From assembly GCA_963804995.1 (NCBI GenBank), contig CAWDSK010000006.1, forward strand, positions 992,001-1,056,000: a stretch of DNA of 64,000 nucleotides. The letters are read 5' to 3'. A model generated the notes under the pieces. The model was not told where the DNA came from and searched no databases. It was given only the letters and a program-made list of their open reading frames with translations. This DNA is from an uncultured Acidobacteriota bacterium. Its GTDB lineage: Bacteria > Acidobacteriota > Terriglobia > UBA7540. Below are positions 1 to 64,000 of the stretch, piece after piece. Position 1 is the stretch's first letter. Every line of letters begins with the position of its first letter. The position numbers and the translations under genes were made by a program.

Positions 1-142
1 CCTTCACGCGTTTTGCGCCCTCTGATTTTTCATTTTGGACTCCGCCACACTGCGCACCCCTGCTTCTGAGTTGTTGCCCAATCTGTGCCCTCTGCGGATC
101 ATCCCGTCAACTCCGCAGTTTATGCAAATTAAAACCAGCGGG

Positions 143-1087
143 TTAACTCTGATGGCCAGCGACGAGTTTACGAAATTCCGGCAGGACCGCGAAAGGGGTT
201 TGGACGCTCGCGATGCTCTCACCGATTTGGCGGATTTTATCCAGCTTGTGGTGCCCGAGCAGCGCGCCGGCCTTGGCCAGATACTCGATTCGTTCCGGGG
301 CCAAGCCCATCACGCGCGCGGCAGTGGAATCGACCGCCACCGGGTCATCGCCCAGAATAAGCACTCCACTCGGCTTGGGAGTTCCCTGGATGGGGCCGTT
401 GCCCTCCATGCCGACGATGCCGTCCACGATGGCGAAATCCGGGCGCACGGTGCTGTTGATGTGGAGAATGGACGGAGTGATGCCGGCCCAGTGCAAAATG
501 TTCTTGGGCCAACCGTAACAGCATCCCGGCACGATGCCGAACATGTTCTTCAGGGAAAGCGTGGCGCCCACCCAATGATGCGTCTTAAGTTTGGGCAGCG
601 ACACGATGAAATCCGCGTCCAGGACGGTCTGGGGAAGGTAAAGCTCCCGCAATTTAGAAGCGCGCGTCGGCAGGGTGACGGCGCAAACTTCATCCAGGTT
701 CAAGTCGACGAATAGATTCGCCAGCGGACCCAGGTAATCGCGCAAGCGAATGGTTTCAACGATGGCCTCCGTATCGCGCTCATGCCCTGGTCCCTCACCC
801 ACCAGGACCGAGGCCGCCCCCATCTGCAAGAAGCATTCCCGCGCCGCACCCACCACAGCGGGATGAGTATTGATGACTCCATCCGCGTCCGGCTCAACAA
901 AATTGGGCTTGAGAAGAACTTTCTTGCCGCGCACGGGCAGGTCAAATTCTCGGAGTGCCTCACCGAGAAGTTTAGCGAGGTCACGGTTGTAGCCCTCCGC
1001 GCGCAGGATCGCCACACGGGAGGGCGGTCGTTCAAAGGGGAGCACGAGGTTGCGGGTGGTAAGGCTCATAACGATACGTTCGCTCAC
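143..1087 (-). CDS. DUF362 family protein
   Basis: Motifs VLLKPN, NTHPAVV, SLPKLKTHHW, LSLKNMFG and DGIVGMEGNGP are typical of DUF362. Start is uncertain (1087 or 1069) because it abuts the repeat array. Confidence 0.85.
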   Translation of the reverse strand: MSERIVMSLTTRNLVLPFERPPSRVAILRAEGYNRDLAKLLGEALREFDLPVRGKKVLLKPNFVEPDADGVINTHPAVVGAARECFLQMGAASVLVGEGPGHERDTEAIVETIRLRDYLGPLANLFVDLNLDEVCAVTLPTRASKLRELYLPQTVLDADFIVSLPKLKTHHWVGATLSLKNMFGIVPGCCYGWPKNILHWAGITPSILHINSTVRPDFAIVDGIVGMEGNGPIQGTPKPSGVLILGDDPVAVDSTAARVMGLAPERIEYLAKAGALLGHHKLDKIRQIGESIASVQTPFAVLPEFRKLVAGHQS

Positions 1088-1969
1088 ATGACATACGAAG
1101 AACCGCAGACCTCAACGGCGGAGGTCTGCGCTACGCCGCTCGTGGGCCGGATGGCCTGTTTCGTAACGCGGTCCCCCGCTTTTGGGGTCCGCGGTTCTTC
1201 GTTTGCCTGACCCCGAAAACTCAAACAATTCTTCACCACGATACATTCGCTCACATGACGTACGAAGAGCCGCAGACCTCAACGGCGGAGGTCTGCGCTA
1301 CGCCGCTCGTGGCCCGGATGGCCTGTTTCGTAACGCGGTCCCCCGCTTTTGGGGTGCCCGGTTCTTCGTTTGCCTAACCCCGAAAACTCAAACATCTCTT
1401 CACCACGATACATTCACTCACATGACTCAGGAAGAGCCGCAGACCTCAACGGCGGAGGTCTGCGCTACGCCGCTCGTGGGCCGGATGGCCTGTTTCGTAA
1501 CGCGGTCCCCCGCTTTTGGGGTCCGCGGTTCTTCGTTTGCCTGACCCCGAAAACTCAAACAATTCTTCACCATGATACTTTCGCTCACATGACATACGAA
1601 GAGCCGCAGACCTCAACGGCGGAGGTCTGCGCTACGCCGCTTGTGGCCCGGACGGCCTGTTTCGTAGCGCGGTCCCCCGCTTTTGGGGTCCGCGGTTCTT
1701 CGTTTGCCTAACCCCGAAAACTCAAACAATTCTTCACCACGATATTTTCGCTCATATGACTCAGGAAGAGCCGCAGACCTCAACGGCGGAGGTCTGCGCT
1801 ACGCCGCTCGTGGCCCGGATGGCCTGTTTTGTAGCGCGGTCCCCCGCTTTTGGGGTCCGCGGTTCTTCGTTTGCCTAACCCCGAAAACTCAAACAATTCT
1901 TCACCATGATACTTTCGTTCACATGACTCAGGAAGAGCCGCAGACCTCAACGACGGAGGTCTGCGCTAC
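1071..1969. repeat. Tandem array of about 5.4 x 167-bp units, each a doublet of inverted GTAG-type REP hairpins (BIME/REPIN-like)
   Basis: CCGCAGACCTCAACGGCGGAGGTCTGCGCTAC starts at 1103, 1270, 1437, 1604, 1771 and 1938 (exact 167-bp period). A second hairpin GTA(A/G)CGCGGTCCCCCGCTTTTGGGGTCCGCGG lies in the opposite orientation in each full unit. Confidence 0.95.
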
Positions 1970-2925
1970 GAAACATTTTGTTTGCCGCCCCGGAGGGCAA
2001 TAGTAATCCACGCAACCGTCAGCACACTTTCAAAGAACCGGTTCTGCGCGTAAAGTTCATTGAGAGCGGGCGCAAGGGGAGGCGCCTCGCGTCCATAAGC
2101 CGTCAAACAACGGTGCGCCAAGGCGAGCGACGCTGCCCCGCGAATCCGCCGGTATTCGCGCTCGAGCCAGTCAAGGCTCATTTGATTCTCCGCGCGCTCA
2201 GCCGCATCAATCAACGCCAGCAACGCCCAAGCCGTCGGGCCCACCCGAGGCACGCCAGCCACGCCATAGACCAGCGGGTTTCCGCTATTCCACCCGCCTC
2301 CGGGGCACATGCGATCATAAAGCATCCGCTCCGCCAGCCGCCGACGTTTTACCGCCACGGGAGGAAGCATCTCCGCCGGCAAGTTGCGCAGCAGCAGGAG
2401 AGCGTACGCAGTAGGTTCAACCCAGCTTGCCGTGCCGGGAGTCCAGCTCCAGCCACGCAGCGAAGTGTCCTGACGGACCACACTCGACCGCCCCAGCGCC
2501 TGGTGGAGTCGCCACCAAAGGCCACCTTCAGCCGGCCAGGCCTTCAGGACCCAACCGAGTCCGCGCCCCACTGCTTCTGGCAGACTGCCGTGAGAATGCA
2601 GCGCCAACGACGCGAGCGAAGTGGTCCAGCACCCTTGCCGCTGGCCGGGAAAGGCAGGCCAGGAGCCATCGGGCAGTTGGGCGCGTAGAAGCCAGTCACA
2701 GGCCCGGTCACAGGGTTCTTTAGCAGGTAACGAAGTAAGCGCCAGGAGGGCCCAGGACGTGGCTTCCACGCTGCTCGGAGAGGTAGGGTGATAGCCCCAT
2801 CCGCCGTCGGGGTTTTGGTGGGTGATGAGGAAATGCTTCGAAGCGGTGTCCGTGATTGGGGCGGAAGTCAAACCTTCCTGACGCGCCTCCGACCCCCCAT
2901 TTTCTGCGGACAACATACGGTCCAA
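1966..2925 (-). CDS. Prenyltransferase/squalene-cyclase repeat (alpha-alpha toroid) protein
   Basis: QW-type repeats QNPDGGWG, QLPDGSWP and DRMCPGGGWNSGN; adjacent to the DUF362 gene. Confidence 0.75.
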   Translation of the reverse strand: MDRMLSAENGGSEARQEGLTSAPITDTASKHFLITHQNPDGGWGYHPTSPSSVEATSWALLALTSLPAKEPCDRACDWLLRAQLPDGSWPAFPGQRQGCWTTSLASLALHSHGSLPEAVGRGLGWVLKAWPAEGGLWWRLHQALGRSSVVRQDTSLRGWSWTPGTASWVEPTAYALLLLRNLPAEMLPPVAVKRRRLAERMLYDRMCPGGGWNSGNPLVYGVAGVPRVGPTAWALLALIDAAERAENQMSLDWLEREYRRIRGAASLALAHRCLTAYGREAPPLAPALNELYAQNRFFESVLTVAWITIALRGGKQNVS

Positions 2926-2968
2926 TCGTTAGGTCGGGTTCTACATGATAATGTTTTGCGCATGAAGT

Positions 2969-3001
2969 GCCGCGGACCTCAACAGCGGAGGTCCGCGCTA
3001 C
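2969..3001 (-). repeat. Single GTAG-type REP hairpin
   Basis: GCCGCGGACCTCAACAGCGGAGGTCCGCGCTAC is a close variant of the array hairpin. Confidence 0.8.
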
Positions 3002-3056
3002 GCTCGCTGTCATCCGCAGGGTGTGCCTCGCCGCCGGCGCCCCGCCAGGTCCAGCC

Positions 3057-3584
3057 TTACTGCGCAATTACCATCGTTGAGGTGCTGTTAATGTTGAACG
3101 TCGATACGGGCAGAAAAGCGAACATAAATTTGAAAGCATAGGTCAACTGCACCTGGACCGGGCATCCGGGGCTCTTGGCTATGCACGTATTGCCGAAAGG
3201 CGACGTGGTAAGCCAAGTTGTATTCACCGTCAGGGAACTTGTATTGATTCCGGGCGGCGTAATGCTGTACACGTAGTTCTGAACGTCCCCTGCTGCGGCC
3301 TTGCAGTCGAAACTTGTCGCCCAGGGCGAGCTGCAAGTGGCCGTCCAAGTTGACCCTCTGACCGACGCCCAACGGGCCCCCTCACGCGCGGCGTTGGACA
3401 GGTGGTGATAGGTATAAAGAAAGCGCGAGAAATCCATAATCCCGAACAGGAAGGTCAGAAATAACACCAGCACGAAGGCAAACTCCACGAGCGTCGCGCC
3501 CTCGCGGCCGCGGGCGCCTCTCATCCCTCTCCTAAGCCAAGCCCATCGCCCTGTGGGCGGTCGTTCCATTACTTTCCTCCCCAA
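3057..3584 (-). CDS. TadE-like pseudopilin
   Basis: Prepilin-like EGATLVEFAFVL, hydrophobic helix, AAREGARWA motif. Confidence 0.85.
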   Translation of the reverse strand: MGRKVMERPPTGRWAWLRRGMRGARGREGATLVEFAFVLVLFLTFLFGIMDFSRFLYTYHHLSNAAREGARWASVRGSTWTATCSSPWATSFDCKAAAGDVQNYVYSITPPGINTSSLTVNTTWLTTSPFGNTCIAKSPGCPVQVQLTYAFKFMFAFLPVSTFNINSTSTMVIAQ

Positions 3585-4106
3585 CTATTGTGTCGCGCGC
3601 ATCTTCGCACTGCCGGTCAGGGCAAAGCTTGAAGGAATACCCGGCCAGTGAAACATAGTATTGTAGGTGTACGAGGTCGTCACTTTCACGTAGCTCACCA
3701 CGGTGGCGCCACCGGTGCAGGTCGGTTGGGTTGCACAACTCGCCGACGCTGTTCCGGAAAGATCAGAACATTCACACCCGTAAGTCGCCACGGGGCTCAC
3801 CCCCGCGGATATGTCATGCGCATCATTGTTGGCCGCAGTGGTCATCCCGGTTGTGTCGCTGGGGTATTGCGTGCCGTACTCGGCGCCGGCATAGGCGGCG
3901 TTTGTGACCTCAATGCTCAGGTAATAAGCGCGACCAAAGTCGATGACCCCCAAGAGCAAAAATGAGAGGAGCGGCAGCAGGAAGGCCAACTCCACCAAGC
4001 TCGATCCGCGTTCCGTCCCGGTCAGGGCAATTAGCGGGGCCACAACCCGTCCGCCTAATCGAGACAGCAACCCACGTTTTAAGGGCATTTTCTCGGACAT
4101 GCTCAC
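3585..4106 (-). CDS. TadE/TadF-like pseudopilin
   Basis: RGSSLVELAFLLP...GVIDFGRA...NAAYAGAEY. Confidence 0.85.
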   Translation of the reverse strand: MSMSEKMPLKRGLLSRLGGRVVAPLIALTGTERGSSLVELAFLLPLLSFLLLGVIDFGRAYYLSIEVTNAAYAGAEYGTQYPSDTTGMTTAANNDAHDISAGVSPVATYGCECSDLSGTASASCATQPTCTGGATVVSYVKVTTSYTYNTMFHWPGIPSSFALTGSAKMRATQ

Positions 4107-5377
4107 TCCCCCAGCGAGACGATCTTCACGGGTGACGCTCCAGCGGAGGGGGCACCGTATGTACCATTTCCGGGCAAACTGACAGAGTCTGCGAGAAGAA
4201 TGGTGTATGTAGCGCTCTTGTTATAGTTGACCGTTGTCCCACCTATCGTCAAGTTCGCGCCTGGAAAGTAGAGGGCCCCCGTGAAATAAGAGGCGTCCGC
4301 ACCTCCGAATGTCGCATCATTGGTGTTACTTGAGGGCTGCCAGAACAAAATCCCATAAAGAGAATTACTTTTGTCCGTGGGGGCCGCGAACTGGACTGTG
4401 CCACTTGTGACTCCACCCTCAATACTAACCGTCCCTCCGGAAACGTAAAACGTAACACCCGTGCCGCTCGCGGTGGTGGATGCACCTGAAATCGTGATGC
4501 CATTCTTGAGATAATATGTGCCGGCCGCAAAATTCGCGGTTCCACTCGTGATCGAAAGTGTGCTGGAATAGAGGCCTGCCGTACACGAGGTGGTAGAACC
4601 AACGGTAGTACAGGCCCCGGCAGAGGGGAGTGATGGGGCCGTCAAATACGCCAACGGGTCGGGGACCGGCGGCGAATTGTCTACCTCCGAATCCGTGAAG
4701 AAACAAGAGCCCGTAGTGTGCGATGCACCAAATTTAATGGCTTCGAAAGTCACCACTTTGGGCCCTTTAGTACAATGCACGGCATTAGGGAAATTGGAGT
4801 TCACAATTACTGTACAATTAGGGAAGTCCACCTCACTGGCGCTGATATCCAATGTCTTATGGCCATTCAGAGAGAGAGCATATAGGCAGTCGGTAGTATT
4901 TGCTAATCCCGCTTCCCCGCGAGCGCTGATTGTGAGCGACTGGAAGCCGAGAACTTTGGCAAAATTTGTCGATACTTTTTGGGCAACGATGGCCTCGACA
5001 TAGTTCGCGTCACCGTTGTGCGGATCGGTGAATCCCAGCGTTGCCCCGCAACTTGGCCCATTCTTGACGGTAAGGTTCGTCGCGCCCAAGGTCGGAGCAG
5101 GGGTGCAACTGGTGTCCGCGGTGGGACTGGTAATCCCATTCTCAACCAAAGCCTTGGTGGCGGCAGTGGTGAGAGTCGAACAATCTGCTGTACCCGCGCA
5201 GGCCTGGATCTCCTTCGCTCCCGCTATGGCCGCGGCATCCGCCAAAATCTGCATCTGTCGCTGCACGTAACGCATGTACCCGAGATCAATCCCCAGGCCC
5301 AAAAAACCCAAGAGAACAAACAGGCTGACAGCGACTAGTATCAGCGCCTGGCCCGTGTCACTTTTGCGCCTGTCCAT
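4103..5377 (-). CDS. TadG-like pilus assembly protein
   Basis: GQALILVAV...LGLGIDLG...QILADAAAIAGA N-terminal Tad motif followed by a Gly/Thr-rich beta region. ATG at 5377 preferred over the ORF start at 5500. Confidence 0.8.
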   Translation of the reverse strand: MDRRKSDTGQALILVAVSLFVLLGFLGLGIDLGYMRYVQRQMQILADAAAIAGAKEIQACAGTADCSTLTTAATKALVENGITSPTADTSCTPAPTLGATNLTVKNGPSCGATLGFTDPHNGDANYVEAIVAQKVSTNFAKVLGFQSLTISARGEAGLANTTDCLYALSLNGHKTLDISASEVDFPNCTVIVNSNFPNAVHCTKGPKVVTFEAIKFGASHTTGSCFFTDSEVDNSPPVPDPLAYLTAPSLPSAGACTTVGSTTSCTAGLYSSTLSITSGTANFAAGTYYLKNGITISGASTTASGTGVTFYVSGGTVSIEGGVTSGTVQFAAPTDKSNSLYGILFWQPSSNTNDATFGGADASYFTGALYFPGANLTIGGTTVNYNKSATYTILLADSVSLPGNGTYGAPSAGASPVKIVSLGE

Positions 5378-5589
5378 TTTATTCACCCTCGTTGCTGCAA
5401 TATATTCCCTGACCTTCCTCATATTATACAACAGGTCGAATTGTCTGCCAACAGGTTTGAGCGTTAGTGCTTGTGTGGTGTCCCGGTTAATATTTGACAA
5501 GGCTGTCCGACCCCCTCACCCCCCAGCCCCTCTGTCGCCGCGGCGACCGAGGGGAGAGTTGAACTTACTCCCTCGGTCGCCGCGGCGAC

Positions 5590-5646
5590 AGAGGGTGGCC
5601 CGCCGCCGGCGTTTTCATCAGCCGGGGCGGGACGGGTGAGGGGGTT
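5590..5646 (+). repeat. Dispersed palindromic repeat (CCCTCTCC..GAGAGGG...GGGTGAGGGG family), copy 1
   Basis: Near-identical to copies at 6690-6761, 51413-51480 (inverted) and 52139-52211. Confidence 0.8.
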
Positions 5647-5766
5647 GCCCTGGAACCCATTGAGACTTTATCAGCGAACTTCTGACTCAGGACGATAACC
5701 AAAAGTGTACACTCTACGCAGTTTGATCGTTCGTTACGGGACTCGTGGGGCTTGAAATTCCTTATT

Positions 5767-6234
5767 TCACCGGTCGTCCTTCTCGTGCTCCGGTGCGCAG
5801 TCTGGACAGAAACGCCCCCCACTAAAGATTTGCTTTCCGCACGCCATGCAGACCCACGATCGCGCACCCTGCGTGGGCGTCAGTTTGCGGAGGCCGGCTT
5901 GTGCCTGCGGAGAATCAATCGGGACGATGCGCTTGCTCCCACAGCGCGCGCATCCTTGATAGCGGCCCGACAGTCTCCAGAGGGAATAGAAAGCACCCGG
6001 AAGGAGAAAGAGGAGCCATGCCCCAAGTTCCGTATGGAATGTTTCCGGCCTGAAGCGCTCCAAAAGGGTCGCGACGGAATAGTTACCTCCCAGAGACTGA
6101 ACCGCCAGACTCCAAGCCAAAAAGATAACTACCGGAATGAGAAAAAGGAGCCATAGCGCAACTTCCATTCGGAATGTGCCCGGCATCTGCCCTTTTGGCG
6201 TCCCCGCCGAGTCACAATCAAGGCAGTAGTTCAT
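5767..6234 (-). CDS. Hypothetical membrane protein with CxxC zinc-ribbon motifs
   Basis: AAGGAGG RBS before ATG 6234; two hydrophobic helices; CLDC, CARC, CMAC and CPDC. Confidence 0.65.
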   Translation of the reverse strand: MNYCLDCDSAGTPKGQMPGTFRMEVALWLLFLIPVVIFLAWSLAVQSLGGNYSVATLLERFRPETFHTELGAWLLFLLPGAFYSLWRLSGRYQGCARCGSKRIVPIDSPQAQAGLRKLTPTQGARSWVCMACGKQIFSGGRFCPDCAPEHEKDDR

Positions 6235-6379
6235 AGGCCTTTGCCTCCTTGCTCCAACGGAAAAGACAGAGTTGCACTGCACAGACTCAAAGCGTAATAC
6301 CAGAATACCAGAAAGTTCGAAGAAACGCTTGTTTTGTCTTGTCGTGGTAGTGACGCATTTTGAGGCGCCACGGGCGGGA

Positions 6380-6519
6380 GAAGCTGTGAAGAAATCCCTG
6401 AACGAACAAAAGCATCTCGCGCAGAGACGCAGAGGCGCAGAGAAAACAAATCAGTTATTTACTTAAAATCTCTGCGTCTCAGCGGCTCTGCGCGAGATTA
6501 CCTATTTTTTCACAGCTTC
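6380..6519. mobile_element. MITE-like element with 16-bp imperfect TIRs and an internal hairpin
   Basis: GAAGCTGTGAAGAAAT (6380) and ATTTTTTCACAGCTTC (ends 6519) match 15/16 as inverted repeats. Internal IR TCTCGCGCAGAG...CTCTGCGCGAGA. Confidence 0.55.
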
Positions 6520-6689
6520 GGACGCCTTTACGCACAGTGCTGAGCTAATGGTTTTTGAATTTATAAGTTGTAAATTGTTCCGACGCCCCGCGCGTGTGAG
6601 TAACCCCTCATCCGTCCTCCTACGTCGGCCACCTTCTCCCGCCACGGCGGATCTGCGACCCCTGGGAGAAGGCTGGGATTTACGGTGCC

Positions 6690-6761
6690 TAGCCCTCTCC
6701 GAGGGGAGAGGGTGGACCGCCGCCGGCGTTCTCACCAGCCGGGGCGGGACGGGTGAGGGGT
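6690..6761 (+). repeat. Dispersed palindromic repeat (CCCTCTCC family), copy 2
   Basis: TAGCCCTCTCCGAGGGGAGAGGGTGGACCGCCGCCGGCG...GGGTGAGGGGT. Confidence 0.85.
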
Positions 6762-6782
6762 CTCGTGGGCGCTTGAGAGTTC

Positions 6783-8604
6783 TCAATAGCTCCCCGGGAC
6801 GAGGGCGGGAATACCCACCAGAATTTCCACGGCCACCGGCTTCCCCGACTGGAGAGCCGGACGAAATTTCCAGCGGGCAAAAGCCGCCATGGCTGCTTCG
6901 TTAAAGGTCGGCTCCACACTTTGGATAACCTCGAGATCACTTACCGTGCCATCCTCATGAATCATTCCATGCAGGACAACCATCGTATAGGCAGGGTCAG
7001 TGGTAAGGGGCGGGCGGTGAAAATCAAACTGGCCCACCGCGTCCGGGGGTGTGAGTGGCGGTTGCATATGAACATCAACCACCCGGGAAGCGGGCGCGGG
7101 CTTTGGGGTTTCGTCGTGAGCACAGAATTGTAAGATCCAGCTCTTGCCCGGCATGGTCAAGTAGACCGTATAAACCTTCCCCCCATGCAGCACGCCGTAG
7201 ATTCGCAGTCCGCCACCACCCCCCGCCCCACTGCTCACTACAAAGCCAGTCGCCCGGGCCTTCAGAATCCGCGGGATTCACGGGATAGACTAAGGACTGG
7301 ACGTCAAGAGGTGGAAGGGTTCCCCCCGCCGCGCCTCCTGGCCCGCCCGTAAGATTGGTAACGCTAAGCGACCCTGCGGGGGTGACCGAACCTGGGGCTC
7401 CTCCGCCCCCTGCCCCACCCTTACCGACGGCCACACTCTTATCGCCGCCCAAGCCCGGCCCACCTTTGCCGGCGCCCAGTTCGCCTCCTGGGACGCCACC
7501 CGGTGATCCCGGCCCGCCCCCTGCCGGTCCAATTGCGAACGCCCCCTCAGCATTGCCGGCCGGGATGGAGGGCATATCCTTCAAAGGAATCGGATCAATG
7601 CTCAGGGTGGTCAACTGCGCGGTTCCCGGATGCTTTTCGCCGTCCGGCGAGGCGGCGTTCGCAGTGTTGGTTTCAGGCGTGGGTGCGGCAGAGACAGGAA
7701 CTTCCGGCCCAGGAGGCGTGGCATTCTTTGCGGGTGGAGGAGACGGACCGGCCTGGACCTCAAGATGCGGCGCAGGAATGGGAGGAAGCTTGGAAGCCAA
7801 ATCGAGCTCCGTCAGTGGTACGAGGTCAGGCGGAAGCACCAGCTTGGGTTTCAGGGCCGCCGTGGGCGGTTCAGCGTGCGGAGCCGGCGGTGCGGGTTTG
7901 GGAAGCTTGGGAGGCGCCGGCGGGGGTTGCGGTAACGGCGTCAAGCTTCCTAAAATCAGATTGGGAACGCGCAGGTCCTTGGGAAGTTTCAAGGTCGGTG
8001 GGACAGCCGGATTATGAACGGTGAAGCGGAGATTGTCAGGATGCGCGGGATTGGAGATGATCGAGACGCGCGGATCGAAATGAGTGACGCCTAGCCTAGG
8101 CTTGGCCTCAGGCTTCTCTCCTTGCCCGGGAGCCCCTCCCAGATCGGGTGGACGCAGGTCGGGAAGGCGGGGCGGAAGGGACAACCCGTGAAATTCGATC
8201 GCGACCACGTTCATGTGTGTATTCTTGACTTCCTGAGGCGGCAGGAACCGGTGGAAAAGATCACTAAAAGGTACGCTGTAGCAGAAGTAGACAACGGAGA
8301 TATGAAACAGGAGTGAGGTCAGGTGGGCAGGCGTCGAGCGGCGGGTCTTGGGCCAGGTGGCGCCTTCCCGCAGCAGGACGGGGCAGGCAGGTGGGTCAAC
8401 TTCCCAGAACTCGGACCAAGCCTCCGCGAACGATCTGTGGCCGTACCTGCCAGAAAGAAGCCGGGAATGCTCCGGTAGCAAATCCACACTGATCGTGACG
8501 CCGTGGCGAGTGACCACAGCCGCAGGTTTGGCGGACCCGCCGTCACTTCCATCCGGCCTCGGGTTAGGCTTATCGATCCCCGTCGGGCTGGAAGGATCAC
8601 TCAC
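6783..8604 (-). CDS. Pro-rich TonB-family energy transducer; single frameshift near 7272
   Basis: N-terminal TM helix (LTSLLFHISVV), Pro-rich linker, C-terminal TonB_C-like FNEAAMAAFARWKFRPA..GKPV in ORF 6783-7238. Removing one base in AATCCCGCGG joins the two frames (VNPRILKARATGFVVSS). Confidence 0.75.
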
Positions 8605-9131
8605 TTCTTCTTTCCCAGGCGCAGAACCAGGCCCGCCGAAAGGCGAATGTTATCCTGACGAGTGTTGCTGAAACGGGTCATGAGGTAATCCGCCTGGATC
8701 AAGCGCAAGGCCACGCGGTCATTGATCCGCAAATCCACCCCACCACCCGTGTACACCCCGAAGCGTTCTTCCGGCTTTGATATGTTGAGGTATTCAGGCC
8801 CTCCCCGCACGACTCCGAGCAAGACATGGCCGAACGGAACGATGCTCTTGTTCTTACGGTATGAGAACACCGGGCCGTACGTCAAGGTTTGCATGTTGGT
8901 TTTGAATCCAGCCTCAGTCCCGAAATGGTAGCTGAAATCGACCGCGCCGCCGAACCAGGAGTTGAGGTTCTCGGCGGCTGAAACAGCCACTCCGTTCAAG
9001 TTGAAGCTGGTGTTATTCAGATTCGCTGTCAGGTTCGAGTATCCGCCAAAAACTTCGACCCTGGGTGTCTCTTGCGCCCAAGCAGAAATCGTCAGCATCA
9101 ACAGCGGCAACAAGATCAGAGCCCTTCGCAT
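8601..9131 (-). CDS. Outer-membrane beta-barrel protein (OmpA-TM/porin-like)
   Basis: Signal peptide, EVFGGYS start, amphipathic strands, GGGVDL...DY...NIRLSAGLVLRL C-terminus. Confidence 0.8.
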   Translation of the reverse strand: MRRALILLPLLMLTISAWAQETPRVEVFGGYSNLTANLNNTSFNLNGVAVSAAENLNSWFGGAVDFSYHFGTEAGFKTNMQTLTYGPVFSYRKNKSIVPFGHVLLGVVRGGPEYLNISKPEERFGVYTGGGVDLRINDRVALRLIQADYLMTRFSNTRQDNIRLSAGLVLRLGKKK

Positions 9132-9310
9132 GTAGCCTCCCCCTCATGGGCGGAATTGAACGGGGCGCCAGTCTCTCCTAAAGACACTGGAACCCGTCGT
9201 GTGAAACCTCGGGGTGAACCCCACCTTCGAGCAGCCTAAGGTGGGACTGTCACTATCTCACCACTGGCCGCCAATTTTCGGCTCACCCTTGGAACCGTAG
9301 TGCCAAATTC

Positions 9311-9401
9311 GGTGCTGTCCTAATCTGAAATGTAGCGCCGGCTTCCAGCCGGCATTGAGCCCCGATGAATCGGGGCGCTACGTTCAAATTAGGACAGCAC
9401 C
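9311..9401. mobile_element. 91-bp MITE with 14-bp perfect TIRs and 8-bp target duplication, enclosing a GTAG REP doublet
   Basis: TIRs GGTGCTGTCCTAAT / ATTAGGACAGCACC; CCAAATTC at both 9303-9310 and 9402-9409; internal GTAGCGCC...GGCGCTAC. Confidence 0.8.
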
Positions 9402-9407
9402 CCAAAT

Positions 9408-12400
9408 TCATTGGACGGTCACGCTCACGGTTGCCGAATGCGAGAAATTTCCAACCGACCCAACTACCATGACGTTATAAGTACCTGCAGGCGTGCCCGT
9501 CGGATTCACATAAGCCGTACCTCCACCTCCACAAGCCGCGAGGCCCGTCAAGAGGAGCAAGGTGAGAGCCAAAGCCACCGTGGCCCAGCGCAAGCGGTTC
9601 TTCCGCACCATGCTCCATAACCCCATTAAAGCCGCCAACATCAACCAGACCTCCAGGCGCAGGGCCAACCCCGGCCCCTGCGGCCAGGGATGGCCACCGG
9701 GCGGGACAGCGGTGCGTCGCGTGGTGCGGATCACCATAGTGGAAGTCGCCGGACTGACACCATTCAGCGTCGGTGCGGAGGGCGAGGCCGCGCAAGTCGC
9801 TGCCCCGGGTAGACCACTGCAACTGAGCGTCACCTGGGCGTTGTACCCGAACAGGGGGGTCAACGTCACGGTGAGGTTGGTGGAATTCCCGGCCACCACC
9901 GTGACCGTTGTGGGAGTCACCGCCAAGCTGAAATCAGAACCGGAACCGCCCAGAGAGACCACTTGCGGGCTGTTAGGGGCATTGTCCGTGATGGTTAAGG
10001 TCCCCGTCCGCGTACCGACCGCCGTGGGGGTGAACAAGACGCTAATCGTGCAGGTGTTTCCGGCTGCAAGGCTCTGCGGACAGGTGTTGGTCTGGGAAAA
10101 GTCGCCCGTGACGGCAATGTTGGAGATGGTCAAGGGAGACGCCCCGGTGCTCGTCAGGGTAACCGTTTGAGCAGCGCTCGTGGTGCCCGAGGATTGGGAA
10201 CCAAATGTCAAACTGGAAGTCGAAACGGAAGCTCCAGGCTGGATGACTCCTGTGCCGGTTAGCAGCACGATCTGAGGGCTATTGGAAGCGTTGTCGGTAA
10301 GGGTGAGCGACCCCACACTCGTGCCCGGCGCACTGGGCGTGAAAATGACGGTGATCGTGCAATTCGACGGCGGTGAAGTAGGTTGGAGAGGCGCCCCACA
10401 GGCGTTGGTCTTAACCGCAAAATCACCGCTCGCAATCACGCTGGTTATGTTCAGCGCCGCCGTACCGGTGTTGGTCACCGTAAGGTACTGGGGCGCGCTG
10501 GCCACATTGACGGCTTGATTACCAAAAGGCAGGCTGGTGGCTGACAGGACGACCGTGGGCAATGTCCCGCCCGTGCCTGACAAATCCACTACCTGCGTGC
10601 TGTTGGGAGCGGGCAGGTTATCCGTAATCGTGATATGGGCCGTGCGGGTTCCCACCGCTTGAGGAGTGAAGGTCACAGTAATAGTACACTGACCCAAAGC
10701 GGGCACGGAACCGTCGCACGTATTATTCTGTGAAAAATCACTGGTGTCGGCGCCCGTGAGCACAATACTGGAGATCGTCAGTGCCGTGTTTCCGCCGTTG
10801 GTGAGGGTTACGGTCTGGGAGGGCACACTCGTCGTATTGACCGCCTGGATGGGGAAGGTCAGACCCGCCGGACTGAGCTCAACTCCGCCCGAAGGGACGA
10901 TTTTCGATATAAAGGCATCGCAGTTACCTCCCGGGGTAGCCTGCAAGGGGTTCGCAAGGGGGAAGTCCAGGGAACACGTTTCCCCCGTAACGTACGCTCC
11001 GCCATTAACATCGATCGCAATGCCCGCGCCGGTATCCGTGTTGCTGCCGCCGAGGAAAGTGGAGTAAACCAACGAAGCGCCTGTCGGGTTCAGTTCGGTG
11101 ACAAACGCATCGGCGTTCCCGCCGCCAAAGTTGGGCTGAAAGACCGCACCATGGATTGGGAAATTGGTGGAAACCGTCGAGCCGGTCACATAAGCGTTTC
11201 CACTGCTGTTGACAGCAATGCCCGCCGCCGAGTCAGCAAGGGAGCCACCCAGATAGGTGAAATAGACGAGCGAGGCCGCACCACTCAAGGTGGGATTGAA
11301 CTTGGCCACCATGGCGTCGCCCTCGCAAACGCCCAAGGTGTCAAGCGCACAGTCGGCCTGAAACGCTCCTGCCGGCGCCGTAAACCCCAGGCTGCTGGCG
11401 ATGGAGGTCGTGCCCCCCGCGACATAGGCGTTGCCACTTGCGTCCACCGCGACACTGTTGCCTTGATCCAGCCCGCTGCCACCCAGGTAGGTTGAGTAAA
11501 GCAGGGAAGACTGCCCCGTGCCGTTCGTGTTGACTTTGCTCAGGAAGGCGTCACCTGCTCCGGCATACACGTTCTGCAAGGGTGCATGCGGTGAGGTGTA
11601 AGTTATCGTATCGGTGAGGGGAAAGTTGGATGAATAGGTAAGGCCGGTAGCATAGGCATTCGCGTGGGTATCAACCGCAATGCCATACCCGACGTCTTCG
11701 TTGCTACCGCCGAGATAGCTGGAATAGAGGATTCCGGAACCTGTGGCCGAAATTTTGGTGAGGAAAGCGTTCGTGCTTCCCCCCCGAACGTCGCTTGAAA
11801 ACCCCCGACAATAGGAAAGGGGGGTGGAGGTAGAAGAGGCGCTACAATTGTAACCGTGGGAGTAATGTTTGCAGTGGTCGCGCCCGTTACATAGGCGTTC
11901 AAATCGCCATCTACGGCGATTCCCCGGCCCTCAACGTCCTCGTAATACCCGAGATAACTGGAATAGACCAAGGCCGACCCGGCGATGTTCAGCTTGGTGA
12001 CGAAAGCGTTGGAGACAATCAAGCCCTGGGGATTCCACGTGGCGCCACATTTGCCGTCCCCACCGCACAGGGGGTCAAACGAACCTGCGGTTACGGGAAA
12101 ATTAGTTGAGAGGGTCGTACCAGTCACAAAAGCTTCGCCCGCGGCATCCACCGCAATCGCGTTCGCCACATCCTGACTCGTGCCGCCCAGATAGGTCGAA
12201 TACAACAACGTGGAACCGTCCGCGCTCAGCTTGGCAACAAACGCATCCTGAGGAAAATCGTAGGGTCCACCGACGTTGGGCTGCAAGGCGTGGGCCGTGG
12301 GGAAATCCGCTGAGAAGGTCCCCCCCGCAATGAACGCGGTACCATCCGGAGCTACTGCGATACCATTGGCATAATCGATGTTGCTTCCCCCGAGGTACGT

Positions 12401-13229
12401 TGAATACGCCAAGACAGGATCGATCACCAGAGGCTGGCGCGTGTCATACGGCGCCAGACGAAACGAGACCTGGTTCCGACCTTGCAAAACATAACGAACC
12501 GGAACGGGACGCTCAACTCCGCCTGCCTTTTGATAGGCCACCGGCTGGCGGAATTGCAGTTCTCCGCCTGCGACCTTCACCAGCAGGTCACCCTGAGCAT
12601 CCGTGCGCACGCCCTGGATGCCCTCCAGTACAAACCGGATCTTGCGCGCATCGGCATGGGGAGCAAGCTCAAAGTCATATTCAAGCTGGCCCTGGTTCCC
12701 GTGGTAAACAAGATCAATCCCCGGATAGACGCCCGATGCGGCAACCCGTCCATAATTGGGAACCCCGGTGCGCCACTGGGAGGGGATCCTTTCCGATGAA
12801 GTAATTGCTCTTGCCAGGCTGCTCGTCCAGCGCCTTCAGGTTTGGAACTGAAGCGCCCTTCGCAAGGCGCATCGTCACCACGGCCGAGGATACCTTTCCG
12901 GCGTTGCTTTGCTTCCCGTCCCCTTGCCGCAAGACCAGCACAGCTTTCGTCGAGGTCAGGAAAAGAGTGTAGGCGCTTCCACGGGAAACAAACTTTACTT
13001 CCTGCCCTTCCGGACCTTTGACTTGGCCAACGTTCTTCTCAAAACTCAGTGGCCTCTTCGCGGATGCTGCCCGGACCCGCGCTTCGGCGGGCACGTCGGA
13101 ACGAGGAAGGGCCGAAGCAGTGTCACCCTTGGCGTAGACAGCCGTGTTTCCAGCAGCCAGCCAAAGCAGAGTAAGACCCGCTAGTAGCGAGGCAACCCGT
13201 AACCTACCGGTTTTCTCAAATCTGTGCAT
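9408..13229 (-). CDS. Large surface protein with SBBP beta-propeller repeats and choice-of-anchor-D/ASH-type Ig-like repeats; two homopolymer frameshifts (~12783, ~11782)
   Basis: Signal peptide; PLSFEKNVGQ and SNYFIG; repeated YSTYLGG...GIAVD...AYVTG.T.S.FP; Ig repeats QTVTLTN.G...C.ITV.FTP; C-terminal TM plus CGGGG...GTPAGTY. ORFs 12714-13229, 11603-12610 and 9408-11579 join after one-base corrections in a C4 and a G7 run. Confidence 0.85.
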
Positions 13230-13736
13230 AGGATCTACCCATACCAGCTTTAGTGTCTGAATTTGACCCCTGCCCTCTCCAGCTTATGATGCGCTGGAAC
13301 CCAGGCCAGAATTGGCAATCCTGCGGCATCTTATTAGCAGGACTCCCGGCACTACAAATCTTTAACTTGTAAAACCAACTGCTCGGGTAACTCGAAGAAC
13401 CTGGCCAACTGCGTACTTGTCAATGCTTATTGTATGTACGATTCCTGCCAAATTGAACCGCGCAACTTCCTGGTTCCAGTTCGCAGGTTCAAACAATATG
13501 TGTGTGCACAGAATACACGAACTAAAACCCGTGCGCAATCACCTTCTTCTTTCACCTTCTTCTTTCGGAACCATCATTCGGAAAGGGTCATGCAGTTTGT
13601 CATTGGTACCGATCGTTTCGAACTGCCGGGCGGTCGCGCCTTAAGTGTCGATACAAGGAAAGAGCATCATTGGCTTTCTGGTGAGGGAGGTCGGTTGGCG
13701 CAGAGCGAAGCTCTGCGTCTGGAGTTTCTACATTTA

Positions 13737-15116
13737 TTATGCATCAGCGGCGTGGGTGAGGGCGCGGTCGGTGAGTTGGAAGCCCAGAGATTGGGGACAT
13801 TCCGGGTGGTCGACCATTTCTTGGTGCAGCAGGGTGACGAGGTCGAGGCAGGAAGGGCGGTGGGCCTTGCGTCGCCACCGGGGCAGAGCCTGATAGGCCG
13901 TGCCACGCTCGGTGCCGAAGGCTTGGAGAGAAGCCAGGAGCAGCGCGCTGTAGGCGGCCACGACCAGGGCAGGTTGCTTGGGCACGGCGTTAACGTTCCA
14001 TAACTGGGCTTGTCCGACACCCAGCGTCTCCTTCTCGTCGCGGTGGTTGACTTCGATCTGCCAGCGGTCGAAGTAGATTTGCAGCAACTGAGGGGCAGAG
14101 TGCCGCAGGTCGGTGGTCAGCAGGTAGGCCGGTTGACGGTAGTAGAGTCTGGAGCTCTTCCGTTTGCGATAGGGGGTAGGAGCCACGACGAAGAGCCGCA
14201 GGGGGATCTGGCCGGCGCCCCGACGCCAGTAGACTTGCGACACCTCTTTATAACGGAGGCGGCGGCGCTTGCCTCCGTAGAAGAGCTTGGTTTGCTGCCA
14301 GAGGTGGGACTCGTCCTGCCGGACCTGTTCGGGGGTAAAGGTGGAGAGGGCGTAAAAGCGGCGAGAAGGCTGGGGAGCGCGAAAGCCGAGGCGCGCATCC
14401 TTGCGGGCGCGGGCGATCAACTCGGTGCGATCGCGGGGGGCGCGCAGACAGGTGCGGTTGCAGAAGCTGCCATCCAGAGCCAGCACCAGCAGCTTGGCCC
14501 CACCCCCGGCCGCATCCAGCGCCTGGCGCAAGGGGGCCACGCTCTGCACAAAACGCTGCGAGAGGTTGTGGAGCTTGCGCATCCTTTTATATTCCTGCCA
14601 GGCTTCCTCTTTCGCCTTGCGGGAGGGCTTTTTCAGCGGCGCCGCCTCTTCAAAGCGCACGGGCAGAGCGCGGCAGCTGGCGGGGGCGTGCCGATGCAGG
14701 GGCAGCAGCAGGGAAGCTTGCAGAAAGCGCACGCCGCGCAGGAGGTTGACATGAAAGGGGGGCGAGAGGGGATCGCGGTGATAACGCGCCTGGGGAATGG
14801 CGCGGCCGGTCTTGCGCAGGCGGGTGTCGTCGACGGCCACGCCCACCAGGCGGCCGGGACAATAGGGCAAGGCGCGGCGCCAGACGCCGGCAAACAACGT
14901 CTGCGGTTCCCAGTGACAACGCGAGTGGAGAAAGTATTCGCTCGACCAACTGCGCTGCTGGCGGCCCTGGGTCCAGAGGATACGCGAAAGACAGCGTCGA
15001 CCCACGCAGACCAAGGCGCCCAGGGCCTGGCGCACGGCGCGCTGCAGGGTGCGCTGCTGGGGAAAAGTGGGGGCCCAGTCCGCCACGATCTCCGACCAGG
15101 CGGCGAACAGAGTCAT
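13737..15116 (-). CDS. DDE transposase (IS4 superfamily, IS701/DDE_5-like)
   Basis: VAVDDTRLRKTG, LALDGSF and YFDRWQIEVNHRDEK (Y-2-R-3-E-6-K motif). Confidence 0.9.
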   Translation of the reverse strand: MTLFAAWSEIVADWAPTFPQQRTLQRAVRQALGALVCVGRRCLSRILWTQGRQQRSWSSEYFLHSRCHWEPQTLFAGVWRRALPYCPGRLVGVAVDDTRLRKTGRAIPQARYHRDPLSPPFHVNLLRGVRFLQASLLLPLHRHAPASCRALPVRFEEAAPLKKPSRKAKEEAWQEYKRMRKLHNLSQRFVQSVAPLRQALDAAGGGAKLLVLALDGSFCNRTCLRAPRDRTELIARARKDARLGFRAPQPSRRFYALSTFTPEQVRQDESHLWQQTKLFYGGKRRRLRYKEVSQVYWRRGAGQIPLRLFVVAPTPYRKRKSSRLYYRQPAYLLTTDLRHSAPQLLQIYFDRWQIEVNHRDEKETLGVGQAQLWNVNAVPKQPALVVAAYSALLLASLQAFGTERGTAYQALPRWRRKAHRPSCLDLVTLLHQEMVDHPECPQSLGFQLTDRALTHAADA

Positions 15117-15448
15117 CGGGCCTCCGGACGTAAGCCGAAAGTGTTCTTCCCGGTACGCAGGAAGCGATCGCCGCGGGCGACTTTTTTGGTCAGCGAAGAG
15201 ACCAGGCTCTCGCGATCGACGGTGACGTGGAAGGCGGCGCGGAGGTGCGCCAGGAGTTCGGAAATGTGCAAGGGGGTACGGGCCTTCTTGAGTATGTCGT
15301 ACGCCATGTCCACTTGGGACAGACCTGTGCGGCGCGGCCTCGGGGCGGGGGCTGGGGAACCGCCGCGGAGACGGCGAACCGCCCGCAACTGGGCATCCAG
15401 TGAGGCCTCGAATATCGAAAGAATGGAATCCTTGAGATCGTCAGGCAA
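15113..15448 (-). CDS. Small winged-helix protein (HARE-HTH-like) inside the IS
   Basis: GGAGG RBS before TTG; AYDILKKARTPLHISEL...SLVSSLTK...RFLRTGKNTFGL; stop overlaps the transposase start (ATGA). Confidence 0.7.
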   Translation of the reverse strand: MPDDLKDSILSIFEASLDAQLRAVRRLRGGSPAPAPRPRRTGLSQVDMAYDILKKARTPLHISELLAHLRAAFHVTVDRESLVSSLTKKVARGDRFLRTGKNTFGLRPEAR

Positions 15449-15655
15449 GTTAACCTCCGGAGCCAGGACTCAGGAGGAAGGTAACGGAAATCAGGTCGGT
15501 CTGTCAATAGAAATCTTACTTTGCCAGACCTAAATGTAGAAACTCCAGGCGCAGAGCGAAGCTCTGCGTTGTTGTGCGCAAGGTGGGGAGGCTCAGAGAC
15601 GTGAGTCGCAGAGCTGTGCTCTGCGCCACCCGGCCAGCCGCATCCAATTTCATGA

Positions 15656-15980
15656 GCCCCAAAGGGGCGAAATAACAAAGCCCAGGCCAACGGCCGGGTT
15701 TAGATTATCCGCCGATTTTCCCCCAGCCCTGAAAGGGCGAGATACGCGTTTCCCCATGCCGCAATCGCTTTCCCCACTCTACGTAACACAACAAGAAACC
15801 CACCACCGCGTGGTCAGCGGAATTCCGGAAGCTGCTGGACGCGCACGGAATCGCCTACGACGAACGGTACGTGGGGGATTGAAAAGGATTGTTCCACCCC
15901 TTCAGGGCTCGGGTATCGGTTTGGGTCCCGCTGACCCAGGCCGTTGGCCGGGCTTCGTTAGTTCGCCCCTTTGGGGCTCA
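15656..15980 (+). mobile_element. Internally deleted derivative of the IS200-like Y1 transposase element
   Basis: Flanking palindromes AGCCCCAAAGGGGCG...CGCCCCTTTGGGGCT. The sequence joins the first codons (MPQSLS) to the last part (GIAYDERYV) of the tnpA at 35090. Confidence 0.85.
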
Positions 15981-16327
15981 AAAACCTGGGCTTCGTTAGA
16001 TCGGTTCCCTCCCCTCGGAGAGGGCGGTTACTCAAGGTAAGGTGCGGCGCCGTAGCCACCCTGAGATCATAGCCTTCTCCCCAGGGGAGTCCGATTGCTG
16101 GACCCCGATGGGGTCCATCGGAACCCAGACATCGGGGAAGGTGGCCGGCTGGCGCAGGGCGAGCGCAGCCCTGCGATTGTAGTGCGGTCTGATGACGTGA
16201 ATCGCAGAGCTGCGCTCTGATGTTATGAAAGCGGCGATGCCTCCTCGGGTGCCGCTAAACTGGAGGTGGTCCAGTTTAGCGGGCCCTCGGGTTCAGACCG
16301 AGAGTTTTGCATCGAGGAGACAAAGCG

Positions 16328-17429
16328 ATGAAGAAGAGTATAACGCCCATTGGAACGCCGGTGGGAGTGGATGTTCACAAGCGTCGTTGCAAGGTGGTGG
16401 AGCTTGATCACGGAGAGATTAAGGCACGGAAGTCGATGGCCAACACGCGGGAGGAGTGGCTGGAGATGTTGACGGAACTTCCTCCCGACGCCGAGATCGG
16501 CCTGGAGGTGAGCACGGCAGGCTACTTTGCCATGAGCGTGCTGGAAGAGGCGGGGTGGCGAGAGCGCGCGCACTGGGTGCACACGGCGGGGATCGACAGC
16601 AACCGCCGGCAGAAGAATGATCGTTTAGATGCCGAGCGGCTGGCGCGCAAGCTGGCCGCGCACCATCTGGATCCGCTGCCGGAGGCGTGGTTTCCGCCGC
16701 CGGAGATTCGCGCCCTGCGTCTGCGCGCACGCCAGCGCTGCTGGTTGGCCCTGCTGCGCACGCAAAGCCAAGAATCACCTGCAAAGCTTGCTGGGGATGC
16801 ATGGCTTGCAGGCGCCGGGGACCGACCCGTTCGGAGCGGCCGGGGAGAAGTGGCTGGCGGAACAGACCTTGCCGATGCCCTTGGCCGAAAGTATCCCTCA
16901 GATCCAACGCCTGCTGCAGTTCCTGGAGGAGGAGATCGAAATCAGCGAGAAGTACTTGCAGGCGGTGGACGGACAATTCCCCGAGTTGGCGCTGCTGCGC
17001 ACAATCCCCGGCATCGGCCCCATCCTGTCCCCGGTGATTTGGAGTGAGATCGGCACGATCGAGCGGTTTCGTTCCGCCAAGGCCTTGGCCAACGATACGG
17101 GGCTGGTCTCCAGCTTTTACGACAGCGGGGAAGTGAAGGTGTCGGGTCCCATCACCCGCCAGGGATCGCGCTGGCTGCGCTGGGCCTTCGTCACCGCCGC
17201 CAATGTCGCCATTCAATACCGCAATCCTTTCGCGCGGCGCTACCACCGCCTGCGCCGCAGCAAGAAACCCAACGTGGCCAAGGCCGCCATCGCGCACTCC
17301 TTGGCGCGTTGTGCGTATGGAGTTTTGAAGCACGGCTGCCCTTATCGGGAAGACCGTTGGGGCCGCCAAGTCGGCGTACTGGAGCAGGAAGCCCGTGCTG
17401 GCGCTAGGTACACCAAGACCGCGCTCTGA
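16328..17429 (+). CDS. IS110 recombinase/transposase; frameshift near 16765
   Basis: N-terminal VGVDVHK and KNDRLDA (DEDD domain); C-terminal LRTIPGIG...GLV....SG..ITRQGSRWLRWA; GAGGAG RBS; one extra A in CAAAGCC. Confidence 0.9.
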
Positions 17430-17530
17430 TAGGGACCTGCTCCCGAACAACCTCATGGGGACCAGGGCAACCTGGCTAGCCCGTAGAGATGAAAGGGACC
17501 GAACCGACTCGGCAAACTCGCATGGCAAGA
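17390..17530 (+). ncRNA. Putative bridge RNA/seekRNA of the IS1111-type element (boundaries approximate)
   Basis: GCTGGCGC (17397) is the reverse complement of the right target; GCGCTCTG (17421) equals the left target plus core; ACAACCTCAT (17447) matches the reverse complement of the donor junction at 8/10; AGAGATGA (17485) equals the donor junction. Confidence 0.65.
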
Positions 17531-18091
17531 GCAAGAACCCAACGCCCACGGGGCCGTGCTTCATCCCCGGCAGGCGGCGGGGAGCCAACCCTTCCCGCCC
17601 CCCGGGCTCTACATAAAGGAGGAACGACTATAACTTGGAATAATCCTATGAGATAATACGTACAGAATGGCAGCCGACGGCGAAGTCGGCAACCCGCCAC
17701 TTTGCCGAAGGGGTACGGCGCGTTTTTCAGGCATGGGGAAGCTGTGCCCAGAGCTTAGGAGGGGGGCGACCGCAGGCCGCCCCGGCATCGTTTCCATCAG
17801 CCTCCGACCGGCTATTCCTCAGCGGGTTGCTCGCCAGCAGAGCCCGCCTCCGCTTCACCGGCTGCAGGCCATTCTGAAGTCGAAGGGAGAAGTTTGTCAA
17901 AGGCGAATAAGAAATTCAAAAAATCGGCTTGACACGGCATCGCGGTTTCAGAGATGCGCCAGCCGGCCAAAAGAGAGGGCAGAGAACCACGGTCGGTAGG
18001 CTTCAAAAAAGAGTGGGTCAAGGAAGGGTCAAGGACAGGGTCAAGGAAGTCGCAAGCCATAAATGAGAGCTTGTGGTAATATGCGCCGGTC

Positions 18092-18682
18092 ATGGGACTT
18101 AAAAGCATTCCCCAGGAAGTCCGCGACAGATTTCGCATTGAGGAACGCGGACACGCTTCTGCCATCCTCGCGAGCGATTACCCGAACGAGTTTAAGGACC
18201 TCGTGGAGTGTCTCGGTGCGTTCTCTTTGAAGCGCAGCCATATCATGAACCCAGGTGGGGGAAGATCACAGATTCCAGAGATGATTGACGGATTTCTTCG
18301 CGAGCGGGGGTGGGGAGAGAAATCGTTCGATATTGCGATCACCGTGGACGGCAGACCAGTTCCGATCCCGACTCACAAGATCGACAATTTCAAAAATGAG
18401 GTGGGGGTGGAAGTGGAGTGGAACAACAAGACAGAGTTTTACGACCGCGACCTTAATAACTTCCGGCTACTGAAAGAACTTCGGGTGCTTGCGGTTGGGG
18501 TCATCATCACCCGATTGAGCGAGTTGAGGACATTGTTTACGCAGCTTGGAGAGTGGCACAAATACGGAACGACATCGACGCATTGGGACAAACTCATACC
18601 GAAGGTAGATGGAGGCGGCGCTGGGGGCTGCCCGCTTCTACTGGTGGGGATTGGAGAGGCTTGTTACGATCCCCATTCGTAG
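18092..18682 (+). CDS. BglII/BstYI-family type II restriction endonuclease
   Basis: THKIDNFKNEVGVEVEWNNK..FYDRDL.NF and GGAGGCPLLLVGI; paired with an MTase. Confidence 0.8.
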   Translation: MGLKSIPQEVRDRFRIEERGHASAILASDYPNEFKDLVECLGAFSLKRSHIMNPGGGRSQIPEMIDGFLRERGWGEKSFDIAITVDGRPVPIPTHKIDNFKNEVGVEVEWNNKTEFYDRDLNNFRLLKELRVLAVGVIITRLSELRTLFTQLGEWHKYGTTSTHWDKLIPKVDGGGAGGCPLLLVGIGEACYDPHS

Positions 18683-19271
18683 CCCACGCATACGCCTTGT
18701 ACGGAGGAGGCTCGTAACTATCCAATTCGTCACCCCATTGGGTCCAGCCGCGCACCCGGCAGCGACCGAAAAGCTCACAATACGGTCCAGGGCTGCAACG
18801 CTCGATGATGTCGTAAAGCGCTTCTGGTTTCTTGGAGTGCTCCTGCTTTCGAGTGACGATAACGTTGACCTGGCTTCTCCCTGGCGCGAGCGTCCGCATA
18901 CGGCCCTTGATGCCGAATAGAACCAACTCGGTCACGTTGCGGAAGTAGAATCCGACGCCGCGGCCGTCCGGCCCTCCATCCTTACGGACTTTGTACCAAA
19001 CGATGTTCGTCTTGTACGTGAATCCCCACGCCTTCATAATGCCAAGGGCCTCGGCCACAAGCGCGTTGGGGCACCACAGATAAAGGTGGCTCTTTTCAGC
19101 GGCGATTTTACCGACTGGCAGGGCAGCAATCTCCTCGAAAGAAAGCGTCTCGTAGCGATGAAGCCGCTTATGCTCCGGGGCCATCTTTCCCGTACGGTTG
19201 GCGAAACGCCAAGGAGGATCAATCAGGATCGTACCGTATTTGCCCTGCACAGCCTCTAAAAGGCTTTGCAC
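18594..19271 (-). CDS. MT-A70 family adenine methyltransferase
   Basis: ILIDPPW, HLYLW, WGFTYKTNIVWYK, FRNVTELVLFG, EHSKKP and ELFGR. Confidence 0.9.
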   Translation of the reverse strand: MQSLLEAVQGKYGTILIDPPWRFANRTGKMAPEHKRLHRYETLSFEEIAALPVGKIAAEKSHLYLWCPNALVAEALGIMKAWGFTYKTNIVWYKVRKDGGPDGRGVGFYFRNVTELVLFGIKGRMRTLAPGRSQVNVIVTRKQEHSKKPEALYDIIERCSPGPYCELFGRCRVRGWTQWGDELDSYEPPPYKAYAWATNGDRNKPLQSPPVEAGSPQRRLHLPSV

Positions 19272-19394
19272 TTCTTCTCCCCCTAAAAAGTTTCGCCGCT
19301 ATCCCTAACTCGGCTGGAGAATATTCGATCTCGTTGAGTTCGTCAAGAAAAAAGCGCAACCTGTTGTGTTCAATCACTGTAATTCATACAACAT

Positions 19395-19826
19395 CTAGGG
19401 CCTTAGGACGTTCAATTCAATACTGCGGGGGACTATCCCTTCCGCCTTAAACTGCTTGAAAGTGTGGGTAGCTAGAATCACGATTGCATCATAGCCTTTC
19501 GCAAGTGCCGCCTTTTTCATTCTTGCATCAAGCGCCAAGCGCATCTCTAGGGTGCGCGGATGCCCATCAGGAATCCTAACGGTCTTTCCGAATAGGACTC
19601 TATGGATGGAGAACTCATCGCCCACAATCGGATTCTGAACCTTCACGCGGCCGGGTGTATCTAGCGGACGGCCATAGAATTCGCATTCTGCAAAGCTTGA
19701 TGCGTAGAATTTTCCGCGCTTGGAATAAGCCTCCGAGTCAAGAGGGGGACAATGCCACCAAGCCTTTCTATTGATGTGCGAGATCATTTTTTGGACAAAC
19801 TCTTTCTTGATCCGTTTCATCAACAA
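19395..19826 (-). CDS. Hypothetical protein
   Basis: 143-aa ORF in an AT-richer island; GYDAIV motif near the C-terminus; no confident family. Confidence 0.5.
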   Translation of the reverse strand: MLMKRIKKEFVQKMISHINRKAWWHCPPLDSEAYSKRGKFYASSFAECEFYGRPLDTPGRVKVQNPIVGDEFSIHRVLFGKTVRIPDGHPRTLEMRLALDARMKKAALAKGYDAIVILATHTFKQFKAEGIVPRSIELNVLRP

Positions 19827-19927
19827 CCCTCAGAGTGTCTATCGGCGAAGAATGGTATCGGCATGAGCAAAAAATCGCAAGAGGGTCTTTCAAGTGATTT
19901 TAGGACACTACCACCTTCGGCATTTCG

Positions 19928-19957
19928 TTGACAGTTTTGGCTTGTGGTTCGTATAAT
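19928..19957 (+). promoter_or_regulatory. sigma70 promoter of the rplU operon
   Basis: TTGACA-18 nt-TATAAT, 33 nt upstream of the rplU ATG. Confidence 0.8.
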
Positions 19958-19990
19958 GGTTGTTTTCGGGAAACAGGAGAAAGAGAATCT

Positions 19991-20302
19991 ATGTACGCCA
20001 TCTTCCGCTCCGGCGGGAAACAATACAAAGTCTCACCGGGTGACGTTGTGCGCGTGGAGCGCGTGGCGGGTGACCCGGGCTCGACCATCGAATTCAATCA
20101 CGTGTTGGGCGTGCGCAAGGAGAAGCTCACCCTGGGCGCGCCGCTCGTTGAGAACGCCAAGGTGAAAGGGACGATCCTGCGCAACGATCGCGACGCCAAG
20201 GTGCGGGTGCTGAAATTCAAACGCAAGAAGCAATACCGGCGCACGCGGGGACATCGTCAATCTTTCAGCGAGATACTGATTCAAGACATCGTCGCAGGGT
20301 AG
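19991..20302 (+). CDS. rplU: 50S ribosomal protein L21
   Basis: MYAIFRSGGKQYKV...KFKRKKQYRRTRGHRQ. Confidence 0.97.
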   Translation: MYAIFRSGGKQYKVSPGDVVRVERVAGDPGSTIEFNHVLGVRKEKLTLGAPLVENAKVKGTILRNDRDAKVRVLKFKRKKQYRRTRGHRQSFSEILIQDIVAG

Positions 20303-20332
20303 CATCGCCCTCGCATCCAAAGGAATTCTGTT

Positions 20333-20596
20333 ATGGCACACAAGAAAGGTCAGGGAACTTCCCGCAACGGCCGCGATTCCAACGCCCAGCGCTTGGGTGT
20401 GAAGCGGTTTGACGGCCAGTTCGTGTCCGGAGGCTCCATCCTGGTTCGCCAGCGCGGCACGCCTTTGAAGGCCGGTAATAACGTGGGCCTCGCCAAAGAC
20501 GATTCGCTGTACGCCAAAGTCTCGGGCGTAGTTCGCTTCGAAGATAAGGGCCGTTCGGGCCGCTTCGTCAGCATCCTAGTCCCATCAACGAATTGA
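20333..20596 (+). CDS. rpmA: 50S ribosomal protein L27
   Basis: [24 protein letters not shown]. Confidence 0.98.
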
Positions 20597-21896
<1,300 letters not shown>

Positions 21897-22574
21897 ATGA
21901 ACATCGCACTCTACGGTGGAACGTTTGATCCCTTGCACGCCGGGCATCTGGCGGCGGCGCGCGCGGCCCGGCGACGCTTCGGACTCGACAGAATCCTTTT
22001 CATTCCGACCGGGAACCCACCGCACAAGATTCACGATCACCTTACGGATTACGCGCAGCGTTTTGCGATGGTGGCACTGGCCTGCGCCGGGGAACCGGCC
22101 TTTATTCCTTCGACGATTGAAACGCCCACCCCCAACGGCTCACCGCGCTATTCCATTGATACCGTGCGGACCGTACGGCGCAGGCTGCGGGGGCACGACC
22201 GCCTCTATTTTTTGCTGGGTGTGGATGCTTTCCTGGATCTGCCCCTCTGGAAGGAATTCCGCCGCTTGCTCGACTCCGTGGAGTTTATCGTGGTATCGCG
22301 ACCCGGCTTCGATGCCGGCGCGATTCGCAAGGTGGCGCCGCCTGACCTGCTGCCGGCGCGGCGGCTTCGGGAAAAAGCGGACACCCTCCGACTTCGCCAC
22401 GGCGCCATCCACCTTCTGCGCGGCGTGGATGCGCCCGTCGCCTCGCGTGACATTCGCCAGGCCGTCCGGGCGCGACAGCCGATCACTGGCCTTGTTCCGC
22501 CGCTTGTGGAAGAATACATCTTGAAGGAAGGTTTGTACCGTCCCGGCCCAGCCGGGAGACGTTCAGAACGATGA
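21897..22574 (+). CDS. nadD: Nicotinate-nucleotide adenylyltransferase
   Basis: GGTFDPLHAGH, PPHK, GVDAF..W and ASRDIR. Confidence 0.95.
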   Translation: MNIALYGGTFDPLHAGHLAAARAARRRFGLDRILFIPTGNPPHKIHDHLTDYAQRFAMVALACAGEPAFIPSTIETPTPNGSPRYSIDTVRTVRRRLRGHDRLYFLLGVDAFLDLPLWKEFRRLLDSVEFIVVSRPGFDAGAIRKVAPPDLLPARRLREKADTLRLRHGAIHLLRGVDAPVASRDIRQAVRARQPITGLVPPLVEEYILKEGLYRPGPAGRRSER

Positions 22575-22912
22575 CCCCTTACCTACGCGAAGCGGTCCAT
22601 GCCGCCCAGGATCGAAAAGCGCTGGACTTGCGCGTCTTGGACCTGGAAGGAAGCAACTCCTTCACCAGCTACTTCCTGATTTGTAGCGGCACCTCCACAC
22701 GCCATACCCAGGCAATTTGTGACGGCATCCTGGAGAGGCTCAAGAAATCCGGGCACGCGCCCACTCACGTGGAAGGCTACGCGCAGGCTGAGTGGATTCT
22801 GATCGATTACCTCAATTTCATCGTTCATATTTTTTCCGAGCGCGCGCGGAACTTCTACGACCTGGAACGCCTCTGGAAGAATGCGCCGAGGCTGCAGGTG
22901 CCGGAAGGCTAA
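22571..22912 (+). CDS. rsfS: Ribosome silencing factor RsfS
   Basis: DRKA.D, ICSGTSTRH, EG....WILIDY....VHIF....RNFYDLERLW. Confidence 0.95.
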   Translation: MTPYLREAVHAAQDRKALDLRVLDLEGSNSFTSYFLICSGTSTRHTQAICDGILERLKKSGHAPTHVEGYAQAEWILIDYLNFIVHIFSERARNFYDLERLWKNAPRLQVPEG

Positions 22913-22924
22913 GGCAAGGAGAGG

Positions 22925-23112
22925 ATCGGCCCATCGGTTCATCGGGTCATCGGGCCATCGGTTCATCGGGCCATTGAGCGATTTGGTGATTCTGAGGTTG
23001 ATTGATTGAGTTACAACCAGAAATTCCTCTGGTCTTCAATCACTCCATCACTAAATCGCAAAATCACGAGATGACCCGATGAGCCGATGAACCGATGGCC
23101 CGATGACCCGAT
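22925..23112. repeat. Periodic inverted-repeat insert (8-mer arms), longest empty copy
   Basis: CCATCGGT TCATCGGG TCATCGGG CCATCGGT TCATCGGG CCATTGAG CGATTTGG ... CACTAAAT CGCAAAAT CACGAGAT GACCCGAT GAGCCGAT GAACCGAT GGCCCGAT GACCCGAT. Confidence 0.85.
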
Positions 23113-23119
23113 TCTAACC

Positions 23120-23583
23120 ATGCGCATCAAAATTCTCTGGGAAGGTAAAACCAAAGACTCGCACTTGCGGGCGCTCCAGCAGGACCTGGCAGGCCGTATC
23201 GAACATTTCACAGGCTTGGTTTTGGAGGAACTTCCGCCCCTGCGCGGCTCAAGCAAGGCCCGGAAAGCAGGATTGACCTCCGCCGAGCGCGCGCTGCTCG
23301 AAAAGCTGCGCGGGGCAACCAAAGTCCTGCTCGACGAGCGGGGGCGCGAGCGGACCTCCGAGGAGTTTGCAGAGTGGCTTGGCGAGCAAGCTTTGCGGGG
23401 CACGCGCGAGCTGGTATTTTTGGTCGGAGGGCCGGACGGCTTCTCCGCGGCGTTTCGCCAGGAGGCCGATGTTCTGCTGGCGCTCTCGCGCATGACCCTG
23501 ACACACGACTGGGCGCGGACCCTATTGTCGAGGAGATCTATCGCGGCTTCACAATATTGCGCGGTTACCCTTACCCCCGGTAG
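23120..23583 (+). CDS. rlmH: 23S rRNA m3Psi1915 methyltransferase RlmH; frameshift near 23528
   Basis: LDERG...SEEFA, FLVGGPDGF and LSRMTLTHDWAR; the C-terminal EEIYRGFTILRGYPYPR lies in another frame. Confidence 0.9.
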
Positions 23584-23669
23584 GAGAATCTGTCCATCGA
23601 TTCATCGGCTCATCGGTCCATCGGTATTTGGGACATCATTACTCTTATATCAAGCTCGTCGGAAATGGG

Positions 23670-24026
23670 ATGGAGAACAAGCATGAAGAATTGAGGCAGC
23701 GTACGAAGCAATTAGCGCTCCGTGTACTCCATCTATTCCGATCATTGCCCAAAAGCGAGGAAGGACGCATCATTGGAAGGCAACTACTCCGTGCTGGAAC
23801 AGCGGTTGCAGCAAACTACCGTGCGGTGGGACGAGCACGATCGCGAGCTGAATTCATCGCGAAGATGGGTATCGTGGTGGAAGAAATCGACGAGGTCGTA
23901 TTCTGGCTGGAATTGATTGCCGATGGGCAACTGATTCCTTCACCTCGCCTGGCGGATCTCCAGAAAGAGGCCAACGAACTCCTGGCCATTTTTGCAGCCT
24001 CGCAACACACTGCGAGACATCATTGA
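23670..24026 (+). CDS. Four-helix-bundle protein (23S rRNA IVP / TIGR02436-like, Avd-like fold)
   Basis: LRQRTKQLALRV...LPKSEE..IIGRQLLRAGTAVAANYRA..RARSRAEFIAKMGIVVEE.DE..FWLELI; flanked by 8-mer-periodic inverted arms (23593-23630 and 24045-24093). Confidence 0.9.
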   Translation: MENKHEELRQRTKQLALRVLHLFRSLPKSEEGRIIGRQLLRAGTAVAANYRAVGRARSRAEFIAKMGIVVEEIDEVVFWLELIADGQLIPSPRLADLQKEANELLAIFAASQHTARHH

Positions 24027-24105
24027 ACCAAGATCGGGAACTTCGATGGACCGATGAAACGATGAGCCGATGAACCGATGAGCAAATGATTCAATAGGAG
24101 ATCGC

Positions 24106-24645
24106 TTGCCAGAAGATCGAAAAGGGTTGATTATCGTAAACACGGGCCCCGGCAAAGGCAAAACGACGGCCGCTCTGGGGACGGCGCTTCGGGCTGTGGG
24201 ACAAGGCCTGAAGGTCTTGATGGTACAGTTCATTAAGGGTTCATGGCACTATGGCGAGTTGGACGCCGCCAAGATGCTGGGTGACGATCACCTGAAGATC
24301 CTGCCTATGGGCCGCGGATTTGTGAAAGTCGGCGCCGAGAAACCTGATCTGGAGGATGTGCGGCTGGCCGAGGAAGCCTGGCAGTTCGCGAGCGGGGAGA
24401 TCCAGAGCGGGCGCTACGACATGGTGATCCTTGACGAGATCAACTACGCGATCAGTTACAAGATGCTGGACCCGGAGCCGGTGGTGGAAACCCTGAAGAA
24501 AAAACCGGAGAAGGTGCACGTGATCCTGACCGGCCGCAACGCCCACCCAACGCTCGTCGAGATGGCTGACCTGGTGACGGAAATGCGCGAGGTCAAGCAC
24601 CCGTACCAGAAAGGCATCCCCGCCCAACGGGGGATAGAATACTGA
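24106..24645 (+). CDS. cobO: Cob(I)yrinic acid a,c-diamide adenosyltransferase
   Basis: NTGPGKGKTTAALG, QFIKG, LDEIN, TGR and KHPYQKG...GIEY. Confidence 0.95.
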   Translation: MPEDRKGLIIVNTGPGKGKTTAALGTALRAVGQGLKVLMVQFIKGSWHYGELDAAKMLGDDHLKILPMGRGFVKVGAEKPDLEDVRLAEEAWQFASGEIQSGRYDMVILDEINYAISYKMLDPEPVVETLKKKPEKVHVILTGRNAHPTLVEMADLVTEMREVKHPYQKGIPAQRGIEY

Positions 24646-24775
24646 GGATCGGGCCATCGGGTGAACAAGCGAAACACGAAAATCGAAATTCGAAACTGAG
24701 TCATAATTTCCTCCGATTTTCGAGTTTCGAGTTTCGGATAAGTCAGTCCGATGGCCGGATGAACCGATAAATAGG
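24646..24775. repeat. Periodic inverted-repeat insert (8-mer arms, nested 7-mer arms)
   Basis: GATCGGGC CATCGGGT GAACAAGC GAAACAC GAAAATC GAAATTC GAAACT ... GATTTTC GAGTTTC GAGTTTC ... CCGATGG CCGGATGA ACCGAT. Confidence 0.75.
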
Positions 24776-24780
24776 ATTCC

Positions 24781-25632
24781 ATGACTTGGTTCCGCAAAGA
24801 GAGGCAGCCGCTTGAGACGCCCAAGGAGAAGCGCGTCCAGACCGAAGGGCTCTGGGTGAAGTGCGCCGGTTGCAAGCAGATCCTATGGAAAAAGGATCTG
24901 GAAACCCATTTGCAGTGCTGCCCCAAGTGTGGGCACCATTTCAAAATGGGCTCACACGCGCGGCTGGAAATGCTGTTTGATGACGGGCTCTACACGGAGC
25001 ACGACGCCCGCCTTGCTTCCACGGACCCCCTGCATTTCAAGGACACGAAAGCATACCGCGACCGGCTGAAGCAAGCCGAAAGAGTAACCGGCATGAAGGA
25101 CGCACTTCTGACCGGCGAGGGACTGATCGAAGGCAAGCCTGCCATCATCTGCGCCATGGAGTTTCAGTTCGTGGGCGGCAGCATGGGCGCCGTGGTGGGA
25201 GAAAAGGTAACCCGCGCCATCGATCGCTGCATCGAGAAGAAGCTGCCACTGGTGATCGTTTCCTGCTCCGGCGGGGCGCGCATGATGGAAGGCGCCATCA
25301 GCCTGATGCAGATGACCAAAATCTGTTCAGCGCTGGCCCGCCTGGATGAAGTGCGCAAGCCCTACATTTCAGTGCTCACTGATCCCACCACGGGAGGCGT
25401 CACCGCCAGCTACGCCATGCTGGGAGATTTGAACATTGCCGAGCCGGGGGCGCTGATTGGCTTCGCAGGCCCGCGCGTCATTGAACAGACCATCCGCCAA
25501 AAGTTGCCCGAAGGGTTCCAGCGCTCCGAATTTCTCCTGGAGCACGGCATGCTCGACGCCATCGTCCCTCGCAAAGAGTTGAAGAGTTTCATCGCGCGGG
25601 CCTTTGGCCTGATGCGGGCCTGGGACTCTTGA
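24781..25632 (+). CDS. accD: Acetyl-CoA carboxylase carboxyltransferase beta subunit
   Basis: GLWVKC..C zinc finger, GGSMG, SGGARM, PTTGGV.AS and GFAGPRVI. Confidence 0.97.
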   Translation: MTWFRKERQPLETPKEKRVQTEGLWVKCAGCKQILWKKDLETHLQCCPKCGHHFKMGSHARLEMLFDDGLYTEHDARLASTDPLHFKDTKAYRDRLKQAERVTGMKDALLTGEGLIEGKPAIICAMEFQFVGGSMGAVVGEKVTRAIDRCIEKKLPLVIVSCSGGARMMEGAISLMQMTKICSALARLDEVRKPYISVLTDPTTGGVTASYAMLGDLNIAEPGALIGFAGPRVIEQTIRQKLPEGFQRSEFLLEHGMLDAIVPRKELKSFIARAFGLMRAWDS

Positions 25633-25635
25633 GAA

Positions 25636-25817
25636 ATCGACTCATCGGCCCATCGGCTCATCAGTTCATCGAGTGATGGGGTCATTGAGTGATTTGGTGA
25701 TTTCGCGATTAGTTGATGGAGCGACGAACAGGAATCACTGGGGCTTTAAATCACTAAATCACCCAATCGCCAGATGAACCGATGGCCAGATGATCCGATG
25801 GCTCGATGCCTCGATTC
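25636..25817. repeat. Periodic inverted-repeat insert (8-mer arms)
   Basis: TCATCGGC CCATCGGC TCATCAGT TCATCGAG TGATGGGG TCATTGAG TGATTTGG ... CACTAAAT CACCCAAT CGCCAGAT GAACCGAT GGCCAGAT GATCCGAT GGCTCGAT. Confidence 0.8.
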
Positions 25818-25819
25818 CC

Positions 25820-27163
25820 ATGACTTACCCTGAATGCTTGGAATATCTTGCCGGCTTGGGCCATGAGCTGCACGGCCTGAAGTTCGGGCTGGCGGCCATT
25901 ACCCAAATCCTGGCGGAGCTGGGCTATCCCCACGAACGCTACCCCACAGCCATTGTGGCGGGAACCAACGGCAAGGGTTCCACCTGTGCCATGCTGGCCA
26001 GCATCCTGGAACATGCTGGTTATCGCACGGGGCTCTACACTTCTCCCCACCTGGTCCGGGTGAACGAAAGGGTACGGGTAAACGGGGAGGAAATATCCGA
26101 CCAGGATTTTGCCTCGGCCTTTTCACGAGTTGCCACGACCGTCGAAAGCTTGGTCCGGGAAGGCAAGCTGGAAGGGCCCCCCAGCCTTTTTGAATTCCTC
26201 ACGGCGGTGGGGTTCTTGCACTTTGCGCAGGTTGAGGCGCAGTTTGTAGTGCTGGAAGTCGGCATGGGTGGGCGTTTGGACGCCACCAATGTGACGGATC
26301 CGCGCGTGGCGGTGATCACCAACGTCGACTTCGACCACATGGAGTTTCTGGGCTCCACTCTGGCCGCCATCGCCGCGGAAAAGGCCGGGGTCATCAAGCC
26401 CCATCGTCCCGTGATTTCGGGAGTTGAAGAACCGGAGGCTGCCGCCGTCATCCAGCGACGCTCGGAAGAATCCGCGGCTGATTTAGCGGTCATGGCCGAG
26501 TTCGCAACTATCACCAGACTTCGTACCAACCAGGGCCGCTACACTTTTGACATGCTGCTGGGCGAGGAATACTTTGCCGGGCTGACCGCGCCCCTCCTGG
26601 GAAAATTTCAGGTAAAGAACACTGCCCTCGCGGTGGCAGCGGCCCGGCGACTGAATGAGGAAGGGTTTCTGATCTCCCGCCGCGGCATTTTGTTGGGCCT
26701 GCGCAACGCCTCCTGGCCAGGCCGGCTGGAACCGATTCACCGGCAGCCGCTGGTGCTGCTCGACGGCGGGCATAATCCTGCTGCGGCGCGCGAGCTGGCC
26801 ACTTTCATCCGCGAGGAATTGCCGGAACGCCGCCTGCGTCTGGTGTATGCTTCCATGCGCGATAAGGCGATGGGAGAGATTAGCGAAATCCTCTTCGCGC
26901 TGGCGGGAGAGGTCTACTTCACTCGCCCTGACCACCCACGCGCCGCCTCCCCTGAGGAAATTGTGGCCGCCCTACGTTTCCGGCCGGGCACGCTGCACTT
27001 GGAATCTGACCCCGTCCGCGCGATGGAAAAGGCCTGCGGCGCAAGCGCTCCGGACAACGTGGTGCTCGTCTTCGGATCGCTCTTCCTGGTGGGCGCCATC
27101 AAGAGTGCGCTAAGCGCAGGAACGCTGCAATTGCCGGGCCCCGCCGGCAGTGCCGTTGTGTAA
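25820..27163 (+). CDS. folC: Folylpolyglutamate synthase/dihydrofolate synthase
   Basis: AGTNGKGST, YTSPHL, EVGMGGRLDATN, WPGRLE and DGGHN. Confidence 0.95.
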   Translation: MTYPECLEYLAGLGHELHGLKFGLAAITQILAELGYPHERYPTAIVAGTNGKGSTCAMLASILEHAGYRTGLYTSPHLVRVNERVRVNGEEISDQDFASAFSRVATTVESLVREGKLEGPPSLFEFLTAVGFLHFAQVEAQFVVLEVGMGGRLDATNVTDPRVAVITNVDFDHMEFLGSTLAAIAAEKAGVIKPHRPVISGVEEPEAAAVIQRRSEESAADLAVMAEFATITRLRTNQGRYTFDMLLGEEYFAGLTAPLLGKFQVKNTALAVAAARRLNEEGFLISRRGILLGLRNASWPGRLEPIHRQPLVLLDGGHNPAAARELATFIREELPERRLRLVYASMRDKAMGEISEILFALAGEVYFTRPDHPRAASPEEIVAALRFRPGTLHLESDPVRAMEKACGASAPDNVVLVFGSLFLVGAIKSALSAGTLQLPGPAGSAVV

Positions 27164-27179
27164 CTTGCCCGATGATGTC

Positions 27180-27959
27180 ATGGAAACCGCCTCCCCAGCC
27201 GTGGCCAGGAAGACCCGTACCGAGCGGCGCGGCCGCTATCTCTTAAGCTACGCGCGTTCCCTGCTCTTCACCAACCTCCTCATTTATTCCTACACCGCCA
27301 TCTGTGGAACGTTCTCGCTTCTGGGATCTCTTTTCGACGCGCGCGGGCGCTGGCAGCACGCCTGCGCCCGCGTCTGGTCGTGGCTGATCTTGAAGACCAG
27401 TGGAATCCGCGTGCGCGTGGAAGGCCTGGAGCACGTGCATCCCAGCCACACCACCATCTTCTGCGTGAATCATCAGAGCGCCATGGATATCCCCATTCTT
27501 TTTGTGAATCTGCCCGCCCAGTTTCGCTTCGTCGCCAAGCGCTCGCTCTTTCACCTGCCGTTCATGGGCTGGCACCTGAGCCGTTCCGGACACATCCCCG
27601 TGGATCGTGACCGGCCGCGCGAAGCCATGAAAAGCATGAAGAAGGTGGCGCAGGAAATTCGCGAGGGAAAATCTGTGCTGCTGTTTCCCGAAGGCCATCG
27701 CAGCCGCACCGGCCAACTGCTCCCTTTCAAGGCCGGAAGCTTTTACATCGCCATTCTGGCCGGCGTGCCGATTGTGCCCATTACTCTCAACGGAACGCGC
27801 CACGTGCTTGAGCCTGATACGTATCATGTGCGGGCAGGACAGACGGAAATGTTCGTGCACCCGGCCATCGAAACCAAAGATCTGACGCTGGAAGACGTCG
27901 AATCCCTTTCGCAGAAAGTGCGGCAAGCAATTGAGTCGAAGTTCGTTCCAGTGGAATAA
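27180..27959 (+). CDS. plsC: 1-acyl-sn-glycerol-3-phosphate acyltransferase
   Basis: NHQSAMD, FPEGHRS and PFKAG. Confidence 0.9.
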   Translation: METASPAVARKTRTERRGRYLLSYARSLLFTNLLIYSYTAICGTFSLLGSLFDARGRWQHACARVWSWLILKTSGIRVRVEGLEHVHPSHTTIFCVNHQSAMDIPILFVNLPAQFRFVAKRSLFHLPFMGWHLSRSGHIPVDRDRPREAMKSMKKVAQEIREGKSVLLFPEGHRSRTGQLLPFKAGSFYIAILAGVPIVPITLNGTRHVLEPDTYHVRAGQTEMFVHPAIETKDLTLEDVESLSQKVRQAIESKFVPVE

Positions 27960-27961
27960 TC

Positions 27962-28228
27962 AGTCTCAGCAAAGGCCTCTCGACAGAGCTTGCGCCGCAT
28001 CATATCCTTGTGAACTGTGTGGCGCCGGGATGGATCGGCACGGAAATGGCGGCGCCGGTGATGCGCAATCGGCGTGAGCACCGACAGGCGCTTTCGGTTA
28101 TCCCGCTTCGGCGGTTTGGAAAACCTGAAGAGGTGGCCATGCCGATTCTCTTCCTGGCCTCGCCGCTCTCGACGTATATAACGGGGGAGGTTGTCAACAT
28201 CAATGGAGGCAATGTTCTCTGTGGTTAA
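27962..28228 (+). pseudogene. C-terminal remnant of an SDR oxidoreductase
   Basis: SLSKGLSTELAPHHILVNCVAPGWIGTEM...IPLRRFGKPEEVA...YITGEVVNINGG begins right after the plsC stop; the Rossmann and YxxxK regions are absent. Confidence 0.8.
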
Positions 28229-29009
28229 GCCGCTGATCTCCTGGTTCGGTTGCCTGGGGCGGGCGTTTGCCATGGTCGTTTTGGCAACTGCCACGCTCCC
28301 GGCACAAAAACCCCCGGCGCCAGTGCTGCCACGGCGCGTCGACCCCAAAGCGCAGGAGATTCTCAACCGCACGATTCAGGCGCTAGGAGGACAGGCATTT
28401 TTGAATTTCAAAACCCTGACCACCAAGGGGCGGACCTTCTCCATTCATGATGAAACCACGGCAGGCTTGGCGCCCTTTCAAAGCTATGTGCAGTACCCGG
28501 ACAAGCGACGCTTTTCCTACGGGAAGACCCTGCCTGTTATCTTGATCAATAACGGCGACAAGGGCTGGGAACTCAACCGCTACGGGCTGATCAGCCAACC
28601 GGTTGAGCAGGTGCAGCGTTGGATCGCCTCCAACCGCTACTGCCTTGAAAACCTGTTGCGCTTGCGTATCAATGAGCCTGGCGTGCTGGTGCAAGTGGGC
28701 GGTGTTGACTTTGTGGATAATGCGGCCACGCAGGCCATCGAGATCATCGAGTCGGGGGGCGCCATCATTCGGCTGGATTTGAACCGCCAGACCTTCGTCC
28801 CCACCCGCATAACCTATCGGGTCCGCAACCCCAAGACCAACGACTATGATGATTACTCGGACGCGTACGCGGACTACAAGACGTTCGATGGAATCCAAAC
28901 CCCCATGCACATCTCGCGCTATGTGAACGACGAACGGAGTGGGGAGATCTTTCGCAATACCGCGAAGTATGACGAGGAGTATCCCGCCAACTACTTCACG
29001 CCCGAGTGA
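28191..29009 (+). CDS. Secreted protein, LolA-like/lipoprotein-sorting fold candidate
   Basis: Signal-like N-terminus, KAQEILNRTIQALGG and YADYKTFDGIQTP; start uncertain. Confidence 0.6.
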   Translation: MSTSMEAMFSVVKPLISWFGCLGRAFAMVVLATATLPAQKPPAPVLPRRVDPKAQEILNRTIQALGGQAFLNFKTLTTKGRTFSIHDETTAGLAPFQSYVQYPDKRRFSYGKTLPVILINNGDKGWELNRYGLISQPVEQVQRWIASNRYCLENLLRLRINEPGVLVQVGGVDFVDNAATQAIEIIESGGAIIRLDLNRQTFVPTRITYRVRNPKTNDYDDYSDAYADYKTFDGIQTPMHISRYVNDERSGEIFRNTAKYDEEYPANYFTPE

Positions 29010-29048
29010 GGCCAGGGACATCTGCTATAATGTTTTGATGGAGCCTCG

Positions 29049-29591
29049 GTGAAGAATTCCGCAAAAATACGAAGCACTACCATTCTATGCGTGCGCCGGG
29101 GCGGACACCTGGCCATGGGCGGCGACGGCCAGGTAACCATGGGCGAAAGCGTGGTAAAGCAAAAGGCCCGCAAAATCCGCCGCCTGTACAGCGAAAAGGT
29201 TGTGGCGGGATTCGCTGGAAGCACGGCCGACGCGCTCTCCCTGTTTTCCCGTTTCGAGCAAAAGCTCGATGAATACCACGGTAACCTCAGCCGGGCCGTA
29301 GTGGAATTGGCCAAGGATTGGCGCACCGACCGCGCCTTGCGCCACCTGGAAGCGCTGCTGCTGGTTGCGGATGAGAAGAACACCTATCTGGTCAGCGGCA
29401 ATGGCGACGTGATTGAGCCGGATGACGGCATTGTTGCCATTGGTTCCGGCGGACCTTTCGCACTGGCGGCGGCGCGCGCGCTTGCCAAACACACGGAAAT
29501 GAACGCCAAGGAAATTGTCCAGGAAGCCATGCTCCTGGCCAGCCAGATCTGCATCTTCACCAACGATCAGATTCATATTGAGGAGCTGTAG
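29049..29591 (+). CDS. hslV: ATP-dependent protease subunit HslV
   Basis: [24 protein letters not shown] and IGSGG; extended -10 TGCTATAAT at 29023-29031. Confidence 0.97.
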
Positions 29592-29630
29592 CTCAGACGC
29601 TTTTCCAGCTCCAGATTGAACGACTCAAAA

Positions 29631-31043
29631 ATGGTTTTCTATTTGCCCGACAATCTCGAAGCCTCAACCGCGCTTGACGATCTGACGCCGCGACAGATCG
29701 TAGTCGAGCTCGACAAGTATGTAGTAGGCCAAGCCAACGCCAAGCGCTCGGTGGCCGTTGCGCTGCGTAACCGGATGCGCCGGCAGAAGCTTGCGCCGGA
29801 GATCGCCGAAGATATCCTCCCCAAGAACATCATTATGATTGGCCCCACGGGAGTCGGCAAAACGGAAATCGCCCGCCGGCTGGCGCGTCTGGCAAATTCA
29901 CCTTTCCTGAAAGTGGAAGCCTCGCGCTTCACCGAAGTTGGCTATGTGGGGCGTGACGTGGAGTCGATGATACGCGACCTGGTGGAAGTTTCCATCGACA
30001 TGGTGCGCGAAGAAAAGGTGGATGAGGTCGCCGAAAAAGCCGAGCAGAACGCCGAGGAGCGCCTGTTGGATCTCCTGCTGCCGCCTCCCCCCTCGGCGCG
30101 CAAACCCGAGAAAGCTCCCGCAGATAATGACGAGGGACGCGCCCAGGCCGCCCAGGAACAACTTCACCGCACGCGGGAGAAGATCCGCGCCCAGCTTCGG
30201 GAAGGCAAGCTGGACGACCGGGAAGTGGAAGTGGAGATGCGCGAGCGCAATATGCCCGCCTTCGAGGTCATCACCTCACAGGGCATCGAAGAGATGGATA
30301 TCAATATCAAGGATATCCTCCCGGGACTCTTTGGCCAGCGCACCAAGAAACGCCGCATGCACGTCACCGAAGCCATGGAATACCTGATCCAGGAGGAGGA
30401 AAATCGGCTAATCGACATGGACCAGGTGACGCGAACCGCCGTCGAGCGCGCCGAGCAGTCAGGTATTATCTTTCTGGATGAGATCGACAAGATTGCGGGG
30501 CGCGAACGCGGAACCGGGCCCGACGTAAGCCGCGAGGGTGTGCAGCGCGACATCCTGCCCATCGTGGAAGGCACCACCGTGAATACCCGCTACGGGATGA
30601 TCCGCACGGATCACATCCTGTTCATCGCCGCGGGCGCTTTCCACGTCTCCAAGCCGTCGGACCTGATCCCGGAACTGCAGGGCCGCTTTCCCATCCGCGT
30701 GGAGCTGCACTCGCTCTCAACCGACGATTTCATACGCATCCTGAAGGAACCGAAGAGCGCTCTGGTAAAGCAATATACGGCGCTGCTGGAGACGGAAGGC
30801 ATCAAGATCACTTTCACCGACGACGCGCTGGAGGAGGTCGCCAAATTCGCGGCGGCCGTGAACGAGGCGACGGAAAACATCGGAGCGCGGCGGCTGCATA
30901 CCATCATGGAAAAGCTGCTCGACGAAGTTTCCTTCGAGGGGCCGGACCTGAAAAAGAAAGTCGTACGCGTGGATGCCGCGTACGTCCAAAAGCAATTGGC
31001 GGACATCGTCAAGAATCAAGACCTCAGCCGATACATCCTGTGA
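29631..31043 (+). CDS. hslU: ATP-dependent protease ATPase HslU
   Basis: [36 protein letters not shown] and DLSRYIL. Confidence 0.97.
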
Positions 31044-32263
31044 AACTACATCCCCGACCTTTGCAACGCGTGGCCCGTAGGACGGTTGACGCCCAAGATC
31101 GCAGTCAGGGATCCTGGGCCGCAGGGCAATCTGTCACCCCCGGCACCGCCCACATTCTGAGGACGGCGGCCCTCCCTTCCTCCCGAGTGCCGTGGCTGGT
31201 GCGAATTCTGCAGATACTGCTCATAACCTCCGCTGCCGGGTGCCTGTATGGATGCGGCGTGCAAGGCCCCCCACACCCACCGCGCCTGGAGCGGCCAGCA
31301 AAGATCTCAAACCTCACCGTCGCTCAGGTCGGGCAAACCCTGGAATTCCACTTCACCATTCCGCAGGAGACGAACGACGGCGAGCGCTTGATAAAGCCGT
31401 TGGAAGTGCAGTTACTGCGGGGCGTGGCTCCCCAGGCCAAGGGCCTTTCCAAGCTGCCGGAACCCGAAGTCTGGGTGACCCTCACCCGCGATGAGTGGTT
31501 CCCTTACGCGCACGATCGGGACGTTGCCTACCCCGCCCATCTCACGGAGAAGGAATTCCAATCCTGGCGTGGTCAGACTCTGGTGCTGGCTGTGCGCACG
31601 CTCACGCGTGGGTTTCGGCATCGTCCCCTCGAAAGCGACCCCTCAAACTTTGTGGACGTTCCCGTTCTGGACGTTTCAGAACCGGTGGGAAGCTTGTCCT
31701 GTGTGACCACGGAAAAAGCGGTGGAAGTCAGGTTCGTTCCCTCCACCCAGATGCTCAGCGGCCAACCGCTCCAGGGCGTTACGGGCTATAGGATCTACCG
31801 CAGCAATACCGGCCAACCCGGCAGCTTTGTGGTGCTGGGGCAGACGGTCGCTCCTCCTTACCGCGACAGCCAATTCGAGTTCGGCCACACGTACTACTAC
31901 ACGGTGCGCGCACTATTCGGTGAGCCTGCTCATACAGCCATGAGCGACAACTCGCAAGCGGCAAAGGTCACGCCTCGTGATATTTTCCCGCCTGCCCCGC
32001 CCCAGGGATTGACCGGCATCTTCTCCGCAGGTGGAGTGGAATTGGTGTGGACGGCGAATACGGAGACCGATCTGGCGGGCTACCGTGTCTATCGCCTGGG
32101 GAACCAAACACCGCAACTCTTGAACAAGGATTTGCTGCGCACGCCCATCTTTCGGGACGCAAACGCCGAGCCGGGGAAAATTCTCACCTATTACGTGACT
32201 GCGGTCGACCTCGCGGGCAATGAAGGTAAGCCCTCCGAGAAAGTGGAAGTGGAGACGAAATAG
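31040..32263 (+). CDS. Fibronectin type III domain lipoprotein
   Basis: Lipobox-like [31 protein letters not shown] and YYVTAVD.AGNE; true start probably downstream. Confidence 0.75.
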
Positions 32264-32304
32264 AAGGTCGTGCCGAAGGTTCCCCAGGGAGAAGCCGGAT
32301 TACA

Positions 32305-32769
32305 GTGACGCTATCGAAGGAACTCGGAATCGTAGTGGCGGGCACGAGCGTGGCAGCCGTCGCCGCCATGTGGACGTGGCGGACTCTGCGCCGGCGCCGC
32401 AAGGACCCTGCTGAAATCGAACGCCTTCGCCGCCTGGCCGTGAATGCGTGCGGACGCATCGTCCTGGGAAGAATTCTGGAACTAATGGAACTCGTCCCGG
32501 ACGGACCTGCGGGACCCATCCTTCTTTATGAGTATGAGGTGTCGGGCGTCACCTACCAGGCGGCGCAGGACGTGAGCGCCCTGCCGGAAATCGTCGCCGC
32601 CGCGCCCTACCTTCCCGGCCAGACTACCAGCGTTAAGTTCGACCCCAAACAGCCGACGAATTCCATTCTGGTATGCGAGGTCTGGTGTGGGGTTCCAGAC
32701 TTGGACCGCAGCAAGCGCACCCAAGACCAGCCGAGCGCCCCCCCCACCGAAGCTTTCGAAAATAGCTAA
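32305..32769 (+). CDS. Membrane-anchored hypothetical protein (DUF3592-like)
   Basis: N-terminal TM helix, YEYEVSGVTY and VKFDPKQPTNS. Confidence 0.6.
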   Translation: MTLSKELGIVVAGTSVAAVAAMWTWRTLRRRRKDPAEIERLRRLAVNACGRIVLGRILELMELVPDGPAGPILLYEYEVSGVTYQAAQDVSALPEIVAAAPYLPGQTTSVKFDPKQPTNSILVCEVWCGVPDLDRSKRTQDQPSAPPTEAFENS

Positions 32770-33082
32770 AGGGAATCCACCCCCCACAGGAGGGCAAGAT
32801 TTGCCTCATTCCGCCAGCTCCACTAGGGAACTGCTGCCTAACGATTCCGAGCCCAAGTCCCCGTCAGAAACCTCTGCGCTGGAACCCTCTGTATTTATGG
32901 GGATTAGCGGCGACCCGGAAAAGTCACCTTCGGTATCTCGGTTGCTCATAGAGGAGACGGAGAGGAAGTCCAGATCGAAGCGGAATGCTTCCGCGTGATT
33001 CTGAGCCGCCGGACGAAGTACATTGCGCCGGGGCCGGCAAAAACCTGGATTCTTTCTCCAATCCAGTCAGTTGAGGTGGACG

Positions 33083-33622
33083 ATGTCTCTTTCTGCCATA
33101 ACGGCAAGCAGTTTCTTTGGTCTGACCCATGCTTTGCAAGGTCAGAGTGGACAAACTGGGAAAGTCCAAAGTGAATTCCAGCAATTAGGTAAGGACTTGC
33201 AGTCCGGCAACCTGACCCAGGCCAAATCCGACTTCAGTATCCTGAGCCAGAACTTCTCGAATTCGACGCAAAGCACCAACCCTCTGTCCCAAGCGTTCAG
33301 CGCCCTGGGGCAAGCACTGCAGGGTGGGAATCTTTCTGCCGCGCAGACAGCTTATTCCACCATTTCGCAGGACGTGCAACAGGCAGGCGCCTCCGGGCAC
33401 CACCATCATCACCACCACGGGGGTGGCACCGAGAGCGGCAGTTCCAGTTCGAGTATGAACCTGGCACAAGCGTTTGGCACGCTTGGGCAAGCTCTTCAGT
33501 CTGGAAATCTGTCGTCGGCGCAGACCGCCTATTCGACGATTCAGCAGGATCTCACAGAGCTCGGCTGGAACGCCGCTTCGACGTCGCAATTGACAGCCGG
33601 CACCGTCAGCATGACTGCTTGA
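33083..33622 (+). CDS. Ser/Gln-rich helical-repeat protein with His tract
   Basis: Three F..LG..LQ.GNL..A repeats and HHHHHHH; GAGGT RBS. Confidence 0.7.
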   Translation: MSLSAITASSFFGLTHALQGQSGQTGKVQSEFQQLGKDLQSGNLTQAKSDFSILSQNFSNSTQSTNPLSQAFSALGQALQGGNLSAAQTAYSTISQDVQQAGASGHHHHHHHGGGTESGSSSSSMNLAQAFGTLGQALQSGNLSSAQTAYSTIQQDLTELGWNAASTSQLTAGTVSMTA

Positions 33623-33912
33623 TTCTTCCCAAGCTGGGGAATCGGCGAGTAGCCGAACTCATCGTGGCGGGTCGCAGGCCCCCCCTAAATCCTCCTCGGG
33701 GTATGCGACCCCCATGCTGAATCAATCCCGGCCGAGCGCGCAAGGTCGGTTTGTGGTGGGGGCGCTTGGGGAAGACCCCTCGCGGAAATGTGGATGAATC
33801 TTGACTTAGGTGTTTCCGGAACCGCCCTTGTAACAACCCACCGTTCCCACGCTTGACACTGCACGATGCCCCGCCCTACCATGACCGCCAACATAAATCA
33901 TAAGGAGGCGCG

Positions 33913-34677
33913 ATGAATACCCAATTTGATTTGACGGGCCAGGTAGCCTTGGTTACGGGCGCGGCCCGTGGACTGGGACACGCAATTTCGCTCGAACTGG
34001 CGCAAGCGGGAGCGGACGTAGCCCTGGGGCTGCGCGACGTGTCGACCGGCTCAGGGCTCGCCAGCGAAATCACTGCCTTGGGCCGCCAGGCTTTACCGCT
34101 GCAAATGGATGTGACACACCTCGATCAAATCTCGAGCGCCATCGCTGCCGTGGTCGCGCGCTTCGGCCGGCTCGATATTCTGGTCAACAACGCCGGCGGG
34201 GGATGGAGCAATCTTGCTGAGGATGTGAGCGAAAAAGAATTTGACGAAACCATCGACCTGAATGCCAAGTCCACGTTTTTTGCCTGCCAGGCCGCCCAGC
34301 GCGTCATGCGGCGCCAGATGAGCGGATCGATCATCAATATGAGCTCGCAGGCGGGGTTCGCAGCCTTGCCCACGGAATCGGTCTACTGCCTGAACAAGGC
34401 AGCGATCGCCCACCTCACCAAATGCCTCGCGGTCGAATGGGGCAAATACAACATCCGCGTAAACGCCGTTGCGCCCACCTTCATCGCCACGCCCGGAACC
34501 GAAGAGGCGCTCTCCGACCCCGCTTTCCGCGCCGACACGGTGGAGCGCATAGCCGCCTTGCATCGCATCGGCGAGCCGCGAGAAGTGGCGGGCGCCGTGG
34601 TGTTCCTGGCCTCGCCCGCGGCGTCGCTCATCACCGGCCACACTTTGCTGATTGACGGCGGTTGGACGGCACGCTGA
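33913..34677 (+). CDS. SDR family oxidoreductase
   Basis: TGAARGLG, NNAG and YCLNK; AAGGAGG RBS. Confidence 0.92.
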   Translation: MNTQFDLTGQVALVTGAARGLGHAISLELAQAGADVALGLRDVSTGSGLASEITALGRQALPLQMDVTHLDQISSAIAAVVARFGRLDILVNNAGGGWSNLAEDVSEKEFDETIDLNAKSTFFACQAAQRVMRRQMSGSIINMSSQAGFAALPTESVYCLNKAAIAHLTKCLAVEWGKYNIRVNAVAPTFIATPGTEEALSDPAFRADTVERIAALHRIGEPREVAGAVVFLASPAASLITGHTLLIDGGWTAR

Positions 34678-35089
34678 GCCACGCACAAAACGCTGGGGGT
34701 TTGTTGCAGGGGCGGTTCGCGGCGCGGCAAGATTTTGTGCCACGGGCATCTTGCCCGTGCTCGGGCATGGCCAGGATGGCCATGGCACAGCTTTGGTTGC
34801 GGCTCTGCCGCGCCGACAAGGGCTCTGCCCTTCCGGGCCCATCCTCACTTTTTCCCCCTCTGGGCCTCCCGGAAGGCATTGCCTTCCGGGAGGCCCTGGG
34901 GTTTCTACATTTTGTATGCGAACTCCGCCCGCGCCAACCCCCCGATTCCCGCAGGGCGACAGAAGAGCGGTTTGGCGACTAGATTCAGCCCCAAAGGGGC
35001 GAAATAACGAAGCCCAGGCCAACGGCCTGGGTTAAGATCATCCCCCAATTTTACCGCGAGCCCTGAAGGGGCGAGATAGGTGTTCCCCC

Positions 35090-35542
35090 ATGCCGCAATC
35101 GCTTTCGCAACTCTACGTTCACTTGATCTTCAGCACCAAACATCGCGAGCCGATGTTATTGTCGCCCGTGCGCGAAGACCTCCACGCCTACCTGGCGGCG
35201 GTTCTCAACAACCAGGACTCCCCGGCGCTGAAAGTCGGAGGCATGAGCGACCACGTTCATGCGCTGTTTCGATTGTCGAAGAACCTCGCGCTGGCAAAAA
35301 TCGTGGAGGAAGTGAAGACCAGTTCCTCGAAATGGGTCAAGACGCAAGGGCGCGGCTTAGCGAACTTCTATTGGCAGAGCGGCTACGGCGCGTTTTCGGT
35401 GGGCTCGGCGGATGTGGAAGAAGTCGTGGAATACATCGCGCAACAAGAAAGCCACCACCGCGTGGCCAGCTTTCAAGAGGAATTCCGGAAGCTCTTACAC
35501 GCGCACGGAATTGCCTACGACGAGCGGTACGTGTGGGATTGA
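35090..35542 (+). CDS. tnpA: IS200/IS605-family Y1 (HUH) transposase, stand-alone TnpA
   Basis: HLIFSTK.R, DHVH (HUH), WQSGYGAFSV and YIAQQ..HH. Confidence 0.92.
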   Translation: MPQSLSQLYVHLIFSTKHREPMLLSPVREDLHAYLAAVLNNQDSPALKVGGMSDHVHALFRLSKNLALAKIVEEVKTSSSKWVKTQGRGLANFYWQSGYGAFSVGSADVEEVVEYIAQQESHHRVASFQEEFRKLLHAHGIAYDERYVWD

Positions 35543-35566
35543 AGAAGACTGTTCCGCCCCTGATTT

Positions 35567-36060
35567 AGCCCCAAAGGGGCGAAATAACGAAGCCCAGGCC
35601 AACGGCCGGGTCAATGGGCGGGCCGCCCCATTTTTGTGCCTGAGCCCCAAAGGGGCGAAATAACGAAGCCCAGGCCAACGGCCTGGGTCAATGGGCGGGC
35701 CGCCCCATTTTTGTGCCTGAGCCCCAAAGGGGCGAAATAACGAAGCCCAGGCCAACGGCCTGGGTTTAGATTACCCCCCAATTTTGCCCCCAGCCCTGAA
35801 GGGGCGAGATAGGTGTTCCCCCATTCCGCAATCGCCTTCGCAACTCTACGTACATCACAGAACAAGAAAGCCACCACCGCGTGGCCAGCTTTCAAGAGGA
35901 ATTCCGGAAACTACTGGACGCGCACGCAATCGCCTACGACGACCGGTACGTGTGGGATTGAAAAGGATTGTTCCGCCCCTTCAGGGCTCGGGTATCGGTT
36001 TGGGTCCCGCTGACCCAGGCCGTTGGCCTGGGCTTCGTTATTTCGCCCCTTTGGGGCTCA
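35567..36060. repeat. Palindromic repeats of the IS200-like element (76-77-bp tandem) plus a second deleted tnpA copy
   Basis: AGCCCCAAAGGGGCGAAATAACGAAGCCCAGGCCAACGGCC at 34987, 35567, 35643 and 35720; inverted copies near 36013-36060 and 39749-39795; deleted tnpA remnant at ~35813-35961. Confidence 0.88.
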
Positions 36061-36199
36061 AGGACGGTTGCCGAAATCGGAAATATGGTGCCCGGGTTTC
36101 TTGACACCGACACCTTTCTGACACCCGAGGAGGGGGGCGACGCCACGTGAAACTCAGAATGCTGAGGGATGGCGACAAGAAATCGGAAATATCGTGCCT

Positions 36200-36289
36200 G
36201 TCCGAGTTTCTCCTGGTACGCCGAGGAAACAGGCGCACGGTGATGAAGAAATATCGGTCCGAAAGAAAAGGACGACGGAGCTTCGACAC
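36200..36289 (-). pseudogene. N-terminal remnant of a REP-associated tyrosine transposase (RAYT)-like gene
   Basis: GTG-SKLRRPFLSDRYFFITVRL resembles a RAYT N-terminus; a GTAG REP (36333-36363) lies just upstream; no HUH motif follows. Confidence 0.55.
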
Positions 36290-36404
36290 GGCGCTACAAT
36301 ACAACGGTTTGTAACATTATGGCGAGAAAAGACGCGGTCCGCAAAGGCGGCGGTCCGCGCTACGAACTAATCCTCCAAATGCCAAGCGAAGGCAGGAGAC
36401 AACA

Positions 36405-37190
36405 GTGGACAAATCGCTGACGAAGATGATTCGATTACTTTCGCCAAAATTCCCCGAATGGGACGAGACGCTGCAGCGGTTTGACCGGCAGAGCAAGGAC
36501 CTTACCGAGAGAGAAAATTACGACGCAGAGGTACGCACGATTCAGGAGGTTTGGAAGATTCTGGAAACAGTATTAAAAGTCTGCACGAAGGTAGGCGGCT
36601 ACAAAGACGATTGGGACTTCCCCGAAAAGCTCCACCTGATGATATGCGGCATTGACACGTGGGTGAAGTCCAAGAAGATGGGCGTACAGTTTGAAATCGG
36701 GCGCTATGACCGCGAGATTTTCCTTCAAACCTCGGTCCACGCGCCTCACTTTTTGAAAAAGATGGATGATGAATTCTGGGCCTGGTTCCTGGAATTGCGG
36801 ACCCTCGGCAACTTTTGCTTTGAGGAAAATGCGTGCCCGAAGTCGCAAGAGGGCCGGAACGCAATTGAAGCCATGAAAAGCTCGAAGAGCCATCTTTTCG
36901 CCCTGATTCGAAACTATGTGGTCCTGGAAATCTATGAGGATACTTCAGAGGGGCTTGGCTCGCTTCGAATAGAGTGGCCGCAGGCCACGCCGTGGGCCGA
37001 AATCTTGACGAACGCAGCGAAGGCTTTCCGCTGTTTCTATAAAATGAATTACAAGCTCCATAAGCTCGGTGGACCTGCAATAGACATGACGCAATTTACT
37101 CCCGATTTGGCGGCACTTGGTATGACCGACGAACAGGCTGCCGAGTTGTTTGAACGTCGTCCCAGTACCTTTCGGCCTCCAAAACCATGA
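36405..37190 (+). CDS. Hypothetical protein
   Basis: 261-aa ORF with AGGAG RBS; no family recognised. Confidence 0.65.
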   Translation: MDKSLTKMIRLLSPKFPEWDETLQRFDRQSKDLTERENYDAEVRTIQEVWKILETVLKVCTKVGGYKDDWDFPEKLHLMICGIDTWVKSKKMGVQFEIGRYDREIFLQTSVHAPHFLKKMDDEFWAWFLELRTLGNFCFEENACPKSQEGRNAIEAMKSSKSHLFALIRNYVVLEIYEDTSEGLGSLRIEWPQATPWAEILTNAAKAFRCFYKMNYKLHKLGGPAIDMTQFTPDLAALGMTDEQAAELFERRPSTFRPPKP

Positions 37191-37212
37191 TGGTGTGACA
37201 CCTTTTCCTCCG

Positions 37213-37470
37213 CTACCATGAGAGATCCGGATCGTGCGTGTAGCCGTCCGGTAGCTGTCTCAGCAATGACTCGACGGATGGCACCTGATTCTTGTCCGTC
37301 TCCGGGCTAGTCGTGGAGATATTGGCGTTCCTTCCCAGTTGCTGCAACTGGCATGTCCGTTCGGTGACCGCCGTGTTGTCGCAAGTGATCCCAGAGATGT
37401 TGCAGGTGCGTTTGTCACGATCATAGTAGATTACGCGGAAGTATCTGGGTTTCCTAGCTGGCATCTTCAT
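37213..37470 (-). CDS. Hypothetical protein
   Basis: 85-aa ORF with GAAGGGG RBS. Confidence 0.5.
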   Translation of the reverse strand: MKMPARKPRYFRVIYYDRDKRTCNISGITCDNTAVTERTCQLQQLGRNANISTTSPETDKNQVPSVESLLRQLPDGYTHDPDLSW

Positions 37471-37542
37471 TGTCCCCTTCCTGGCCTAACAAGAAAACGG
37501 CACCTGAAGCCCTTTTTCTGCCCGACTGTCGAGTTCCATTCG

Positions 37543-38496
37543 TCACTCCCCCGAGGACTGCGGGCTGACGGGTGTCTGCCCTTTGTTATCCGTAGTCGAT
37601 TGGACAATGCAATGCTTCTTGTGCTTGCCATCCGGCGGCCAGGGGCGATACTCCGAACGGAGAACTTCGCCACTGCCACGGACATGGAGACCAAAGAAAT
37701 ACGTGCCGTGGAGTTTCCCGAACAGCCCCGTGCCTTCTCGGTAGTCTGCAAAATGGGCGCGCACGAAGTGTGCGCAGGATTCCTTACCCTGCGCGGGGTC
37801 GAACGGCTCACCTACGGAATGCTTGGTCGATTTGTGAACCTCGATTATGTGGAAAGGTGGAGCCGAGAAGCCATGGACCCGCTTGAAACACTGAGGATGC
37901 TTACACGATCCCTCGACTTTCCTGATGGACACATTTTTGCAATGGAAAAAGGAAATAGAACATATCGCCGGTACAAATAGGGAGCCCATGGCATCGGCGA
38001 ATTCCTCCCGATCCTCTGCCCGAACACAAGCGGGTATCCTGTAGGTGCGGTTAAGAATGCGGCCTTCATGTGAAATTTCAGCTATCCAGGCCATGTTTTC
38101 GTAAGCCTGCTGGTCCAAAGGGTTCCGTGTGAACAGCGTTCCCCGCACCCAGTCCTCAACACCACCTCGATTGGCGCATTCCTTTTCTTCATCGCTGAGG
38201 TCCCACTTCTCAAACAGGACGCCAGCCAGCGTCGGTCGAGGATCAGCCGTGCGAACATCGCACTCTACAAACATCGCAGGGAACGGCAGCTTAAATTTCG
38301 GGCTGACCTCTTTGAAGTCGAATTCCTCGGCGACTTCCGCAGAGACCCAGTCAGCAATGTTCTGGGCATGAACCACGAATGCTGACCGAAGAGTCGTGAG
38401 TTTATGTTCGTGCGAGTCGAATCGGGCGGTCCTTTCGTAGGGCCACCAATGCCAGCGCCCGTCAAGAAGCTGTGTATAAAGCGTGGGATTCATCAT
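37543..38496 (-). CDS. Hypothetical protein, phage-like
   Basis: 317-aa ORF with KLPFPAMFVE and a C-terminal HFVRAHF...FFGLHVRG segment. Confidence 0.6.
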   Translation of the reverse strand: MMNPTLYTQLLDGRWHWWPYERTARFDSHEHKLTTLRSAFVVHAQNIADWVSAEVAEEFDFKEVSPKFKLPFPAMFVECDVRTADPRPTLAGVLFEKWDLSDEEKECANRGGVEDWVRGTLFTRNPLDQQAYENMAWIAEISHEGRILNRTYRIPACVRAEDREEFADAMGSLFVPAICSISFFHCKNVSIRKVEGSCKHPQCFKRVHGFSAPPFHIIEVHKSTKHSVGEPFDPAQGKESCAHFVRAHFADYREGTGLFGKLHGTYFFGLHVRGSGEVLRSEYRPWPPDGKHKKHCIVQSTTDNKGQTPVSPQSSGE

Positions 38497-39015
38497 TCAC
38501 CGTTGACAACTCATAATAGCTCTCTTCGTCCGGGACCATGCGACCCAAGTCATGCGGCTAATTCTACACGACGCCACGCGGGCTGGCGCAGATATGTTTT
38601 TGGGAAAACCGGGACTCGCACCATATTTCCCATTTACCGACATCACAGCTTCCGCCGCCGCCCAACCAGGGATTAGGGATTGGGAATTAGGGTCCTGTAA
38701 CCACCCCCCGTCGGAAAGCCGCGACCCCTCCTGAATCTCGTAAACACCCCCCGGCGCGAACGCGCCGTCCCCTTCCTTCACTGCGTTCAGGACAGGCGCT
38801 GAATCAGGAGGGGAGTCCGCCCGTCCGTCCGCCCTGGCAGCCTGTGGCGCGGAGCATCCGCCGGTTTTCCTCTGGGGGAAAGTGTCAGTGGGGAAAAGGG
38901 GTCAAGTACCTTTTTCGTTCAGGAATGATGCGCTAGAAGGGAGAAAGGGAGGGAAACATGGAAACGGTGCCACGTACCGTTCCTCTTCTGAAAGAAGGCA
39001 GGAGGATGGCGTGTG

Positions 39016-39249
39016 TTACTTCAGCGCTTCGTTAATTTCGATGTCCCGCTTGAGCACATCGGTCAACAGTTCCGACAAGCCCACACCCTTCTGCTCGGCC
39101 TTGGCGGAAAAGTACTGCCATACACTTTGCTCGATGGAGGCAGGCAGAAAGACCTTCGCGTCCGGGGGAATGTGGTGCAATCCCCGGACTCCCTTGCGGA
39201 AATCGATTTCCTCGGGCATCTGATCGTCGTTGATGGTGCTCTCACTCAT
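39016..39249 (-). CDS. BrnA/CopG-like antitoxin
   Basis: MPEEIDFRKGVRG...; overlaps the toxin stop (ATGA-type coupling). Confidence 0.7.
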   Translation of the reverse strand: MSESTINDDQMPEEIDFRKGVRGLHHIPPDAKVFLPASIEQSVWQYFSAKAEQKGVGLSELLTDVLKRDIEINEALK

Positions 39250-39551
39250 AGGTTTTCTTCGTAGAAGCGGATTTCGCTTCCTGTTGCCTGGCGAGCTGAA
39301 ATCAGCCGGATCTTCGTTATCGCCTGTTCCATTTCATGCCAGACATAAACAACGCAGAGAATCGCACCGTTAACCGCACAGCCGACGGAAAACCAACGCT
39401 CCTCAGCTTCGCTATGCTCCAAATCGGCCACGCTGAGCAGCCGCGGATCAGCAAATACGGACGAGGCAAGCTCAAAACTCACACCGTGCTTACGGATGTT
39501 GGCGGCAGCCTTGCTCTCGTCCCATTCGAACTGAAATTGCCGGTCGCTCAA
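39246..39551 (-). CDS. brnT: BrnT family toxin
   Basis: FEWDESKAAANIRKHGVSFE.A..VF.DP, HS..EERW and IRLISAR.AT..E...YE. Confidence 0.92.
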   Translation of the reverse strand: MSDRQFQFEWDESKAAANIRKHGVSFELASSVFADPRLLSVADLEHSEAEERWFSVGCAVNGAILCVVYVWHEMEQAITKIRLISARQATGSEIRFYEENL

Positions 39552-40239
39552 TGCCGGATCCCAGAGGCCTTAACGGCACCCGTAAAGGATTTTAGCACAG
39601 TCCCTCTTCCCGTGTGCCTTCGTGCCTCTGTCGCCAGATCCGTCTACTGACGGATGGGGGAGGTTGGTCTGGGGGATTGGGTAGGTCGCGCCCTTCGCTT
39701 TGCTCAGGGCAGGCCCTTCAGGGCTCGGCGTTGATGCGGGTTCCGTTGACCCAGGCCGTTGGCCGGGCTTCGTTAGGTCGCCCCTTTGGGGCTCAAAGAC
39801 CGCAGTGGCCTTGGCCAGGCTGGGCTTCGTCCGCGCCACATTTCATTTCCCATTGAAACGCGGCACGAAGGCCATTGTAGCCGGGAGCTAAACAATCCAC
39901 TTGGCCTTATAACGGCCAAACCGTGCTTTTGGGGTGGGGCGTGATGGGGGCCGAGGCGGCGTAATGCACATCCGAAATGTAGAAACTCCAGGGCCTCCCG
40001 GAAGGCATTGCCTTCCGGGGGGCCAGGAGGGGATTGGGGGTCAAGTCTCACGACGGAAAGGCACAGCCATTGTCGCCGCGGCGACCGAAGCCGCAGGTCT
40101 TCCCTCAAGGGCCAGTTCGCAATTCGGACAAGCCTGGTTCGCGACGCGCCTTCGCGATAACAACGTATGGCCACGCATCTGGCAGAATGCGGCGCGTATG
40201 CGCCACCCGCGAGCATGGTCAGAATCGCGAACCTTCCCG

Positions 40240-41751
40240 TTAAGCACCCTTGCTGCGTGCGGATGGATAGACGCGAGCTTCCGGCTTGAACGTCACATTC
40301 TCATCCAACGGGAAAATGGGTCGCGGGCACACCTTGTGTCCAAGGGATTTGAGGTTTGCGCTTGTGGCCCCGGGAGCGTCCACGTTGATGACTAGCTCGG
40401 ATCCCTCATTGAAAAACCGTGGCTGGCAGTGCGGCGACTTCACCACCACCGCATCGAAGCGCGCCGGATCCTGGCCGTGAGCCAGGAACAGCGAACGGTC
40501 GTACAGGCTTACGGGGCTGCTGGTCAGGACAATCGTATAGTTTCCAGATTCAAGCACTGCGGTTTTGCCGGAATACCACATGTCCCCATGGGATTCGCTG
40601 GGGAAGCGGCCGTCCGATAGCATCTTCACCCGGCCCTCCATGGGCAGCGGGCGAAACCGCACGGAGTCAAACGCGCCCCCCACGTTGACTTTGATTTTGG
40701 CATCCACCCCTGCTTCGAATGCCGCTTTGACGGCAGGAGGATCCACCACAGGAAGCAGGGTCCGGCGGCGGAAGCCCGCTTCCACTAGAGCCCTGAGAAT
40801 CGCATTGCTGTCCCCTGATGCGCCGGAGCTGGTAGCGTCGGCAGCATCGGTCAGCGTCACACGGCCCTTGGCGGCCGCAGCCAGACGAACGGTTTCTGCC
40901 AGGCTGGTCAGCTTGGATTGCAACTTCTCATGTACATTCCAAAAGTCATTCGCCAGGCGGAGGGCCTCGCGCGTGGCGAGCCCGGCATCTCCGTCCGTAA
41001 TCACCAAACTGTTCGTACCGAGTTCCGGCACGTCGGTGAAGGGATTGCCGATAAACATTCCGGCCGAAAGCCCGCCCGGACCTTTCTCCACAGCCTGCGC
41101 CTCACGCACCACCTTCCCGAACAGCCCGGTCACCGTAATCAATTCATCGCCGCGCACCAAGGCGGGAATATAGACACGCGCCATGACAGGACGGATTTCG
41201 CCGGCGAGTAGCCGGAGGAGGAGGCGCGCCGCACGCTGCCCGGTTTCAAAGAAGTCCACATGCGGGTAGGTGTGATAGAGCGTCAGCGCATCGCAGTTCT
41301 GGAGCATTTGTTCCGTCAAGATACCGTGCAGGTCGAGAGAAATCACCAGCGGGATCTTATCGCCCAGAATCTTGCGCGACTCTGCCAGGAGATAACCTTC
41401 CACATCGGGTACGCGCTCCGAAGCCAGCGCTCCGTGCAGTGAAAAATAGACCCCGTCCACCGGCCCCGCGCGGCGCACGCTATCCAGGAATCCGTCGGCA
41501 ATGCGCCTGAAACCGGCGTCGTCCAGGGTGCCCGCAGAAGTGCTGGTGCGAGCGCTGTAGCCCGGGACGATTTCCACTCCCGCCTGCGCCTCGAGCACAC
41601 TCAGCGCACCACCTGTCTCAGTTCCTATACCCCGATGGTAAGAGAGGATGTCCTTGCCAAGCGTTATGATGTAATCCTCGTAACGTCCCAGCACGGGATT
41701 AAAGGATGAAATCTCCTGCTTGCATTCGTTGACCAGAATTCTCTGCCCCAT
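40240..41751 (-). CDS. M81 family metallopeptidase (MlrC-like)
   Basis: QEISSF, SLHGA, SLDLHG, YHTYPHVD and D.AD...SGASGD. Confidence 0.88.
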   Translation of the reverse strand: MGQRILVNECKQEISSFNPVLGRYEDYIITLGKDILSYHRGIGTETGGALSVLEAQAGVEIVPGYSARTSTSAGTLDDAGFRRIADGFLDSVRRAGPVDGVYFSLHGALASERVPDVEGYLLAESRKILGDKIPLVISLDLHGILTEQMLQNCDALTLYHTYPHVDFFETGQRAARLLLRLLAGEIRPVMARVYIPALVRGDELITVTGLFGKVVREAQAVEKGPGGLSAGMFIGNPFTDVPELGTNSLVITDGDAGLATREALRLANDFWNVHEKLQSKLTSLAETVRLAAAAKGRVTLTDAADATSSGASGDSNAILRALVEAGFRRRTLLPVVDPPAVKAAFEAGVDAKIKVNVGGAFDSVRFRPLPMEGRVKMLSDGRFPSESHGDMWYSGKTAVLESGNYTIVLTSSPVSLYDRSLFLAHGQDPARFDAVVVKSPHCQPRFFNEGSELVINVDAPGATSANLKSLGHKVCPRPIFPLDENVTFKPEARVYPSARSKGA

Positions 41752-41900
41752 CTACCACCTCGTATCGTCAGATTTCAAACGGATTGAAATATTGTACCTT
41801 ATAGCTGCCATTGTTTATGGTCAATTCCCTCGCGTTGTGACCAGATACATGCCAAAATGCGGCACGTATTCGCCACCCGCGAAACTCAAGGAGGCATTAC

Positions 41901-43214
41901 ATGGGAGAAGAAAATCGTCGGTCGTTTGTGAAAAAGATGGGGGCAGCTTCGACGCTTGCCGCCGGAGGGTTCTTGAATTGGAACCCGCGAGCCATGGGGG
42001 CCAATGAAAAGGTCGTGCTCGGGCTCATCGGAGGACGAAATCAAGGTCGAGGAGACACCCTACGCGCTATCAAAGTAGGAGCTGAAATCAAGACTTTCTG
42101 CGATCTCGATCAGGCCATCCTCGATAAGGTCAATCCGGATTTCGAAAAAGCCCAGAACAAAGCGCCCGGAACGACCAAAGAGTTCAGGCGGTTGCTGGAC
42201 GATAAGGACATCGACGGCGTCATCATTGCGACCCCCGACCACTGGCACACCCACCTTACACTTCTGGCCTGCCAGGCGGGAAAGGATGTCTATATCGAGA
42301 AGCCGTTGACCCAGACGATTCACGAAGGACACTTGATGCGTGATGCCGCGCGCAAGTATAAACGAGTCGTCCAGGTGGGCACGATGGGCCGGAGCGCTGA
42401 ACACTATCGCACCGCGGTGGAATATGTGAAGTCAGGGAAGCTGGGAAAAATCTGTGAGATCAATACGTGGACATGCCAGGTGCGCGAAAGCATCGGCAAC
42501 CCACCCGACACCGCACCGCCCGACACCGTGGACTATGACGTTTGGCTGGGTCCGGCGCCCCTGCGGCCTTTCAACCCCAACCGTTTCCACTACACTTGGC
42601 GTTTCTTCTGGGACTACGGCAACAGTGAGCTGGGCAACATGGGCGTGCACATGCTGGACGTGGCCATGTGGGGTATCGAGTCGCTGCGCGGCCTGGAGAA
42701 CAGCCTTCCCACCCGCATTTCCGGCGCCTCCGGAATCTACTGGCTGAAAGATGCGAAGGAGGTGCCCGACACGCAAGTCATGACCTACAACTTTGGCGAT
42801 TTCCTGCTGACTTGGGAACTCCGCAGTTTTGCCCAGCAGAACCCCTTGAACGGAAAATCGGATGGCATCTCTTTCAACGGCTCCAACGCTTCGCTGGTCG
42901 CGAGCAACGATGGTTGGAAAGTCTACGACAAGGATGGGAAGATAGGACCGGTTTTTGAAGCCACCGACCCCTACACATTCAGCGGCTTACACGAGAAGAA
43001 TTTTATCGATTGCATCCGCAGCCGCGACACGCCCCATGCAGACGTGGAGATCGGCAGGCTTTCCACCACGATCTGCCACCTGGGAAACATCTGCACGCAT
43101 CTCGGTCGGGATCTCGTCTTCGACCCGAAAACCGAAACTTTTGGAAATGACAAGGCGGCCAATGCCTTGCTGAGGAAGGAGTATCGAAAATCCTATCCGT
43201 TGCCCAAGGTTTGA
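41901..43214 (+). CDS. Gfo/Idh/MocA oxidoreductase, Tat-exported
   Basis: NRRSFVK signal, IATPDHWH, YIEKP and WLGPAP. Confidence 0.92.
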   Translation: MGEENRRSFVKKMGAASTLAAGGFLNWNPRAMGANEKVVLGLIGGRNQGRGDTLRAIKVGAEIKTFCDLDQAILDKVNPDFEKAQNKAPGTTKEFRRLLDDKDIDGVIIATPDHWHTHLTLLACQAGKDVYIEKPLTQTIHEGHLMRDAARKYKRVVQVGTMGRSAEHYRTAVEYVKSGKLGKICEINTWTCQVRESIGNPPDTAPPDTVDYDVWLGPAPLRPFNPNRFHYTWRFFWDYGNSELGNMGVHMLDVAMWGIESLRGLENSLPTRISGASGIYWLKDAKEVPDTQVMTYNFGDFLLTWELRSFAQQNPLNGKSDGISFNGSNASLVASNDGWKVYDKDGKIGPVFEATDPYTFSGLHEKNFIDCIRSRDTPHADVEIGRLSTTICHLGNICTHLGRDLVFDPKTETFGNDKAANALLRKEYRKSYPLPKV

Positions 43215-43346
43215 GGTGCACCAATTTGACGTAGAGGCGGCTGCATTCATCCCGATCTTATCGGGACGCCGCCATTTGGCGAGGTAAACTCGCCGCTACG
43301 AATCTAACTGACCGACAACTCACGATTTACCACTAAGGAGAACGAT

Positions 43347-44321
43347 ATGCGACAACGATTATCGAGGCGAGAATTCGTGCAAGTATCTTCCGCGGCCGCC
43401 TGGGCGTGCGCCGTTCCGCATTCCGCAGGCGCGGTGGCATCTCCCCCTGCCCCCGGGCCGTTCCGCGGGACCTTCTGCCTATTCTCGAAGGCAGTCCCTC
43501 AGTTGAATTGGCAAGAACTGGGGCAGAAAGCCAAGCGCTCGGGCTTCGGTGGTATCGACCTGACGGTTCGCGCCGAGGGCCATGTGTTACCGCCGCGAGT
43601 CGTGGAAGATCTGCCCAAAGCTGTCGCGGCCATCCGTGCGGAAGGTTTGGAAGTACCGATGATTACCACGGAGTTGACCTCCGCCGAGGATCCCGCCGCA
43701 CGTCCCATCCTCAGCACCGCCGCCAAGCTCTCCATTCCCTTCTTCAAACCGGGGTATTACCAATACAAGTTCGTGGACGTTCGCAAAGAGCTGGAAGAAG
43801 CAGGGAAGCAATTTCGCGGCTTGGCACACTTGGCGCAGGAGGTGGGGATTCAAGTGGGGTTCCACAATCACTCGGGAAATCTGGGGGCCCCCATCTGGGA
43901 CATCTCGCGTGTGATGGACACCCTGGACCCGAAGTGGGCAGGCTTTTACTTCGACCTGGAACACGCCACCATTGAGGGTGGCCTGGCAGGCTGGAAGATA
44001 GCCGCCAACCTGGTCATGCCGCGCATGAAGATGATGGCGGTCAAGGACTACTATTGGCAGAAATCAAGCACGGGAAAATGGGAGACGCGGAACGTTCACC
44101 TGGGCGAAGGGATGTGCCACTACAAGGAGTTCCTGAGGATGGCCGCGCAAGGGGGCTTTCACGGTCCCATCTCTCTTCATCTCGAATACCAGACCCCCGG
44201 CGTGACCGACAACGAGGGAAGGGCCCTTTCACGCGAGAAGGATGACGAGGTCATGGCCTCTGCCAAAGGGGATCTCGACCACCTGAAGTCGCTGGTTCAC
44301 GAAGCGTACGGGGGCGTGTGA
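43347..44321 (+). CDS. Sugar phosphate isomerase/epimerase (TIM barrel), Tat-exported
   Basis: SRREFV signal, GFGGIDLTVR, HNHSG, VKDY and GPISLHLEY. Confidence 0.88.
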   Translation: MRQRLSRREFVQVSSAAAWACAVPHSAGAVASPPAPGPFRGTFCLFSKAVPQLNWQELGQKAKRSGFGGIDLTVRAEGHVLPPRVVEDLPKAVAAIRAEGLEVPMITTELTSAEDPAARPILSTAAKLSIPFFKPGYYQYKFVDVRKELEEAGKQFRGLAHLAQEVGIQVGFHNHSGNLGAPIWDISRVMDTLDPKWAGFYFDLEHATIEGGLAGWKIAANLVMPRMKMMAVKDYYWQKSSTGKWETRNVHLGEGMCHYKEFLRMAAQGGFHGPISLHLEYQTPGVTDNEGRALSREKDDEVMASAKGDLDHLKSLVHEAYGGV

Positions 44322-44468
44322 CCGCGTACATGCAAAAATGCGGCACGTATGCGCCAGCAGCGAGCGCACAAGCTGACGCCGGCTCGTCTACCTATTTGAC
44401 TTTGCCCAGTTTGAGGATTTAATATACGGTCATAACAGGTAGGCTGACCAAGGGAGGAGGGGCTGTCG

Positions 44469-44771
44469 ATGTCAACGATTTCCTCCGTTATTCCCCGTCG
44501 GTGGGATCGCCAACCAGCGAATAGCCGAATCGGTCTCGTCTTGAAAGGCGGCCACGTCAAGACGGACGATTCAGCAATCACCGTCGACATTTCCGTGCGC
44601 GGCGCGAGCGTTCGGACCACGCTCATGCTGGTTCCAGGAAACTGGGTGGGAGTCGTCCCCAGCGGGGAATTCCCGCATGCCATCCCCAGTCGGGTGGTTT
44701 GGGTGCGGGAAGATGAGTACAGCCATTGGACCTTTGCGGGGCTTGAGTTCTTAGACACCTTGGAACATTAG
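44469..44771 (+). CDS. PilZ domain protein
   Basis: RRWDR (RxxxR), DISVRGA (DxSxxG), SRVVWVR and AGLEF. Confidence 0.8.
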   Translation: MSTISSVIPRRWDRQPANSRIGLVLKGGHVKTDDSAITVDISVRGASVRTTLMLVPGNWVGVVPSGEFPHAIPSRVVWVREDEYSHWTFAGLEFLDTLEH

Positions 44772-45165
44772 AAAATGCCCTTCAGGGCTCGCCTTTCCGG
44801 TGTCTGATTGGAATTCCAAAACCCCAGCAACGCACCTTTGTGTCCCCACCAATTTAGTGGCAGGGCCCGAAGCCGTTTAGAACAACGTCCCATTCTTGTA
44901 GCCTCCGACGCGGACCCAGGCATACGCGCTGCCCTGCAACCGGACGGCCCAGAAATCAAAGTCGGCAGAAGCACGGTCCCCCACCCGCGCTTGCTGGGGA
45001 CGCGGTGGTGTCGCGGCCGGGGATGCGGGGGGACACCCGCGCTGCAACCCGGCCGGCAGCTTGGCGCATCAGCCGGAGCCGCTACGAAGAAATCCTATTC
45101 GCGTATACAATAGGCGGGCCATAAAGGCGTAAGGGGTTAAAACCAGTTCCCAGGAGTCATCCACG

Positions 45166-47170
45166 ATGTTGACCCGAACCATGTTGACGCTCGGCCTTCT
45201 GCTGGCGGGCCTTTGTTCTGCAGTACCCGGTGTTGCCCGGTCGCAGAAACCGGCCCTCGATTCTTCCTTCGATGCGCTTTTTGCCATGCAGGCGATTCGC
45301 GAGGTTACCATTTCGCCGGATGGCCAGCGCGTCGCCTGGGTCGAATCCCTTCACGGGGCCAAGGGTGCGCCCCTGCCTCATTCCGCCATCTACGTGAGGA
45401 CCTTATCGACTCCTGAAGCCAAGCCCACCCGCATCACGGCGGACTGTGGCAATCAAGCCTGCGAAGAGCATGACATCGCGTGGTCGCCGGACAGTCACGA
45501 GCTGGCTTTCCTCTCCGACGCGCAATCTTCGGAGCAGCTTGAGCTGTACGTCGCCAGCGCCGGGGGCGGTGCGGCGCGAAGACTCACCCACCTGACGGGC
45601 GCCCTCGCCAAACCCGAGTGGTCCCCCGACGGCAAGACCGTGGCGATCCTCTTCACTGAGAACGCGCCCCGCACGCCGGGTCCCTTTGCCCCCATGACCC
45701 TTCCTTCCGGCGTTATCGGGGGGAAAGTTTACGAGCAACGTGTGGCCACAGTGGAGCTCGAACTCGGGCCGGGTGCGGCAGATTTCACCCCCCAACCTCT
45801 ACGTTCACCAATACGAATGGTCGCCGGATGGAAAGAAGTTCGTGGCCACCGCGGCGCCGGGCGAAGGCGACTCCGGCTGGTACGTGGCGGAGATATACAC
45901 CTTTGATGTGGCGTCGGGCGAAGCGCGCTCGATTTACAAGCCGCCGCATCAGGTGGCCTTCCCGCGCTGGTCGCCGGACGGCAAATCCATCGCCTTCATC
46001 ATGGGCTTGATGAGCGACGAAGGCTCAAACGGCGGTGAGGTTTACCTCATTCCGGCCTCAGGCGGCGAGGCGCGGGACCTCACGCCGGGCATCAAGGCGT
46101 CACCCTGCTGGCTGGCGTGGCAGGCGGGAGGCAAGGAAATCCTCTTGCTTGAGAACCTCGACGGCGCGAGCGGCATTGCCACACTCAACGTTGCCATCGG
46201 CCAAGTCACACCCGTCTGGAGCGGCCCGGAAACGCTTTCCGCGGGCGGGTCGAACTTCTGGCTCTCCCTCGCGAGCGATGGCACAACCTGCGCCGTCGTC
46301 CGCGACTCCTACGCGAGGCCGCCGGAAGTTTGGGCTGGACCGATGGGCCATTGGGCACAGGTGACGAACCTCAACCACGGATTGCGTCCGGGCTGGGGAA
46401 AGGTGGAAAGCATCCACTGGCCGAACGAAGGTTTCACCATTCAAGGTTGGCTGGTCTACCCGAGCGACTACGATCCCGCGCGGCGGTATCCCATGGTGGT
46501 GATGGTGCACGGCGGGCCCAGCTCCATGGCGCGTCCGCGTTGGGCGAGGACATTTTACGATCTCACCCTGTTGTCACAGCAGGGCTACTTCATTCTGAAC
46601 CCCAATCCGCGCGGGAGCTACGGGCAAGGTGAGGCCTTTACGCGCTCGAACGTCCGCGACTTCGGCTATGGCGATTTCCGTGACATCCTTGCCGGGGTTG
46701 ACTATGTGGTGAAGAATTTTCCCGTGGACGACCACCGCGTGGGCATCACCGGATGGAGTTATGGCGGCTACATGACCATGTGGGCCGTCACCCAAACCAC
46801 CCGTTTCCGTGCCGCCGTGACGGGGGCCGGCATGTCCGACTTGCTGAGCTATTACGGCGAGAATGACATCGACCAGTGGATCATTCCCTTCTTCGGCGCC
46901 CCGGTTTACGACGATCCGGAAATCTATGCCCGCAGCTCCCCCATCACCTTCATCAAGAAGGTGAAAACTCCCACTCTCATCCTGGTGGGCGACCGGGACG
47001 GCGAGTGCCCGGCGCCGCAGTCCTTCGAGTTCTGGCATGCGCTCCGGGACCTGGGGGTGGAAAACCAGTTCGTCGTTTACCCCAACGAGGGCCACAACAT
47101 CGAAGACCCGGAACACCGGCGCGACATCTTTGACCGCACCGTCGAGTGGTTTAATCATTACCTGAAGTAG
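45166..47170 (+). CDS. S9 family peptidase (beta-propeller + hydrolase); frameshift near 45759
   Basis: Signal peptide, WSPDG repeats, HGGP, GWSYGG, GDRD and EGH; ORFs 45166-45906 and 45740-47170 join. Confidence 0.9.
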
Positions 47171-47339
47171 CGGTCGCCATCGCAGGTGGCGCAAACGTGC
47201 CGGTACTCCGGGTCGGGATGTATGCAGCCTTTGAAGGAAGCAAGATGACCGAGTACACCGGCAGAGACATTATTAAGGCCTCTCAGGCATCTGCATGATA
47301 TCACCCGCCGCGGCGACAGAGGGCCCGCTGGCATAACTG

Positions 47340-47528
47340 GTAGCGCAGAGTCTCACGTCCTTCGAGACTCTGCGGCTTTTCGTTTATTGGGTGTGACTTC
47401 GGATCAGCACCTACGACCCCAGAGAAATCGGATTAGTACGGGACTTGTCATAGCCACAAGTTAATATGACAGTGAATGTTTATCATATTGAGAACCGCAG
47501 AGTCTGAAAGGCACAGACTCTGCGCTAC
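47340..47528. repeat. Inverted pair of GTAG-type REPs (REPIN-like)
   Basis: GTAGCGCAGAGTCTC..GAGACTCTGCGG (47340) and CCGCAGAGTCTG..CAGACTCTGCGCTAC (ends 47528). Confidence 0.8.
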
Positions 47529-47814
47529 CCGCTGGAGCAACAAATGTCTTCTCCAAGATGGGCGACGGTTGGCTTGACCGACCATATCGCCCGATCAAGT
47601 CCGCGCTTTCGCCTGACGGCTACGGCGGGCCACACAAATGGTGGGCACCAAACGACAATTCGACGTTTACGCCCGTTCCAGATGACGAGCTTTTCCTTTT
47701 TGAGGAGGCCATATTGAGGCCATATTTCGATATTGAGCTGTCAAAGTTCGCAATCACATGATACTTGATACTCTGACTAGCGGACTGTAGGTCACCATCG
47801 TGCGCTACGAGCAT

Positions 47815-49416
47815 CTACCATGTGTCTTCCACGACAGAATGCATAGAATCGTCCTTTCCGACGCGGAAATGACGCCCTGCGGCATCTGAAAATTCACTGT
47901 TCACCGTGACCACAATCAATTGGCGGTCGAGCAAATCGTTGAAAAGAGCTTTAAGCTTCCGGCAGTTGGTTGGGTCCATGTGGCGCGTGGGCTCATCCAA
48001 AACCAAGAAATTGATTCCTCGGGCCGCGACACGAAGCAACCCATAGCGGAGCGACAACGCCAAGATGTCTTTCGCGGCACCGCTGAGGTTAAAGATGGGT
48101 ACGTCTCTTCCGTGGAGCTGCACGGAGACATTCAAATCTCCGTCGATCACGACAGCCGCGTCGTTGTCGCCGTCGTGGAACCGCGCCAAGAAATCGTTCA
48201 TGCCGAGCATCAATTGCGTCACCAGGCGCTTCCGTAGCGACCTGCGGAATTGCTGGATCACGTCTTCTAGCTCGGCAAGGAAAGAAATTTCTGACTTCGT
48301 TTCTTCAACTTGTTGCGGTTTCTTTCCAAAGGTCCTTGCCTGCTTGCGTAGCTTCTTCAGCCGTGATTCATCTGACTCGATTTGGCTCACCAGCGTTCGA
48401 TGTGTGGCTTTTGATTCTCTCAGGTCCCCGAGCGTTTCGTACGAACTTGTGAAATCCTCCTCACTCAGCCTCGCTTCCTGCCTTCTTAAATCCTTCCGTA
48501 TGTGGGATAGCTGCCTTTGTATCTCCCTAATGGATTTGCTTAATACCTCAAGCCGGGATCTTCTCAGTGCAGGCGAAATCGGTTGTGTACATGTTGGGCA
48601 TCTCCCCTTCTTTACTGCTAGCAGGAGATCTTGCACGATGCGGAGCTTAGTGTCGGCCCCAAGCTCTTTGTGTTGGAGAATTGCAATTGCATTGTCAGAT
48701 GAGCGCTCGTCCAGCCGGAGAGTGCTTAGATCCTTGGGTGCGATGCGCTCGAGGTTGCGGATCGAGCCTCCAAGCTCGTGCACCTCTTCTTTACGTGATT
48801 CGATGTCTTCTTCCAGCTCTTCCACGTGCGCCAGAAACGCCCCGAGTTGTCCGGAAGTCAGATCTTCGAGGAAGAGCGATAGGCTTTTCTTCGTCTGCCG
48901 CAGGGACTCAATGCGACTTTTCCATTCTTCCACCCCGAGCAAGCGTTCAATAAACACTCGCCGCTCCTCGGGCGAGAAGTCTAAACTTTTTCGAAGTTCG
49001 TCCTGGTCTGAAAAGAAAATATTCTGGAATAGCTTCACGTCCACCCCCGCAAGGGAGATCAGCTTTTCCGTGACAGTGCGGGTCCCTGATGCGACGAATT
49101 CGCCCTCTCTCCGCAGAGTGACTTCCCGCATAGGAAGCGATCTTTTGAGGCAGTACTCGTGCCCGTCCAACCCAAAGGACAGCTCCACGCTCGCTTGGCT
49201 CGATCCTTCGTTGATCAGATGTTCGATCTTGACCGGAGTTCCAGCAACTCGCTTAGGGAAGACATCGGCACCAAAAAGCGCGAACCCGATGGCATCGACA
49301 ATGCTGCTCTTACCCTGCCAGTTTTGGCCGAAGATATAGTTCTGACCCGGCGAAAACTGGAGATGTGCTTGGGAGAAAGACCGGAAATTGTCGATCTTTA
49401 GGTTAGTGATGATCAG
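47815..49416 (-). CDS. Rad50/SbcC-like SMC ATPase (short coiled coil)
   Basis: NFRSF, Walker A GQNWQGKSS, Q-loop FSDQDE, zinc hook CPTC, LSGAAK and Walker B LDEPT. Start inferred at CTG 49416, overlapping the upstream stop. Confidence 0.85.
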   Translation of the reverse strand: MIITNLKIDNFRSFSQAHLQFSPGQNYIFGQNWQGKSSIVDAIGFALFGADVFPKRVAGTPVKIEHLINEGSSQASVELSFGLDGHEYCLKRSLPMREVTLRREGEFVASGTRTVTEKLISLAGVDVKLFQNIFFSDQDELRKSLDFSPEERRVFIERLLGVEEWKSRIESLRQTKKSLSLFLEDLTSGQLGAFLAHVEELEEDIESRKEEVHELGGSIRNLERIAPKDLSTLRLDERSSDNAIAILQHKELGADTKLRIVQDLLLAVKKGRCPTCTQPISPALRRSRLEVLSKSIREIQRQLSHIRKDLRRQEARLSEEDFTSSYETLGDLRESKATHRTLVSQIESDESRLKKLRKQARTFGKKPQQVEETKSEISFLAELEDVIQQFRRSLRKRLVTQLMLGMNDFLARFHDGDNDAAVVIDGDLNVSVQLHGRDVPIFNLSGAAKDILALSLRYGLLRVAARGINFLVLDEPTRHMDPTNCRKLKALFNDLLDRQLIVVTVNSEFSDAAGRHFRVGKDDSMHSVVEDTW

Positions 49417-50509
49417 ACGACAATATCCTTTCTCGAATGGCTTCGAAGAGCTCCTCGCCTTCGGTGTGCTCCAGGTAATGCTTCGCCTTTGCGAGTCTTC
49501 TTCCCTTAAATGCCCGATGCAGGAATTGCATGATGCTCGCCCCACGGCGTGTTTCTGCGGCAGTCTTCGCCTGTGTTGAATAACGCAGATCAATGAAGTA
49601 ATCGAATAACTCCCTTTCTCGGAGTAGCGGTAGAATTTCTGCTTTGGATAGCCCATGTTTCGCCTTGAGAGTCCCGAAAATCCGGATGTACACAAACGCT
49701 CCGGCGCACGCCTTCTGCTTTTCAAGATCGCGGGCTATTGCCAAAAGGAGCTCCTGACTCGCGATGGGAGATGCGTCGTATTCTAAAACGATCACATGCC
49801 GAGTTTTGGTTAGCGCAAACCGGTCCACGCGTCCCGTCTTGGAGTCATACACGACAACGAACTTCTCCGACTGATCGAGCATGTTCTGCACTTCAGTTGA
49901 ACCTGGCATCACGCAATTGCCGGTATGCTCATAGACGTGGTGGTGTCCGACAAAGGCCTTGGCAAATCCCTCGCCGATAGACCCGTCCACCTCCCATAAC
50001 TGAGGCGGAATGGACCGTGCGCCTTTGATGAAGTTGTGGAGCAAGAGGATTTTGCATTGGGCCCGCGAAGTCTTCCGCAGGGCCTCAGCAATTCGCGGGA
50101 CCTCCCCAGGATCTTGTTGCCACGGGACACCACAGATGGAGATGTCGCCAGTGTTGAACTCCGTCCCGCGAAGCACCTGCATGAAACCGAGGCTTTCCAA
50201 TGCACTGAGCTCTCCCGCTTCGCGCCCCCTCCCGAATTCGTGGTTCCCCGGAATTGCTATTAACGGGACTCTTTCTTTCTTAAGTTGAATCAGAGTCGGG
50301 GAAATCTCTTTAAGGATTTCAGCGAATGCGTCTACGTTTCTCCGGGTCGCCGCTGAATCGAACACGTCTCCCAAGAGACAGATAACTTCTGCCCCGTTTT
50401 CCCGGCAAAGACTGACGGCCTTAGTGAATGCGGTGGAAAAGTCTGCACGGCGCTTGGTTGAGTAGTCAGTAGACCCCAGGTGGGTATCGCCAATCACCCC
50501 GAGTAGCAT
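49403..50509 (-). CDS. Mre11/SbcD-like metallophosphoesterase
   Basis: GDTHLG, GDVFD, GNHE, LLH, GHHH and PGS; GAGG RBS before ATG 50509. Confidence 0.88.
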   Translation of the reverse strand: MLLGVIGDTHLGSTDYSTKRRADFSTAFTKAVSLCRENGAEVICLLGDVFDSAATRRNVDAFAEILKEISPTLIQLKKERVPLIAIPGNHEFGRGREAGELSALESLGFMQVLRGTEFNTGDISICGVPWQQDPGEVPRIAEALRKTSRAQCKILLLHNFIKGARSIPPQLWEVDGSIGEGFAKAFVGHHHVYEHTGNCVMPGSTEVQNMLDQSEKFVVVYDSKTGRVDRFALTKTRHVIVLEYDASPIASQELLLAIARDLEKQKACAGAFVYIRIFGTLKAKHGLSKAEILPLLRERELFDYFIDLRYSTQAKTAAETRRGASIMQFLHRAFKGRRLAKAKHYLEHTEGEELFEAIRERILSSDHH

Positions 50510-51339
50510 GTTCCGCCTCGATGAGAGGTTGCCTAAGGCACGGCACGCGTTGCCGCCCGTAATATAGCTCAAAATCAGGATAGCGCCCAGCGGTAAGCAA
50601 CCTCGCCGTCCCCGGATGAAAGTGCACGCTGAAGAAATGCACTTGGCCGTATTACGGCCTTGTCGGAAACTGGCCGCTGCCGTGTATACGTGACTCCTCA
50701 ATAAGGAATTGCACCTGCCTCGTCTTCTTGAGTTTACGAACGCCGCGTTGCGGTTCAAATTACACTGACACACGAAATCTGTAGAGCCTGCTCTAGAGTT
50801 TTTTGCCGCATCCCTGAGACTCTCAAGACCTGGCTCCCCTCAGACTGATGATTTCGGCGCCATTTTATCGCGGTGCTGACACACCCTCTGCTCACGGGCA
50901 CCCGCTCCGCTGGGCGACGGAGGATTTCAAAATTCGGTGCTTGACTTTGTTTACTTGTGCGGTATAATCTTAATCGTACTGTGTGGTCCGGCTCGGCAGG
51001 AAGGCGCGGAGAGGGCGAGGCAGGGCCGGGCAATTGGGCAGGAAGGGAGTTATGTAGCCGCGGCGACACGAGGATTTCGCAGCGCCTTTATGTCCGACCA
51101 TGACGTCTTTCTCCCAAAGCCGAGAACATACTGAAAACAAAGGGCGGGGAGAGACAAATTTCGTTTCCCAAAGCCGAGAACATCCAGAAAACAAACCCAC
51201 TTAGAAGGCCTACCAAAAACGGGATATCGCCTTGACAAAATGTCCTACAGAAAAAGACCTCCTTCCTCGTCCCGGGCCCACCGTTAAGCCGCTTTCAACT
51301 ATCTAACTGGGCTACATTGGTTCGCCCCGCCGCAGCGGG

Positions 51340-52211
51340 TTCTCCCATATCGGTTATCGGTAGGATCGACACCAAGAATGAAGCATATTGAGTGGCCCGT
51401 AACAAGCGGCTTAACCCCTCACCCGCCCCGGCTGGTGAAAACGCCGGCTGCGGTCCACCCTCTCCCCTCGGAGAGGGCTATGCGTTTTCGGCTTGGTCCG
51501 ATGAGGCCTTGACCCGATGGCCCATGCCCCCCACCGACCCCCAAGCCCGGCGTGGCACACCTCCCCGTATCGGTTATCGGTAGGTTGACATCCAAACCTG
51601 AGCCAAAGTTCGGCTGGAAGTTTGACTATCACCAATTCACCCAATCGCGAAATCACTCAATGACCCGATGATCCGATGACTCAATGGCCCGATCACTCGA
51701 TCGCCGGATCTCCCGAGCTCCCGATTATCTCCCCCGCCGCGACACACTTCCCCGTTTCGGTTATCGGTGGTGTCAGGTAAGAAGATGAATCAAATGTTCA
51801 CTTCGGAAATCGGGAATCGCAAATCACAATTCGCAAATTCCAAATCCGCCGGACTGCCACACCAATCCAAAATCCGGAATCCAAAATTGCCGGACTGCCC
51901 CAGGCGCCAATTGCCCCCTCACCGACCTCCCCCCCGCCGTGACACACTTTCCCATATCGGTTATCGGTAGGTTGACATCCAAACCTGAGCCAAAATTCGG
52001 CTGGAAGTTTGACAATCACCAATTCACCCAATCGCGAAATCACTCAATGACCCGATGATCCGATCACCCGAAACACTTGGGGCGCCGCCGCTCTTCGCTA
52101 CTTACTTGCTCAACCCCGCGGGATAGAAATTGAATTCCTAGCCCTCTCCGGGGGGAGAGGGTGGACCGCCGCCGGCGTATTCACCGGCCGGGGCGGGACG
52201 GGTGAGGGGTT
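51340..52211. repeat. Composite intergenic repeat region
   Basis: TCGGTTATCGGT at 51350, 51570, 51757 and 51957; 127-bp duplication 51551-51677 / 51938-52064; inverted CCCTCTCC-family copies at 51413-51480 and 52139-52211. Confidence 0.85.
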
Positions 52212-52426
52212 GCTTCGCCACCCGATGAGCGGACTAGCACCCAGCTACGCAACCGGCGGTGCCCTTGCTCGTTTGGTTGCGGCTCCGCCGTGCTGGGCTG
52301 CCTTTCCCGATTAATTGGGACTCGCACCAAACGCTCGCTGCCTTCTGCTTACTGCTTTCTGCCTTCCGTCCTTCCGCGCCCTCCCCTTGCCTGACGCAGC
52401 TATTCTCGTCTATAGTGCGGGTTCAC

Positions 52427-53977
52427 ATGACCTTCCAACAAAAAGTCGAAGAATTGCGGCGGCGGCACGCCCAGGCGGAAGCCGGTGGCGGTGAGGAGCG
52501 CCGCGCCCGGGAGCACGCCGAGGGGAAACTATCGGCGCGTGAGCGGGTCGACCTACTCTTTGACGAAGGCAGCTTCGAAGAGCTCGACAAGCTGGTCGAG
52601 CATCGTTGCCAGGACTTCGGCATGGGTGAGCAGCGCATTCCGGGCGACGGAGTGGTCTCCGGTTACGGGCAAATCAACGGGCGCCTGGCCTACGCCTTCG
52701 CCCAGGACTTCACCGTGTTCGGCGGGTCGCTCAGTGAAGCTAACGCCGGCAAAATCTGCAAGGTGATGGACCTGGCCATGAAAGTCGGGGCGCCGATTGT
52801 GGGCTTGAACGATTCCGGCGGGGCGCGCATCCAGGAGGGCGTGGCGTCGCTCGCGGGCTACGCGGACATTTTCCTGCGCAATACGCTCGCCTCCGGCGTC
52901 ATTCCGCAGATTTCCGCCGTCCTGGGCCCCTGCGCCGGGGGAGCGGTTTATTCTCCTGCCATTACCGATTTCACGATTATGGTGAAGGATCACAGCTACA
53001 TGTTTGTGACGGGACCGGAAGTCATCAAGACCGTCATGCACGAAGATGTGACCATGGAGGACCTGGGCGGGCCCCTGACCCACAACGCCCGGAGCGGTGT
53101 GGCGCACTTCCTGGCGCGCGACGACGCGGACGCCCTGGCGCTCATCCGTGAGTTGCTCAGCTTCATACCGCAGAACAATCTGGAAGACCCGCCGCGCGTC
53201 GAAACCCAGGACCCCGCCGACCGGCGCGACGAGACGCTTGATAAGCTTGTGCCGGCGGAGCCTGATCAGCCCTACGACATCAAGGAAATCTTTACGCGCG
53301 TCGTGGACGACGGCTACTTTGTGGAGGTTCACGAGCACTTTGCCAAGAACCTGGTGGTGGGCTTCGCGCGACTGGGTGGACAAGCGGTGGGCATCGTCGC
53401 CAATCAGCCTGCGGTCCTCGCCGGCTGCCTGGACATCAACGCCTCCGTCAAGGGCGCGCGCTTTGTGCGCTTCTGCGACGCCTTCAATATTCCGCTCATC
53501 ACCTTTGAAGACGTCCCCGGATTCCTACCCGGCGCCCAGCAGGAGTACGGCGGCATCATCCGCCACGGCGCCAAGCTGCTGTTCGCTTACGCGGAAGCGA
53601 CCGTGCCCAAAATCACCGTCATCACCCGCAAAGCCTACGGCGGCGCCTATTGCGTCATGGCGTCCAAACACCTCCGCACCGACGTGAACCTGGCCTACCC
53701 CACGGCGGAGATCGCCGTTATGGGCCCCGAGGGTGCGGTGAATATCGTCTATCGGCGCGAATTGCAAAAAGCCGAAGACCCGGAAAAACTGCGCCGCGAA
53801 AAAGTGGAAGAATTTCGCGACTACTTCGCTAATCCCTACGTCGCGGCCGAACGTGGCTGGATCGACGCCGTCATCGAGCCGCGCGACACCCGTCCCAGAT
53901 TGATTGCCGCCCTGCGTATGCTCGAAACCAAGCGTGACATTATGCCCGCCAAGAAGCACGGGAATGTCCCACTTTAA
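52427..53977 (+). CDS. pccB: Acyl-CoA (propionyl/methylmalonyl-CoA) carboxyltransferase subunit
   Basis: [35 protein letters not shown] and KKHGNVPL. Confidence 0.9.
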
Positions 53978-54106
53978 CGCCGTAGCGGGGCGTAGCGGGC
54001 CTTGTCCCACCTAATTTCGCCAAGGGGCGAATCGGCGGTCGTCCCAGAATTTGGGTATAATCGGCAAAGCCGTAGCAGGGTAAAGACACTAAGTTTGAGG
54101 AGACCG

Positions 54107-55633
54107 GTGTTCCGCAAGATTCTGATCGCCAATCGCGGGGAGATCGCCGTGCGCGTGATGCGCGCCTGCCGCGAAATGAATATCCGCACCGTCGCGGTGT
54201 TTTCGAAAGTGGATCGCAAATCGCTGCACGTGCGCTACGCTGACGAAGCGTATGCGATTGGCCCGGCGCCTTCCACTGAAAGTTACCTGCGCATCGACCG
54301 CATTCTTGACGCGGCGCGGCGAAGTGGCGCGGAAGCTGTGCATCCCGGCTACGGTTTCTTGGCGGAGAACCCCGAGTTTGCGCGCGCCTGTGAGGACGCG
54401 GGCGTTGTTTTCATCGGGCCGCCCGTGAGCGCCATGGAGTTGATGGGATCAAAAACTGCCGCGCGCCACGCACTGATTAAAGCAGGGTTGCCGGTGGTCC
54501 CGGGCGCCGATCACAACCTCGAGAGCTTTGCGGAAGTCGCGCGGATTGCGGCTGAAATCGGGTTCCCCGTCATGTTGAAAGCCTCAGCAGGAGGAGGCGG
54601 CAAAGGACTGCGATTGGTGTGGAAGGAGTCGGACCTCAAATCCGCCTACGGCACGGCGCGGTCCGAAGCCCAGAACGCCTTCAACGAGGCGTCGGTCTAC
54701 CTGGAGAAATACATCGAGCATCCACGCCACGTGGAAATCCAGATTCTCGGCGACCGGCAGGGCAACTTGATTCATCTGGGCGAGCGCGAGTGCTCACTGC
54801 AACGGCGCCACCAGAAAGTGGTGGAGGAATGCCCCTCCCCCGCTGTCGATGAAGACCTGCGCCGGCAGATGGGCGAGACGGCCGTGCGCATCGGCAAACT
54901 CGCAGGCTACTGGAACGCCGGAACGGTAGAGTTCCTGCTCGATGAAAACGGAAATTACTATTTCCTGGAGATGAACACCCGCCTGCAGGTGGAGCACCCG
55001 GTCACGGAGTTGGTGGTCGGGATTGACCTTGTGAAAGAACAAATCAAGATTGCAGCGGGCGGAGAACTGGCTTGGAAACAAGAAGACGTACGTCTGCGTG
55101 GAGTGGCAATCGAGTGCCGCATTTACGCCGAAGACCCCGCCAATAATTTCTTTCCATCGCCAGGACTCATCACGCGCTTGCAGGTACCGGCGGGACCGGG
55201 TGTGCGGCGCGACAGTGGGGTGTATGAAGGCTGGCGGGTCCCACTCGAATACGACCCCTTGCTCTCGAAGTTGGCCGTGTGGGCGCCCGATCGCGAGGCA
55301 GCCATCGCACGCTTGCGGCGGGCGTTGGGTGAGTACGAGATTCAGGGCATCTGCACGAATATTCCCTTCTTCCGCCGGATTATGGAGCATCCGGATTTCC
55401 TGGCGGCCCGGCTAGACACCCGATTCATCGATCGCGTACTGGCCGCCGGCTTGATGGAGGATGAGCCAGCGTCAGAGGCAGAAGAGCACGTGGCCATGCT
55501 CGCGGCGCTACTACATGTAGAGCAGCACGGCGAGGCACGGCCGCTGCGCGCGTCGGCGGGCCAGGGGTGGAAACAAGCGGGGCGGCGTAATCTGCTCAAT
55601 CGCCAACCCCGGCGCGGGGCTAAGGGGAACTGA
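54107..55633 (+). CDS. accC: Biotin carboxylase
   Basis: FRKILIANRGEIA, HPGYGFLAEN, GGGGKG, RECSLQRRHQK and EMNTRLQVEHPVTE. Confidence 0.95.
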   Translation: MFRKILIANRGEIAVRVMRACREMNIRTVAVFSKVDRKSLHVRYADEAYAIGPAPSTESYLRIDRILDAARRSGAEAVHPGYGFLAENPEFARACEDAGVVFIGPPVSAMELMGSKTAARHALIKAGLPVVPGADHNLESFAEVARIAAEIGFPVMLKASAGGGGKGLRLVWKESDLKSAYGTARSEAQNAFNEASVYLEKYIEHPRHVEIQILGDRQGNLIHLGERECSLQRRHQKVVEECPSPAVDEDLRRQMGETAVRIGKLAGYWNAGTVEFLLDENGNYYFLEMNTRLQVEHPVTELVVGIDLVKEQIKIAAGGELAWKQEDVRLRGVAIECRIYAEDPANNFFPSPGLITRLQVPAGPGVRRDSGVYEGWRVPLEYDPLLSKLAVWAPDREAAIARLRRALGEYEIQGICTNIPFFRRIMEHPDFLAARLDTRFIDRVLAAGLMEDEPASEAEEHVAMLAALLHVEQHGEARPLRASAGQGWKQAGRRNLLNRQPRRGAKGN

Positions 55634-56169
55634 TGAAATTCACGGTGCGCCTTCACCGCGGTTCCAAGGTCGTGGAGCATGAATTGGAACTGGCGGCACA
55701 CCCAACGACGGTCGGCCTAAGGCATTTTCGAGTCGATGGCAAAAGTGTCGAGGCGCATTGCGAGGAAATCTCACCGGGGGCCTACTCACTGTTGGTGGAC
55801 GGGCGGTCGTACGAAGCGCAGGTCTCTCAACAATCCGGGGATGGACCGGGACTTGCGAGCCCTTACGTCATCACAGTCGGGCTGCGGCGTTACCGTGTGG
55901 AACTACGCGACCCACGCCGCTGGCGCCGCGCGGGGTCCGCCGTCGAGGCGGAAGGTCCGCAAGAAATCATGGCGCCCATGCCAGGCAAAGTTGTGAAGTT
56001 GCTCGTCAGGGAAAACCAGGAGGTCAAGCGCGACCAGGGCCTGCTGGTGATCGAAGCGATGAAAATGCAGAACGAGCTGCGCGCACCTCGCACCGGGCGA
56101 GTAGAGCGAATTTACGTGGTGGAGGGTCGCGGCGTGGAAACAGGTGTGCGCTTACTGCGATTGGTGTGA
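55633..56169 (+). CDS. Biotin carboxyl carrier protein
   Basis: APMPGKV and EAMKMQNE. Confidence 0.92.
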   Translation: MKFTVRLHRGSKVVEHELELAAHPTTVGLRHFRVDGKSVEAHCEEISPGAYSLLVDGRSYEAQVSQQSGDGPGLASPYVITVGLRRYRVELRDPRRWRRAGSAVEAEGPQEIMAPMPGKVVKLLVRENQEVKRDQGLLVIEAMKMQNELRAPRTGRVERIYVVEGRGVETGVRLLRLV

Positions 56170-56705
56170 GGTGCAAAGTGGTAAGCGCAGCGCCGTGGAA
56201 CCGCAAACGAAAAGTCAGTGGACAAAAAAGGGCATGCGGGGAATTTGGTGGGACAACGCGTGCTGGGGTGTTCTCCGAGTGACAACTGGGACGGTTTTCA
56301 CGATCACAAAATGTCGCTGGCCTGCGACCTTCAAGGAGGCCCCCAGGCGATGCCGAGCCCCACTCCCCATAGGCGTTAATATAGGCGCCGAATTGCTCTC
56401 GCGAGATTAGGGTGCATTTTTCGAAAACAAGCCCACGTTGCGGAAACTTCCCTGGGTAGGCGACTGCACGTCAAACTGAGCACGCGCATGGTTTCGGGTG
56501 CCAAGACTAACTTCCTCGAAGCGGCTTCGGGACCGGAATAACTTCCGAGCACCCCGTCATCCGCCCGGGACGGCTGCCGCAAGACCAACATCCACACATT
56601 GCTGATTAGAAACCGTTGAACTGACCGCCGCGACCTACTCTGTGGTTCCTTGGCTGTTCTCTTCCTCGAATGAGTAGAGGCGCTTCAGGGAAGCTAAAGG
56701 TACTG

Positions 56706-56748
56706 TTGCACCATTAGAAAATTGGGTGTACTATACATTTGTTTAGTA
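56706..56748 (+). promoter_or_regulatory. sigma70-like promoter overlapped by a 20-bp palindromic operator candidate
   Basis: TTGCAC-17 nt-TACTAT; TACTATACATTTGTTTAGTA (56729-56748) is 16/20 self-complementary. Confidence 0.6.
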
Positions 56749-57350
56749 TGCCGAGCGACCTAACAGATGCGCAGCGGGAAGTATGGCTTTTCCTTAACGA
56801 GCGAATGGAGGTAGGCGAACCATCCCCAACTTACCGCGAAATTTGTAAACGCTTTGGGTTTTCCAGTCCCAAGGCAGCTTTCGATCACGTTACAGCGCTA
56901 GAGAAGAAGGGGTATGTGATGAGGGGAAAGGGCGCTCGGAACCTGCGTTTGCTGCGCAGAATCGCGGGTATACCGTTGCTTGCCCGCATTCCTGCTGGAT
57001 TTGCCGACGAAGCATTGACAACAGCCGATGTACGCCTTAATCTTGACCCGCAGTTTTGCGGCATTCGGGATCGCTCGCGGGCTTTCGCGCTACGCGTTGC
57101 AGGCGATTCGATGACTGGCCGTCGAATTTTCGATGGCGATATTGTGCTATTCGACAATCCGGCTGATGTCCGGGACGGCGATATCGTGGCCGCGCTGATC
57201 GACAACCAATCCACCCTGAAGACCTTGGTGCATAAAGGGGGGAAGGCTTGGCTCCGGGCCGAAAATCCCAATTACCCCGACTTGATTCCATTGCTGGACT
57301 TACAGGTCCAGGGTGTCGTTCGCGCCGTAATCCGGCTGATGAATCCATAA
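56748..57350 (+). CDS. lexA: LexA-like repressor (wHTH + S24 peptidase)
   Basis: LTDAQREV, PTYREI...FGFSSP, cleavage site RIPAG, catalytic GDSM and TLK. Confidence 0.88.
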   Translation: MPSDLTDAQREVWLFLNERMEVGEPSPTYREICKRFGFSSPKAAFDHVTALEKKGYVMRGKGARNLRLLRRIAGIPLLARIPAGFADEALTTADVRLNLDPQFCGIRDRSRAFALRVAGDSMTGRRIFDGDIVLFDNPADVRDGDIVAALIDNQSTLKTLVHKGGKAWLRAENPNYPDLIPLLDLQVQGVVRAVIRLMNP

Positions 57351-57376
57351 GCGGCAAGGCGTTCGATATCCATATC

Positions 57377-60051
57377 GTGGCCAGACGCAACCAGAGTGTG
57401 GGCTTGGAGAAAACAACATTTCTACCGTTCCGCTGACACCCAGTTCGATCCGTGATGCGCTCCGTGACTGCGGATATCGCACCGATTTACTTCGGAGCGA
57501 CTTTTCCTTCGGAGATGGCCAGGTCGTACCACTGGTAGGTTTTGCCCAGGCTCCTGAGGACTCTCGCTCAGCGTGCGTGGCTGTGCTCTCAACGTCGAAC
57601 GGCTCCCACTTGGCCGTACAGGAATGCAAACCTCTTGGGGCACCGCTCGTATTCGTGTGCTCACAGAATGCGCTCCAATGGTGGAAGCAAGGGGCCAATA
57701 AGCCAGAATTTTTGGAGACCGTCCCAGCAAACCAAATCGACGGATTTTTCCAGGGGCATCGGAAAGATTTCTCGCCCGAAGCTGTCTACCGGGCAAAGAC
57801 GTGGGGACGGTTTCAGACGGCATACCAGCTCAGTTTCGTGGACCTTGGGCTGATGCCTCTCGTCGAGGAACAGGTTGGCAAGTCTCTCGACCGACTTATC
57901 GATCAAAACGTTACCGCCGCTAAGATACGCCTCAATTGGGGGAAGATCACTGAAGAACAAGGCCGTTGGTTGCTCCAAACTGTTTTCTGGCTCGTTTCGG
58001 GGAAGATCCTCCGGGACAAGAAAGTTCCAGGTTTTGAAGACCTGAACTTGAATGACGTGGAACAGGTGTTTCGTAAATTGGCGGGGCATTACGACACGAA
58101 TCCGCTTAATGCTGGATCGGCGAAGGAGCTTGAGGCTCTATGTGAAGCGGCTCGTACCATTGACCAATTCAGCAGCTTGGTCCTCACTACGACCGAGTCA
58201 CTCGCCTACGTCTACGAGAACACGCTCATTTCAAAGAAGACACGATCATCCCTTGGAACACACAGCACGCCATCGTTTCTCGTTGACTACGTCGTGGGCA
58301 ATGTAGCCGAATGGGTGGCGGAGATTCCTCTGAGAAAAAGAAGCGTGTTTGAGCCAGCTTGCGGACACGCCGCATTCATGGTATCCGCAATGCGGTTGCT
58401 CACGGAATTGCTCCCGGTCGAGGAAGCGGTGCCGAGCCGGCGGCGCCAATATCTCCGAAGCCGTTTACATGGAAATGACATAGATGCATTTGCTCTTGAG
58501 CTGGCTCGCCTGTCGCTGACACTCACAGATATTCCAAATCCGGACGGATGGGATTTGAAACCGCAGGACATGTTTCTTGATAACCGCCTCGCCGAGCAGG
58601 CAAAGAGAAACACCATCTTGCTTGCTAACCCACCTTTTGACAACTTCACCCGGGAGGAGCAAGACTTCTATAGGGGGCGGAATTCACAGGTTCGCTTCTT
58701 CAATAAATCTGCCGAATTGGTGTGGCAGACAGTGCCGCAACTCCCTGAAGGGGGAGTCTTTGGTATCGTCCTCCCCCAAACCTTCTTGCACAGCAAGAAT
58801 GCCAAAGACCTTCGCGAGTTTCTTGTTCGCGAGTGCGAGATCAAGCAAATCTGCCTTTTCCCTGACGAGGTCTTCCCCTTCTCGGACGCTGAGTCGGCAG
58901 TTCTAGTGGGCCGCCGCAAGAAAGTTACTGGCCAGAACCGGGTTCTGTACCGCCGTATCCGCGAACGTCAATTTCAATCGTTCCGGTCAGACTATGTCGC
59001 CTCCACGTCGCGAACCGTTTCACAATCACGGTTTTCGCGCGATAAGTCGTTTTCCCTGCGGGTTCCTGAGTTAGAGGAGGTGTGGAGTGTATTTACGGAC
59101 AATCCGACGCTTGCGGACATCGCGGTGGTCGAACAAGGACTTATATATCACGGCGAACGCCAACGACACGGTAAGATTGCATACTCCCGGGACCGGTTTC
59201 CCCGTAGCCATCAAGGCTTTGCGCTGTTCGACCGCGATATTAACCTGCACCAGTTGCCTCAACGGTACTGGATGAACCTAGATTCGACAGTAATCCGCTG
59301 GGCAGGCACGCGAGCGGCCGGAGGAATTCCACAAGTCCTCCTTAACTATGCCCCTGTCAGCCGAGGCCCTTGGCGACTAAAGGCTCTGATTGATAAGCAG
59401 GGGCACCCCGTCACAAGCCGTTTCATCCCAGTACGACCAACGGCGTCTCCATATTCCCTCGAAACCCTTTGGGCGCTGCTTAACTCTCCGGTTGCGAATG
59501 CTTACGCGTTTTCGCATCTGGGAAAGCGCGACAACATCGTGGGTGATATCCGTAAGATACCGGTCCCCAAGCAGGGATCGTTTGAAGGGGTTACCCGTGC
59601 TGTGACTGCATATCTTGAAGTTGCCTCGTTGGAAACGGACCCGGCAGTGCTTCAGAAGCTTTTACTGCGGGTTGATTGCGAGGTTCTAAGGCTGTATTCA
59701 CTGCCACTCGAACTGGAGCAATCACTCCTTGCGATTTTCACCGGTTGGGAGCGCGTTGGCGTGCCGTTCAAGCAGACCAGGTACTTACCCAAGGAACTCG
59801 AGAATTCGGTGAGGTTTTCCGATTTTCTTCAGTTTGAGGAGGATTGGCCAACGACAAATCGCGAACGCGGCATCCTCATCGACAAGGAAATTTCGGGGAC
59901 GATCAGTGCAGAGGAGCAAATGCGTCTGGATGCATTGCAGGCCTACGCCGACTATCACGTCGACCAGGTTGCGCCAGAGCCTACATATGTGATAGATGAG
60001 CTCGAAAAGCGGCTATTTTCCGGCCTTCCAAAGAAAGACGGGGCTGCTTGA
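57377..60051 (+). CDS. Large N6-adenine DNA methyltransferase with TRD (type IIG/Eco57I-like scaffold)
   Basis: GTHSTP, FEPACGHAAF, NPPF and LWALLNSPVAN. The frame is open upstream to 57343; GTG 57377 would need a one-base correction near 57411, otherwise the start is 57577. Confidence 0.85.
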
Positions 60052-60650
60052 TGGTCGGATTTGAATACCCAACTCAGCCCCACATCCGGCGGCACGGTCC
60101 TGCGGGGTACGAAGGCTACGAAAGCTATCGCGACTGGCTCCGCGATGAGTTTATGTTTCGATGCGTCTACTGCTTGCGCCGCGAACAGTGGTGCGAGCGT
60201 GACGCAACATTCCACATTGACCATTTCCTCCCGGTAAAGCATCACCCGGAGGAAGAATGTGAGTACTCGAATCTTCTTTATGCCTGTGCGACGTGCAATG
60301 AAGCAAAAAAGGCTGTGCTCAACGTTCCCAACCCATGCATAGTGGCGTTCCACGATTGCCTCCGCATCATAGCGGATGGTAGCGTTAAGGCCTTAAACGA
60401 CAATGGGAAGAAGCTCGCAAAGGCGCTGGGGCTGAACAAGCCCAGTAGGGTCGCATTCCGCTCACGTTGGATGCGAATGCTTGCGACGCTAGAGGCGAGT
60501 AACCCCGACCTCTACCGGGAGTTCATGGGATTCCCCGAGGACCTGCCCGACCTTCGCAAGAAGCAGGTCCCGACCAACACTAAGCCAGATGGAGCGGAAA
60601 ACTGCTACTTCGCCCTACGTGAGCGCGGTAAGCTGCCCCAGACATATTAG
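60048..60650 (+). CDS. HNH endonuclease
   Basis: RCVYC, IDHFLP and YSNLLYACATCN..K; coupled to the MTase stop. Confidence 0.88.
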   Translation: MMVGFEYPTQPHIRRHGPAGYEGYESYRDWLRDEFMFRCVYCLRREQWCERDATFHIDHFLPVKHHPEEECEYSNLLYACATCNEAKKAVLNVPNPCIVAFHDCLRIIADGSVKALNDNGKKLAKALGLNKPSRVAFRSRWMRMLATLEASNPDLYREFMGFPEDLPDLRKKQVPTNTKPDGAENCYFALRERGKLPQTY

Positions 60651-60672
60651 ACAGCCATTCCGGGTTTTGAAG

Positions 60673-61599
60673 CTATCGCCTGTGCCTTGCCCCACCCGCC
60701 AAAGGCTTCTCTGGTGGGTGGGCGTTGTACGCAGCATTCGCTGTGACGATAAACTCCGCCATTCCTCGGCACAGGTCCTCTCGGCGGATGGGGCGGGCCA
60801 GATTGAACGTGACGAGCCTCTCTTCTTGTCCCGGCCACCCAAAGTGGATTCGATCTCGCCGCCCCACCATGCCATTCAGAAATGCCACCTCTGCCTTCAG
60901 TGGCTTCGAGTTATCACAGAGCACGTCAAGAACTTGGTGTTGTTCGGCCCACGCGCAGAGGAGCGTATACAAAGACGTAAATGTTAAGTCCAGAACCCAG
61001 TTCTGTATACCCTCCATACCCCGAATGGAGGTCACCTCCTCATCAGTATGGCGTCGATTTAAAAAAGCAAATGTCGTGATCATATTTATCACGTCGTCAG
61101 CTTCCACCAGGACGACTTCTTTGCGAGGAAGCGGACCCATCTTGGTTGGGTCTAGCTCACGCATCATTTGAGAGAACTCTACAAAAAGCTGCTCGGCGGA
61201 CTGGGGCCTCGCCACGAACCAGACGTACAGAACCATGCTGATAAATCGGTGAAAGTTGATCTGGTAGTAGATTGAGTTGCAATCCGAAAAGCAGGGCTCG
61301 AAAATGTACTCAAAGAACTTAGAAGCCAGTGCGAATTTCTTCAAGTGAAAGACAATCTTCGCGTGAGGTCCTGCGGCCTTGATCAAAAATGAGACAGCGT
61401 TGCGCCCGCCAGGGGTCTTAAGAAGACGGCTTCCTTTGAGCTCATTTCCTTGGAGCCGAAAGTCGCGAATGGCCTTGTCCGCCAACGCCCGGGCTTCATC
61501 GGGCTCCATGGCGAGGGTAGCGAACACAAAGAACGCTTGCTCGCTGTCCAAAAGGTTGTTCCCACTGAATCCGGACTCGTCACAATAGATAGTAGCCAT
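60673..61599 (-). CDS. DUF3800 family protein, probably lacking its C-terminal motif
   Basis: IYCDESG and ELKG present; no QxAD motif seen near the C-terminus. Confidence 0.75.
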   Translation of the reverse strand: MATIYCDESGFSGNNLLDSEQAFFVFATLAMEPDEARALADKAIRDFRLQGNELKGSRLLKTPGGRNAVSFLIKAAGPHAKIVFHLKKFALASKFFEYIFEPCFSDCNSIYYQINFHRFISMVLYVWFVARPQSAEQLFVEFSQMMRELDPTKMGPLPRKEVVLVEADDVINMITTFAFLNRRHTDEEVTSIRGMEGIQNWVLDLTFTSLYTLLCAWAEQHQVLDVLCDNSKPLKAEVAFLNGMVGRRDRIHFGWPGQEERLVTFNLARPIRREDLCRGMAEFIVTANAAYNAHPPEKPLAGGARHRR

Positions 61600-61954
61600 A
61601 ACTGCCCATACGAAGTGACCGACGCGGAGTCGCTAGTGTTGCTTCGTGGGTGACAAAATACACCCAAGCCGTCCGCTCATGCAATCGGAAGCACGACGCC
61701 AAAGGACTTGAATTCAATTTGATGGGAACCGCCTTTTTGGCCGACGTGGCGCCCGGTGGTTCCGGGTGTATGGTCGGGCACTCGGAAACTATCCGGAAAG
61801 GGGGTTCTGGGAATTAGCTCCTGGGTTGTCGCCCCAGCGTTTACCGATCCACGCAACTCTGGAGGGTTGACGGGGGAAAACAAATCACCTGGCTGGTAAC
61901 GGCGGGGGTCTGCGCCAGCAAATCCAAAATCGAAAATCTGAAATTTAAAACCCC

Positions 61955-63028
61955 CTACCCCACTTTTGGCGTAATCCCACCCGCTTTGACGACTTCTTCC
62001 GCCAGGTGATTGACTACCTTGGAGCGGTTGCGGAGCATCTCGATGTAGGCAGCTTTGAGCAGTTGCTCCTTTTCGTTGCGCAAAGTCTGCCGGATAGCGC
62101 TCTGCACGCGCAGGTCGGCAAGGGTATGCTGGCCCGCCTCTTCGACGCCCATGAGCTTGATGATGTGGAACCCGCCGCTCGAGTGAATGATGGGTGACAT
62201 CTGGCCAACCTTGAGCGATGTGACCATTTGCTTCAACTGCGGCGAGGAGTTGAGCGCGGAAGCGGGAATAAAACCCATGTCGCCGCCGCCCGCCGCCGTA
62301 CGCGGGTCCTCAGAGTACTCCTGAGCCACCGTACCGAAATCTTCTCCGGTCTGAAGGCGCGCATACAACGCCGCGATTTTGCGCTCGGCCGCCTGCGGCG
62401 TCTTGGCGTCGTCATTCTTCAGGTTGCGGATCTCCGCGTCCGGAACCGGCGTCACTTGGATTTGCGCAATGTGGTAGGTGGTCTCGGCCACATTGAAATT
62501 CGCTTTGTTCTTGTCGAAGTAAGTGCTGATTTCCGCGTCGGTGACATTGATGCGCGAGACAATTTCTTTGTTGAACAGCTTGGAAATGATAATGCCCTCG
62601 CGGACTTGCTGACGGAGAGCGTCGGCGTCCATTCCCTGCTCCTGGAGTTTCTTCTGGAACTCCTCCTTGGTATAGGGGCTCTTAAGCTCCGCCACCTTGG
62701 AATCGATCTCGGCCTCCGAAGCGGTAATTCGCGAGTGCGAGGCGTGCGTCACCAGAATCTGGTTATTGATAAGTTCGTTCAAGATATTCAGCTTGAAGCT
62801 CGCCGCCTCCTCGGGGCTGGCAGCATCCGTACCTTGGACCGTGCGACCGCGGTAAACGCGATCCACCTGCTCGCGGTAAATGGGCTGGGAGTCTACCTCA
62901 GCCCAGACTTCGTGGCCCGGCGCCACCTTGGGTGTGCAGCCCGGCAGCAGAGCGAGCCCGCCGAGGAGGGCCAACACGGGGGCTCTTACGATAGAATTAC
63001 GATAACGGTTGAGATTGTTCATGCGCAT
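61955..63028 (-). CDS. SurA/PrsA-like parvulin peptidyl-prolyl isomerase lipoprotein
   Basis: Lipobox LPGC, EDFGTVAQEYSED..GGDMG and GFHIIK. Confidence 0.88.
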   Translation of the reverse strand: MRMNNLNRYRNSIVRAPVLALLGGLALLPGCTPKVAPGHEVWAEVDSQPIYREQVDRVYRGRTVQGTDAASPEEAASFKLNILNELINNQILVTHASHSRITASEAEIDSKVAELKSPYTKEEFQKKLQEQGMDADALRQQVREGIIISKLFNKEIVSRINVTDAEISTYFDKNKANFNVAETTYHIAQIQVTPVPDAEIRNLKNDDAKTPQAAERKIAALYARLQTGEDFGTVAQEYSEDPRTAAGGGDMGFIPASALNSSPQLKQMVTSLKVGQMSPIIHSSGGFHIIKLMGVEEAGQHTLADLRVQSAIRQTLRNEKEQLLKAAYIEMLRNRSKVVNHLAEEVVKAGGITPKVG

Positions 63029-63129
63029 ATTGTAACTCGCGCAGCGGATTCCAGGTGGCAAAATCGCGGCAGTCTGGTAGAATGAAGGATTGTCGAAGTC
63101 CAGTCGTTTAGATCAAGAGAGGTGCGGCA

Positions 63130-63321
63130 ATGGCTCGTACGTGTGACCTTTGCGGAAAAGGTCCCCAATATGGAAATCGAATCAGTCACGCGCACAACGT
63201 AACGAAACGCCGCTGGAACCCCAACCTGCGGCGCGTCCATGCACTGGTCAAGGGCACTCACAAAACCGTCAACGCCTGCACGGCGTGCATTCGCTCGGGA
63301 AAAGTCACCAAGATCAAGTAG
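63130..63321 (+). CDS. rpmB: 50S ribosomal protein L28
   Basis: [10 protein letters not shown]...[15 protein letters not shown]...CTACIRSGK. Confidence 0.97.
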
Positions 63322-63377
63322 CTCCGCATTCCCGGTCTTCAGGCAGTGCCAACGAAAAGCGCCGCCGGTGTTGGTGA

Positions 63378-63764
63378 TCAGCCTTCCACTTCGGCTACCA
63401 CATCAATTTCAATGGCCGCGTCGCGTGGCAGGCGCGCCGCTTGCAGCGTGGACCGCGCCGGCGGGCAGTCGCCAAAAAAGTGCGCGTACACCTCATTCAT
63501 TTTTCCGAAATCCCCCAGATCCTTCAAGTAAACCGTGGTTTTCAGAACCTGCGCCAGGCTTGATCCCGCCGACTGGAGAACCGCCGCGAGATTCTGTAAC
63601 ACGCGCTCGGTTTGGACCGCGGTGTCGCCTACCACGACCTGGCCCGTAACGGGATCAAGAGGGATCTGCCCCGAGACGAAAAGCAGATTGCCGCACCGAA
63701 TCGCTTGCGAGTAGGGGCCGATAGGGGCCGGCGCTTGGGTGGTGAAGATGGTTTGTTTACTCAC
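63378..63764 (-). CDS. ridA: RidA family reactive intermediate deaminase
   Basis: APAPIGPYSQA, SGQIP, KTTVYL, PPARS and IEID; GTG start preferred. Confidence 0.92.
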   Translation of the reverse strand: MSKQTIFTTQAPAPIGPYSQAIRCGNLLFVSGQIPLDPVTGQVVVGDTAVQTERVLQNLAAVLQSAGSSLAQVLKTTVYLKDLGDFGKMNEVYAHFFGDCPPARSTLQAARLPRDAAIEIDVVAEVEG

Positions 63765-64000
63765 ATGGTCCTCCGAGGGTGGAATGAAACCCGAAGACAT
63801 TCTAAGCGCTGGGGTTGAAGCCGCGCAAAAAGATTTGTGGGTTGGTTCCGTAGAGACTGGCTTTAGAAATGCTCATGGTTCTTCCTCCGGGATTATTTAT
63901 TCCAGAAAATTAGTAGCAGCGCAGAGCAGCGAAGCCGCAACCAAACTAGAAAAGGCGCTGTTAGTTCCATAGTTTGGTGCAGGTCCGCTCAACGGGTGGT

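Follow-up and report, generated by a model that had tools for sequence, protein, structure and literature searches.

An insertion sequence in an uncultured Acidobacteriota bacterium is bracketed by two identical 21-bp stem-loops, which raises the question of whether these hairpins are part of the element, neighbours that were there before it, or its duplicated target. We analyzed the locus within a 64,000-nucleotide stretch of contig CAWDSK010000006.1 (the window) and compared it with the other copies in the same genome and with relatives in other genomes. An earlier note on this DNA had proposed that the element recognizes hairpins or cruciforms, cuts at their base and duplicates them whole.

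Layout of the element and its two proteins

The insertion sequence proper occupies 1830 bp (window positions 13719-15548) and ends with the perfect 18-bp inverted repeats that had been claimed for it; these begin with CT, and the element end sequence is CTGGAGTTTCTACAT. The features are as follows:

13698-13718, no strand assigned: left copy of the duplicated target hairpin, identical to 15549-15569
13719-13736, no strand assigned: terminal inverted repeat beside the transposase stop codon, CTGGAGTTTCTACATTTA, perfect against 15531-15548
13737-15116, minus strand: transposase ORF, 459 aa, Tn5-like DDE fold, YREK motif
15113-15448, minus strand: winged-helix small ORF, 111 aa, TTG start after GGAGG
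15449-15530, minus strand: non-coding leader between inverted repeat and small ORF, containing TTGACA
15531-15548, no strand assigned: terminal inverted repeat upstream of the small ORF, perfect 18-bp match to 13719-13736
15549-15569, no strand assigned: right copy of the duplicated target hairpin, same 21-mer as 13698-13718

The leader presumably holds a promoter, as judged from the TTGACA motif. On the coding strand, the two ORFs overlap by 4 nt (ATGA), in which the stop codon of the small ORF meets the ATG of the transposase, the latter lying in the -1 frame; this agrees with the translational coupling that the earlier note had described. The flanking 21-mer, GCGCAGAGCGAAGCTCTGCGT, was indeed identical on both sides and is itself a stem-loop, composed of 1 nt, an 8-bp stem around a 3-nt loop (GAA), and 1 nt. 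The energy of its DNA fold (-9.5 kcal/mol) was equalled by none of 200 shuffled sequences.

The transposase had been assigned to the YREK type, and all four residues of the motif Y-(2)-R-(3)-E-(6)-K were found (Y348, R351, E355 and K362) and were invariant in 27 sequences. The catalytic residues D96/D97, D215 and E355 were likewise invariant across 27 relatives. An AF2 model of the protein (pLDDT 75.5, pTM 0.81) had its best Foldseek matches in Tn5 transposase (4dm0/1muh, E 1e-8, TM 0.46-0.50), and a PDB profile search with the transposase alignment gave no match at E <= 1. Pfam DDE_5 just reached its cut-off (27.3 bits vs 27). The best NCBIfam match, transpos_IS701_3 (E 2.6e-38), scored 132 bits under a cut-off of 170, and the other IS701 models (transpos_IS701, 33/150 bits; transpos_IS701_2, 22/250) and the IS4 models (transpos_IS4_2, 36/152 bits; IS4_4, 35/250; IS4_1, 23.5/115) also fell under theirs. 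At least 6837 proteins matched at E <= 1e-5, and their source names were only 'hypothetical', 'DDE superfamily endonuclease' or 'transposase'; tblastn against 72,556 plasmids gave no match at E <= 1e-10. The transposase falls in a Tn5/IS4/IS701-like DDE clade for which the literature and profile databases consulted gave no family name.

The small protein had been described as HARE-HTH-like. In its AF2 model (pLDDT 81.7), a long helix at the N terminus leads into a winged helix-turn-helix, and the best Foldseek match was the RNAP delta subunit (8x6g_E, E 1.9e-3, probability 1.0). RNAP delta also appeared in the NCBIfam search (E 1e-5, under cut-off) and in a PDB profile search (E 0.19). The Pfam HARE-HTH score (PF05066, E 1.5e-3) was sub-threshold (19.3 bits vs a cut-off of 25.9), so that the HARE-HTH-like label is a tentative one, backed by the NCBIfam RNAP delta match and by the fold. 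The two-ORF layout is kept in relatives, and the mean column identity of the small protein was 70% over 24 of them. Natural fusion of the two ORFs was considered and rejected: 2 of 69 elements have a single ORF (581 or 583 aa), which we read as mutated copies. A search for longer fused proteins gave 22 matches, mostly single sequences.

Hairpin duplications in this genome and in relatives

The seven copies of the element in this genome are near-identical, with no more than 6 differences over the 1830 bp, among them a change of the last base. All seven carry direct repeats (18, 19, 21, 21, 21, 22 and 23 bp; the 23-bp repeat has 1 mismatch), which all differ in sequence between copies, and every one folds as a hairpin. 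Short non-palindromic duplications, which the earlier note had named as evidence against its reading, were absent from the other copies, and the 21-mer proved to be no constant part of the element ends.

Four exact occurrences of the 21-mer were found in the 7.55-Mb genome, namely the two flanks and the sites C6:1888650 and C6:1890527, with a one-mismatch copy at C6:1889538; the non-flank copies share a common left (ggttg) and right (tgttgtgcgcaagg) context. The dispersed REP-like repeat that had been claimed is therefore a small repeat family within a large hairpin population. With a criterion of stem >= 8 and loop 1-5, 1837 perfect hairpins covered 0.49% of the genome, and contig C9 had 127 hairpins compared with 32-35 in three 3-mer shuffles. 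At C6:1888650 (the target of the window copy) and at C5:965754, a single hairpin lies between the same left and right flanks. The target of the copy on C4 is part of a many-copy repeat (29 exact 19-mer copies), which also has a single hairpin when uninterrupted. Because seven copies have seven different hairpin repeats and the uninterrupted paralogous sites hold only one, this comparison shows a duplication of the whole target hairpin, with cuts at the stem base or 1 nt outside it.

The other possibility, that the flanking hairpins are part of the element or two pre-existing neighbouring REPs rather than a target duplication, draws on the facts that palindromic flanks lengthen the apparent inverted repeat and that REPs are often clustered; in the copy on C3, a further hairpin adjoins the target. 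However, the flanks vary between copies while the element is near-identical, and in 48 of 52 related elements with matching repeats, the loop and overhang bases form direct rather than inverted repeats. A genome scan for excision footprints found no identical hairpin pairs 0-3 bp apart. The varied flanks, the single-hairpin sites and the absence of such tandem hairpins refuted this possibility, to which we give practically no credence.

An orthologous empty site was sought by comparing window positions 11700-17600 with 20 relatives. Only the left-hand gene was matched (67-71% identity); the intergenic DNA around the element could not be aligned, and the right flank is itself repetitive. A neighbouring repeat at about 16200-17970 of the window has 98% identical copies and a 389-aa ORF; neither hairpin repeats nor clear inverted ends were found for it, nor a Pfam match for the ORF.

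The same genome contains a sister element, IS-B (1763 bp, transposase 40% identical), which showed hairpin repeats of 18-27 bp in 8 of 10 copies, the other two having swapped, reciprocal flanks. Chance placement on hairpins is excluded, because hairpins make up 0.49% of the bases, yet 7 of 7 copies of the element and 8 of 10 sister copies sit exactly on one. On the other hand, one IS-B insertion, reconstructed from the swapped flanks, has a 7-bp non-hairpin repeat, and hairpins are thus preferred but not obligatory. A 65%-identical relative of IS-B with different ends (CTCGGCTTTGGCC) had hairpin repeats of 20-22 bp in 14 copies, and in another group of IS-B relatives (MFD01716) the ends could not be resolved from 3 copies. 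As a control, four other DDE insertion sequence families of the same genome were found to have non-hairpin repeats (about 9, 3-4, 4 and 11-12 bp); therefore, the hairpin pattern is not imposed by the host.

These elements also bear on the suggestion of the earlier note that the winged-helix protein may be a targeting subunit, which was not favoured by our results. IS-B has a different small ORF with a weak MazE/AbrB match, yet it makes hairpin duplications, and three loci with a DUF6788 small ORF adjoin hairpins at both ends. Hairpins are thus used by sister elements whose small ORFs are unrelated, which makes a targeting role of the winged-helix protein improbable. We take this conserved, translationally coupled partner for a DNA-binding regulator or an assembly factor and not for the subunit that reads hairpins, a property carried by the transposase core.

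In other genomes, both ends of related loci were located with the first 15 bases of the terminal inverted repeat (<=2 mismatches). This anchor found both ends in 69 of 80 loci, with transposases 62-91% identical. After removal of 1 spurious case from the 83 elements scored, 82 remained, from hosts that include Acidobacteriota, Hydrogenedentota and others. Direct repeats of 17-32 bp (mode 21) were present in 52 of the 82, every repeat folding as a hairpin. Among the 30 elements without a matching repeat, 17 had a perfect hairpin no more than 2 nt from each end, the two hairpins being different; in 12 there was one at a single end, and in 1 there was none. We attribute the unmatched flanks to intramolecular events or to copies having recombined with one another, for which signs were seen in two cases only (L017 and L018, on one contig with a common flank, and the two reciprocal IS-B copies).

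The window also contains a second element with the same terminal repeat:

34863-34895 and 39992-40024, no strand assigned: hairpin repeats flanking the second element
34896-39991, no strand assigned: second element, 5096 bp
35090-35542: Y1_Tnp gene in the second element, E 2.2e-26
39246-39551, minus strand: BrnT toxin gene in the second element

The direct repeat that flanks this element (34863-40024 with its flanks) is a 33-bp hairpin with a 15-bp stem, its two copies differing by 1 mismatch, and the DNA folds of the two hairpins were -21 and -18.9 kcal/mol. No transposase relative was found by tblastn inside positions 34896-39991, and the element was presumably mobilised in trans. Transposase-less relatives with the same ends, from 163 bp to 10.6 kb, occur in the genome and are read as having moved via these ends.

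Cutting geometry and the proposed mechanism

The targets are short, GC-rich, near-perfect palindromes, namely hairpins of REP type whose stems measure 6-15 bp and whose loops measure 0-7 nt. At 51 unique sites in relatives, the modal repeat of 20-22 bp accounted for 33, and the repeats were centred on the dyad, the left overhang being equal to the right in 50. The overhang beyond the perfect stem was 1 nt in 26 of these sites and 0 nt in 13-14 (0-1 nt in 39). Repeat and stem lengths were 30/14 bp in L024, 32/13 bp in L055, 33/15 bp in the second window element and 17/6 bp in L037, and repeat length correlated with perfect-hairpin length with r = 0.62, a value that includes an outlier and ignores mismatch-extended stems. 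Repeats of 17-33 bp that lengthen with the stem, whatever its sequence, lead us to infer that a physical hairpin or cruciform is the target. Of the earlier proposal, the whole-hairpin duplication with cuts at the stem base or 1 nt outside it was borne out, and the extruded form of the target is likely.

The same repeat mode (33 of 51 sites) would also suit a long stagger on B-form DNA, similar to that of IS1202, with palindromes merely preferred by a symmetric dimer. Long fixed duplications are described for another DDE family (bioRxiv 10.1101/2022.12.17.520857), and a symmetric target consensus for IS10/Tn5 (PMC1525189). However, the lengths range from 17 to 33 bp, and the repeat ends track the stem ends, the overhang being 0-1 nt in 39 of the 51 sites and the same on both sides in 50. 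Moreover, the stems have no common sequence, and the end of a palindrome is unmarked in B-form DNA unless its sequence is read. We consider such a stagger quite improbable.

Alternatively, the hairpin might be met on transiently single-stranded DNA, at a replication fork or in a transcription bubble, in which short stems fold more readily, or be marked by a host REP-binding protein or Y1 (RAYT-like) enzymes, and the genome has 14 Y1_Tnp matches. Many targets bear the GTAG/CTAC tag of REPs (PMC3733652). This appears unlikely, given that elements of this transposase clade leave the same footprint in several phyla, on hairpins with a wide range of unrelated sequences, and that the other insertion sequence families of the same cell ignore hairpins. 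In addition, it follows from the established mechanism that DDE ends should need two target strands, which a one-strand hairpin does not offer.

Our preferred reading, which we consider likely on the basis of these sequence comparisons, is that of an active autonomous insertion sequence of the Tn5/IS4/IS701-like DDE clade whose target is a shape and not a sequence. The sequences show that the staggered target cuts are placed symmetrically at, or 1 nt beyond, the palindrome ends, and that gap repair thus leaves one complete hairpin on either side of the element. The palindrome would be bound in the form of an extruded cruciform, whether already present or induced by protein, and the transposase would join the element ends to its 5' feet. 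Such joining to 5' feet would account for duplications of 17-33 bp whose size varies with that of the hairpin. A point against this reading is that 6-9 bp is a small stem for a cruciform that extrudes spontaneously; the protein would need to induce or trap it. In four relatives (L033, L041, L059 and L087) and the miniature element at C6:1411795, the loop of one flanking hairpin is inverted relative to the other, something that simple gap repair does not predict. The 5'-feet geometry was drawn as hypothetical pathway b in Fig. 13 of Wan et al. (2017, PMC5678879). It is a serious, though still tentative, possibility that the clade represents a structure-specific DDE integrase without sequence requirement, which would act on a four-way junction and attack the two 5' feet of an extruded or protein-extruded cruciform in a resolvase-like manner.

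Relation to known elements and significance

The closest known system is IS1272 of the IS1182 family. According to Wan et al. (2017, PMC5678879), the stem-loops that it targets vary in size and sequence, and a cruciform model was proposed for it. In both systems the structure is the target; however, IS1272 replaces the stem-loop without duplication, its model involving attack on the 3' feet, so that the stem-loop is deleted there and duplicated here (5' feet). The transposase is not demonstrably related to IS1182, as no IS1182 model was among the 8 NCBIfam models matching it at E <= 1. ISfinder entries for IS1182 reportedly list repeats of 0-60 bp.

The short duplications and single ORF that the earlier note had given as background for IS701 and IS4 were correct: according to De Palmenaer et al. 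(2008, PMC2266710), IS701 makes a duplication of exactly 4 bp and IS4 of about 7-13 bp (about 10 bp on the whole), each with one ORF. Terminal inverted repeats that begin with CT are a feature in common with these families. The element resembles IS701 in its best sequence match (transpos_IS701_3) and in reaching the DDE_5 cut-off. It differs in having repeats of 18-23 bp (7 of 7 copies) and 17-32 bp (52 of 82 elements) with no 4-bp class, and in its complete YREK, the tyrosine being present in only 4 of 27 IS701 members (PMC2266710). With IS4 it shares the DDE residues, the complete Y-(2)-R-(3)-E-(6)-K and the Tn5-like fold, in contrast with its hairpin duplications of 17-33 bp, two ORFs and sub-cut-off IS4 scores. 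Whole-hairpin duplication by an IS701/IS4-like element was not found in the published full texts searched.

Repetitive extragenic palindromes are also landing sites, often on the symmetry axis, of IS1397, ISKpn1, ISPsy8, ISRm22, ISPa11, ISPpu9/10 and IS621 (Tobes and Pareja 2006, PMC1525189). These insert at a fixed point inside the REP, which is thereby broken, with duplications of 0-6 bp, those of the IS110 type using a sequence-specific site, whereas the REP hairpin is intact on both sides here. IS1202 likewise makes unusually long duplications by a DDE transposase, in fixed classes (27-28, 16-17 and 5-6 bp), and the words 'palindrome', 'hairpin' and 'stem' are absent from the main text of the report (bioRxiv 10.1101/2022.12.17.520857). 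In our case, by contrast, the length varies from 17 to 33 bp together with the stem, and no IS1202-type Pfam or NCBIfam match to the transposase appeared.

CRISPR adaptation is similar in outline: Cas1-Cas2 carries out two opposite-strand transfers at the ends of a partly palindromic repeat, by which the whole repeat is duplicated; this enzyme is unrelated, its repeat is sequence-specific, and it is not a transposon. An insertion sequence of Stenotrophomonas maltophilia is said to have been associated with SMAG palindromes by Rocco et al. in 2010.

The geometry of a DDE transposase is usually regarded as fixing how long its target duplication is, so that this length serves as a signature of the enzyme. 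Here, one enzyme clade gives duplications of 17-33 bp, set by the target's own stem, which is most simply explained by an enzyme acting on non-B DNA. The autonomous two-gene 1.8-kb element, with many natural copies and miniature derivatives, offers a tractable system for studying cruciform recognition by a Tn5-like transpososome, as a mirror image of the hairpin-deleting IS1272, and a shape-directed integrase could have practical interest. For annotation, palindromic flanks lengthen the apparent inverted repeats and mask the true element ends. The finding is also relevant to the question of whether short REP palindromes are extruded in living cells: if the clade is such a structure-specific integrase, each insertion would be a permanent record of the in vivo extrusion of a 6-15 bp REP palindrome, and the intact hairpins on both sides would spare the REP function of the neighbours and insulate the element.

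The insertion sequence and its transposase

The layout proposed in the earlier note, with perfect 18-bp terminal inverted repeats, a coupled small ORF and YREK-type DDE transposase, and identical 21-mer flanks, was seen within 13698-15569 and is listed below.

Features of the insertion sequence in the window
13719-15548, insertion sequence of 1830 bp, its ends the perfect 18-bp inverted repeat CTGGAGTTTCTACATTTA
13698-15569, span with the identical 21-mer GCGCAGAGCGAAGCTCTGCGT directly outside each element end
15113-15448, minus strand, small ORF of 111 aa, its TGA overlapping the transposase ATG
13737-15116, minus strand, transposase ORF of 459 aa, its ATG overlapped by the stop of the 111-aa ORF

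The 459-aa ORF encodes a DDE transposase. This protein scored 27.3 bits against Pfam DDE_5 (cut-off 27), and its top NCBIfam model was transpos_IS701_3 (E 2.6e-38; 132 bits, below the cut-off of 170); no IS4 or IS701 NCBIfam model reached its cut-off. Alignment of 27 relatives revealed that D96/D97, D215 and E355 were invariant, as was the complete Y348-(2)-R351-(3)-E355-(6)-K362 motif. The AlphaFold model (pLDDT 75.5, pTM 0.81) aligned with Tn5 transposase along its full length (E 1e-8, TM 0.46-0.50). Sequence and fold place the protein between IS701 and IS4, with the curated cut-off of neither being reached. At least 6837 related proteins were found, and the element is real, active and widespread.

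Duplication of whole hairpins at the insertion sites

The window's own genome (7.55 Mb, nine contigs) contained seven copies of the element with at most six base differences per 1830 bp, one of which was a changed last base in the copy on contig C4. Each copy was flanked by a direct repeat (21, 19, 22, 21, 18, 23 with one mismatch, and 21 bp), and the seven repeats were different sequences, all of them hairpins. Since near-identical copies carried differing hairpin repeats, the 21-mer does not belong to the element itself. Thus, of the two objections raised in the earlier note, a 21-mer constant in the element's ends was excluded, and no short non-palindromic duplication was found among the seven copies (18-23 bp, all hairpins). 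Moreover, the 1837 perfect hairpins of this genome (stem of at least 8, loop of 1-5) made up only 0.49% of it, so that seven out of seven insertions on hairpins did not occur by chance.

Several targets were located in larger genome repeats, whose other copies represent paralogous empty sites. At position 1888650 of contig C6 (C6:1888650), a single copy of the window's 21-mer lay between flanks identical to those of the insertion (ggttg on the left, tgttgtgcgcaagg on the right), and single-hairpin paralogous sites likewise existed for the C4, C5:966603 and C1:327296 targets. No orthologous empty site was found in a search of 20 relatives. Insertion between pre-existing twin hairpins is argued against by a scan of the window's genome, in which no identical hairpins 0-3 bp apart were found; the same scan revealed no excision footprints. 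The differing repeats and the single-hairpin sites bear out the proposal that the element targets hairpins and duplicates them whole, which we regard as almost certain.

Hairpin duplication is a trait of a whole transposase clade. A sister element in the same genome, IS-B (1763 bp; 10 copies, one being locus L088 at C3:102361-104123; ends starting with CTGGACTTTGGCC), encoded a transposase 40% identical to that of the window, with a match to Pfam DDE_Tnp_1, and a different small upstream ORF that overlapped the transposase frame. Hairpin repeats flanked eight of its copies (18, 21, 27, 21, 22, 22, 21 and 19 bp). In the other two the flanks were reciprocally swapped, indicating that one of the original insertions duplicated a hairpin and the other a 7-bp non-hairpin sequence (ATAGTTC). 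In another MAG, a 65%-identical relative of IS-B with another end sequence had hairpin repeats of 20-22 bp in 14 copies. In four further multi-copy DDE families of the window's genome, taken as a control, the repeats measured ~9, 3-4, 4 and 11-12 bp and were not hairpins; therefore, hairpin duplication is not imposed by the host cell. This genome was rich in insertion sequences: at least seven other DDE families were present in multiple copies, among them a 2022-bp element (18 copies, 4-bp CTAG/TTAA-type duplications) and a 914-bp IS5-like element (~15 copies).

Relatives of the window transposase were scanned in one genome per species, and the best 80 of 176 (62-91% identical) were retained. 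Their hosts were mostly Acidobacteriota MAGs, together with Hydrogenedentota, Armatimonadota and Lysobacterales, and the first 15 bases of the element ends were conserved among them. Pooled with the window-genome copies, they provided 83 elements for which both ends and 45 bp of flank were available; one was a spurious pairing. Of the pooled elements, 52 had direct repeats, 17-32 bp in length (mode 21), and all of these were hairpins, the shortest being 17 bp (6-bp stem, locus L037) and the longest 30 bp (14-bp stem, L024) and 32 bp (13-bp stem, L055). Left and right overhangs, the repeat bases outside the perfect stem, were equal in 50 of 51 unique sites, the repeat being centred on the dyad; it ended 1 nt outside the stem in 26 of these sites and 0 nt outside in 13-14.

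No matching repeat was found in 30 pooled elements, where different perfect hairpins lay within 2 nt of both ends (17), one end (12) or neither (1). Because loci L017 and L018 lay on a single contig in opposite orientation with one flank in common, their unmatched flanks and those of the two IS-B copies point to recombination between copies. Two flanking hairpins with the same stem and an inverted loop were observed in L033, L041, L059, L087 and a miniature element (C6:1411795-1411969), and the whole flanks (30 nt or more) of L009 and L041 were inverted copies of one another. The inverted loops could result from exchange between copies in oppositely oriented members of one family of repetitive extragenic palindromes (REPs); for the inverted flanks at all six loci, recombination, an intramolecular event or an assembly artefact could be responsible.

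Elements without a related transposase and neighbouring repeats

The terminal repeat of the insertion sequence also enclosed ten further elements of the window's genome that lacked a related transposase: four of 163-175 bp, one of 305 bp, two of ~510 bp, and one each of 5.1, 6.3 and 10.6 kb. Six of them were flanked by hairpin repeats (19-33 bp, no more than two mismatches); the remaining four had four mismatches or no repeat. The 6.3- and 10.6-kb elements are sisters of the 5.1-kb element, which lies in the window.

Further features of the window
34896-39991, 5.1-kb element without a related transposase; flanks 34863-34895 and 39992-40024, a 33-bp hairpin repeat with a 15-bp stem
35090-35542, IS200-like Y1 transposase gene inside the 5.1-kb element, its own REP-like repeats on either side
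39246-39551, minus strand, BrnT toxin gene inside the 5.1-kb element
~16200-17970, another repeat, three copies elsewhere in the genome at 98% identity
16419-17588, minus strand, 389-aa ORF within that repeat, no Pfam match
18092-18682, ORF with a BglII-type restriction endonuclease domain (Pfam E 1.1e-38)

That a RAYT-like gene should travel in an element with REP hairpins as its targets is a curious pairing; in Acidobacteria, Di Nocera et al. (2013; PMC3733652) describe 'TIRtrons', Y1 genes with long inverted repeats on either side. To the right of the insertion sequence, 15600-16060 contained further hairpins (e.g. ~15605-15627), REP-like units and a short remnant of the Y1 gene with an internal deletion (ORF 15756-16040, beginning MPQSLSPLYV). 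These units are also found on both sides of the Y1 gene (34980-36060), and further copies occur elsewhere in this genome and in related ones. Neither clear inverted ends nor a hairpin duplication was found for the ~16200-17970 repeat, which is possibly an undescribed mobile element.

Small ORF, proposed mechanism and known systems

The predicted model of the 111-aa protein (pLDDT 81.7) comprised a long helix followed by a winged helix-turn-helix, with the RNA polymerase delta N-terminal domain, Rok and other winged helices as the closest solved folds (best E 1.9e-3). Its earlier description as HARE-HTH-like is backed by this fold, the Pfam HARE-HTH match being below threshold. The ORF layout was kept in nearly all relatives (4-nt overlap of small-ORF stop and transposase start, transposase in the -1 frame), and mean column identity of the small protein in their alignment was 70%. 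In L056 and L064, both ORFs formed a single frame (581 or 583 aa). As the transposase is in the -1 frame, the two could conceivably be fused now and then by frameshifting, as in IS3 or IS1. In three loci that share the terminal repeat of the window element (L047, L050 and L066; transposase of 477 aa in the first two), a DUF6788 small ORF (E 1e-10, two tested) took the place of the winged-helix ORF. The 95-aa small ORF of IS-B was also unrelated to the latter, with only a weak MazE/AbrB match (E 0.027). The N-terminal part of Tn5 transposase binds element ends. Because IS-B duplicates hairpins despite its unrelated small ORF, different hairpins adjoin both element ends at the DUF6788 loci, and the window transposase aligns to full-length Tn5 transposase, end-binding part included, the small protein is probably a regulator or assembly factor rather than the hairpin reader. 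Of the two roles suggested earlier, targeting or regulatory, we retain the latter.

As shown by comparison of insertion sites, the target is a near-perfect palindrome of any sequence, and the duplication is direct, with loop and overhang bases included, symmetric about the dyad and with ends following those of the stem. B-form DNA carries no mark of where a palindrome ends, and a transpososome of fixed geometry produces a fixed stagger. The duplication is exactly 4 bp for IS701 and ~10 bp for IS4 (PMC2266710), and falls into fixed length classes for IS1202 (bioRxiv 10.1101/2022.12.17.520857). Since the stagger here varies with the stem from 17 to 33 bp, an extruded palindrome would be the simplest explanation. 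The palindrome would be extruded as a cruciform and attacked at its 5' feet, where the transposase would join the element ends, and gap filling would then copy each hairpin arm. Stems of 6-9 bp extrude poorly unaided, and so the protein would be expected to induce or trap the extruded structure. We consider this cruciform pathway reasonably probable; Wan et al. (PMC5678879) drew the same pathway as hypothetical, in contrast to IS1272.

IS1272, from another family, is nearest in logic and opposite in outcome: it also targets stem-loops but deletes them, with attack at the 3' feet (PMC5678879). Known REP-targeting insertion sequences, as reported in PMC1525189, disrupt the REP, with a duplication of 0-6 bp, whereas the window element leaves the hairpin whole on both sides. 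No description of such whole-hairpin duplication was found in full-text searches of the literature, and there may be earlier mention in ISfinder and the main reviews. From the compared sites, target duplication appears to be set by DNA shape, a new variant of structure-dependent transposition, for which the window element is a good experimental system.
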